This document shows positions 1-64,000 of a DNA stretch of 64,000 nucleotides, piece after piece (the stretch's first letter is position 1; each line of letters begins with the position of its first letter). The stretch comes from Octopus sinensis (taxonomy: Eukaryota), in the NCBI RefSeq assembly GCF_006345805.1, contig NC_042999.1:51026001-51090000 (forward strand), in the 5' to 3' direction. The notes under the pieces were generated by a model. The model saw only the letters and a list, made by a program, of their open reading frames with translations. It was not told the DNA's origin and searched no databases. Position numbers and translations under genes: made by a program.

Positions 1-181
1 CATGGTGTGAATAATCTCTTTCTTTATTGAATTGTTTAATAGTGGTTTTTCTCTAAATTATATACATATATTATATATTGTGAAATTTGATTTAAAATTG
101 TTAAATTGAATTTTTCCCTGTAAATTTTGGAATTATATTCCCTACTATTATTATTATTATTACTATTATTATTATTATATT

Positions 182-212
<31 letters not shown>

Positions 213-887
213 GTATGTATGTATGTATGTGTATATATCTGTCTGTCTGTACGTAGGTAGGTAGGTAGGAAGGTAGACAGGTATACAGAGTTAATACTGA
301 GGGATTATCAATCCAGACAAAATAATTTATAAGCTCCCTATTAGTTCACTAAGTCAACAATATTGTTTAGATTAGTAAAGAACACTATGTATTCTTATAG
401 CAGGGTCTACAGTTATAGTACATCTCTATTCTATATTGTAAATCCATAGTTGTGTTCCACTTATACTGGTTATTACATAGTAATATACAAGACAAGGCAA
501 AAAATAATGGTCATTACATATTTTTCTTTATTGTAGTAAATTTGACATACAACTGTTTCCAGTAGTTATTATAGGTTTGTTATTGATTAGTTTATTCAAT
601 CGACCCATTGACCAGTTGAAAAAAATTGCATGACCTAGAAAATTAATGCTCCTTTCATCAGTCATTTCTAGTAGTAATAACTAAGCAGAACTCTGAAAGA
701 TTGATACAGACATGTGGAGGGGAGTGAAGAGAGGCAATACAAATAATAAATAAATAAATAAATAAAGATAGATGGATGGATGAAAACAGGAAAAACAGAA
801 CTCAAAATCTGAGTATATGCATATTTTTATTAATATTTACAGTCATTCTGTTGCTTCTGCTAAATACTAATAAAATATATCTATAGA

Positions 888-1325
888 GGTGCAGGAGTGG
901 CTGTGTGGTATGTAGCTTGCTTACCAACCACATGGTTCTGGGTTCAGTCCCACTGTGTGTCACATTGGGCAAGTGTCTTCAACTATAGCCTCAGGCCGAC
1001 CAAAGCCTTGTGAGTGGATTTGGTAGACAGAAACACAAAGAAGCCCGTTGTATATATGTATGTGTGTGTGTGTGTGTGGGTGTGGGTGTGTGTGTGTGTG
1101 GGTGTGTGTGTGTGTTGTGTGTGTGTGTTTGTCCTCCTAGCATTGCTTGACAACTGATGCAGGTGTGTTTATGTCCCCGTAACTTAGCAGTTCGGCAAAA
1201 GAGACCGATAGAATAAGTACTGGGCTTACAAAGAATAAGTCCTGGGGTTGATTTGCTCAACTAAAGGCAGTGCTCCAGCATGGCTGCAGTCAAATGACTG
1301 AAACAAGTAAAAGAGTAAAAAGAGT
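888..1325 (+). mobile_element. tRNA-derived SINE, family A (CORE-like domain, internal microsatellite, AAAAGAGT tail)
   Basis: Head GGTGCAGGAGTGGCTGTGTGGTA with B-box-like GGTTCAGTCC, then TTGGGCAAGTG, an internal (GT)n and a GAAACAAGTAAAAGAG tail. Many near-identical copies occur in the window. Confidence 0.9.
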
Positions 1326-1712
1326 ATTTATATGATGAGCTTCTATCAGTTTTTGTGTACTAAATCTACTCACAAGACTTTACTGACTCAGAGCTGTAGT
1401 AGAAGACACTTGCCTAAGGTGCCATGCCATGTTCAGTCAATGTCAATTTGGTGGCGAGATTGAGCTAATATGTGGTTTGAACATTTGATCACTATAAACA
1501 AGTCATTTGTGCAGGTCAATCAGCAAAAACAGTGGGTCATTCAGCAAAAACACTTATATGTCATCTTTGACAGGAGAGTCCATCATATATATATATATTA
1601 TTAAATGTGAAACTCTAAGTAACAGTTCAGTGATAATTTTGCAGCATATTATTCTACCGTTTATATTCAAGTACTATTTTTTCCACCTAGTTTTGCACTT
1701 ATATGTTCACCG

Positions 1713-1786
<74 letters not shown>

Positions 1787-2009
1787 ATATTATATATATA
1801 TATATACATACAGATATAGGGTGAAATATAATTAATTTAATAAAATCAACAAATTTCACCTAGTAGTATTTCAGTGTGGAAAAGGACCATATTCAGTAAA
1901 AATTTATATAATTATAATAATAAGGGTTTTTTGCAACAAGTTGCTTAACCACATACCGAAAATTTAATTTTAGAAATAGCAGCCAAAAGACTACTATATA
2001 TATATATAT

Positions 2010-2310
2010 TTATGGCTCAGTGGTTAGGGCAGTGAACTCACAGTCGTAGGATCATGGTTTCGATTCCCAGACCGGGCGTTGTGAGTGTTTATTGAGTGAA
2101 AACACCTAAAGCTCCACGAGGCTCCGGTAGTGGGTAGTGGTGATCCCTGCTGTACTCTTTCATCACAACTTTCTCTCACTCTTTCTTATGTTGGCCTGCT
2201 CGCTAAGCCAGCGGGGTGGCATCATTGAAGGCTAAAACAATGTGAAGCACATTGTGACCAGCGATGTGTAGCAATATCTGATGGCCTCCTCAGTCACGTG
2301 ATCACATATG
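2010..2310 (+). mobile_element. tRNA-derived SINE, family C
   Basis: A box TGGCTCAGTGG and B box GTTTCGATTCC; homologous to 11597-11900. Confidence 0.75.
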
Positions 2311-2334
2311 ATATATATATATATATATATTGAA

Positions 2335-2763
2335 TCAGAATCGAAATCGAAATTAATCAACATCAATGGATATTGTAGCTGCGATACCAGTGCCGGTGGC
2401 ACGTAAGTGAACCATCCAAACGTGGCCGCTGCCAGTGCCACCCCGACAGGCCTCTGTGCCAATGGCACGTAAAAAGTACCATCCGATCGTGGCCATTGCC
2501 AGCCTCACCTGGCCCCTGTGCCGGTGGCACGTAAAAAGCACCATCCGACCGTGGCCGTTCGCCAGCCTCGTCTGGCACCTGTGTCGGTGGCACATAAAAT
2601 CACCCACTACATTCTCGGAGTGGTTGGCGTTAGGAAGGGCATCCAGCTGTAGAAACACTGCCAGATCTGACTGGCCTGGTGCAGCCTTCGGGCTCCCCAG
2701 ACCCCAGTTGAACCGTCCAACCCATGCTAGCATGGAAAGCGGACGTTAAATGATGATGATGAT
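2335..2763 (+). mobile_element. RTE-type LINE 3' UTR fragment with internal ~50-60 bp tandem repeats and (GAT)n tail
   Basis: Matches the 3' UTR that follows the RT fragment at 43309-44731 (GGAAGGGCATCCAGCTGT...GGACGTTAAA then GAT repeats). Confidence 0.8.
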
Positions 2764-3436
2764 ACATACATACAAACAAACAAACAAACAAACCGTTGCT
2801 GCTACTCATAAGTAATTATGATCTGGTAGCATGTACCACGCTTTCACTAATTAGGTGCCTATGCAATCACAAGCTGATATTGAAACCCTCTCCACCTCCC
2901 GCTCTTGACCCAGTGTAACATTGAGGATGTGACCATTAGAGGATTGTACCAGCATTCAGTTGGCTTTCATTTTCAGCTAAGTAGACTGACACAAAGTGAA
3001 ATGAAATGCCTTACTGACCCAGTCCAGAAATCAAACCCACTACCTTATGGTCATGAACCGAACCACCTAATCACTATGCCACTTGTCTTCATATTTGCAT
3101 GTTTGTGTTGTATAGTATATGTGTGTGTAGTCACGCATGCACATATACATATGTGCATATGTGCTTGTTTGTCGCTGTGTTTACATATACCAGTATAAAT
3201 AGAAACAGGTTGCATTTTGTATGCCAAAAGGTAAAATTTTGCCATTAAATAAACAAGAGACCCATTAAATATGTACAAGACAGCAATACATACTAACTGA
3301 TATGCTTGAATTAAACCTTTGAAGATGATACCCCACCCTGGTTGCAATTCACTGATGGGAACAGGTGAAAGACTAAAAGAACAACATCTAAAAATGGTAT
3401 TTAAAAAAATAAAAGATGGTAAAAAAAATTCTACAT

Positions 3437-3680
3437 AGGCGTAGGAGTAGCTGTGTGGTTAGTAACTTGCTTACCAGCTACATGGTTCCGGGTTCAGTCC
3501 CACTGCGTGGCACCTTGGGCAAGTGTCTTCTATTATAGCCTCGGGCAAAGAGACCGACAGAATAAGTACTAGGCTTACAAAGAATAAGTCCTGGGAACGA
3601 TTTGCTCAACTAAAGGCAGTGCTCCAGCATGGCTCCAGTCAAATGACTGAAACAAGTAAAAGAGTGAAGAGTAAAGAGTA
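3437..3680 (+). mobile_element. SINE family A, internally deleted
   Basis: Head joins tail at TCGGGC|AAAGAGACC; the central microsatellite part is missing. Confidence 0.85.
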
Positions 3681-4339
3681 ATTTCAGTTCATGTTGAATA
3701 GATTTCTTATATTGTGCAAAGAAACAGTAACATGTTTCATCAAATAACAAAGCAAGAACAAGCATGGACACAGGGAAAGAATTCCATGTTTCATAAATAC
3801 CACCAATATAAAAATGCTAATATGACAATACTTGAACAAAGTCTAAAAACAGATGTGTATATTCTTTTAGTACAATTACGAGACAAAAGGACAAAAAAAA
3901 AATCGCCAAATATTCATTCAGAAACAGCTTGGTACAGTTACAGCAGAAACACTAAAGAAACATTAAGAAAGAACAAAAAGTCACTACTGACCTCTGTTTC
4001 TTTCTTTTCCTTCTTTCTTCTCCATGCACATATTTACATTGCATCATTTAACACATGCTCACACATATAATCGCACATTTTCAGTGTTCAGCTTCATTAG
4101 AGCAATGATAGGTTTGAATAGTGATCAACTCACAAGCTATCATGTGAGAAAGCCTCGGAGCATCTCTCTTTCTCTCTATAACAAACATTCAACTCATTTC
4201 ATAACCTATTTAATATTGTTCTCTTTTAAAGACCATACATACATCCCAATAAATTCATTGAAGCTTTATAATGAATACCGTCTTCAACTTAGTGAACTAT
4301 TGTCTGAAGTAATTCATCCACTATAATATTCTGAATCAA

Positions 4340-4362
4340 CATAATATATATATATATATTTA

Positions 4363-4393
<31 letters not shown>

Positions 4394-4467
4394 TTGTATA
4401 TATATATATAATATACATATATATACACACATATATATATATATATATATTATATATTATATATTAT

Positions 4468-4521
<54 letters not shown>

Positions 4522-4522
4522 C

Positions 4523-4581
<59 letters not shown>

Positions 4582-4705
4582 CATATATATATACATATAT
4601 ATGCATATATATATACACACCACACATATATATATATATATACACATATATACATATACATAGATACATGTACACACACAATATACATACGTGTGTGTGT
4701 GTGTA
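4340..4705. repeat. compound (TA)n/(CA)n microsatellite
   Basis: Read directly from the sequence. Confidence 0.95.
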
Positions 4706-5020
4706 TGTTGGATTATATATATGGTAAAATAGACAGGAAGAGCATATTGAATTTGATGTGGGGAGTGCACACCAAGTTCATTGCACTCTTTTTGTCAGTT
4801 TTACTAAATAGTATAAGTCTTGCCAATACAGATCAACATCAGTCTCTTTGGAGTGTGTGTGTGTGTGTGTGTGTGCTTAATGCTTGTATTTGCTGAGAGC
4901 CTTTCTAAACTGTGATATTCATTCTGGGAACAATATACAGTGTTAAAAACAGAAAAATATCAGCAGCAGGTGAAGGTTACCCTGCATTTTGGTTGGAATT
5001 ACTGATCTACTACTACTACT

Positions 5021-5052
<32 letters not shown>

Positions 5053-5064
5053 CTTTTTTTTTTA

Positions 5065-5262
5065 GACATCTACTAGTACAACACCAAAAAAAAACAACCA
5101 AATATATGGCACACTAGGTATAACAACATGAACTTCCAACCTCTTGAGGTCTCTGAGGTCTCTGACTTTCTTGAGGCCTCTTGAGGTCTCTGAGTGAGAC
5201 TTGGAGCCAACTTGTACAAATATAAAGCAAAAGTCAAACATAGAATAATAATAATAATAATA
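5065..5262 (+). mobile_element. probable LINE 3' end with (AAT)n tail, between (AAT)n tracts
   Basis: Segment ending GAGACTTGGAGCCAACTTGTACAAATATAAAGCAAAAGTCAAACATAG then (AAT)n. The family assignment is inference only. Confidence 0.45.
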
Positions 5263-5516
5263 ATGATGATGATGATGATGATGATGATAATGATGATAAT
5301 AATAATAATAATAATAATAATGGCTTCAAATTATGGCCCAAAGCCAGCAGTTTTGGGGAAGTTAGTAGTAGATTACATCAACCCCAATGTTCAACTGATA
5401 CTTATTTTATCGACACTGAAAGGGATGAAAAGCAAAGTTCAACTTCAGTGGAATTTGAACTCAGAATGCAGAGACAGACAAAATGCCACCAAGCATTTTG
5501 CCCAGCACAGTAAATG

Positions 5517-6605
<1,089 letters not shown>

Positions 6606-6983
6606 TAAAAAATCTGGAGCATAACTTTAAACTGCATCTGGTAGTAGAACTCAAGTATGGGAATTTGAGTGTTTTGAGGAGTGTGGAACAAGCTCTTAGC
6701 TACTATTTCTCCTATTATGGTCCCAGCTATATGTTAACTTCCTTATAGGAGAAGGTTAACTCATATAAAAAACGACCTGAAGTGCAATCAATTTCTGGAC
6801 AGCTCAACCTTTGTTGTGCCACTGGTGTTATAACTGATTGTGCTGAGAAGTGGGTTCAATCATGAGCAGCACTTTAATTGTTCAATACAAATTTATGCAC
6901 AGGAACTTCATGCTCAGAATATTTGCATGGGCTTGCTGAGTTTAGGAAGTGGTCTTACTTGGTCACAAGTTGACTTCCACCAT

Positions 6984-7017
<34 letters not shown>

Positions 7018-7091
7018 GTTGTCTAAGAGTCCACAAGTCATGATAAAATACATTCCTATATCTATCAATAGGGTGGGTATATTGACCAAAG

Positions 7092-7123
<32 letters not shown>

Positions 7124-7170
7124 AAATACATATATGCACACAAGTGCCCCCCACACACATACACAAGTAC

Positions 7171-7201
<31 letters not shown>

Positions 7202-7530
7202 AAATACAAAAATGGGACAAAAACACAAAACATCTAGTCAGGTGATACAAAAAAGGGACAACAAAACATCCAGATACAAAGAAAACAAGGACGGGTCATT
7301 CAGAGTTTTCTTTCTTCAGTCAAGTTCCAGATTATCTTTGCTATTTTGGCTGGTTATATATATATGAAATCATTCCGTCTGCTGCTGCATATAAACTATG
7401 TATTATACCATTAATTGATGGTGTGTGGACTGACTTCCTAATTTATAGGCTGCTGGCATGAGGAATCCTAGCTTGTTAGATTGAAGCAAATAATTTAGAC
7501 ATTTGAACTTGTTGAGATCATTTTCATTGG

Positions 7531-8071
7531 TGTTGTAGCAAGATTCGAAACCAAGTCATTGAATTATGAATTTTAAGTCACAACATAGCACTACCTTGTT
7601 CACATGAGAAGCCAAGTCATTAGCCAATCAGCAGCCAAACTTCACATGATAGTTCAATCTAGATCCTTCTGGAACATTTCCCTACAAGGCTTATATAAAT
7701 GCTTGTTTTTTAGCACCAACTTTCAGAGAGCACAGTAACCTACACACCTGCTACACACACTCTCTTGCCATTTATAATAGTTATTTTCATGACTATCTGC
7801 TCAGCTTGGATATGTCAATTTAGTGGACTGAAATGAATCTACTGTGTACATTTTCTCTTGTCTTGACAAATTGCAGTGCAAAGCTTTTGTGATCAAATAT
7901 TTATGAAAGCAACTGAATCATTCCTTCAATGGTGTTGACCTGTCGTGGAATCTTATAATTCATGACCAACCTCAATATTACTTGTGCAGTAAAATAAAAT
8001 TTACTATTGAATATTTGCTTAGTGTTGTTATGTCATTCACACAGCATTGCATGCCTACCTACTAAGCAACA
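7531..8071 (+). mobile_element. candidate solo LTR
   Basis: TGTTG...CAACA termini with CCAAT (~7624), TATATAAA (~7692) and AATAAA (~7993) in order; no clean 4-6 bp TSD. Confidence 0.35.
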
Positions 8072-8573
8072 GTGTTGTGGTTATCATGGACTTATAGATT
8101 ATTTCAGGCATGCAACTTGATCCTCATAGATGATCTTACATAATTGTCATCTTCAAATATGATATACATATATGCACACAAGCGCCCCACACACACATAC
8201 ACAAGTACATATATATATATATACATGTATATATATACATATAAAATACAAAATGGGACAAGAACACAAAACATCCTAACAGTTAGGTGATACAAAAAAG
8301 GGACAACAAAACGTCCAGATAGACGATACAAAGAAAATAAGGACGGGTCATTTGGAGTTCTCTTTCCTCAGTCAAGTTCTAGATTATCTTTGCAATTTCA
8401 GCTGGTTATACTTGAGATTGCTCCAATCTGGCCAGCCCCAAGGAAAAACTAAGCTAAGAGCATTAGATTCCTTGGAAGAAAGTAGCTGGAAACTGTGCTT
8501 GCATGATACTGCAATATATAAGCCAGAATTGCGCAAAGACAATGAATCATATCACCATTTTGAGGAATTGTAA

Positions 8574-8712
8574 TACAAAATCTACTTTATTTACATTATT
8601 TACATTCAACGGATATTTGTCCTCATCAAGATGAGGACAAATATCCGTCGAATGTAAATAATGTACATAATACCTCATCTCTTAAATATAGAACTGTATT
8701 ACAAAATCTACT
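8574..8712. mobile_element. short palindromic insertion of the HHR-SINE 3' tail with 13-bp TSD
   Basis: Near-perfect inverted repeat TACATTATTTACATTCAACGGATATTTGTCCTCATC / GATGAGGACAAATATCCGTCGAATGTAAATAATGTA. TACAAAATCTACT occurs at 8574-8586 and 8700-8712. Confidence 0.8.
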
Positions 8713-9295
8713 ATATGATTTGCATCAACCTGTCTGGCAAAGTCTAGAAATCTAAATAGTTTTCTGGACCACACTTACAAATTCATTTAGCAGAGTTCAT
8801 ATCTTCTTGAATGTAAGCCTATTGTTGTACAAAGCAAAAATTTTGGTATTTTTTTTTCCTTTTATCCAGATGAAAATTCAATAAATTTATACGATATTGA
8901 CGTATCATGCAGTTCCTTCAATGTCAAAGAGAATTCGAATTTATGAAATAATAATTTCATCATCCATTATATCATAATATGTAATATAGATTAATTAGCT
9001 TTCTAACTTGCTAATATCTACAACATAAAAATAATTAGTTTTCTTCTTTGTATCAAAACGTATTCATAAGACAAAATTTCATCTTTCTAATCATATTTTT
9101 GACTGATGTGTGTGTGTGTGTGTTATGCATGTCAATAGAGTGGGTATATTGATCAAAATGTATACTCACACACACACACAGACACACACACACACACACA
9201 CACATACACACATACACACACATATGCATGCGCGCATGCATATATAAATACAAAAATAGGACAAGAATGCAAAACATCCAGACAGTTACAAAAGA

Positions 9296-9296
<1 letters not shown>

Positions 9297-9384
<88 letters not shown>

Positions 9385-9670
9385 ATATGTATGTATATAT
9401 ATATATATATAAGTATATATATATATATTACATGCAGATATATACATATTTTATGTAATATATATGTACATATACATATCATCAATATGTGTGTATATGC
9501 ATGCATACATTCATACACACATAACACAAGTACACATATAAGTATGCATGCATATATATATATATACATACATACATACATACATACATACATACATACA
9601 TACATACATACATACATACATACATACATACATACATGCATGTATCTATCTATCCATCCATCCATCCATC
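9297..9670. repeat. (TA)n, (CATA)n and (CATC)n microsatellites
   Basis: Read directly from the sequence. Confidence 0.95.
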
Positions 9671-10319
9671 GTCACCATTTTGCATCAATTTTCCATGTTA
9701 ACTTGGCTTGGACAGGTCATTGGGAGCTACACCTCTTATAAGCTAATCTGTGTATGTTTGTGTGTGTGTGTGTGTACATCAGTGGTGGTAGGAGGGAGGG
9801 GTAAAGCTTCCAAATAACATAGGTATTGAACAGCCAGCGAGCTGATATATGGTTCAGGAAGAAATTTTTATGAGTATTAGAGCTGTAAAGCTAATTCTAA
9901 GTGCTTGCTTCAGCTAAGGTAGCTAGCTGACTGTAATTAGTTCAGATATTCCCAAAGTTCTACTTTTTATTTTTATCTATTTTTTTTTTCTTCCTCGTGT
10001 TCTCATATAATATAAATACAGAATCTTCTCACATATGTAACACAGTCAGTTGAAGATCTTCAATCATCTGAAATTATCTATGCAATTAGTTGGCAAAAAT
10101 TCTCTCTGAGAATGTTTCAAATCTAAAAACAACAACAGGATAACCACATTAAGATCAGATGACTGAAATTTATTTTTGGACAATAAAGACAATATTTAAT
10201 ATATAATGTTATGGTGTAGCACATTATGTGGCTGGTTGGCCTGTTAGAAATAGCAACCAAATCTCCCTTGAATTACACTTATCTTAGGAAAGGAAAGACA
10301 GATTGAATTATGTATTGTA

Positions 10320-10475
10320 ACAACAACAACAACAACAACAACGAAAAATACCTTAGGGATGAGAACCCAGGTTCGAAATTTCCCCAAAACACCTGATGAA
10401 GGCTGACAAACAAAATGAGGACAAATATCCATCAAATGTAAATAATGTAAATAACGTAAATAATGTACATAATTC

Positions 10476-10480
<5 letters not shown>
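10320..10480 (+). mobile_element. HHR-SINE fragment with the 3' half of the ribozyme deleted
   Basis: Homologous to 62655-62820. CTGATGAAGGCTG (from 10393) runs straight into ACAAACAAAATGAGGAC. Confidence 0.75.
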
Positions 10481-10523
<43 letters not shown>

Positions 10524-10592
10524 ACCTCGTGTGTACCGTTGGCGATTTTTTTTTTGTCTGTCTTCCCTTCTCAGAATCTTTCCTTCTCCTAT

Positions 10593-10627
10593 GTTTCCAA
10601 CAAAGAGCTCCGCTCGAAATGTTAAAC
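10593..10627 (+). ncRNA. degenerate minimal type I hammerhead motif
   Basis: gttt-CCAACAA-A-GAGC-tcc-GCTC-GAAA-TGT-T-aaac. Helices I and II are intact. Reversing CpG decay gives CCGACGA...GAAACGTT. Confidence 0.55.
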
Positions 10628-10720
10628 CCTCCTTCTTTCCTTCTTTCCTGAGCGTCCAATAATACTATATTTGTTCCACGTCCTCGCGTTGTTGTGTTTT
10701 TTGTGCTTTCTTGTTTGGAT

Positions 10721-10763
<43 letters not shown>

Positions 10764-11339
10764 CAAATTCCTCTGTGAAATAAATTATTCAGATTCATCC
10801 AACAGAATTTTATGTCCATATTTTAACCATAATTGTTAACTATAATTGCATCTATGTTTTAAATATTATTGTATTTTGTTTTTGCATTTAATTTGTAAGG
10901 TACTTCATGTGAAATTGTACACTGAAACAGATGTCACTGTATCTTGAGACTGTCATTTTGTCCAAGACCTGAATAGAGTGGTCCTATTTCACTTTTTATT
11001 ATTATCAACTAATTAACAAATTAACTTATTAATTAATCAGTTGTTTGACCAACCATTTGAGAAATCAATCAATGAGTTGGTTTATTTGAGTTCTTTCATC
11101 TCATCAATCAGGGCTTCACCAATAGCCTGCCTTCATTGCACCAGATCTATTACAATGTATTCAAACTGTAGTTCACCATAATAGACTCAGATCAACAAAG
11201 GTATTTCATTGATGAGATCACATATGGTAAAGGAATGTTTGATTGATCAAATTATTTGTGAAATAATCAATTAGTTAATTGGTTAAATTGGGCAGCCATT
11301 TGGCTAGTAATAATAATTGTCCTTTCTACTATAGGCACA

Positions 11340-11900
11340 GTGGAGGCGCGTGGCTTAGTGGTTAAGGTGTCAGCATCATGATCATGAGATTGTGGTTTCG
11401 ATTCCTGAACTGGGCAACACATTGTGTTCTTGAGCAAATCACTTCATTTCACGTCGCTCCAGTCCACTCAGCAGGCAAAAATGAGTAACGCTGAGATGGA
11501 CTGGCATCCTGCCCAGCTGGGAAATACATATGCCATAGAAACCAAGAAGCCAGGCCCATGAGCCTGGCTAGGCTTTAAAAGAGCGCATTTATTTTGTGGA
11601 GGCACAATGGCCCAGTGGTTAGGGCAGCGGACTCGCAGTCGGAGGATCTTGGTTTTGATTCCCAGACTTGGCGTTGTGTGTGTTTATTGAGCGAAAACAC
11701 CTAAAAGCTCCACAAAGCTCCAGCAGGAGGTAGTGGCGACCCCTGTTGTACTCTTTCATCACAACTTTCTCTCACTCTCACTTTCTGTTTCTTGAGTAAC
11801 ACTGTGATGGACTGGCGTCCTGTCCAGCTGTGGGGAACACATATGCCACAGAAACTGGGAAACCGGGCCCATGAGCATGGTTAGGCTTGAAAAGAGTGAT
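11340..11900 (+). mobile_element. two adjacent tRNA-derived SINEs (family C-related)
   Basis: Heads GGAGGCGCGTGGCTTAGTGG and GGAGGCACAATGGCCCAGTGG with B boxes; shared GATGGACTGGC...GCCCATGAGC tail. Confidence 0.75.
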
Positions 11901-12384
11901 GTTTATCATTACTATAGGCACAAGGCCTGAAAGTTTGAAGTAGAGAGCAGGTCAATTACTTCAATCTCAGTGTTTAACTGGTACTTATAACATCGATCTT
12001 GAAAGGATGAAAAGCAAAGTCAACTTAGATTGAATTTGAACTTGGAACATAAAGTCAAATGAAAAGCTGCTAAGCATTTTGTTAAGAATGTTACCATTTC
12101 TGCCAACATGCCACCCTTAATAAGGATAATAGCCATTCCTAGTATAGGCACATGGCCTGAAATTTTGGAGGAGGATGCTAGTTGATTACATTGACCTCAG
12201 CACTCAAATGGTTCTTATTTTATTGATCTTAAAAGGATGAAAGCAAAGCTGATCTGAGCAGAATTTGAACCCAGAACATAAATTCAGATGAAAAGTTGCT
12301 AACCATTTTGTCCAATATGCTAACGGTTCTGCTAACTCACTGCCTTAACTTATGTTAACAATGATGAAAAGAAATTAAATTAAA

Positions 12385-12730
12385 TCTAGTACACGTGTTT
12401 TCATTGCTAAAATGACCCTCCCAAAATGTATCTATTAAATATCATTTTGTCATAATTTTCTCTTTCAATATTTGTCTGAGTGCAAGGTCTTTTGGGTGCT
12501 TGGATAGGATGCGGATGTCAAGTTGACCCAAGTTGCCTCCATGGTGGGCTTTGGTCTGTTGGTAGAGTATGGAGGACTGTTTTTTTGTCATCATATTGTC
12601 TCAAATGGTCATTTAGTCATTCCACAATGCTGCTAGATGTTTCCCCTATGTATATCATGTTCATGTCTTTACAAGCACCTTCTATGCATCTTATACTGTA
12701 TACTACATTTTGAGTTCTGCTATATATCAT
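12385..12730 (-). pseudogene. Penelope-like element GIY-YIG endonuclease relic and 3' flank
   Basis: Reads TQNVVYSIRCIEGACKDMNMIYIGETSSSIVE*LNDH, then after a frameshift SILYQQTKAHHGGN...ILSKHPKDLALRQIL. This fits the PLE GIY-YIG pattern NVVY.I.C..C...YIGET.....R..EH. The TGA falls at the conserved Arg (CGA>TGA). Confidence 0.8.
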
Positions 12731-13091
12731 TTCAATCACGCATGCACTAACCTGTTTAAAATATTTCTGATACATATTCATAGAAGTACAGTGAACCTGT
12801 TTCATATCATATTTTAATTAGAGTTTTTCTTATATTTTATTTTATAGTATACTATTATAGAGTAGTATAATAATATAATTATTACATTTTTATATATTAT
12901 TAAATATTTTTTTTCCAAAAGCTTTAGTTTTCTTTCATTTTCTTACAGCAAGCCAGATAAGAAGTAGGCTACATGAGACGTGAACCATAATCAAATGGGC
13001 TGGACTGCTAAAAATTTTCAAGGTAATTTTTCATTAGGCATGTCATTCAGAAAGTTCCATGGGCCACAGTTTGCCCATTAATACAGATTAC

Positions 13092-13482
13092 TCTTTTACT
13101 CTTTTATTTGTTTCAGTCATTTGACTGCGGCCATGCTGAAGCACCAGCTTTAGTCATGCAAATTGACCCCAGGACTTATTCTTTGTAAGCCTAGTACTTA
13201 TTCTATCGGTCTCTTTTACCGGACCACTAAGTTACGGGGACGTAAACACACCAGCATCACTTGTCAAGCGATGTTGGGGGAACAAACACAGACACACAAA
13301 CATATACGCACTCACATATATATATATATACGATGGGCTTCTTTTAGTTTCCATCTACAAAATCCACTCACAAAGCTTTAGTCAACCCGAGGCTATAGTA
13401 GAAGACACTTGCCCAAGGTGTCACACAGTGGGACTGAACCCAGAACCATATGGTTGGTAAGCAAGCTACTTAGCACACAGTC
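13092..13482 (-). mobile_element. SINE family A
   Basis: Reverse-complement match to 888-1325. Confidence 0.9.
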
Positions 13483-13660
13483 AGAACTTTCACTGCTAGT
13501 TGTTGTTGTTAGTTAGGCTCATGTCAGACATGATCTAGAAAGCCTATGATCAAAATCATTCCAACAATGACCATTCCATCTTTTGTTCAGGTTTGTTATA
13601 TTGCAGCTAGAACTACATGTCTAGTAAGTTAAGGAACCACATAGAGATTTATCGACTCAC

Positions 13661-14085
13661 TCATCATCATCATCATCGTTTAACGTCCGCTTTCCATGCT
13701 AGCATGGGTTGGACGGTTCACCTGGGGTCTGGGAAGCCAGAAGGCTGCACCAGGCCCAGTCTGATTTGGCAGTGTTTCTACAGCTGGATGCCCTTCCTAA
13801 CGCCAACCACTCCGTGAGTGTAGTGGGTGCTTTTTATGTGCCACCGGCACAGGTGCCAGACGAGGCTGGCAAATGGTCATGATCGGATGGTGCTTTTAAC
13901 GTGTCACCGGCACGGAGTCCAGATGAGGCTGGCAACGGCTAGAATTGGATGGTGCTTTTTACGTGCCACCGGCATGGAGGCCAGTGGGGGTGGTGCTGGC
14001 AACGGCCACGTTCAGATGGTTCTCTTATGTGTCACCAGCACTGGTATCACAGCTACAATTTCCATTGATGTTGATCGATTTTGAT
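13661..14085 (-). mobile_element. RTE-type LINE 3' UTR fragment
   Basis: (CAT)n followed by the reverse complement of 2335-2763. Confidence 0.8.
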
Positions 14086-14324
14086 TTTTTCACTATGAAA
14101 TAAAATGAAATGTACAGACTAATAGTTGTTGTAGACAGGTGGAGTGATGGTGAGAGGATTAAAATGTGCAGTGGCCACAGGAGTGTTGCATGCACAAACA
14201 CAAAATCAAACAAACCAACAAGGGAGCCTTTATGCAGTCATTCATACTACTAGAAATAACAACAAAATTCTCTCATATATCTAACTGTCTCCAAAGAATA
14301 TTATAATGCTAAATATATATATAT

Positions 14325-14547
14325 TTCTTTACTACCCACAAGGGGCTAAACACAGAGGGGACAAACAAGGACAGTCAAACGGATTAAGTCGATTATATCG
14401 ACCCCAGTGTGTAACTGGTACTTAATTTATCGACCCCGAAAGGATGAAAGGCAAAGTTAACCTAAGCGGAATTTGAACTCAGAACGTAACGGCAGACGCT
14501 AAGCATTTCACCCGACGTGCTAACATTTCTGCCAGCTCACCACCTTA
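14325..14547 (-). mobile_element. tRNA-derived SINE, family B
   Basis: Reverse complement of 28121-28348. Confidence 0.85.
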
Positions 14548-16416
14548 GATATATAGAAACAAGATGAGACGGTCATGGCTGGAATGCTTCTGATTATGAG
14601 TCTGTTTCATCAGGGCTGACCAAAGGCTAAACAACAATACATTGGCATGAGCAGGGAAAGTAATAATATCAATGTACGATTTGACATAAAAGTTGATCAG
14701 ATGTAAGACTTGTACAACTATTTCTCTGGTTGTTGCTTAGCCCCAAACGAGGACCAATTGAGCAGAAGTATGATTACGAGCTTTCTAGTCATGCATGACC
14801 TTCCCAACTTTTGAATATCTAGAATAAATGACTGGTATGTCGGTTTGTTTTTTTAAGATGGCAAGCAGTAATTTGAGGGAGATTTTGTTGCTATTTCTCG
14901 TAAATTAAGAAGATAATGAGTAGAGGGGATAATAGAACAAAAAAGTGTAAGAGATCAATGGCCAAAGTGTTAGAGGGAAGAGTAGGAAGATTGACAGTGA
15001 TGAGTTAGACTAGACAGATACTAATTCTTATTCATTGGTTAGAGCAAAAATAGTAGAGCAAGAAGCTAATTGCTTTGAGATATTTAGTTATTATCCTTTA
15101 TGTTCTGAGTTTAAATCCTGCTGAGGTTGACTTTGTCTTTCATCTTTCCCGAATCAATAAAATAAATATCAATTAAGGACTTGAGTTGCTAACCCTAACT
15201 CTCCTCTTTCTAACTCTGTGGGGCTTTTGTTGGTTTTTGTTTTTTTTTGTTTTTGTTTTTTTTTGGGGGGGGCGGTCCTCAATGTTAGAAGCTATTATTA
15301 TTTCTCTTGCAATGTTTTGATTTCAAATCCTACTGAGATCAACTTTGCCTTTCACTTTTATGGGGTTCATGAAATAATGTATCAATTCAGTTTAGTTCTA
15401 GGGCCAATTAAATCAACTAACCTTTACTCGTTAATTTGTGCCCTTTTGCCTATGTTAGAAAACATGATTATTTCTCTGGATTTTTTATTGTTTCTAGATA
15501 TTTCTAGTTCTTGTTATATCTCTCAGCTTCCAACCTATGTACTAAAAACTTCTAAAATGCAAAATGCCAATGTAACTATGCCTTATTCTAAGAAAACCAA
15601 TCATCAAATTGCTGCAGAGAAGTATTTTTATGATTTTATGAATTTTTTTTTCGGTTAATCCAAACTAACTATTCAAAAATATTCAAAAACAAAGATCTTT
15701 GGAAGAAAAAAAAGGAAAACATTATTGGTTATCTTAATATAATTTTAGAGAATAGTTCAGTGAAAAGCCAGTATCTTCCATTTAATACTGTAGATCAATG
15801 TACATACTAGACATAATATGTATAATGATTATAATCATCTAATGGTTTATAAAGGCCATGCAATATCAACAATGTTAACTTACTACAATGGACTTGAAAT
15901 TAATGGAATTTGTTTAGAATAGAAGAGTTATGGCACTATTTTGGACGATAATGCATTGTTAAGTGTGAATAAGATACTGAAGTACACTTAATAAATTGCA
16001 AGACTAAAGTGCATCTAATAACACATCAAAGTGCACTTTATAATGATGATATGTGAATAATGAGGCTTCTTCTGAAGTTCACTATAGAAAGTAGATATGT
16101 GCTACTAATAAGAAAATAATAGAATATGATTTACAATGGTTTAGCATATTCAGAAGGAAAATATAGAAAATATGAATTAAAATAAATAACAAATACATAG
16201 AAGGTTCTGGAATTACTTTACAGCATCTAGTTTAACCCTTTTGAAGCCAATTCTCTCAAAACTGCACTTGGTTTTGCATACACACTTTCTTTTAAATAAT
16301 CTAAATTAAAATTTTTCCGCTAAATTTATTGATAATTTGAGCTCCATGTACCAGTTTGATAAGAACAAAGTTAGTTTACGAAATTTTTCGTGATTTTGAA
16401 AAATTAATTCAAACAT

Positions 16417-16985
16417 AGGTGCAGGACTGGCTGTGTGGTAAGTAGCTTGCTTACCAACCACATGGTTTTGGGTTCAATCCCACTGCATGGCACCTTGGGC
16501 AAGTGCCTTCTACTATAGCCTCAGGAAACTGAAAGAAGCCCGTCATATATATATATATATATATATGACGGGCTTCTTTCAGTTTCCTGAGGCTATAGTA
16601 GAAGCCCGTCATATATATATATATGACGGGCTTCTTTCAGTTTCCTGAGGCTATAGTAGAAGGCACTTGCCCAAGGTGCCATGCAGTGGGATTGAACCCA
16701 AAACCATGTGGTTGGTAAGCAAGCTACTTACCACACATATATATATATGTGTGTATGTATGTGTGTGTGTATGTTTGTGTGTCTGTGTTTGTCCCTCCAA
16801 CATCGCTTGACAACTGATGCTGGTGTCTTTACGTCCCTGTAACTTAGCGGTTCGGCAAAAGAGACTGATAGAATAAGTACTAGGCTTACAAAGAATAAGT
16901 CCCGGGATCGATTTGCTCGACTAAAGGCGGTGCTCCAGCATGGCCGCAATCAAAATGACTGAAACAAGTAAAAGAGTAAAAGAGC
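16417..16985 (+). mobile_element. SINE family A containing an internal fold-back duplication of its own head
   Basis: 16432-16544 is exactly inverted at 16626-16737. Confidence 0.9.
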
Positions 16986-17773
16986 ATAGGCAATGTATTT
17001 CAATAGCAATATCATAATCAAAAGGTTAATAGTAAATATATTTGTCATTTCTTTAAACTTTATCCCCCTGTCTGTTTCCCAATCACATGGTTTCAAATTC
17101 AATCCCATTGCATGGCAGGCACCTTGGGTGGATTTGGTAAATGGAAACTGAAAGAAGCCAATCATTTATGTGTATGTGTTTCAGTATATGTATAAGTGTA
17201 TTATTGTTTCCCTACCTTGATTTTGCATGATAGTTGTGAATGAGTGTCACTATCATTCAAGCTGTATCCTTCATTTCTTATCTTCTGTAAGAACATGTCT
17301 GGTCATGAGAAAATACTACATCACTCAGAAACAGGTGATGATAAGTGACAGGAGAGGCATCCAACCATAAAAGTTTTTTCCTCAACAAATTGCATTTAAT
17401 CCATGCCTGCATGGAATTTTGGATATTAAATGATGATCACTTGGCCTTTGTGTTTAGCATAAATCCATTCTGTTGCTAGCATTCAGGTTAGCACTCTGTT
17501 CTAAGAGCAACTTCCTTGCTCCTACCAATTTTAGAATCTCTTAAAAGAATTATGAGTGCTCCTCTTTCTCTAAACCATTAAAAATAAATAGGTATAAATG
17601 AAAATTTGTGACTTCTTCACCTCAATCAGTGGTTCTTAAACTGAGGTGGTAGTACCCAATCAGAGGTGTTATAAGCTCATGAAGGGGCCAGCAAATGTCG
17701 AAGGGGATTGGGGTCTTATGAGCAAAGAGTGCTAGACGTTTAGAGTAGTTGTGATTTTTCTTAGAAAAAACTA

Positions 17774-18338
17774 TTGAGTTGTCCAGAAAGTTCATGCCGC
17801 TTTATAGTAGCTTACCTTTCAACTTATTTTAGAACATGGTTGAGTCTATAAAATAGGATTTGGCTACACCTCCATTTAGAACACAGTTAAAGCTATCTTT
17901 TCGTGGAAGAAGATTTATGTTCCCAAAACCTGTGTTAATTCTGTAACCCTTTAAAATGGAAGATAAAAAAGTTCATTTCGGCACTTGATGCTTTGGGAAC
18001 CAGACAAAAATTGCTGCAGCTCGGCTGGGATGTGTTACTCCACCCTCCATATTCACCAGATATTGCTCCTTTGGATTTCCACTTATTCAGGTCTCTGCAG
18101 AATAGTCTTAATGGTAAAAATTTCAATTCCTTAAATGACGTAAAAAGATACCCCGATGAATTCTTTGCCATGAAACCACCTCAATTCTGGGAAGGGGGTA
18201 TTTTCAAGTTAAAGGAAAGATGGAGACACATTGTGCAACAAAATGGTTCATATTTGGTTGATTAAAAATGTAATGGCAAGTATTTATTGACCTTTTACTT
18301 TCCTTTAAAAATCGGCACAAACTTTCCAGACAACCCAA
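17774..18338 (+). mobile_element. mariner deletion derivative
   Basis: TIRs TTGAGTTGTCCAGAAAGTTCATGCCG / CGGCACAAACTTTCCAGACAACCCAA with TA on both sides. The transposase N-terminus MEDKKVHF is fused to the C-terminus. Confidence 0.92.
17993..18265 (+). pseudogene. mariner transposase C-terminal fragment
   Basis: WDVLLHPPYSPDIAPLDFHLFRSL (mariner YSPDLAP motif) ... ERWRHIVQQNGSY. Confidence 0.9.
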
Positions 18339-20123
18339 TATTTAAATCATATTTTCAGAAAGATCTTTGTTAGGGTTAGAATATAAGTGATACATTATAT
18401 AATCAATGAATAGAAACATGACTGATGATGTGCCAAGGCCCAGTATTATTTCATTATTTAAGTTCACAGTTTCTTTAGTAATTTTCATAAAATTTTAACA
18501 CAGATATCTAAACACTTAATCCACACAAATATCTAGAAGGAGGCACACACTGGATGGGATGGTATTTGAACATTTAAATCTGGATAATAAACCACTGCAC
18601 AAAATTAATTTTTGTTTAATTAAAGTAATCTGGCTCTTTTTCTTTTCATTTTTTTTCTAAAAAAAATATGCTAGGTGAAAATAAATGGTTCAGAACTACT
18701 GAAATAAATGAAAACTGGTAATTTTCCTGCTGAAGAAAAATTATACACATTTCCTTTATTTCCAAATAAAGTAATTAAATTCTGACACAGTTGTTTGAAT
18801 GAAGTGATTTCTATATTTTTAGATTTAGGTTAGCTCTTATAGACAACACTTCCAACTACATTAACTAGAAACTCTCCCATTCATTAAATGTATGTTAACA
18901 GTTAATCCTTTTGTAGACTACAATAGTTAGTGAGTCAGGTATTTAATAACTCTGGTTTCCATAGCATTAAGCAGATAAGACAAATCTCATTTAGAAGGAT
19001 GCTCACTTGCCTATTGTAAGTTAACTTTACAAGTGCACTGTTATCTATTTTTCAGTTACCTAAATGGAAACATGCAAAGTTAAGTGCCTTGCTGAAGAAC
19101 AAATTTTAATATTTTTAGCAATGCCCCCGCATACACACACAAATGCACAAAATAATAATGACTAGAGTTTCACAATCCTTGCACTAAGAACTGCTTGTAC
19201 AAATTAGTCAAGGAACACTTAATCCAAATACAGCCCACAAATTGATCTAGAAAAACATTACATGATTTATTGAAACTGCCACATTTTATTCACTTTGTAA
19301 GTAATCAAGGCAGCAAATCGACAGAGATTTTAATGTTGAATAGATTGTGTCATGATAACTGTTCCAACTCTCTGCATATCCTACCGAGGCTAACTTTGCC
19401 TTTCAGCAAATAATAAAAAGGTACCAATCCAGGATGATAAGTAGAACTGTAAGAGGGCCTAGTGAAATGCCTTGCAATATTTGTTCTAGCTCTTTGAGTT
19501 CTGATAGCAATGTCTGAAACACTAATGCCATTCTGTATTGACCTTATAGTGGAAGCATGATTGCTCTTGAACTTTAGCTACCCACATTGTGACTTTTTAC
19601 TTTTAACTACCCATTTTGGTTCACCACATGTTGGTTAGATCTATTTAGTTTTATTTGGACTTTCCACCCATTTAACATGATGGACTAGCCTAGTGTCTGT
19701 TCATCAGTTATAAAATTGGAAATTTTGGCTCATTAAGTCCCCAAGGCGGAGAGTTTTGCTACCAAGCAGCCTGGGACCTTGGTGTGAGAACAGTTTGATT
19801 TCACTTTGCAGTTTTCAGCTTGAACAGAATTCAAACCAACCATTGACAAATCTGCCACAGCAAATTCCATCCAACCCATGGAAAAGTGGACATTAAATGA
19901 TGATGATGTGTGTGTACACATAAGTGGATTCAAATATATCTTTATTTTATATTTATATTCCATGTGCCATTCTACTGTTGTTACATTGTGTCTTTGGTAA
20001 AGACAATTCCACATGACTCAGCAGTTCAAATCACTGTCTACATTTAACACCAATATAAATCTATGACAGTATTTAGTTTTAACCCTTCAACTTTTTGTTT
20101 AAATCATATTGGAGTTGGCTTAA

Positions 20124-20344
20124 CCCTTTCGTTACCAGCCAGGCTAAAACCAGCTCTGGTTTTGAGTACAATTGTCATGTTTTTGTAAGTTTTGAATTAA
20201 AATCTTCCACCAAAACCTTAGTCACAATTTATGTTCCTAACACTAGCTTAACGATAACTAAGTTATTTTACTAAATTCTCTGTTATATTTAAAGTAATTG
20301 AAAGAAACACAGAGCATCTCAAAATAAATATAGTAACGAAAGGG
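20124..20344. mobile_element. piggyBac-type MITE, family 1
   Basis: TTAA|CCCTTTCGTTAC ... GTAACGAAAGGG|TTAA. Confidence 0.9.
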
Positions 20345-20885
20345 TTAATCTTTCATTTTTCCAGAGTCAATAAAACCAGTACCAGTCATATATTAAAGTC
20401 AAATCAGTTTAATAAATATCAAATTTCCCCTGTAAATTAAGGACCCCATAGCCATTTGATTAATGAATATTTATTTTATTGTAGCATCAGAAAAAGATTA
20501 TAGAAAGATAAAGCAAAAAATAAAAAATCGAACAAAAAAAAACAATAATTAAATACATTAACTTTTTATTATCAACCTGTCAGAGACTGCCCATGGTTCT
20601 ATGATACAAGCTTTGTGTTTTAAAGAGATCTAAATTAATAACTTCAATCAAAATTTCATGCTAATTATGTCCCAAACACCAGCTTCTTGACAATGAAGTT
20701 GTTTTATAAAATTCTCCATTATTTAAAAAATTAATTGAAATGCAGGTATAGGCATGGCTGCTTGGTTAAAATGTCCCCTTCTTAATCTTGCCCAAGGGGT
20801 CATTGAGCTGCACTTTGGACAAGTGTCTTCAATGATAGCTTCAGACCAACGAATGCCTTTCCAGTTGATTTGGTGGACTAAAACT

Positions 20886-21200
20886 CATCATCATCATCAT
20901 CATCGTTTAACATCCGTTTTCCATGCTAGCATGGGTTGGACAAATGACTGAGGGCTGGCGAACCAGATGGCTGCACCAGGCTTCAATCTTGATCTGGCAG
21001 AGTTTCTACAACTGGATGCCCTTCCTAACGCCAACCACTCCGAGAGTGTAGTGGGTGCTTTTACGTGCCATAGGTACGGGGCCAGTCAGGCAGTACTGGC
21101 AACAACCTTGCTTGAATCTTTTACACATGTCACTGGCACAGGTGCCAGTAAGGCGATGCTGGTAACGATCATGCTCAAATGGTGTCTTCTACATGCCGAA
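20886..21200 (-). mobile_element. RTE-type LINE 3' UTR fragment
   Basis: (CAT)n then GTTTAACATCCGTTTTCCATGCTAGC...GGATGCCCTTCCTAACGCC. Confidence 0.75.
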
Positions 21201-21202
21201 AT

Positions 21203-21204
<2 letters not shown>

Positions 21205-21242
<38 letters not shown>

Positions 21243-21269
21243 TGTGTGTGTGTGTGTGTGTTTGTGTTT

Positions 21270-21316
<47 letters not shown>

Positions 21317-21360
21317 TGTGTGTGTGTGTTTGTGTTTGGGTGTGTGTGTGTGTGTGTGTG
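21205..21360. repeat. interrupted (GT)n microsatellite
   Basis: Read directly from the sequence. Confidence 0.95.
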
Positions 21361-21996
21361 TTCAGGGAACATGTATGGCTTAGTAGTTAGGGTATTCAGC
21401 TCATGATTATAAGGTCGTGAGTTCAATTGTTCATTTCCTGGTGGTACATTGTATCCTTGAGCAAGACACTTTATTTCAAGCTGCTCCAGTCCACTCACCT
21501 AACAAAAGTGAGTTGTACCTGTATTTCAAAGATCCAGCCTTGTCACATTCTCTGTCAAGATGAATCAGCTTGAGAACTGTGGAGTACTCAGCCAGTTGTA
21601 CCTTAAATTCATATGCAGGCTGTTCTATCATGTGATCCTTTCCCTTCATGTTGACATCTTGCACTTATTGTAAACAACTGCCACCATCATACAAAAACAG
21701 TGTTGTTCATTTGCAGTATCCTGTGAAATCATTTGCCTTGACTATTGAGCTGTTCATGTTTGAAGAATATTGCCTTGCTTAGAAACAAGAGATATGTTTC
21801 TTTATTAGCCACACAGGGCTGCACACAGACGGGACAGATTACAAAGTAGAGCTTTTCTTTTTGGGGGAGAGAAAAGAAAAACAAAAAAGGTGGGGTAGGT
21901 TTTCGATCAAAAGGGATCGTAAACGGGAAAGAAGAAAAAAAAAGGAAAAGAAAAAAAAACAAGGGATAGAAGGGTTGGTGACAGGAAGAGCATTAG

Positions 21997-22216
21997 CCCT
22001 TTAGTGTTTAAGCCAGCTGTATCCAGCCCAAATATTCTACACATTTTATGCTCAAACTGGCCAGAACAAGCATCTCACACCTACCCTGCAATGTCATTCT
22101 AAAAATAAGCAATTACATCTTTCCTATCTTGAAGCTACAAAATAATATCAGATAATTTTTTTTAAATGTGAATAAATAAGGATTATTTTTGCCAAATTAA
22201 TATGAATGCTAAAGGG
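21997..22216. mobile_element. piggyBac-type MITE, family 2
   Basis: TTAG|CCCTTTAGTGTT ... AATGCTAAAGGG|TTAA (left TSD has one mismatch). Confidence 0.7.
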
Positions 22217-23714
22217 TTAAAACTACAACAAATGGTGATGACCACAATGATAATGCTGTTGAAATATGGTAAGAGTTAAACAGCCTTGCAACATGAAGAA
22301 TATTTTATGCTATAAAAGCGAACTTTGTGAAATGCACTTTAAATATTTCACAAGATAGAGATGAAACTAGAATTATTTGGTTTTGTTTTGCTTTGGTTTT
22401 TCGGGTAGAGTGGGTTGGGGTTCTATATCTCGGAACAATATCTGCGAAAGTTTATCAATGCTTAATCTTACTTCTTGAATAACAGATAAAATTTTGTTCC
22501 TATTTTCAATGAAGAAATTCTGAGAAAAAATATAAAAAGTGGTGAACTTCTTGATAACTATCAAACAAATAGCTTTGAAAATTAATATGTCTATATAAAA
22601 TAAATAAATTTCTCAGTTTAAAATAAACTGAGAAATTTATACAATTATTATAAAAATGCCATTTTATCTAAGATGACTCATCTTTCACTATCTCTCACTC
22701 CCTTTCTCTCTCTTTGTTTCCCTCTAACTCACTATCTCGCTCTTATTCTAATCTTACGATCTGTTAACTTGTTAACTTCCTAAACTAATGAAAGAGCTTC
22801 CCCTACACAGTGAAGTGACCTGCTAGAAACAACTAAAAACTTCCTCAAATCTAGCTAGAAGAGAAGGTATATAAGATAATGCAGCCTTCCATACAGTATT
22901 GCCTTTATAAAGGATAAGATGGTCACATCTGGAATGTCTTTATATGATTTCCTATGGTAGGTGTGATATTTTTTATAATGCATGATTAAGACTTTCAGTT
23001 TGCAATCACATGGTTTCAGGTTCAGCCCCATTGCATAGCACTTTTGTGGCTGTGTGGTAAGTAGCTTGCTCACCAGCCACATGGTTCCGGGTTCAGTCCC
23101 ACAGCGTGGCATCTTGGGCAAGTGTCTTCTACTATAGCCTTGGGCCAACCAAAGCCTTGTGAGTGGATTTGGTAGATGGAAACTCGTAGAAGCCCGTCAT
23201 ATATATGTATATATGTGTGTGTGTGTGTGTGTGTGTTTGTGTGTGTCTGTGTTAGTCCCCCTAGCATTGCTTGACAACTAATGCTGGTATGTTTACGTCC
23301 CCATCACTTAGCGGTTCAGCAAAAAAGAGACCGATAGATTAAGTACTGTGCTTACAAAGAATAAGTCCATGGGTCGATTTGCTCAGCTAAAAATGGTACT
23401 GCAGCATGGGCGCAGTCAAATGACTGAAACAAGTAAAAGAGTAAAGAGAGTACTACTGTAACCCCAAGCTGACCAAAATCTTGTGTGTGAATTTTGTAGA
23501 AGGAAACTGAAGAAATCTACTATACTCTTTCACTCTTTTACTTGTTTCAGTCATTTGACTGCAGCCATGCTGGAGCACCGACCCCAGGACTTATTCTTTG
23601 TAAGCCTAGTACTTATTCTATCGGTCCCTTTTGCCGAACCGCTAAGTTACAAGGACGTGAACACACCAGCATCGGTTGTCAAGCAATTTTGGGGGGACAA
23701 ACACAGACACACAA

Positions 23715-26811
<3,097 letters not shown>

Positions 26812-27100
26812 GTATGTATGTATGTATGTATGTATGTATGTATATATGCATATAGCCATTGACAGTTCATATCACATAGAAAATGAATTACTGCAACTAG
26901 AGTGCTTTATAGAATGTTCTCAAATTATACTTATGAATTTGTGTAGCAAAACTCCTAATGTGAAATCATATGTTGAAACAGATATTATTGTATTTTAGAA
27001 TGGTTGGGGGTTTTTTTTTTGGGGGGGGGTTTCCAAATAAACACTCACTATATATTTGTTCTTCATTCATTTATTATTTTTCTTATTCTAACCCATCCAT

Positions 27101-27146
27101 TGTCCAGAAATTTTTCGTCACACACCTGTAACCTCTTCAGTGACAC
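27101..27146 (-). ncRNA. type I hammerhead motif in the left arm of palindrome 26989-27368
   Basis: Minus strand reads tgtca-CTGAAGA-G-GTTAC-aggtgt-GTGAC-GAAA-AATT-TC-tggaca. A decayed mirror copy lies at 27222-27268. Confidence 0.6.
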
Positions 27147-27369
27147 GTTTCATTTTTGTGGGTGCTCTTGCTTCACTTACTCCATTCCCAGTATGTAGTG
27201 GAGTACACACGAAAATGAAAAGTGTCATTGATGAGGTCACAGATGCGTGACAAAAGATTTCCAGACAATGGACATGAGTTAGAATAAGAACAGTAATAAA
27301 TGAATGAAGAACAAATATATAGTGCATGAGTTTATTTGGCAAAAAAAAATGACCAACCCAAAATACAAC

Positions 27370-27788
27370 TCTCTCTCTCTCTTTTATTCTTTTACTTGTT
27401 TCAGTCATTTGACTGTGGCCATGCTGGAGCACTGCCTTTAGTCGAGCAAATCAACCCCGGGACTTATTCTTTGTAAGCCCAGTAGTTATTCTATCGGTCT
27501 CTTTTGCCGAACCACTAAGTGACGGGAACGTAAACACACCAGCATCAGTTGTCAAGCAATGCTAGGGGGACAAACACAGACACACAAACATACACACACA
27601 CATACATATATATATACATATATACGACAGGCTTCTTTCAGTTTCTGTCTACCAAATCCACTCACAAGGCTTTGTTTGGCCCGAGGCTATAGTAGAAGAC
27701 ACTTGCCCAAGATGCCACGCAGTAGGACTGAACCCGGAACCATGTGGTTGGTTAGCAAGCTACTTACCACACAGCCACTCCTGCGCCT
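27370..27788 (-). mobile_element. SINE family A
   Basis: Full-length reverse match. Confidence 0.9.
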
Positions 27789-28120
27789 ATCTCAACGATA
27801 TCTTAAACTATAATTTATCAGACCTAATGGTTATGCTGCAAACATGACTTGAAGACAATTCTGCTTGAGATGGAGTATCTTTATGTCTACACATTATTTC
27901 TTTATTATACAATGCTAAATCTCACACCCAGGCTGGAATAGATTCTCTTCAGACATTCGAATGCTGTCACTGTCATTTCTACGGCTGTTAGTGTTTCTGC
28001 TACTATTATTGTTACTGTTAGTTGAACTTTGTACCATGACAATCTTATGTTTCTCCTCTCTTCTTCCCCTGTATTGTTGCCCATAATGGAGGGAAGGAAG
28101 TCCTCATTCATTACTATTAA

Positions 28121-28348
28121 GATGTCGAGCTGGCAGAAATGTTAGCACGCCGGGCGAAATGCGTAGCCGTATTTCGTCTGCCACTGCGTTCTGAGTTCAA
28201 ATTCCGCCAAGGTCGACTTTGCCTTTCATCCCCTCGTGGTCGATAAATAAAGTACCAGTTACACACTGGAGTCGATGTAATCGACTTAATCCGTTTGTTT
28301 GTCCTTGTTTGTCCCCTCTGTGTTTAGCCCCTTGTGGGCAATTAAAAA
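28121..28348 (+). mobile_element. tRNA-derived SINE, family B
   Basis: GAGCTGGCAGAA...GAGTTCAAATTCC (B box)...GTCGACTTTGCCTTTCATCC...GTCGATAAATAAAGTACCAG, resembling a conserved central SINE domain. Confidence 0.85.
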
Positions 28349-28434
28349 AATATATATAAAAAAAAATATATATAAAAAATATATATATATATATATATAT
28401 ATTGGTTGGAGGGTTTGTTTTGTTTTTTCTCAAC

Positions 28435-28540
28435 TCTTTCGAGACATGTTCCGCCATCTTGATGAGTTGTATTTGGTTCAATTAAATTTAACGCCCACAA
28501 AATAAGTTCAGTGGGCGGAATCGCCCCTCTGTGGGCTACA
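28435..28540 (-). promoter_or_regulatory. candidate promoter (YY1 and Sp/KLF motifs)
   Basis: CCGCCATCTTG at 28451-28461 (CAAGATGGCGG on minus), ACGCCCAC at 28491 and GTGGGCGGAA at 28511, in a locally CpG-retaining patch. Confidence 0.35.
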
Positions 28541-28696
28541 CAACCATAAAAAGCCAGTAACAGGTTCCTGGTGTTTCTATTCACAACTCAGAATAAAATA
28601 ATTATTGAAAAAGGATATCAATCCTGTTGTAAATAAATATTTTGAACTGGACTTACTTGGAGTGTTCAAAAACATGTCCAATGTGTTCCACAGCAA

Positions 28697-28759
<63 letters not shown>

Positions 28760-29517
28760 TAATAATAATACACAAAAATTCACACTCATAGTCTAGGTGT
28801 GCTTACAAAAGCCATGGGTACAGCCTTTTCTCCAGATCACTCCAAATAAATAAATAAAAATGTTTAATTAATTATTCAGACACAAAAATCACTCATTCAC
28901 ACAACAAAAGATGGAGAAATGTTTAGTTCACAGGAAGCAAACAACAATTTTGATATGCATTATTTCAATTGCTATTTTCAAAAAATACACGAGATATTTG
29001 CATGATGTGAATAATGACAACGAGAAGGCATTCCAAATTTAAATTAAACATCTTTCTTGCTTTTAACAATAAATGTATCAAAACAGGTTCATTTCACTGA
29101 AGAGTGAAATAATTACTATGGTAATGGTGTATCATTTTCTTTAAATAATCTAAGCCTTTAGCATTGGTTCTGACAAGTCTTAACTTGAAATTTTTCGATT
29201 ATTGCATCTGCTGTTATTTCCCTTCTTTATGAAGGTTTTTTGATGGCAGCCATATTTCTGTAGTTTTTTTTTTTTTATGTTGTGGATTCTGGTTATTATC
29301 AAATAATTCCTTTAATCATCCAAATGCATTGTGTTTGTTTCTTTGTGTGTGTATGTGCGTGTGCATTACAAAAACACAGTTGAAGGAATATTTCTGTAAA
29401 AGATATTTCAACTTCATTTCATTAATCAGTAACTGTCTTATGAGGAAGGTGGAAATAATTGCTTCTAATCTGGTACAAGGCCAGAAAGTTTTTGAGATAA
29501 AAAGCAATTCAATACCT

Positions 29518-29747
29518 ATTTCTTTACTACCCACAAGGGGCTAAACACAGAAAGGACAAACAAGGACAGACAAACAGATTAAGTCGATTATATCGACCCC
29601 AGTGCGTAACTGGTACTTAATTTATCGACCCCGGAAGGATGAAAGGCAAAGTCGACCTCGGCAGAATTTGAACTCAGAACTTAAAGACAGACGAAATATT
29701 GCTAGGCATTTCGCCCGACGTGTTAACGTCTCTGCCAGCTCGCCACC
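29518..29747 (-). mobile_element. SINE family B
   Basis: Reverse match to 28121-28348. Confidence 0.85.
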
Positions 29748-29864
29748 TCATTAACCCTCAAGCTTGGCTGGTACTTTTTTCTATATATCCTCAAAATGAT
29801 AATAGGCAAAGTTTACCTCAGCAGAATTTGAACTCAGAATGTAAAGAGCTGGAACAAATACCAC

Positions 29865-30042
29865 CAGACTTTTTCCTGACATGGAAAAATTGTTGAAGAC
29901 TGCCTATAGATGTAAATAGATGGAAGGACATCATAGATAATCAAGGAAAGTACATTGATGATTAAATTTCTATTAAATATAACATTTGATCACTTGTTTT
30001 CTTCATTCAAAATTCAGACAAAACTTATGGGATGACCTGATA
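29865..30042 (+). mobile_element. mariner 3' fragment
   Basis: RWKDIIDNQGKYIDD* followed by TIR-like AAACTTATGGGATGACCTGA|TA. Confidence 0.65.
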
Positions 30043-30733
30043 GTACACGGGAACCTCAACAGACAACAGTTTTCGGGCAAACAGATCACATTGGCATAAT
30101 TTGAAGAAAGCTGTCAAAGTAGTTTCTGGTAGATTCAGAACTATGTTTCGAGCATTGTCTTCTATGAAATATACATGCTGGCCATTGGATGTCACTCATG
30201 GATTTTGAAACCCATGATGCACCACATTGCCTCATTAGAGGAAATATACCTGCCCAACTTATATTGCTGAATTTCATCTGCCTGCCTGCCCTCTTGTTCA
30301 AGTCCAAAAACTGCCATATGTGAGGTGTTATTGATGTATTTACATGCCTATTTAATACATTTCATAGAGTTGCATGACTTAACATTAACATGGGCCTGTA
30401 ATGTTTTAGACAGCAATGGGCTGTGGGGCACGAGGCTCCTGTTGTCTATTTCCACCCTTTGACTATTAACTTTGAGCTTGGCAGTGTTTAGGGTGATCAA
30501 AGGAAAATGAATGGGTTATTTCCCTTGGCTGTTAAAGGAAAATATATGGATTATATTTGGACTCATTCTCGCCATCCAATTATAGATTTTTATTAAACTT
30601 CAATGAACCAAGTAACAAACTGGATGTTACTTAAACATGTTTGCAAAGTTTCCCAAAAATTCGTTAACAGGTGTAGACGGCAACTTTACACAAACAGACG
30701 TCCAAACAGACAATTCGCATTTATATATATATA
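30041..30733 (-). mobile_element. possible degraded Helitron-like element
   Basis: Minus strand starts TATATATAAATGCGAATTGTCTGT, like the two Helitrons below, and ends CCCGTGTACTA. Confidence 0.3.
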
Positions 30734-31814
30734 TCATCATCGTTTAACGTCCGCTTTCCATGCTAGCAATATATATATAAATTAGAGAAGAACCACTTTG
30801 TAGCAATTCAACAATGATGCAATTAAATCATAATATATAGAAAAAATTAAATATTCAATAAAAAAATATAACTATAATTAAGTAAAGTACAAAATAATAA
30901 ATAAATAGCATATAATTAGTAAAAAGACTACACGTGTTTCATGAATTTTTCCCTGTAAGTTTGGAATCATATTCCCTAATATTATTATTATTATTATTAT
31001 TATTATGTATATATTATATATTATATACACATGCACACATATTTCCCTTAAAGGGGATCAGATAATATACAGATTGAAACAGTTTAGATTAAAAAGCATG
31101 ATCAATGGTTGGTTTTCTTGTAACGATTCATTTTATTTTTATAAAATGGTCTGGACTCTTTAGAAATTCTTTACACGTTGGTCAAGTCCACTTTTCAACT
31201 TTGCAAAGTTAATAAAATGAGTAGCTGACAAATCAGTGTGGTCAATATAATTGGCTAAAAATTCAGGATGGTGCTCCTGTACAGCCACTGTCTGGTGGTT
31301 GATACTAGAAAAAGAATAAAAGGAAGTAACAGTTGGGAATTGGTCGAGCTTAATTTTAGAACAAATGATAAGTGTGTGCTAGAATATTTAAAGAGGAAGT
31401 GCAGAAATACTATTTCTAGTTGAAGTATCTTTTTCCCCCCACTGTATAGACTCAATGTAAGGAAACAGATAAGCTGGTGCATTAGTCCAGTCATTATTTG
31501 ATGGACACAAGTAGGAAAAGCACTTTGAAACATGACTGCTATTGAGGCAGGTCAGTAAAGCTATTATATTTTTAATAATATCAATGTAGCCTATTGGATA
31601 ATAATGTTCAGTTTAGTATCAAGATTCAATGGATTGGATATGAGACGTTTTGGCATTGTTGTTTTGGCACTGCCTATTTGGCATTGCTGATTCAACTCTG
31701 ACTTATTTGACATCAGACGTCTTAATTTTTCTCTAGTTGTCTCCCTTTTTCCCTCCTCCACATGCTCTCTCTCTCTCTTTTTCTCTTTCAATCTTTCCAT
31801 CTCTCTTTCTCTCT

Positions 31815-33005
31815 CTTTTAATTGTTTCAGTCATTTGATTGTGGCCATGCTGGAGCACCGCCTTTAGTCGAGCAAATCGACCCCAGGACTTATTCTTTGT
31901 AAGCCCAGTACTTATTTTATCGGTCTCTTTTGCCGAACTGCTAAGTGACGGGGACGTAACCACACCAGCATCGGTTGTCAAGCAATGCTAGGGAGACAAA
32001 CATAGACACACAAACATACACATATAAATATATATACATATATGCGACAGGCTTCTTTCAGTTTCCGTCTACCAAATCCACTCACAAGGCATTGGTCGGC
32101 CCAGGGCTATAGCAGAAGACACTTGCCCAAGATGCCACGCAGTGGGACTGAACCCGGAACCATGTGGTTGGTTAGCAAGCTACTTACCACACAGCCACTT
32201 GTATCGTTTATCTTTTATCTTTTACTTGTTTCAGTCATTTGACTGTGGCCATGCTGGAGCACCGCCTTTAGTCGAGCAAATCGACCCCGGGACTATTCTT
32301 TGTAAGCCCAGTACTTATTTTATCGGTCTCTTTTGCCGAACTGCTAAGTGACGGGGACGTAACCACACCAGCATCGGTTGTCAAGCAATGCTAGGGAGAC
32401 AAACATAGACACACAAACATACACATATAAATATATATACATATATGCGACAGGCTTCTTTCAGTTTCCGTCTACCAAATCCACTCACAAGGCATTGGTC
32501 GGCCCAGGGCTATAGCAGAAGACACTTGCCCAAGATGCCACGCAGTGGGACTGAACCCGGAACCATGTGGTTGGTTAACAAGCTACTTACCACACAGCCA
32601 CTTGTATCGTTTATCTTTTATCTTTTACTTGTTTCAGTCATTTGACTGTGGCCATGCTGGAGCACCGCCTTTAGTCGAGCAAATCGACCCCGGGACTTAT
32701 TCTTTGTAAGCCCAGTACTTATTTTATCGGTCTCTTTTGCCGAACTGCTAAGTGACGGGGACGTAAACACACCAGCATCGGTTGTCAAGCAATGCTAGGG
32801 AGACAAACACAGGCACACAGACACACACATATAAATACATATACATATATGCGACAGGCTTCTTTCAGTTTCTGTCTACCAAATCCACTCACAAGGCATT
32901 GGTTGGCCCAGGGCTATAGCAGAAGACACTTGCCCAAGATGCCACGCAGTGGGACTGAACCCGGAACCATGTGGTTGGTTAACAAGCTACTTACCACACA
33001 GCCAC
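31815..33005 (-). mobile_element. head-to-tail trimer of SINE family A
   Basis: Period 403-404 nt with the identical junction CAGCCACTTGTATCGTTTATCTTTTATCTTTTAC; an older fourth copy follows to ~33385. Confidence 0.92.
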
Positions 33006-33857
33006 TTGTATCGTTTATCTTTTATCTTTTACTTGCTTCAGTCATTAGACTGTGGCCATGCTGGGGCAGTACTTATTTGTTCTTTTTTAACCCTGGTACT
33101 CATTCTATCAGTCTTTTTCACTGATCAGCCAAGTTATGGGAATACAAAGACTTCGACACCAGTTGTCAAGCAAACACAGACATAAAGGCACACATACATA
33201 TTTATATATATATATACACATATATATATGATGGACTTTTCAGTTTCCGTCTATGTAATCCACTCATGAAGTTTCGGTCAGTCCAAGGCTAAAGTACAAG
33301 ACGCTTGCCCAAAGTGCCATGCAATAGGACTGAATCTGGAACCATATGGTTGGTAAGCAAACTTCTTACCGCACTACTATGTCTGCACTATATGTGTATA
33401 TTTCTGTATATGCATGCATGTGTGTATGTGTGTTTGCCTCTAGTGCCAAAAAGTACTGTCAGCAAAACTGGTTGAATGTCCAGTCAGCCATGTTAAATAG
33501 CCAGCATCCAGTCAGCCATACTCAATCATCTCATTTTATCAATAGATTTTTATCATAAGAGATGCAAACATGATTGTCTGGTTAAGAAGTTTGTTTAGCA
33601 GTCATGTGGTCTTGAGATCAATCCTGCTGCACAACTTGGGCAAGTGTCACCTAACATAGCCTCATTAAATAAGGTTCTTGTCAGTGAAATGTGATACGTG
33701 AAATCTGTGTGGAATTCCTTCAGAGGGATCATTCATGTTTTTGGATGGCATACTTAATCCATTGCTAGGTTTAACACTACCACCTGCCATATAGGTGTTC
33801 ATTTATTTATTTAATCTTTTATCTTTTACTTGTTTCAGTTATAGCCATGCCTGCACA

Positions 33858-34209
33858 TCTCTATATATATAAACGGCAAAATGTCTGTGTGTGTGTGTCC
33901 TTTATACAAATCCACAATTTTTCAGTTAGAGGGCTTGCACTTTCTGTGGTCATTCAAAACTGTTCAAGGGTGGTCGTGCACACCTTTACATTTCTCCAGT
34001 CACCCCGCAAAGCCATTAAAAAATCAATAGAAGTGACTCTTTTGTGAATTTTCTATCCAAAACCCAATCAAAATGCCCGAAACTTGATACGCCAATTGAA
34101 TGCCAGCTAGCTGTATGTGATTGGTCGGAGATTTGGACAGTACTTGCATGTATTTGCACATGCACGCAGCTGTATATGCATGCACTAGCACTATGACCCG
34201 GCTTGCTAG
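33858..34209 (+). mobile_element. non-autonomous Helitron
   Basis: A|TCTCTATATATATAAAC ... GCTAG|T, with no TSD. Confidence 0.7.
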
Positions 34210-34945
34210 TATAATATAAAAGTATAAAATTTTTGCAAGTATTTCTGCCATAATTGCTTTCATAATTGTTTCCTATCCTTAAATCCTTAAAATGTTTTAG
34301 CCCGAAGGCCGCGGCCATAAGCATGAATTCATTTTCCTTTTCAAGTAAAGGAACTGAAGAAGTAGTGACCTTCATGGGTTTCACAAAGACACTAACATCT
34401 AAAGGGAAATAATTCTAATAAAGTAATTGAAACTGGGTCACAAATTCATTTCAACTGAAGCTAACTTACACTTGACAATGTTCAGCATAACCTACTTTAA
34501 TTATAACAAGTTTGATGAACACCTTTTAATTGATTTTAACAAGATCCACTGTCTTCACAATAATATGAATTAGAACAAAACACAATACAAATTTGATTGT
34601 AATATTCCCCTCAAATAGCATTTATTTTACCTTTGCCTTTGCCAAACAACTGCCGTGTTTTGCAAGATTATCCTCTTGGAAGATTATCCTCTTGGAAGAT
34701 TATTATAGTCGATAGCTTCCTCTAAATTTGGAGGAATATTTCTGAGTATTTTTTCCACAAAAGACTGTTAATCAAATCCTACACTTTCCTTGCAACATTC
34801 CACATCAGTCAACACAATATCCAGATCCATTCTTATTTCTTTCTAAGCTTCTAAATAAAATCAATAAGACCAGAATGTAAAGGGCTCATAACTTCTCTTG
34901 CCTCAGAATAACATCCTTAGTCTACTACTTAATATCTTTTGTTAA

Positions 34946-34947
<2 letters not shown>

Positions 34948-34990
<43 letters not shown>

Positions 34991-35111
34991 CCTCTCTCTC
35001 TCTCCCTCTCTATCTATCTGTTTATCTGTCTATCTATCTATATATCTATCTATCTATCTATCTATCTATCAATATATCTCAGTCTCTCTGTTTCTTTCTG
35101 TTTATCTCTTC

Positions 35112-35144
<33 letters not shown>

Positions 35145-35173
35145 AAATCTCTCTATCTCTCTATCTCACTCTC

Positions 35174-35253
<80 letters not shown>

Positions 35254-35540
35254 CCTACCTAAATATTTCAGTCTCTCTTATTCATTCTATTTATCTCTTC
35301 CTTTCACAACTTCACAAATACTTATCTCTCCTTTTCTTTCTTTCCCTCTCCTTTCTTCTCCTCATTTCTTACACTTTCTCTCTCTCTCTCTCTTTCTCTC
35401 TTTCTTTCTATCCATCTATCTCTCTATTTTTATCTTTATCTATCTATCTATCTATCTATCCATCTATCTATCTATCTACCTACTTCTATCTCTCCAGTTG
35501 ACTACATATGCTTTCCCATTTTCCTTTTCTTTACTTTCAT

Positions 35541-35583
<43 letters not shown>

Positions 35584-35585
35584 AG
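34948..35585. repeat. (CT)n/(CTAT)n polypyrimidine-rich microsatellite block
   Basis: Read directly from the sequence. Confidence 0.95.
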
Positions 35586-36535
35586 TCTTTCTGTCTCCCA
35601 CACTCTTCCCCTCTCTCTCCTACTTCCTTTCTTTCACTTTTTCTTTACTCTCTCTTCTTTGCCTACCTACTTTTCTCTTTCTTTCTTTTCTATTTTTACT
35701 CTGATCACTCCAATCTTTTTAACTCTATTTCCATACAATTCCAACCATTTTCATCCTTTCTCACCCTCCTTTTCTCCTGGTTTCTGTTTTTTTTTTTTCC
35801 CCTCCATTTTTCCATCATCTCCCTGCCCTTGAGAATTTAGCATGAACAGCTAAAAAAAGTCAACAAAACTCTAATGAAAAGAACGAAACAAAACACTATG
35901 TCATGCCATGTGATGTGTCTAAAAAATGACTAATAGAAATTTTCTCTGATTACAACAACTCAACCAAATTTGTTGAGTGAAAACATAATCCAAATCCTTC
36001 TTTATATCAAATTTTCTAAAGTGACATCGACATTTGATAATTATTAGCGTCAATAGTTAGCAAAACCAAATGTTACTGTTATTATAATTGCATGGAACAA
36101 AGTTCTGAGACCAAATAATCAGTTTCTAATCCAGCATGTCTTTGTACAATTAATTCCAAACTGAATATTTCCTTTTCATATTAAGAATTGCTTTCAAACA
36201 AAGAGAAATTGATGTCTTGACTTGATAACATTTCTAAAGAGGTAAATATATGGTTATATAATAATAATAAATATCCTTATGAGATTTTGATGGGTTTCCA
36301 TGAAAGGGTTGGTGAATCAATTGAGGGTGTTGTTGTTGTTGTTGTTGTTGTTGCTGTTATTGTTGCTGCTACTGTTGCTGTTACTACTTTTGTTGTTCTT
36401 GCTCTTGTTTAACCCCAAGCTACTTCTGATCACCAAATCTTTGCACAGAAGCAAGCAGCATTCAAACGCAAATTTAACAAGCTACATCTTAGGGCTTCCC
36501 AAACTACAAAGTGGCTTAAAATAATTAAAACGTAT

Positions 36536-36930
36536 ACTCTTTTACTCTTTTACTTGTTTCAGTCATTTGACTGTGGCCATGCTGGAGCACCACCTTTAGT
36601 CGAGCAAATCGACCCCAGGACTTTATACTTTGTAAGTCTAGTACTTATTCTATCGGTCTCTTTTGCCGAACCGCTAAGTGATGGGGACATAAACACACCA
36701 ACATCGGTTGTCAAGCAATGTTGGGGGGGACAAACACAGACACACAAACATATACACACACATACATATATACGACAGGCTTCTTTCAGTTTCTGTCTAC
36801 CAAATCCACTCACACGGCTTCGGTCAGCCCGAGGCTATAGTAGAAGACACTTGCCCAAGGTGCCACGGGGACTGAACCCAGAACCATGTGGTTGGTTAGC
36901 AAGCTACTTACCAAACAGCCACTCCTATGC
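36536..36930 (-). mobile_element. SINE family A
   Basis: Full-length reverse match. Confidence 0.9.
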
Positions 36931-37624
36931 CCATATGTTTCCAATTATCTTTTATCTTTCATTTTTGGCTTGTTTTAGTTATTGGACCATGACTATGCTA
37001 AGGCACTGCTTTGAAGGGTTTAGTCATACAAATCAACCCCAGAACCTATTATTTTAAACTCTGGTACTTATTCTACAGGTTTCTTTTACCAAACTACTAA
37101 GTTGTTCCATGTAAACAAACCAACTCCAAGTAAGGTCTTTGATTTGAAGGTACCTTCCTCATTACCTCTCACCAAGTTTCAAAGGCCCTGCAAAGAATCA
37201 TCTGTTCTGCCCTTCTTTCATGATGAAGAAAAAGAGAAAAAAGGTTTCTCTATTGGCTTGAGGTTTTGTTGAGTTTCAGGAATGGATTTAATTGATCTGT
37301 AGAAGATGTTATTGTTTTCAACTCCTAATACCAGCATTGGTGAAGGTGTGTGACCTAGTGGTTTGGCTATTGAACTCATGGTTGCTAGATTGTGGGTTCA
37401 ATTCCTTGACCATGTGGCATGATTTGTTCTTGTTATGTCATCAGGGATTTAAATATCTTGTCACCAATAATGTTACAACAATGTTGGGGTGTGCATAAGG
37501 GTGCAGAATAGTATTACCCAAATAAATATTTGGATATGGTTATCTAGAATAACCTTTGCAGAATTAATATGTTCACACAGAACATGCACCGTACTACACC
37601 AATCCAATACAAATGATCAACTCA

Positions 37625-37705
37625 GTCAACTGCCTGCTGTCAACTGCTGACTGTCAATTGCCAAATGTCAAATGCTAACTGTCAACTGCCAACTGTCAAC
37701 TCTGA
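37625..37705. repeat. 14-bp minisatellite GTCAACTGCCAACT x~5.5
   Basis: Read directly from the sequence. Confidence 0.8.
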
Positions 37706-38024
37706 CAGTTCTTTATTTTATTGAAATGTGTCAGTCCACTTTTAGTCATGCAGGGGTGGTGATCCTTCCACAACAGTTCTTGAGCAAAACCCTTCATTTC
37801 ACATTACTGAAATAGTTACCCTTTCAATCAGCAGGGAATATTGGCCTGCTGGCCTAGCCAGCAAGGTGGTGTCGCTCGAAGGCAAAAGAAATGATGCAAA
37901 GTGCATTGTGACAAGCAATGTGTAACAACATCTGATATTCTAGTCAGTCTTGTGATCATACACTCATGTGATATCAGCATTGATCATATAAGCCTAAGTT
38001 CAAAGGATATATAGCTATGATCAC

Positions 38025-38437
38025 TCTATCACTCCACCACCGCTCATGTCTCTTTGAGACATTTAGAAATTTACTATTTCTAATTACGGTGACCAGTGAA
38101 TAGATTTCACTGTAAATATATATATTTGTGAAGGCTGGTCAGGCACCTCAGTCAGCAGATCTCACTATCCTGTGCTGATGATGGGTTAAGACCCAGAAAC
38201 ATGCATGTCTTCAGGTGTGAATCTTGGCTGGTGGGGTTACTTGCCTCCCTTTCACAAATATAAGGACACAGGAAATGTGTCAAAGCCGACAGGAAGCGTC
38301 GATGCTTCCTAGGGCTAAACAGCAGTGGTGTAATTCCCATACGGGACTGTCACATTATGTTGACAGTATACAACCATTCTATCGCTCCACCACCGCTCAT
38401 GTCTCTTTGAGACAGTTAGAAATTTAATATTTCTAAT
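38025..38437 (+). mobile_element. retrozyme-like element: 353-nt unit plus 60-nt terminal redundancy
   Basis: 38025-38084 is repeated at 38378-38437 (3 mismatches). One central HHR and many internal hairpins. Confidence 0.75.
38169..38215 (+). ncRNA. type I hammerhead ribozyme
   Basis: cctgtg-CTGATGA-TGGGT-taag-ACCCA-GAAA-CATGCATG-TC-ttcagg. Predicted GUC cleavage after 38209; one mismatch in helix I. Confidence 0.85.
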
Positions 38438-41272
38438 CATCCTGCCTTAGTTTTGGGAATAATATCTTCCAGACTCCTTTATTCAGTGTTACATTTTTTA
38501 TGACAGTAAGATGTGATTTGAAAAAAATTTGGCTGTTATTTAGCAGGTTGGGCCACTACACTATGCTTCCTTATTGATTCATTACATTAATTTCAATTTT
38601 TGGCTCAAGGCCAGCAATTTTAAGGAAAGGGTAAGTCAATTATATCAACCCCAGTGATCAATGGTATGTATTTTATCATCCCAAGAAGATGAAAGATAGA
38701 GTTGAACTTGGCATGATTTGAACTCAGAACATAAGGATGGACAAAACGCCTCAAAGCATTTTGTCCAATATAATATTAATTCTGCCAGCTCACTGCCTCT
38801 CATTAGTTCATTATATTAAAAGTATTATATTAATAGTATTCAGTTGGCCAGAGACACCTACAGAATATCATGTGACTTTAGCAAAAATTCTTTTTGGATT
38901 TCAAAATATATTACTTAATAAATTGCAGAAAAGAATAAAAAAATTAATTTTCATTTTTACCAAAGCAAAATTAAAATTACTAACAGCAAAATTTTTTGGT
39001 GTAAATATTTTTAAATGAAGATACATTTCTACTTCTGATGGATTTTTATTAAAACATTTCATGTTATACAAATTATATCATAGTTAATTTCATCTAGGCT
39101 ATATTCTGTAATTATAATGAATTTCACATCAAATTTACTAATCTCTATTTTATTCTTATTCTCAATGCTAAGTGTTATTCTTTATTTGCCACTTTATTAA
39201 GTATCATTTTTACAGTTTCTCTGAGGAGGTTTTAGTGTTGTATGTATGTGGGTGTTACATTGTATGTTTGATTTTATTAAATATTGTTTAAATCAGTTGC
39301 TAACATCATAATAATATTTTTTACAGATTCCAGAGAAATTTACCCAGAAGATATGAAGATGTAAGAACCAATACAAAATGAGCTATCACCTACAGAAACA
39401 TAACAGGGATGAAATATCCACTCAAAAATATTAACTAAATATTAGATAAAAAATATGAATGTAATAAAAATTAAAATATTAAAATTCCAATTCCTTTTGA
39501 AAAATCCTCCTTTCATTAAGAAAATAATTAATCAGGTGTCAGAAGTATATGTTACAGGATAAATGATTTTTCTCCAATAAGAGTAAAATTTGACTATGCA
39601 TTGTTATGTATCAGTAATCTGACAGGGTGGACTAAATTAGTAACTCATCACTTGTTTTTTAATCACAACTCAGACTTGATTGAGCAGACCTATAGTCAAA
39701 GATTTTCTGACCTTGAGCATTCCATCTTTTGTTTTAAAACATAGTCTATTGAAGACCACATTATCTAATAAGACTTTTCTTTTCTTTTTTTTTTTATGTT
39801 AGGGTACATGTTGAAGAAAATTTGGCTGCTATTTCTAGTGAGTTGAGTGACCACAGAGAGATTGCCCTTCATTGGCTTGTAAATTTTGTGCTGATATTTG
39901 GTACAATTGTCTCATTAAGGATCCCTTTCTTTATATGACTTACAGGAGAAAGGGTAGCACCTGTGATCTTTTGAAGGACCTCAAAGACTTGGTTGGAGGG
40001 AAAAAGTAAAGTTATCCTTAGACCAGAGACTCTGCCTGAATATTTACAACAAAGTGGATATCATTAAAGGCATCAAGGGTCAGGTGATGTTAAACCAGGC
40101 TGTGGATTAATTCATTTGTGCATTCCCTAATTCACATAATTGTAGAGAATCAATAGAGTATCTGGTAATCTTATCTGCAATACATAGTGTTCTATACATA
40201 GATTTCTTTCATTCACAAACAGCACTGAAAGGAAAGTTGAACACCAGCTTTATGAGCTTGTGAAAACATCATTTATCATGCAAGTTCACATATATATAAT
40301 CAATAATAATTATATTCTCTCATGTTGAGTCAGGTCTAAGAAATCTTATTTTCTTTTCATGCTCAGAGTCTCAGAACAATAGCAGTAATATAGCACATAA
40401 CAATGAAGCCATTTCTTTACTTACCAATCTGAATCTAACAATTTTTGGTAGCAATGAAGAATTTGAAATGTTTCTAAACGTGTTGCTCAGCAAAGAAGAC
40501 TTCAGTTGAGATTGAAATACAAAAGCTTGATGGATTATCTTGAAACCTGATAAGACAAGAAAACTAATGTAGACAGAATTTTGATAGAAATAAAGAAGGG
40601 AAATTACATGCTTTCTATTATAGTTTATATAAATCTTATGAAAATAATTTTTCAATGCTAACTATTCATTCCAGAATATTCTAACTCTATGTGAAAATAT
40701 CATTGCTACTTCAATACTGGTAAACAACAAGGTAAAGCATTTCATGTGTAAATTACAGACTGAAAATTGGGAAATAGGTATATATCATATACCAGACATT
40801 CTATGCCCATTTCAATTATCCTTCTCTTGTTGAAAATCAATAAACAATATAGTTTAAACGTTCTAAAGAACTGCAAAATATAAAAAAGGGTAAAAAGAGA
40901 AATGGAAAAATTCTAATGGACTAATGAATTAGTCTTTAATCTAAATTGTAGTTCTGGTCAACAAATTTTTTGCTTTGAATAAAGTTTCCTGAAAACCATT
41001 AATAGTCAAGGAAACCAAGTTGTCTTTCCAAAACTACCAACTGCCTTTATACGTATATGTATTGACAATTAACGGAAATAGATGTTCACTCAATTGTATA
41101 AACATTACTGTGTATTTCAAGATGTTTTGATAGACAGAAAAAAAATTGAAAAAAAAGACATCAAATAAAATGAAAATACAATCAGAAAATAAAAATGTGT
41201 GAATATTGGTCTGTCCTTGTTAGCTTGTCATTTATATACCCCTTTCAATATATTTCTGTTTAAAAATTTATG

Positions 41273-41379
<107 letters not shown>

Positions 41380-41415
41380 GACGACGACAACAACAACATG
41401 TATGTACACACACTC

Positions 41416-41454
<39 letters not shown>

Positions 41455-41456
<2 letters not shown>

Positions 41457-41796
41457 AATAATCCATTGATGGCGTTTATAAATATTTTAATGCATCAGTA
41501 CAAGTGTTTCCACTAATCACATGTTTCTAAAGATCAAAGTCTATATTTCTGTGATGATTACAGTAGTCTGCAGTATCCACGGACATCAGGTGGATCATGG
41601 TCATGTGTTCATTTTGTTGGGTGATATGGCATTAACAGAATTCATGAACATGATCTACTCAATGTCCATGGATGCTACATACTGTACTGTAGTCAGCCTA
41701 GGGACACGGTCCTTGATCTTAAGAAATACGTGATTTGTGAAAACACGTGTAGTGAGGCATTAAAATATTTAGGAATTCCATCCATGGATTATCATT
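41455..41796. repeat. ~340 bp imperfect palindrome with HHR-type 3' halves
   Basis: TACAAGTGTTTCCACTAATCACATGTTTCTAAAGATCAA mirrors TTGATCTTAAGAAATACGTGATTTGTGAAAACACGTGTA; the inner arms also pair. Confidence 0.75.
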
Positions 41797-42148
41797 TTTA
41801 TTAGTATTATGACTAAGGTGGCGAGCTGGCAGAATCATTAGCACACCAGGTGAAATGCTTAGCAGTATTTCGCCTGCTGCTACGTTCTGAGTTCAAATTC
41901 CGCTGAGGTCGACTTTGCCTTTCATCCTTTTGGTGGTCAATAAATTAAGTACCAGTTGAACACTGGGGTGGATATAATCAAGCTGGCATTATTTGGCTGT
42001 AGCCAGCATAATAAAATAGGAACTTTCAAATGCATATTCAAAACATTTCCCATAAACGAACTTAAAGGATATATATATAAACAAAACATTCAAACACTGA
42101 GATTTGAAATCAGATGTCACTACTGTTCATATCATCTGTGGATAAATT

Positions 42149-43308
42149 TTAACCCTTTTGTTACCATATTTCTGTTGAGATACCCTGTGTTTCTTTCAAT
42201 TAATTTTAAATATAACAAAGAATTAGTAAAATAATTTAGTTTATCATTAAGCTAGTGTTAGGAACATAAATTGTGACTAAGGTTTGGTGGAAGATTTTAA
42301 TTCAGAACTTTTGAAAACAAGACATTTGTATTACAGAACCAGAGGCGGTTTCAGGCAGGTTGGTATCAAAAGGGTTAAAATTGATGATATCACCAGCAGT
42401 GACATAGGTGGATCGCCGGCACAACAGCATTATATAGCTATGAATTATAAATTTGTATGAAGCATAAGGATGCTTAACAAACATCCACCTGCTAGAAATA
42501 AGAGCTAAAGCCTTAAAAATATATATATATATATAAGAACTTAGATTTGGGTACAAACTGTTAAACCCTAAAAAAAATCTTTTTCTCTGGCTTCCCAATG
42601 AATTCTTTCTAATATTTCTAATATTTAATGAGATGGATACATCAAAACCAGTAATATTTTATTAACCCTTTTGTTACCATATTTCTGTTGAAATGCTCTG
42701 TGTTTCTTTCATTAATTTTAAATATAACAAAGAATTAGTAAAATAATTTAGTTTATCATTAAGCTAGTGTTAGGAACATAAATTGTGACTAAGGTTTGGT
42801 GGAAGATTTTAATTCAGAACTTTTGAAAACAAGACATTTGTATTACAGAACCAGAGGCGGTTTCAGGCAGGTTGGTATCAAAAGGGTAAAATTGATGATA
42901 TCACCAGCAGTGACATAGGTGGATCGCAGGCACAACAGCATTATATAACTATGAATTATAAATTTGTATGAAGCATAAGGATGCTTAACAAACATCCACC
43001 TGCTAGAAATAAGAGCTAAAGCCTTAAAAATATATATATATATATAAGAACTTAGATTTGGGTACAAACTGTTAAACCCTAAAAAAAATCTTTTTTCTCT
43101 CTGGCTTCCCAATGAATTCTTTCTAATATTTCTAATATTTAATGAGATGGATACATCAAAACCAGTAATATTTTATTAACCCTTTTGTTACCATATTTCT
43201 GTTGAAATGCTCTGTGTTTCTTTCAATTAATTTTAAATATAACAAAGAATTTAGTAAAATAACTGAGTTATTATTAAGCTAGTGTTAGGAACATAAACTG
43301 TAACTAAG
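42149..43308. repeat. 513/514-bp tandem duplication; each unit is a piggyBac MITE family 1 copy plus a spacer
   Basis: TTAACCCTTTTGTTACC at 42149, 42662 and 43176. First MITE spans 42153-42374 with a TTAA TSD. Confidence 0.92.
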
Positions 43309-44731
43309 ATAGAAACTCCATATGATGTAAGCTGGTGTAAGCTATGGACACATAAAAGGTGTAGCAATATCAAAGGAAAGTTAACCAGGAAAATAGTTTT
43401 TGTGTGTGGCTGATTCACAGGGGCAATAAACACTGAAGATGTACAGAAAACAGATTCATTACATGCAAGGGAGAAAAACTAGAAGGAGTTAATAGCTTCC
43501 ACTACCTAGGCGACCAAATTAGTAGTGGGGGTTGCTGCTCTGTGGGTATAGCAGCTAGAATAAGAATAGCCTGGGCAAAATTCAGGGAGTTTCTACCTCT
43601 GCTGGCAACTAAGGGCCTCTCGCTCAGGATGAAAGGTAGACTGTATGTTGCATGTGTGTGAACTGCCATGCTACACGGCAGTGAAACATGGGCCATGACT
43701 GCTGAGTATGTGTGTAGGCTTGAAAGAAATGAAGCTAGTATGATCTGCTGGATGTGTAATGTTAGCATGCATACACGACAGAGTGTAAGCACCCTGCGCG
43801 ATAAGAAGCATCAAATGTGGTATGCAAGAGAGAATACTGCACTGATACGGTCATGTGTTATGTATGGATGAGGACAGCTGTGTGAGGAAATACCACTCTT
43901 TAACTTTGGAAGGAACCTGTGGAAGAGGTGGACCAGGATGACATGGGATGAGGTGATGCACCATGACCTTCAATGGATCTCACAAAGGCAATGACAGGAG
44001 ACTGAAATCTTTAGAGATATGGTGTTACTGAGAAGACCCAGCAACTAAAGTGAGATCAAAGCCATGGCCAATGCCAGTGTTGCATTTCCAGCCCATTTAA
44101 GAGTACCCTTGATGCATCAAGTGACATGATATGCTTGAGAAGACCTGTTGAGTCGAGTAAAACCAAAATCACAGCTGTGGCCAGTGCCCCTGACTGGCTC
44201 CCATTCTGGTGGCATTAAAATGCATCATCTGAATATAGCTGATGCCAGTGTCCCCTGACTGACTGGTTCCCATGTCGGTGGCAAGTAAAAAGCACCATCC
44301 AAACATGGTCAATGCCAGGTCTGCCTGACTGGCTCCCATGCTGGTGGCATATTAAAAGCACCATCCAAACGTGGCCTATGCCAGTGCCCCCTGACTGGCT
44401 CCCGTGCCAGTGACACATAAAAAGCACTATCCAAACATGGATGATACCAGTACCCCCTAACTGGCTCCCATGCTGGTGGCATGTAAAAAGCACTATCCAA
44501 GCATGACTGATGCCAGGCCTGCCCAACTGGCTCCTGTGTCGGTGGCACATAAAAAGCATCCACTACACTCTCAGAATGGTTGGCATCAGGAAGGGCATCC
44601 AGCTGTGGAAACATTGCCAGATCAGATTGGAGCCTGGTGCAGCTGCTGGCTCTCCAGACCTCAGTCAAACCATCCAACCCATGCCAGCATGGAAAATGGA
44701 CGTTAAACGACAACGACGATGATGATGATGA
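43309..44731 (+). mobile_element. 5'-truncated RTE-clade LINE (RT C-terminal pseudogene, 3' UTR, (GAT)n tail) inserted in a MITE
   Basis: VNSFHYLGDQISSGG...ARIRIAWAKFREFLPLL...KGRLY...MLHGSETWA...LERNEASM. The MITE resumes at ~44734 and ends AAAGGA|TTAA at 44825. Confidence 0.9.
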
Positions 44732-44939
44732 TATTTGGTGGAAGATTTTAATTCAGAACTTTTGAAAACAAAACATTTGTACTACAGAGCCAGATATAGT
44801 CATAGGTGGGTTGGTATCAAAAGGATTAAAGACTCTCTAAAATATACTTCTGTGACCTTTCCAACTTTATTTACTTTTTTAAACTATACTTTTTGATTTG
44901 AATGGACTCCTAACCACTTTTCATCTATCTATCTATCTA

Positions 44940-44995
<56 letters not shown>

Positions 44996-45010
44996 AATCT
45001 ATCTATATAT

Positions 45011-45066
<56 letters not shown>

Positions 45067-45332
45067 TTAGGGAGTAAATCCAAACTTACAGGGAAAAATT
45101 AGATTTAGGATTAAATCTAATTTTACAGTATAAATATATATATTTATATATTAAATTAGAGATAAAACCACTATTAGGCAAATCAAACAGTGAAAAACAT
45201 AAACCAAAACATAGAAATAAAATTAATTAATATAATATACAAAATATATAAAATATAAAATTCAAAATTTAAATTATTTAAATTTAAAGTTAAAATTAAA
45301 AAAAATTTTAATTATTAATTTATACTTATAAA

Positions 45333-45371
<39 letters not shown>

Positions 45372-45794
45372 TTTATTTTTATTATTATTTTTTATTATTT
45401 TTATTTTTTATTTTTTATTTTATTTTATTTATTTTTATTTATTTTTATTTTATTTATATATATAACTAGCAAAAAGTATTAAAAAGTTTAATATAAGATA
45501 AATCTCTGTTGATTCACCAGGAGTGATAAACTACAGGACTCAGTACAAATGTAGAGTATTCTTTAACACAATATAACTGGAAGGTTACAATTTCCAAGTT
45601 GCTTGTTTTTGATCATAAGCTGGTAGACTGAGCTTGGGTTTCTTTTGCAAATCCACTGTCTGAATATTTTTTGAAATATGAATTGAAAGTTTGAAGTAAA
45701 TGCTCATTGGTGTGTCTGTGGTGTGTGTGCATTGTGAGTGTATGCATCTGTGTATGTATGAGTGTGCATCTGTGTGTGTGTATATGTGTGGGCA

Positions 45795-45837
<43 letters not shown>

Positions 45838-46396
45838 ATCTGTGTGTGTGTGTGTGTGTGTGTGCATCTGTGTGGAGGTAGGATAAATATGCTTGGATGT
45901 TGATATTTCTTGCTGTAACTGCTTCAGTGAACCGATGATGATGTTCACATTCCTTGTTGACATTATGAAGAATTTCTCTGCACTTTTAAAGATCTCTGGA
46001 AAAAAATCTCTAGCCGCTAATTGATGGTGACAAGAACATCAACCTGTAAAAATCTCACCTCAGATAAAGTGTAAAGAGCAAAGAACACCTTCAGACATGA
46101 AAGACCATGAGATTGCACCTTGAAAGTTCCCCTCCACCCCTCCAATGTACAACTCCAGGCAGGGTTGTCTATGGAAGACCATCATGCATGCCCATGCATA
46201 CCAGCTTCTCCTCTCCACACCACATGTTGTCCAAGAAAAAGGCAAAGGCTGATACATCAGTGATGTTGCAACTCGTTTCTACAGCTGAGTGAACTGAAGC
46301 AACATGAAATAAAGTGTCTTGCTCAAGAACACAGCACACAGCCCAGTTCAAGAATTGAACCCACTACCTCATGATTGTGAACCTGATGCTCTAACT

Positions 46397-46636
46397 TATT
46401 TCTTTACTACCCACAAGGGGCTAAACACAAAGGAGACAAACAAGGACAGACAGACGGATTAAGTCGATTATATCGATTATATCGACCCCAGTGCATAACT
46501 GGTACTTAAGTTATCGACCCCAAAAGGATGAAAGGCAAAGTCGACCTCAGCGAAATTTGAACTCAGAACATAACAGCAGACGAAATACTGCTAAGCATTT
46601 CACCTGGCATGCTAACGTTTCTGCCAGCTTGCCGCC
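46397..46636 (-). mobile_element. SINE family B nested in the head of an older SINE (~46030-46665)
   Basis: Family B match; ATGCTCTAAC is repeated on both sides. Confidence 0.8.
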
Positions 46637-47035
46637 GTTAGACCTTATGCTCTAACCACTGAGCCATGTATCTAACCCATACTAGTTGGGAAAAATGGAA
46701 ATCAAACAAACCATTGTGTGTGTGTGTGTGTGCACATGCATATGCAAAAGGAGACATGGTTGGTGATTCCTTCATTCTGACATATGTGAGATTGGTCAGA
46801 CGATATATGGAAAAATACAATTATGCAATACAAACCTAGTGTCTTGTAATTATTGTCTCGTATGCTGCAGCCAGCTGTCAAAGCATGTCACATGTTCAGC
46901 TTACAGAAGCAGAATCTGGTCTAGTGCTAAATATTTTCACATGTCCTTGATTGATGGAATATTTGCTGAGTTCTTTAACTCAGTTCCATTTTTTTTTTAA
47001 CATGTCAACTAATGTCATAATGTTACAGGTGTATA

Positions 47036-47427
47036 TCTCTATATATATAAAGCTGAAGTTGTCAGTGTATGGCAGTTTTGGTAGCCTTCAACTAACACTA
47101 TCTCCTCCGAGGCCCTGCAGCACAAGTTGACCAAAATTGAGAGTATGATAGAAGAAGGCTTGCTCTTCCTTCCATAGAAGTAAAAATTCAAATCGGACCA
47201 TGTTAACACCAAAAATCATTTACATCAAAAAGGTGTTTTTTTCTATGAAAATCCCTATTTTTTTACGAATTTTTGACTGCTGTGTCGCCATTTTTCGGTG
47301 TATTTTAACCAGAAAAATGTTCACTTAAAGAGAATAACAAGCTACATAATGCAAAATTTTTACTTTTCAAAAATTCCAATTCTAAAGGGTCGAAACAAAC
47401 CCGAGCAATGCCGGGCGATACTGCTAG
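47036..47427 (+). mobile_element. non-autonomous Helitron
   Basis: A|TCTCTATATATATAAAG ... CCCGAGCAATGCCGGG hairpin ... CTAG|T. Confidence 0.85.
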
Positions 47428-47756
47428 TAGAGTGTGTGTGTGTGTGATTCTTGTGTATGACCACAATGTTAGATGGTAGTGAGATGTGGACTCTGAATGC
47501 AGAGGACGTTTGAATAGTAGAGAGAAATGAAACTAATAATGCTGTGTTGGATGTGCAGTGTCATTGTGCATATACAACAAAGCGCTAATGTCCTGTATAA
47601 GGATGAATTAGATGTAGTGTGTAAGGGAGAGGACTGTGCTGGTTTGGTCATGGATGCATATGAATGAGGATAGTTACATAAGGAAGTGTCGGTCACTGAA
47701 AGTGGATGGAACTGGTGGAGAGGTAAATTCACATAAACACGGGACATAGAAGCAGG

Positions 47757-48597
47757 AGGGGTGGGTATCAGAAAAGTTCCTGGATTAGTTCTGTAGCATG
47801 CCAACAGATGGCAGCACACAGTTGCATACACAGTGAGAGCGAGCAGTGACCTTCACGAGGCAGTGTGCCACGAAACTTCACAGTGTTTCCTTCATAAGTT
47901 GTGAAATTTGTGTTTTTTATGATCACATGTATGCTGTAGTCTGTGATTTTTGTTACGGACAGGAAGTTGGAACAAAGGGCCAAAGTGAAATTTTGTGCTA
48001 AACTTGGGAAGTTTACTGCAGAGATATTGAGCAAGCTTCAACAAGCTTATGGCGACAAGGCAATGGGTCACCTGTAATGTCTTAACTGGCTTGGGTGCAC
48101 AACAGAGCCACAGTTTAATCAAGAGCATACTCATCGTTTTTTACGATATCCATGGCATTGTGCATCGAAAATTCGATACCCATCCCAGGGCCAGACCATC
48201 ATCCGAGACTTCTACTGCAATGCTTTGAAGTGTTTGAGGGAGGACATTCTGTGAAAGCGACCAGATCCATACATTGCAAAGAAATTAATTCTTCACAACA
48301 ACAATATACCCTGTCACAGAGCTCTCTTTACTCATGATATCGCTTCCACACCCGCCCAATTTGCCAAGATGAAAATGCAGCTCAAAGGTTACCATTTTAA
48401 TACTGTTGTTGAGATCCAGAGCTAATTGCAGAGGGTCCTCAACTCGCTTATGGAAAACGATTTCCAGGTTAAGTTCCAAAAGTGGCAAGAACATTGGGAC
48501 CAGCGTATTGCTTTGGAAGGTAATTATGTTAAAACTTAGTTAAATAAGTAATTTTTTATTAAACATACGTAGTCCAGGAACATTTTGATACCACCTA
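47757..48597 (+). mobile_element. degenerate mariner element
   Basis: TIRs GGTATCAGAAAAGTTCCTGGA / TCCAGGAACATTTTGATACC. Relic peptides LEQRAKVKFCAKLGK...QQAYGDKAM and FQKWQEHWDQRIALEGNY. Confidence 0.8.
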
Positions 48598-48958
48598 ATG
48601 GAAGTGAAGGCTTATGTGAAGAAACAGAGCCTCAGAGATGGAATGACAAATGACCAAGACAATTGGTGATTTACTGTGGTATGGAAGAAGACCCGTTCAT
48701 AACAGCAAATATGAAGTCCAAAAAACATTTTGTCTATGCTTGTACATGCTGGGTGCTGTCCCTGTACCCATACTGCCCTACCAAACATTGCCCCACATCC
48801 CATTTTTTTCACTCCCTTCTTTCAAGCCAACCAAATATCATGAAGAGTAGAAGACATTTGCCCAAGGAGACACACAATGGGACTGAACCCAGAACTATGT
48901 GGTTGGTAAGCAAGCTACTTACCACTCAGCCACTCCAGCGCCTACATATATATATATG

Positions 48959-48993
<35 letters not shown>

Positions 48994-49265
48994 TTGAGGG
49001 AATATTATTCCTAACTTACAGGGAAAAATTCAATTTAGAAATACTAATTCAAATTTCGCAAAATATGATATATATATATAAAAATTAGAAAAAAAACACC
49101 TTTTATCAATTCAAAATGAACAATTAAATTACACCATCTAGAAAATTACATATAATAGAAATATTAAAAATAGAATGACAATAATATACCAATGATTAAA
49201 TAAATTGCAAAATAATAATAAAAAATAATAATAAAATTATAATTTTGCAATTTACTTAATCATTG

Positions 49266-49679
49266 TAGGCGTAGGAGTGGCTGTGTGGTAAGTAGCTTGC
49301 TTACCAACCACATGGTTCCGGGTTCAGTCCCACTGCGTGGCACCTTGGGCAAGTGTCTTCTACTATAGCCTCGGGCCGACCAAAGCCTTGTGAGTTGATT
49401 TGGTAGACGGAAACTGAAAGAAGCCCATCGTATATATATATTTATATGTATGTGTGTGTGTATATGTTTGTATGTCAGTGTTTGTCCTCCCAACATTGCT
49501 TGACAACCGATGCTGGTGTGTTTACGTCTCCGTTACTTAGCAGTTCGGCAAAAGAGACCGATAGAATAAGTACTAGGCTTACAAAGAATAAGTCCTGAGG
49601 TCGATGTGCTCGGCTAAAGGTGGTGCTCCAGCATGGCTGCAGTCAAATGACTGAAACAAGTAAAAGAGAATAAAAGAGA
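49266..49679 (+). mobile_element. SINE family A inside an AT-rich palindrome
   Basis: Full-length family A match. Confidence 0.92.
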
Positions 49680-49784
49680 ATTGGTATATTATTCTTATTT
49701 TATTTTTAATATTTCTATATGTAATTTTCTAGATAGTGTAATTTAATTGTTCATTCTGAATTGATAAAAGGTGTTTTTTTTCTA

Positions 49785-49833
<49 letters not shown>

Positions 49834-50135
49834 GTTTTACTTGTTTCAGTATTTAGACTGCAGCTATGCTGGAGCACTACCTTGAGGAATCTTTTAGTTA
49901 AACTAATCGGCATCAACTCTTATGTTTTTTTTTGTTTGCTTTTTTTAAGCCTGGTACTTATTCTATTGATCTTCTTGACTGAACCACTAAGTTACAGGGA
50001 TGTAAACACAACCATACTGGTCATCAAATGGAGGGACAAAAACAGACACAATGGCACACCAACACACATATCTATCTGTTTGTCTATCTATCTACATCCA
50101 TTTATATATCTATTTATACATATACATATACATAT

Positions 50136-50825
50136 ATATAAAATAGTATACATTTAAACACAAGAGAAACTACCTTTAACAGGTAATTTTATATGCTAGA
50201 AAAAGCAGTCAAAACGACCAAAACCACATTTAAGAGCAATTTCGTAGGGAATGAAAAATAAAAACTTTTACCTTGTTTTTTTACGATTATACCTAGGTTT
50301 CAAATTTTTTTAGCAAATAATTTGCTAGGCGAAGTTCTCATCAGTAACCACACCATAACACTAACATATGATTAAGAGATGAATAACACGTGTCTCATCA
50401 TTATATGTTATAATTTTTCAAATTCACTGTGCAAGTGCAGTTTCAGTTGGCAGTAAATAAAAAATGCCGAATTGATCTTCAAAATACTAAAATCATATAC
50501 ATAATGCCGACGACTGCTCAGTTCAAAGTCTCTCTTGACCAGAAATGGCCTGAACTCTTTGCATGAACACCCTCCCTGTACATAACTCCATGTCCCCCTA
50601 CATGACCTTGCTTTTTGCTTTTTGAGCCAAAAAATTAACTTAACTTATAAAATATATAGAGTAGCGAATATTTTTAGAAATTTCACTACCAGTGGCCTAG
50701 CATGTATAAAAAGTCAATAGACAACATATTCTCAATATAAAATAGTGTACATTTAAACACAAGAGAAACTACCTCTAACAGGTAATTTTACATACTAGAA
50801 GAAGTAGTAAAAACGACCAAAACCA
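50136..50825 (-). mobile_element. retrozyme/pLTR-like element: 599-nt unit plus ~90-nt terminal redundancy
   Basis: 50141-50226 is repeated at 50740-50825 (7 mismatches in 86). One HHR; flanked by (TA)n. Confidence 0.7.
50284..50350 (-). ncRNA. type I hammerhead ribozyme
   Basis: Minus strand reads tggtta-CTGATGA-GAACTT-cgcc-TAGCAAAT-t-ATTTGCTA-aaa-AAATTT-GAAA-CCTAGG-TA-taatcg. Predicted GUA cleavage between 50290 and 50289. Confidence 0.8.
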
Positions 50826-50875
50826 TATATATATATATGAATGTATGTATGTATGTGTGTATATTTATATATATG

Positions 50876-50909
<34 letters not shown>

Positions 50910-51518
50910 TGCGTACACACAATGGACTACTTCCAGTTTCTACCTATTAAATCCACTTATAAGGCTTTGCTGAGCCCAAAGTTATAGTAGAAAACAATTA
51001 CCCAAAGTGCCATGCCATGGGAGTGAATCCAGAACCATGTAGTTTTAAATTGGGTTTTTACCACACAACACATCTGCATGTATGTGTGTGTGTGTGTGTG
51101 TATGTATATGTGTATTTATATAAAATACTATACATTTTGTAAAAAACAATTTTAAATGAACCACAAACTTGTCTTCTGATGTCAATTGATCACTGAATCA
51201 AATATATAATTTCAAATATATAATTTTTACACATACTCTAATGTGTATAAAATTATAATGTCAGATCAATATCAGGGAGTGTAATACAGATGCAAATTTC
51301 ATAATGTTGATCCCAAACTTTCTGTTACACACTAGTAACACAGAGATATATGCATATACAAAAACTTACAAACACACACACACTCTCTCTCTCTCTCACG
51401 CATATGCTTGCACATTGACTTTCACTCACTCACTCACTCTTACAATCTATCTATCTATCTATGTAGGTAGGTAGGTAGGCAGGTAGCTACCTACCTATCT
51501 ATTTATCAATCTATCTAG

Positions 51519-51563
<45 letters not shown>

Positions 51564-51654
51564 TACATACATACTTATCTGTCTATTTATCTATCTATAT
51601 ACCTATTTACTATGTATCTATCAATATCTATTTACCTACTTACTTATCTATCTA

Positions 51655-51717
<63 letters not shown>

Positions 51718-52596
51718 GTCTCTTCCTGCTCTCTCTCTCTCCACCTCTTTTTCCCTCTGCATTTCACATTTTCATTTTCAAACACACACACACACATCCA
51801 TCCAACCACATACACATACTCTCACAGCTACTCACTCAGTCTCTCTCTCTCTCTCTCTCTCTCACTCTCTTTCTCTCTTATTTGCAAAAAAGCTTGCATA
51901 TATACACAGATACAAACACAGAGACAGTGACAGAATGAGAGAGAGAGAGAGGGGGGAGAGAGAAAGAAAGATCAGTTTGGCAAACTGCATTTAGATGCTC
52001 GATTGGTTTGATGGTAAGTCACTCTCCTTTTGCGCAGCACATTGCAAATGCTTTCATGCCAAGTCAGTGGTGCACTTTACGAAGCCAAGATCAATGCCAC
52101 AATGAAATTGGGTCTTGTAGCTGAGCTCTCTCCTTTTCCATGCCATAGGCAAACAGCCATAATTATTGTAAGAATAGCGTCAAATGAATAATCACATTCC
52201 CTATACCTCACCAATTGGCGGAGAAGTTTTGATAAGCAGATTTTTATTGTGGATCTGATTCAATGAATAGAGAGAAATAATTATATCAGAGAATGGAACT
52301 ACAAAGTTGAATCTAGTGTAAGCTAGGTGGCGGCTGTAAAGGAAATTGTGGAAATGAAGTGGATAGTTGTCCGTTAGTATAAGAGGGAGAATAGGCAATA
52401 GAGATGAGGGCATTGGGAGAAATTGAAGAATGTGTAGTGATGAGGTGAGATTGGGAGGTATTGGGTGAAACTTCCTTCATTGAAGAAAGTTCAATAATAA
52501 TGAGAGAAATAATGGGGAAAAAAATGAATGAAGGTTATATTGAATAGTGTCAAGTAGGATTGTATATATGTGTGTGTATCTATGAATGCATCATAC

Positions 52597-52628
<32 letters not shown>

Positions 52629-52629
52629 T

Positions 52630-52666
<37 letters not shown>

Positions 52667-52787
52667 GCATGTATATGTTTGTATGGAGGTATGTAGATAT
52701 GTATGTCTTTCCATGCTAGCATGAAAATATGAAAATGTAGACTCTAAAAATAATCATTGTCATCATCATCATGACATATATGCACAT

Positions 52788-52857
<70 letters not shown>

Positions 52858-53215
52858 ATAGATATATACATAGCCATATACACATAGGTATTCATACATG
52901 TATGTGTGTATGTGTGTGAGTATGAACTGCTGACAATATATATATATAAATATACACACGCACATACATATGTGGTTGTGCATACATATATAATATATGT
53001 ATGTATATGTTTGTGTGTGTGTGTATGTGCTGGTAAGGGTGTATGGTTAAGCAGTTTGCTTCACTTTAGAACGATGTGGTTTGAAGTTCGTTCTTACTGC
53101 AAGGATGATGCTACCTAGAAGAAGCCCATCATACATATACATATACATACATATATATATATATATATATGTGTACATATATATGTATATATATATATAT
53201 TATATATATATATAG

Positions 53216-53276
<61 letters not shown>

Positions 53277-53338
53277 TAAAAACGGTAAGATAACAAAAGA
53301 AAGAAAGAGACCTCAATATTATGTAAATAGAGGAAATT

Positions 53339-53542
53339 TATCTGTAAAATAATGTGACAGTTATTCGGTAGTCAAGATAAAACTCTGAGATTCGGATGCC
53401 GAGGTGGAAATCCACAACACCATCTTTTCGGTTATCTGGCCAGATAACCAAAGAGATGGTGTTGTGGATTTCCACCTCGGCATCCGAAACTCAGAGTTTT
53501 ATCTTGGCTACCGAATAATTGTCACATATTATTTTACAGATA
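53339..53542. repeat. ~200 bp palindrome carrying two mirror hammerhead-like motifs
   Basis: Centre TCTGG|CCAGA (53439/53440). Right arm reads ccagataa-CCAAAGA-GATG...CATC-C-GAAA-CTCAGAG-TT-ttatcttgg. Confidence 0.85.
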
Positions 53543-53731
53543 TATATATAGGTTGTAACGGACACAGGTTCGTGTATATATAGCTAGCTAGAGGTGGTGG
53601 CCTCTTGGAGCTAATCAGCGACAGCTTTAGTTTTATATTTATAGACTGCCATATTAGTATGGCGATAACTATTAATATCCAGTAACGCTGCCGTAATCTC
53701 CTTTAGAGAGACTTAGTAATTTTAATATTTC

Positions 53732-53781
<50 letters not shown>

Positions 53782-54739
53782 TATACATATATATGTACAC
53801 ACACAGACTTCCACTCACATGTGTGTATTTGTGTATGTATGTGATAGGTGTGTGTGTGTGTATGCATATCCGTGTGTCATGTGCGTATAACCAAGTGCAT
53901 ATTTACGTTGTTTTGATATGTGAGAACTGAGTGCAAATAAAGCATACCTTTTCATACAGACAGCATTGTTTGCTTGAAGTTCTCCACAAAATTCTGTCAG
54001 AGCTGTTCCTTATTAAGACACATCTATTACAAGAAATAAACATCAAGCATGAATTTAATATTCCTTTATTTCACCTGTCACATATGTTCCTGTGTTCAAT
54101 AATCAATTATGGCATACAAATGTGATTTAAAAAGAGACTTAATCATACCAAATGTGTCCTCAGATGGGCTATTTTCATTCTATCTGAGAACTGAGAACAC
54201 AATCCTTTATGACTAAGTGTTCTTCGCAAATCACATTTATATATCATATTTATAACATAGGTGCAGGCATGGCTGTGTGGGTAAGAAGTTTTGCTTCCCA
54301 ACCACATGGTTTCAGGTTCAGTCCAATTGTGTAGTGTCTTGGGCAAGTGCCTCAAGCCTTTGTGAGTGAATGTGGAAGACAGAAATGCTATCATGTATAT
54401 ACATGTGTGTGAAAGTGCTTGTGCCTCTTTAGAAAGACAGGAGGGAAATCACATTTATAGTACCACATTTGCAGTTATCAAACACAGAAATACATGTAAT
54501 AGATGAAATGAAGGAATACCAAATTCATGCTTCATGTTTTTTAGGTTGAAACTTTGAAATTACTGTCAATACTGTTATTGTTAAAGAATAATAAATCAGT
54601 ACTCTACCAAATGTATTGAGTAAATCTTTCAATTTAATGAAAAATTGCTTTAATTATAGCATCAAAACAAAACATTTATACATACACACACAGACAGATG
54701 TATCACACACACACACACATGCACACACATATATGTAGT

Positions 54740-55240
54740 GGGAGCATGGTAAGAAGCTTGCATCCCAACCATGTGCTTCCATGTTCAGTCCCACAGTGGG
54801 GCATCTTGGGCAAGTATATTCATATTCTACTGTAGCTTAGGACCAACAAAAGCCTTGTGAGTGGATTTGGTTGACGGAAACTGAAAGAAGCTCATCGTAT
54901 ATATATATACATATATATATATATACATCTAGATATATATATATATATATATAATATATATATATATATATGTATGTATGTATGTATGTATATGTATATA
55001 TATATATCTATGTGTGTGCGCGTGTCTTTGTGTTTGTGTTTGGCCCTCCCATCACCACTTGACAACTGGTATCAGTATTTTTATGTCCCCATAACTTAGC
55101 AGTTTGGCAGAAGAGACTGATAGAATAAGCACCACTTCTTAAAAAAAAAAAGCACTGGGGTTGATTCACTCGACTAAAAGTTCAAGGTAGTGCCCCAGCA
55201 TGGCTGCAGTCTAATGACTGAGACAAGTAAAAGATAAAAG
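54740..55240 (+). mobile_element. SINE family A (older copy, expanded internal (TA)n)
   Basis: Family A match. Confidence 0.8.
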
Positions 55241-56390
55241 ATATATGTATGTATGCTTATATATATATAAGCCCAGTGTGTATATATATTATTCTTTTAT
55301 TTGTTTTAGTCATTTGATTGTGGCCATGCTGGAGCACCGCTTTTAATAAATAAATATATATATATATTTGTGTGTGTGTGTATGTCTGTCTGTGTCTATT
55401 TGTTCCCACTTCATCACTTGACAACCAATGTTGGTGTGTTTACATCCCTGTAACTCAATGGTTCAGCAAAAGAGACCGACAGAATAAGCACTAGGCTTAC
55501 AAAGATTAAGTCCTTGGGGTCAGTTTGTTCAACTAAAAGCAATGCTCCAGCATGGCAGCTATCAAATGACTGAAACAAGTAAAAGAATAAAAGGAAAGAA
55601 TAAAAGAATATGTGGGTGTACACACACACACACAGACACACACTCTCTCTCTTTCTCTCTCCTTCTCTCTCTCTCTACATCAATACAGAGAGAGGAGAGC
55701 TCAATACATGTAGAGGATATGATTTTTTTAAAGATGAAACTAAAACTTTGTCTTATGACCTGAATTTGGCACCACTTTGTAAATAATTATTATAAATTGG
55801 TATTAATAGTTATTAATATCCTTTCATCTGTGTGTGTGTGGTCTAGTATTTGTGTTTTTTCATTGGATGGATTTTCATGTTTATTGATTGGCTGGTGGTT
55901 TTCTAGCCTCTCCATTGGTTATTTATATTATTTTGGGGTTGTAGTGTTGTATTTCTGGCATTTATAGGTGTAAGGGCAAGGGCCCGGGAACAGGGGGTGC
56001 AGCAGGTGCACCTACACCCCTTAGAATTTTCAGGTGGTGCAAGATCAAAATTTGCACCCCCTACATAATTTTACCAGTTTCAGAAAATAGTGTCTAAAAA
56101 ATTATCTGTATAAGATGCTTGAAGCTAGATTTCGTTTCAAAGCAAAAATACATTAGTAACATACAAGAAGAATGAATACTTGACCTCCAGAAGGGGAATA
56201 AAAAATCTCTTTAATAGAATCTGTATTTACTATCTGGAACTCAAGGTTTCATACTGTTGGAAATCCACAGTTATTCAATGAGAATTCAAATTATAAATAA
56301 CACTCCACCAGTGTCAGAGTGTCATTTGCGTGTGTGTGCACGCGCGTGTGTGCATGCATGCATGCATAAATATATATATATATGTATGTA

Positions 56391-56559
56391 TGCAGGAGTG
56401 GCTGTGTGGTAAGTAGCTTGCTAACCAACCACATGGTTCCGGGTTCAGTCCCACTGTGTGGCATCTTGGGCAAGTGTCTTCTGCTATAGCCCCGGGCCGA
56501 CCAATGCCTTGTGAGTGGATTTGGTAGACGGAAACTGAAAGAAGCCTGTCGTATATATG

Positions 56560-56590
<31 letters not shown>

Positions 56591-56795
56591 TTCTGTGTCT
56601 GTGTTTGTCCCCCTAGCATTGCTTGACAACCGATGCTGGCGTGTGTTTACGCCCCCGTCACTTAGCGGTTCGGTAAAAGAGACCGATAGAATGAGTACTG
56701 GGCTTACAAAGAATAAGTCCTGGGGTCGATTTGCTCGACTAAAGGCGGTGCTCCAGCATGGCCGCAGTCAAATGACTGAAACAAGTAAAAGAGTA
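56391..56795 (+). mobile_element. SINE family A (young copy)
   Basis: Full-length match with CpGs retained. Confidence 0.92.
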
Positions 56796-57337
56796 AATGA
56801 GTATATGTTCATATACATACAAACTTCGTTTTGCTGAGGATAAGTTGTTAATGCTTGCTGCAAGAATAACACTGTATTCACATATATAAATACAAATAAA
56901 ATTACCATATAATGTCTAGATTTAGAAAGAAAAAAAAACTAAATTTTTAATTTCCCAGAATACCTCAGGGGGAAAAAGCATAACAAAATTGATAGAAATA
57001 AAACAAAACAAAAATACATGAACTGAATATAGGTTTTGGTTATACAAGTTTACTGACTTGAATAAATATATATATACTAAAAGAAATATATTTTTACTAT
57101 TTTAGAAAACTTTTTTTTCCTTTCTTCTTCTCTTTGTGCATGATCCTATAACAGCTGAGAGCATTTTCAGTTTGTCTTCAGATTTAGATAGCACTCTTTA
57201 TAGTCAGTTCAGCAACCATCTTCTTATATTTTCTATCTTTCATCTTTCATTTGTTTCATTCATTAGACTGTGGCCATGCTGAGGCACCACCTTGAAGAAT
57301 TTTTTAGTTGAATGAATCAACCCCCAGTTGTTTCGTA

Positions 57338-57940
57338 CTTTGAGCCTCACAGAAGCTATGACGAAAGACCAAGACCTCTGGAGATATGCTGTGACTTCAA
57401 AGACCCGACAAATGAAGTGAGTTCACGGCTCGCAGGATGGTCTGCTGTGCTAACCTTGGATCGTAGAGTGACTCGCTGTTCTTGAGGATTCGAAGACCCG
57501 ACAAATGAAGTGAGTTCATGCTCGCAGGACAGCCTGCTGTGCTAACCTTGGATCATAGAGTGACCCGCTGTTCTTGAGGAGACCTGTTGAGTCAAGTTCT
57601 TTAACATCAAAAATTCGAATGGTAATTGTAGTTAAGATACCAGTGCTGGTGACACGTAAAAGCACTGTTCGAGCGTAGCAGTTGCTAGCATCGCTTGACT
57701 GGCGTCCGTGTCGGTGACACGTAAAAGCACCAACCGATCGTGGCTGTTTGCCAGCCTGCGATGGCACGTAAAAAATACCCACTACACTCACGGAGTGGTT
57801 GGTGTTAGGAAGGGCATCCAGCTGTAGAAACACTGCCAAATCAGACTGGAGCCTGGTGCAGCCTCCATGGCTTACCAGACCCCGGTTGAACCATCCAACC
57901 CATGCTAGCATGGAAAACGGACGTTAAATGATGATGATGT
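57338..57940 (+). mobile_element. RTE-type LINE 3' fragment with ~93 bp internal tandem duplication
   Basis: AAGACCCGACAAATGAAGTGAGTTCA occurs twice; shared 3' UTR and (GAT)n tail. Confidence 0.8.
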
Positions 57941-58419
57941 TCTGTGTTTCATTGGCAGGAAGGTTGAGAGGTAGTTAAGAAGTTTGCTTCTCAACCACAT
58001 GGTTTAAGGTTCAGTCTGACTGATGTGGTAACTAGGGTAAATGGCTTCTACTATAGCCCTAGGATGACCATAGCCTTGTGGTTGGATTTGGCAGACAGAA
58101 ACAACACTAAAGTCTACCATACATACACACCTCATCATCATTTAATGCCCGTTTTCCATGCTGGCATGGGTTAGATGGTTTGATAGGAACTGGCAAGTCA
58201 GAGGGCTGCACTAAACTCTACTATCTCCTTTGGTATGGTTTTTACAGCTGGATGCCCTTCCTAATGCCAACCAATTTACAGAGTGGGCTAGGTTCTTTTT
58301 ACACACACACATACAGACACTCACACATGCACACGCGCACACACACACATATACACAAACACATACATACATAGGTAAGTAAGTAGGTAGGTAGATAGGT
58401 AGGGAAGGAGGAAGATAAG

Positions 58420-58593
58420 TAAATAGACAGGCAGACAGACTGACTGACAGACAAACAGACAGACAGACAGACTGACAGACAGAAAGACAGACAGACAGAC
58501 AAATAGACAGACCGACAAACAGAAAGACAGACTGACAGACAGACGGACAGACAGGCGGACAGACAGGCGGACAGACAGACAGGCGGACAGACG

Positions 58594-58624
<31 letters not shown>

Positions 58625-58670
58625 CGACAGACAGACAGACAGACAGACCGACAGACAGACAGACAAATAG
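58420..58670. repeat. (GACA)n microsatellite
   Basis: Read directly from the sequence. Confidence 0.95.
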
Positions 58671-60044
58671 ATAGGTATGCATGTGATTGCCTTGATATCA
58701 TGTGACAGTTGTTGACAAGCATCCCTGTCATAAAGTGTGGTTTGTTTCCAATATTCCATGAAAACATGTCTGGCAATGAGGAAATATTACCCTGCTTGGG
58801 AAAGTTGAAGGTTGGCAACAAGAAGGGCATCCAGCCATAGAGAATCTACCTCAATGAATTCCATCTGACACATCTAAGCATAGAAAACTGGACATTAAAC
58901 AATAATAATGATGAAGATATGGATCCGGATTCTGTATTTATTTTTTCGTCTCCTTATTACCGATGCACTGTATAGCTTGGTAGAACAACCGATATTGGAA
59001 AGATATTGGATTTACTGGAAGATAATGGAAGACTCTGTTATTTGTACAGGAATATTTAGGGCTAGTTATGATATACATATAGGAAGTTATTGATTAAAAG
59101 AAGAAAAACAGTAGAGAAGTGATGGATCTTTTGGATGAAGGATTAAGTAAGTGCTGTCAACATCTGGATGTGGCACAATTAGTGAATAAAGCCGACACAC
59201 AATCTTGCGGAATGTTTGTTAGCATATTGTATATAAAGAGGAAGTGAGGTGAGAGAGATGTCCCTAGACATTAAGTGATTGAAAAATCTCTTGATAATGG
59301 CTTATTCAAAGGTATATTATTTGATGGTAAAAGCTTAGGATGTTATCTGGATCAGTGGAAATGGTTATCTTTATTTAGAAAAAGATTAGGATAGTTTGAC
59401 AACTGAGTGGATTAATAATTACACTCAAGAGATATGAGAGAGAAATGAGTGTGTGAGAAAAAGAGAGATAGAAGGGGTTAAGAGGGAATGAGGGAAATAA
59501 AAGGAAAGAGAGAGGAGAGAGAGAGAGAGAGAGAGAGAGACAAGAGATAAGAGAAAGAGCAGAGGATGAAAATTAGTCTATATTGAGAAGATTTGAAAGC
59601 TAAGTGAAGTGGTGAAGCAGAATTTCAACTGACAGGGTTGTTTTAATATTGTTATTTAACTATATGTCAACCCTGATTGAGTAGACTGTTGATCAAAAGT
59701 ATTCAATCCTTGATCATCCAACCATTTTGCCATATATTAGGAGAGAAAATGTATATATATTAGTGGAGGTACATGGTTTAGTGATTAGGGTGTTGAATTC
59801 ATGATCATAAGATTGTGGTTTTGATTTCTGGAACCGGTGGTCTATGCATTCTTGAGCAAAATACTTCATTTCATGTTGTTTCAATCCATTCAACTGGTAA
59901 AAATGAATAATCTTGCCATGCACTAGTGTCCCACCCAGGGAGGAATATATACGTCATGGAAATCAGGAAACTAGCCATATGCTTCTTATGAAATGATGTG
60001 GACTAATCATATATTATATATTCTATAATAATAATAATAATTAT

Positions 60045-60553
60045 CATGGACATTGTTTTGTATTGGTATAAAAGATGGGCTACAGCAAATATTCTGCTCA
60101 ATACCACAGATTTGCTTGTCAGTTGCTTGACCTTAACCAGTTGAGCATGTCCTTTAGTGGCTGACGATATGTGCATCTCTGACCACGAGCAGAAGTAGTG
60201 GGGGAGCATCATAGCCATGTGTTGAGAGGGATTCTTTTGGTTTTGAATAATTCACCTCTGGAAACATGGGTGTTTCGTTCAACATCGTTAAACAGTCTTT
60301 ATTCAGGGACCTTTTGAGTGGGATGGGTTACTCGACCTGAAGAAAATTCTAACTGGGCCCCCACCTACAAGGTCATGTGCTGTTTATCTTGATATGAGAT
60401 CACCATGTCGCACACATATGGTTGTGATGCATGTACCTAGTGTACCCTTATCAGACAGGTAGTCATGATGGGTATACTGGGCTTCGTATATTTTACCTCG
60501 GTGTCACTTAGATGGCATGCACTGCTCTCTCACTCAATAATAATAATAATAAT
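60045..60553 (+). mobile_element. retroelement 3' fragment with (AAT)n tail; short inverted copy at ~60700-60763
   Basis: Ends GATGGCATGCACTGCTCTCTCACTC(AAT)n, and the reverse complement recurs nearby. Confidence 0.6.
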
Positions 60554-62291
60554 CCCAAGATAAAATTTCATAAATGTTTTAATGCATTGCTATGCACATT
60601 TCCACAAGTTACATATTGTTTGTGACCCTAATCCACAGACATAGGTTCATTACAATATAATTTGTAATATCTATGGATATTATGGTTATATATATGATTA
60701 TTATTGAGTGAGAGAGCAGTGCATGCCATCAAAGTGACAGTGGGGTAAAATATACGAAACCCGTTATTATTATTATTATTATTATACAAGACCAACGATG
60801 GCTTAGCAGGCCAAAACTTTGAAGTAACTGTCAACAACATTCTTGTATAAGAACAATAAATTTGTATTCTAGAAAAGTATAGAGTAACCAATCATATTAA
60901 TGTAAAATTGTTTTTATTAGAACTGAACATTAAAACAAACAGCAAAACATATATATATATATATAGATATATATGTAGTTTTATGATTAAAATATATATT
61001 TTGTGCTACTTTTTCTGCTTGGTGTTGCATACTAAATCTCCAAGCTTCACCCAATACTTCTGTTTGCCAGTCTTGCATTAACTTTCAACTCAATAATTTC
61101 CTATTTGATGAACATTCATACATGAGTCATCATTTCAAAGGATCTCTTTGCATATTTAGATAATTTACTGTTTTATCATCTACATGAAATTTTCTTCCCA
61201 CAATTCATCTTACACAATCGTTGTTTTAACACTCTCAATATATAATTTTCATCTTCTTTCATATATCAAGTATTACATTTAATTCATTTTCCCACTTTCA
61301 TTTCGTAACTGCTTCTTACACTTTCTCACAAACTAAACACATGCACTCACAAAACATAAAGAGGATTGGATAAAGTTAATGGCGCCTGTGTGTATTTGTG
61401 TACAACTCTCATTCTCTCCCTCTGTATTTTGCTCAGACACACTCTCTCTCTCTCTCTCTCTTTCTGTTCCTCTCTCTCTGTTCCTTTCTATCAACAGATG
61501 CTATTATTTTTATTTCTTCTCTTTCTCTCTCTTTTCTTAGTGTCTGTCATACATATTTCTTCTCCTCATGTGCAAAACTTTTTCTCATGATTATTCTCAC
61601 AGGTAATCTTTCCTTTCTTTCCCTTTTTTTTTTACAGATTCCATGATATCTAATCACTTCCTTTGTGTGTCTGTTAGCATTTTTGAAAATGGCAAATGAC
61701 ATCATTTCTTCGTAATCCAAACATCTACTGAGATAGGATCATAAAGAACAAGCTGGATCAAACATTTTGACCCAGATGGGACATTGATCAGAAATATGGG
61801 ATTTTCTTGTATGTATGGTAATTGCAATACCAATATTCTCTATAGCATTGCAATTGTTAGCAAATTCTAGAGTACTTCTGTGTAGGGACTTAGAAATGGA
61901 AGGGGAAAGATCAACAATATCCAATTAGGTACCTCTAACAAACTGCCACTCGGCTGGTTGCAATGATAAGAATTCCAGTTGATTCGATCAATGGAATAGT
62001 CTGCACATGAAATTAATGTACAAGTAGCTGAGCACTCCACAGACACACATACCCTTCATTTAGTTCTCAGAGAGATTTAGCATGACACAGAATGTGACAA
62101 GGCTGGCCCTTTGAATTACAGGTACAGTTTATCTTCACCAGCTGAGAGTACTGGAGTAATGTTAAATAAAGTATATTGTTCAAGGACCCAAGATGTTGCC
62201 AGGAATTGAATTCATGTCCTCATGATCATGAGCTGAATATCCTAACCACTAAGCCATGCACCTTCACACCACTTAAGTACATCAAGAATTG

Positions 62292-62833
62292 TACTTTTAA
62301 CTGTTCTATATTTTAGAGATGAAGAATTCTGTACATTATTTACATTATTTACATTGGGCGGATATATGTCCTCATCTTGTTTGTTGTTACCACAATGTTT
62401 CGGCTGATTTACTCTCTAGCCTTCATCAGGTGTCCTGGTAGAATTTTGAACCCAACCCTGGGTTCTCATTCCTAAGGTATTTTGTTGCTGATGTTATTAT
62501 TATTATTATTATTATCATCATCATTATTTATTCAATGCACTGCCTAGGATTGAATGGGTATATAGCGTAATGGTTAAGAGTGCAAGCTACTAACCCCAAG
62601 ATTGTGAGTTCAATTCCAGGCAGTGCCTTGAATAAATAATAATAATAATAATAAACATCAGCAACAAAATACCTTAGGAATAAGGACCCAGGTTTGGGTC
62701 CAAAATTCTACCAGGACACCTGATGAAGGCTGGTGAGTAAATCAGCCAAAACGTGGTAACAACAAACAAGATGAGGATGAGGATACATATCCATCCAATG
62801 TAAATAATGTAAATAATGTATACTTTTAACTGT
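62292..62833. mobile_element. palindromic insertion of a tRNA-headed, hammerhead-bearing SINE with 13-bp TSD
   Basis: TACTTTTAACTGT at 62292-62304 and 62821-62833. Arms 62330-62554 and 62609-62820; tRNA-like head 62556-62630; HHR motifs at 62389-62435 (minus) and 62714-62757 (plus). Confidence 0.85.
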
Positions 62834-62926
62834 ATTGCTAAATCAGTTAAATACGTGAAATACTGTTCTTTTCTAATGTTGTTCCAAAGTTATATATTCT
62901 TCACTACAACAACGGGGACGATGACA

Positions 62927-63109
62927 GGCACAGGCATGGTTGTGCGGGTAAGTAGCTTGCTTTGCTACCACATGACTCAGGGTTCAGTCCCACTGTATGA
63001 CATTTTGAGTAAGTGTCTTCTGCTACAATCTCACGTTAATCAATGCCTTGTGAGTAAATCTGGTAAATGGAAACTGTGTGGAAACCTGTTGTACATGTGT
63101 GTGTGTATG

Positions 63110-63147
<38 letters not shown>

Positions 63148-63515
63148 TGTGTTTAGACTCCCACCGCTTGACAACTGGTGTTGGTCTGTTCAGATTTCTG
63201 TAACTTAGTGGTTCCACAAAAGAAATCGATAGAATAAGGGCCAGTCTTAAAAAAGAAAATGAAAGTGTTGGGATCAATTTGTTCACCTAAACATTTCAAG
63301 GCAGTGCCCCAGCATGGCCACAGTCCAATGACTGAAACAAGTAAAAGATAAAAGATAAAGTAAACTATGCATAGGAGTGGCTGTGTGGTAAGTAGCTTGC
63401 TTACTAACCACATGGTTCTGAGTTCAGTCCCACTGTGTGGCACCTTGGGCAAGAGTCTTCTACTATAGCCTCGGCGCGACCAAAGCCTTGTGCGTGGATT
63501 TGGTAGACAGAAAAT
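62927..63515 (+). mobile_element. SINE family A (62927-63360) followed by a second SINE A head (63371-63515)
   Basis: Family A matches. Confidence 0.85.
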
Positions 63516-63560
63516 GTCTATACATACTATACATGCATATATATATATATATATACATGC

Positions 63561-63605
<45 letters not shown>

Positions 63606-63939
63606 AAAACTTATATGGTAACGGACAATATGTCCAATTTTTTGCATATTTGGCATTAGAAATTTTTTCGTTTGCCCTTATTTATAAGTTGTTTATAATT
63701 TTAACTTTTAAAGGTATTTTTTAATATGCTGGCCATTGATAAAATTTTTTTTTTCGGAAAAAAAAATTTTATCCGGACTCTCTCACTCTGTGAGAGCCTC
63801 AGTTCAAATCGTACATGTCTTGAATGGGCTGGAGTATTTCTATTTTGGATGTATTTGGGGTACTTAATTGTGCTCATGACTTAGTGTTTTGCTTTTTCCA
63901 TGGGTATGAGTAAGTATCTCATTTATTTCTTTGCCACAT

Positions 63940-63999
63940 TTATTACTGATGAAGGGAGGGTTCTTATGAACCAACCCTGAAATCGGTCCGATATGGTAA
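63940..63999 (+). ncRNA. type I hammerhead ribozyme
   Basis: ttatta-CTGATGA-AGGG-ag-GGTTC-ttat-GAACC-aa-CCCT-GAAA-TCGG-t-CCGA-TA-tggtaa. Predicted AUA cleavage after 63993. Confidence 0.85.
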
Positions 64000-64000
64000 T

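Follow-up and report, generated by a model that had tools for sequence, protein, structure and literature searches.

Metazoan non-LTR retrozymes have been described as non-coding units of 150-450 bp with less than 50% GC, a type I hammerhead and a stable predicted fold, whose target duplications, when present, exceed 4 bp (PMC7229834). They occur in genomes that also hold Penelope-like elements (PLEs), and Cervera and de la Pena (2020; PMC7229834) named PLEs a strong candidate for moving animal retrozymes. More recently, Li, Clavereau and Pollet presented vertebrate retrozymes as non-autonomous PLE derivatives and left the mechanism open; one of nine vertebrate dimers tested was cleaved (bioRxiv 10.64898/2026.07.22.740005). 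PLEs themselves are well described. In rotifer Penelope, a tail is present on one inverted repeat, duplications measure 9-10 bp, and a partial tandem is joined by microhomology with no duplication (PMC3846280). An overview lists partial tandems, an inverted 5'-truncated copy, a tail at one end and a (TA)n bias (PMC8557442). For Poseidon of the green anole, the tail is bounded by two internal start sites, both target strands are cut and extended, and synthesis starts inside a stem loop that is AC-rich; insertion in vitro did not require ribozyme cutting, with uncut RNA as the main template (PMC11167929).

In this study, we examined a hammerhead element within a 64,000-nt stretch of the Octopus sinensis genome (the window) and the family to which it belongs. 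Like the metazoan non-LTR retrozymes (PMC7229834), the family has a non-coding unit in the described size and GC range, a type I hammerhead, a stable predicted fold, duplications (here of 10-14 nt) and PLEs in the same genome, and its short, palindrome-capped helix III is reminiscent of those amphibian ribozymes that cleave as dimers (PMC7229834). It differs in consisting mostly of scattered truncated monomers and inverted pairs, the longest seen being 2.1 units, whereas tandem arrays are reported for those elements; in being known from DNA sequence, whereas expression, cleavage and circles have been shown there; and in its fixed internal 3' ends, which the accessible portion of that source does not describe. 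With PLEs (PMC11167929, PMC3846280, PMC8557442) it shares two fixed 3' ends, a tail on one arm, a head-to-head copy, 5' truncation, partial tandems, duplications of about 10 bp or none, AT-rich or microsatellite targets, and a hammerhead upstream of the start sites. Its tail is longer (~55 nt against 30-40 nt in those sources), and unlike PLEs it has no ORF, has its ribozyme, of canonical three-helix type, set in a long rod, and has no matching coding partner among the loci sampled. The element class is that of the metazoan non-LTR retrozyme, a non-autonomous PLE, and both the class and the proposed PLE link are already in print. Our main reading, to which we give a probability of roughly 0.8, is of a dispersed non-LTR retrozyme family with two fixed 3' sites, likely inserted in trans by a PLE reverse transcriptase-endonuclease.

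The window element and its hammerhead

The insertion (Table 1) has 42.5% GC and a longest ORF, stop to stop, of not over 68 aa; the 353-nt unit within it has 43.6% GC and is non-coding. Unit position 1 is window position 38025; in the unit read as 38025-38377, 15 of the 353 places depart from the majority letter of the family. The two copies of the 63-nt repeat, identical at 59 of 63 positions with a spacing of 353, form a partial tandem and not an LTR. The first-pass annotation had described a 60-nt direct repeat of period 353 in an element starting at 38025; the period holds, but the repeat is 63 nt long, and its extent moves the start to 38022. The redundancy had also been assigned to the element, correctly, as the repeat recurs as family sequence in dozens of unrelated loci. 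Of the rejoined flanks proposed at the same time, only the 4-nt ATCA overlap is left: the flanks contain no target duplication of 9 nt or more. That the 5' end of this copy falls at site A is attributable to chance, 9 of 130 5' ends lying there where about 7 are expected. ARAGORN found no tRNA-like gene near the element. As for an empty site, none of the joints listed for contigs of four DNA-type runs (92 further joints being unlisted) crosses the element, a result that weighs neither way. The window copy is a slightly decayed, single-ribozyme member of a dispersed non-coding 353-nt hammerhead family, and an ordinary one, among thousands of dead fragments.

Table 1. Features of the element, in window positions
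Feature	Position	Strand	Remarks
Whole insertion	38022..38437	+	Single-arm, 5'-truncated family copy; 416 nt = 1.18 units
One complete 353-nt unit	38085..38437	+	Framed to finish at site B
63-nt repeat, 5' copy	38022..38084	+	Part of second unit copied before 5' truncation
63-nt repeat, 3' copy	38375..38437	+	Covers site A and tail as far as site B
ATCA overlap, 4 nt, at 5' junction	38020..38023 (again 38436-38439)	.	Microhomology
Long rod extending helix I	38121..38262	+	Subfamily changes concentrated here, several compensatory
Type I hammerhead	38169..38215	+	Helix I 38169-38174 with 38210-38215
Hammerhead core CTGATGA	38175-38181	+	
Hammerhead helix II	38182-38195	+	
Hammerhead GAAA	38196-38199	+	
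Short helix III with 10-nt palindromic cap	38199-38208	+	
GTC	38207-38209	+	Predicted cut 38209/38210
Rod base and two hairpins	38246..38319	+	Common to other hammerhead families; candidate protein-binding scaffold
Site A, first fixed 3' end	38369..38387 (unit positions 345-10)	+	55/130 arms; AC-rich, predicted unpaired
PLE-type tail, A to B	38383..38437	+	~55 nt with two short hairpins
Site B, second fixed 3' end	38430..38440 (unit positions 53-63), mode 38437	+	59/130 arms; window copy ends here

The hammerhead had been called intact, which is true of its core but not of helix I. At 38173 the window copy has T, found in 2 of 82 aligned copies against G in 77; the resulting U-U mismatch affects the second pair of helix I, close to the predicted cut, and this T is missing from nearly all contig depth in the four DNA-type runs. 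The catalytic fold reaches -5.9 kcal/mol in the window copy and -9.8 kcal/mol in the ribozymes of L006, a locus described below, and in both it is less stable than the local minimum free energy (MFE) structure. Rfam returned no hammerhead family in the whole window at gathering score, nor in the element at E<=10.

Across the family, 57 of 80 copies have an intact core, and 37 of 80 combine it with an intact six-pair helix I and helix II. Conservation is 98% at core positions and 86-90% along the rod. Helix I begins with a G-C pair in 49 of these 80 copies, an A-U pair in 25 and a G-U pair in 4, and has a gap there in 2. Over 51 aligned copies helix I is 98% paired, with three of its six pairs changed on both sides, and in the second subfamily it is different in sequence yet fully paired. 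This covariation of helix I across three subfamilies makes it likely that the ribozyme was under selection. RNAalifold gave only a weak, partial structure for the 51-copy alignment, with the catalytic fold absent, and pairs were therefore counted on the fold of the window copy itself, constrained to contain the hammerhead. Counted in this way and with kinship ignored, double-change cells total 92 over the whole structure, where shuffles give 33.8, while pairs that show a double change are no more numerous than in shuffles (72/500; kinship again ignored).

The unit folds far beyond chance, with an MFE of -130.8 kcal/mol (z -7.6; none of 100 shuffles as stable) and a circular fold at z -7.3; the minus strand also reaches z -6.0. 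All 11 stem word pairs reported at first pass were found at the places given. The accompanying description of the RNA as almost fully paired was an overstatement, as 66% of its bases pair, where shuffles give 61% (sd 2.7).

Several other repeats lie in the window. A second hammerhead-like core (CTGATGA...GAAA) is present at 63946-64000, the end of the window, and at L179:1447-1620, in an unrelated repeat that includes a partial direct repeat of 63600-63700 and is possibly a PLE terminus. A direct duplication of at least ~400 nt with a spacing of 1499 occupies 24200-26100, each copy holding a CTGATGA...GAAA word with an unconvincing helix III. In addition, we observed a 404-nt SINE-like unit in three tandem copies of 98% identity (31814-33068) and a 92-nt tandem repeat in two copies (57396-57580). 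A 7/14-nt minisatellite (37625-37713) lies 300 nt upstream of the element.

Family ends and insertion shape

A search of the same genome with the element gave 2176 first-look candidates, the best 40 of which were scored (83-96% identity), and further DNA searches with other element parts and subfamilies added loci. The main set consists of 81 loci, from which same-place duplicates and the apparent assembly duplicates L018, L095 and L108 are excluded; it contains 86 insertions, in which 130 arms were aligned; a second subfamily (L149-L178, 27 of 30 loci kept after removal of three repeats) was treated apart. As the loci are top-scoring matches, the sample is skewed to long, young copies. Related sequence is present in runs under four organism codes.

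Most arms of the family end at two places. Sites A and B together hold 114 of 130 3' ends within 30 of 353 positions, where 11 would be expected, and the same is seen for single-arm copies (45 of 49) and with a ribozyme-only query that contains neither end (20 of 27 arms in 17 loci). The ribozyme cut attracts no excess of ends, with 2 of 130 3' ends and 3 of 130 5' ends (4.1 expected). The 5' ends occur all along the unit; in 21 loci found with a 3' query, 22 of 37 fall at unit positions 200-260, a range limited by the query, and the base of the long rod near these positions may stall the enzyme. In the DNA-type runs, contigs cover the 3' part ~100-fold more deeply than the ribozyme, a difference due partly to the divergence of the rod between subfamilies.

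The insertions also have a characteristic shape. Head-to-head inverted pairs make up 37 of 86; by their outer ends, 30 of these are A+B, one is B+B, none is A+A and six have one end elsewhere. Where both outer ends lie at A or B, the pair is thus A+B in 30 of 31 cases (p = 1.5e-8 against 50%). The second subfamily, seen with a B-favouring query and in a poorer alignment, has three A+B pairs, one B+B pair and three with one end elsewhere. No tail-to-tail pair occurs among the 130 aligned arms in 81 loci. A flank word of at least 9 nt is repeated in 16 of 17 non-microsatellite inverted insertions, compared with 3 of 272 mismatched pairs; the duplicated words measure 10-14 nt with a mode of 12 and may take in a few element bases. 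A duplication is present in 6 of 33 non-microsatellite single-arm insertions. Microsatellites adjoin 36 of 86 insertions, against a background of 9-10%. At L153:607-1928, two adjacent inverted insertions have identical arm boundaries and the same right flank, which suggests local duplication of an insertion.

Read by analogy with described elements, two fixed 3' ends, inverted A+B pairs and 10-14-nt duplications are the published PLE footprint. Under our main reading, a PLE protein would nick both strands of AT-rich DNA ~12 bp apart and prime two cDNAs at internal points of the RNA; sites A and B, with one cDNA each, would be the starts of reverse transcription. Success of both arms would give an inverted insertion with a duplication; one arm alone would have its 5' end joined by microhomology, of which the window copy is an example. 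In that copy, the enzyme would have begun at B and run for 416 nt, through the ribozyme site and beyond one full unit. With a run only slightly over one unit, the 60-mer reported at first pass would be the tail and a few bases, repeated.

Template and source of the enzyme

Because the window copy runs through the ribozyme site for 416 nt, its template would have been uncut there and over one unit long, and 80 of 130 arms in the family cross the predicted cut site in the same way. Arms of at least 353 nt number 48 of 130, in a sample chosen for length. The tandem arrays looked for after the first-pass annotation are present as partial tandems of up to 752 nt, or 2.1 units; no long array was found among the best 40 of 2840 candidates. 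Repeated parts of 38 tandems have 174 non-majority letters in common where 52 are expected, and 42 opposite-strand pairs have 210 where 65 are expected, so both parts of an insertion derive from one template lineage. Such similarity within insertions fits a circle and a young uniform multimer alike.

A circle would be the simplest account of an uncut, long template together with ribozyme selection. We lean slightly towards a circle of 353 nt that a pair of hammerheads would release from a rare locus of dimeric type; L006 (L006:1501-2139, minus strand; G000:C3:93010535-93011173), which carries two intact hammerheads 354 nt apart, is an example of such a locus. Four of 130 arms span two ribozyme positions, and both are intact only in L006 (1 of 81 loci sampled). 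The window copy could not seed a circle, since its single, damaged hammerhead would be cut once at most, and by the preprint rule that an active retrozyme has two consecutive intact ribozymes (bioRxiv 10.64898/2026.07.22.740005) it is not an active retrozyme. It had been put forward as the best retrozyme candidate; with one hammerhead, a mismatch in helix I and no target duplication, it gives way to L006, which is the better candidate source locus.

Insertion by a PLE is also compatible with a template that was never circular, namely linear RNA read through a dimer or multimer locus and left uncut, or a single RNA used repeatedly through template jumps, and we consider this variant of the main reading, which does not conflict with it, a serious contender at a little under even odds. 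Partial tandems are normal in coding PLEs (PMC8557442), and the main in vitro substrate of the anole PLE is uncut RNA (PMC11167929). The greater stability of the alternative local fold over the catalytic fold points the same way, as do contigs from runs guessed to be RNA, which give no sign of a circle. In the run search, none of the holders of family sequence is on record as RNA; contigs of four runs guessed to be RNA contain it with the 3'-heavy profile of the DNA runs. The even coverage expected of an abundant circle is absent from these contigs, for which contig depth is a poor measure; they have no pile-up of ends and, among the pieces listed, none bridges the cut by a 31-nt rule. The profile could come from passive transcription of truncated copies or from DNA carried over, and is compatible with a circle as well as with its absence. 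Against a linear template, the subfamilies differ in helix I by compensatory changes, which implies a role for cutting, and a single cut with no re-joining would lose the 5' half of the ribozyme, yet the majority of arms cross the cut. Moreover, no master over 2.1 units was seen in the sampled loci, and circles have been demonstrated for comparable elements of coral, mussel and axolotl (PMC7229834).

The unit itself might instead be the pseudo-LTR of a coding PLE, all copies being its 5'-truncated pieces. All insertion features are PLE-like (PMC8557442, PMC3846280), and Xenopus retrozymes match PLE termini, which make up the best repeat matches of 21 of 57 families (bioRxiv 10.64898/2026.07.22.740005; the preprint's own count behind this figure is 24 families and 21 PLEs). 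Our searches, further, scored the best 40 to 150 candidates. Nevertheless, arms longer than one unit run into the previous unit, up to the longest tandem, and not into coding sequence. The same genome has many GIY-YIG elements, including an intact 765-aa ORF with reverse transcriptase (RT) and GIY-YIG, and in ~120 GIY-YIG loci, representing a handful of PLE families, none terminates in the unit or has a terminus homologous to it. These loci comprise 30 (two probably host genes), 90 (three of which repeat earlier ones) and two longer stretches. Three loci with scaffold matches, L087, L077 and L185, were considered as partner termini and rejected, as they are separate insertions of other families. 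Similarly, 49 free 5' flanks have no common sequence adjoining the element and no ORF attached. With neither a unit-ended GIY-YIG locus nor a common 5' flank in these samples, the family looks non-autonomous, and we regard the pseudo-LTR explanation as improbable. Attachment of fixed ends to a coding PLE had been named beforehand as the finding that would count against a retrozyme; the fixed ends are present, and an attached coding PLE was not found among the GIY-YIG loci and free 5' flanks sampled. One PLE relic was observed in the window itself, a frameshifted GIY-YIG fragment at 12445-12727 (minus strand), 72-79% identical to the L063/L078 family.

The first-pass annotation had gone further, interpreting the window copy as a circularly permuted cDNA from rolling-circle reverse transcription, inserted with freely permuted ends. 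Its placement among hammerhead retroelements of retrozyme type stands, as does a template of over one unit. Arms over one unit are indeed common in the sample, 5' ends occur across the whole unit and folding is strong, all as free permutation would have it, but the 3' ends are fixed at two sites and paired as A+B, and only the 5' ends vary. This contradicts permutation and makes the full model very improbable. Least credible of all is a repeat of DNA-level origin, whether satellite remnant, MITE or local duplication, in which the hammerhead-like motif arose by chance. In its favour are the lack of an Rfam match, the good folding of both strands and the possible mimicry of terminal inverted repeats by inverted arms with duplications; against it are unequal, variable arm lengths with different end sites, the ending of nearly all single arms at A or B, a core conserved above the rod and a covarying helix I.

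A shared scaffold and what the family records

Beyond the family, the rod base and two hairpins recur in at least three other hammerhead families of this genome whose ribozymes are different. L182:1117-2190 belongs to a separate 352-nt family with another hammerhead and has the inverted shape in a TA run. Over this scaffold, its alignment with the window unit scores 71.5, where 1000 shuffles reach a maximum of 39, and the 3' domain alone scores 54 against 29 in shuffles. Scaffold relatives are also found in L087 (1-420, read on the plus strand), which like L182 is an inverted insertion in a TA run, in L077 (near one end) and in L185. The shared scaffold may bind PLE protein. As a separate observation, L181:1736-5400 (minus strand; G000:C19) holds an apparently intact PLE that ends in a TA run, with two overlapping ORFs, one of 466 aa with no Pfam match and then the 765-aa ORF mentioned above, with RT, GIY-YIG and a CxxC-xxC linker. 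At its 3' end is a degenerate hammerhead-like motif that has GAAACATG in common with the family studied here.

A bolder proposal, which we put forward tentatively and consider on the unlikely side, is a superfamily of ~350-nt circular RNA parasites with exchangeable hammerheads, in which one scaffold would recruit a PLE protein dimer in trans, and the dimer would prime two cDNAs from the nicks of a staggered cut, always one at A and one at B of the same circle. If true, the scaffold, which has no likeness to the sampled coding PLE ends, would imitate the PLE recognition signal in structure, and an in vitro mobilisation assay would gain its first defined substrate from a retrozyme.

The family resembles the vertebrate retrozymes in its proposed PLE-driven movement and its many monomeric copies (bioRxiv 10.64898/2026.07.22.740005). 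The evidence differs, being co-occurrence and pLTR homology in that preprint and the insertion footprint here, where no pLTR homology was found. The main text of an octopus repeat annotation (PMC13282606) makes no mention of hammerhead, ribozyme or retrozyme, and in the open literature, supplements aside, we found no footprint quantified for a retrozyme; the family may already be catalogued in Repbase or Dfam. Since the class and the PLE footprint are both published, what is gained is a clean test case and not a new kind of element. The ends of the family record a mechanism, with two exact predicted starts, an A+B rule kept in 30 of 31 cases and a stagger of ~12 bp, and from these follow direct predictions for the published in vitro assay of PLEs. 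L006, in turn, is a natural two-ribozyme precursor for testing cleavage and circle formation.
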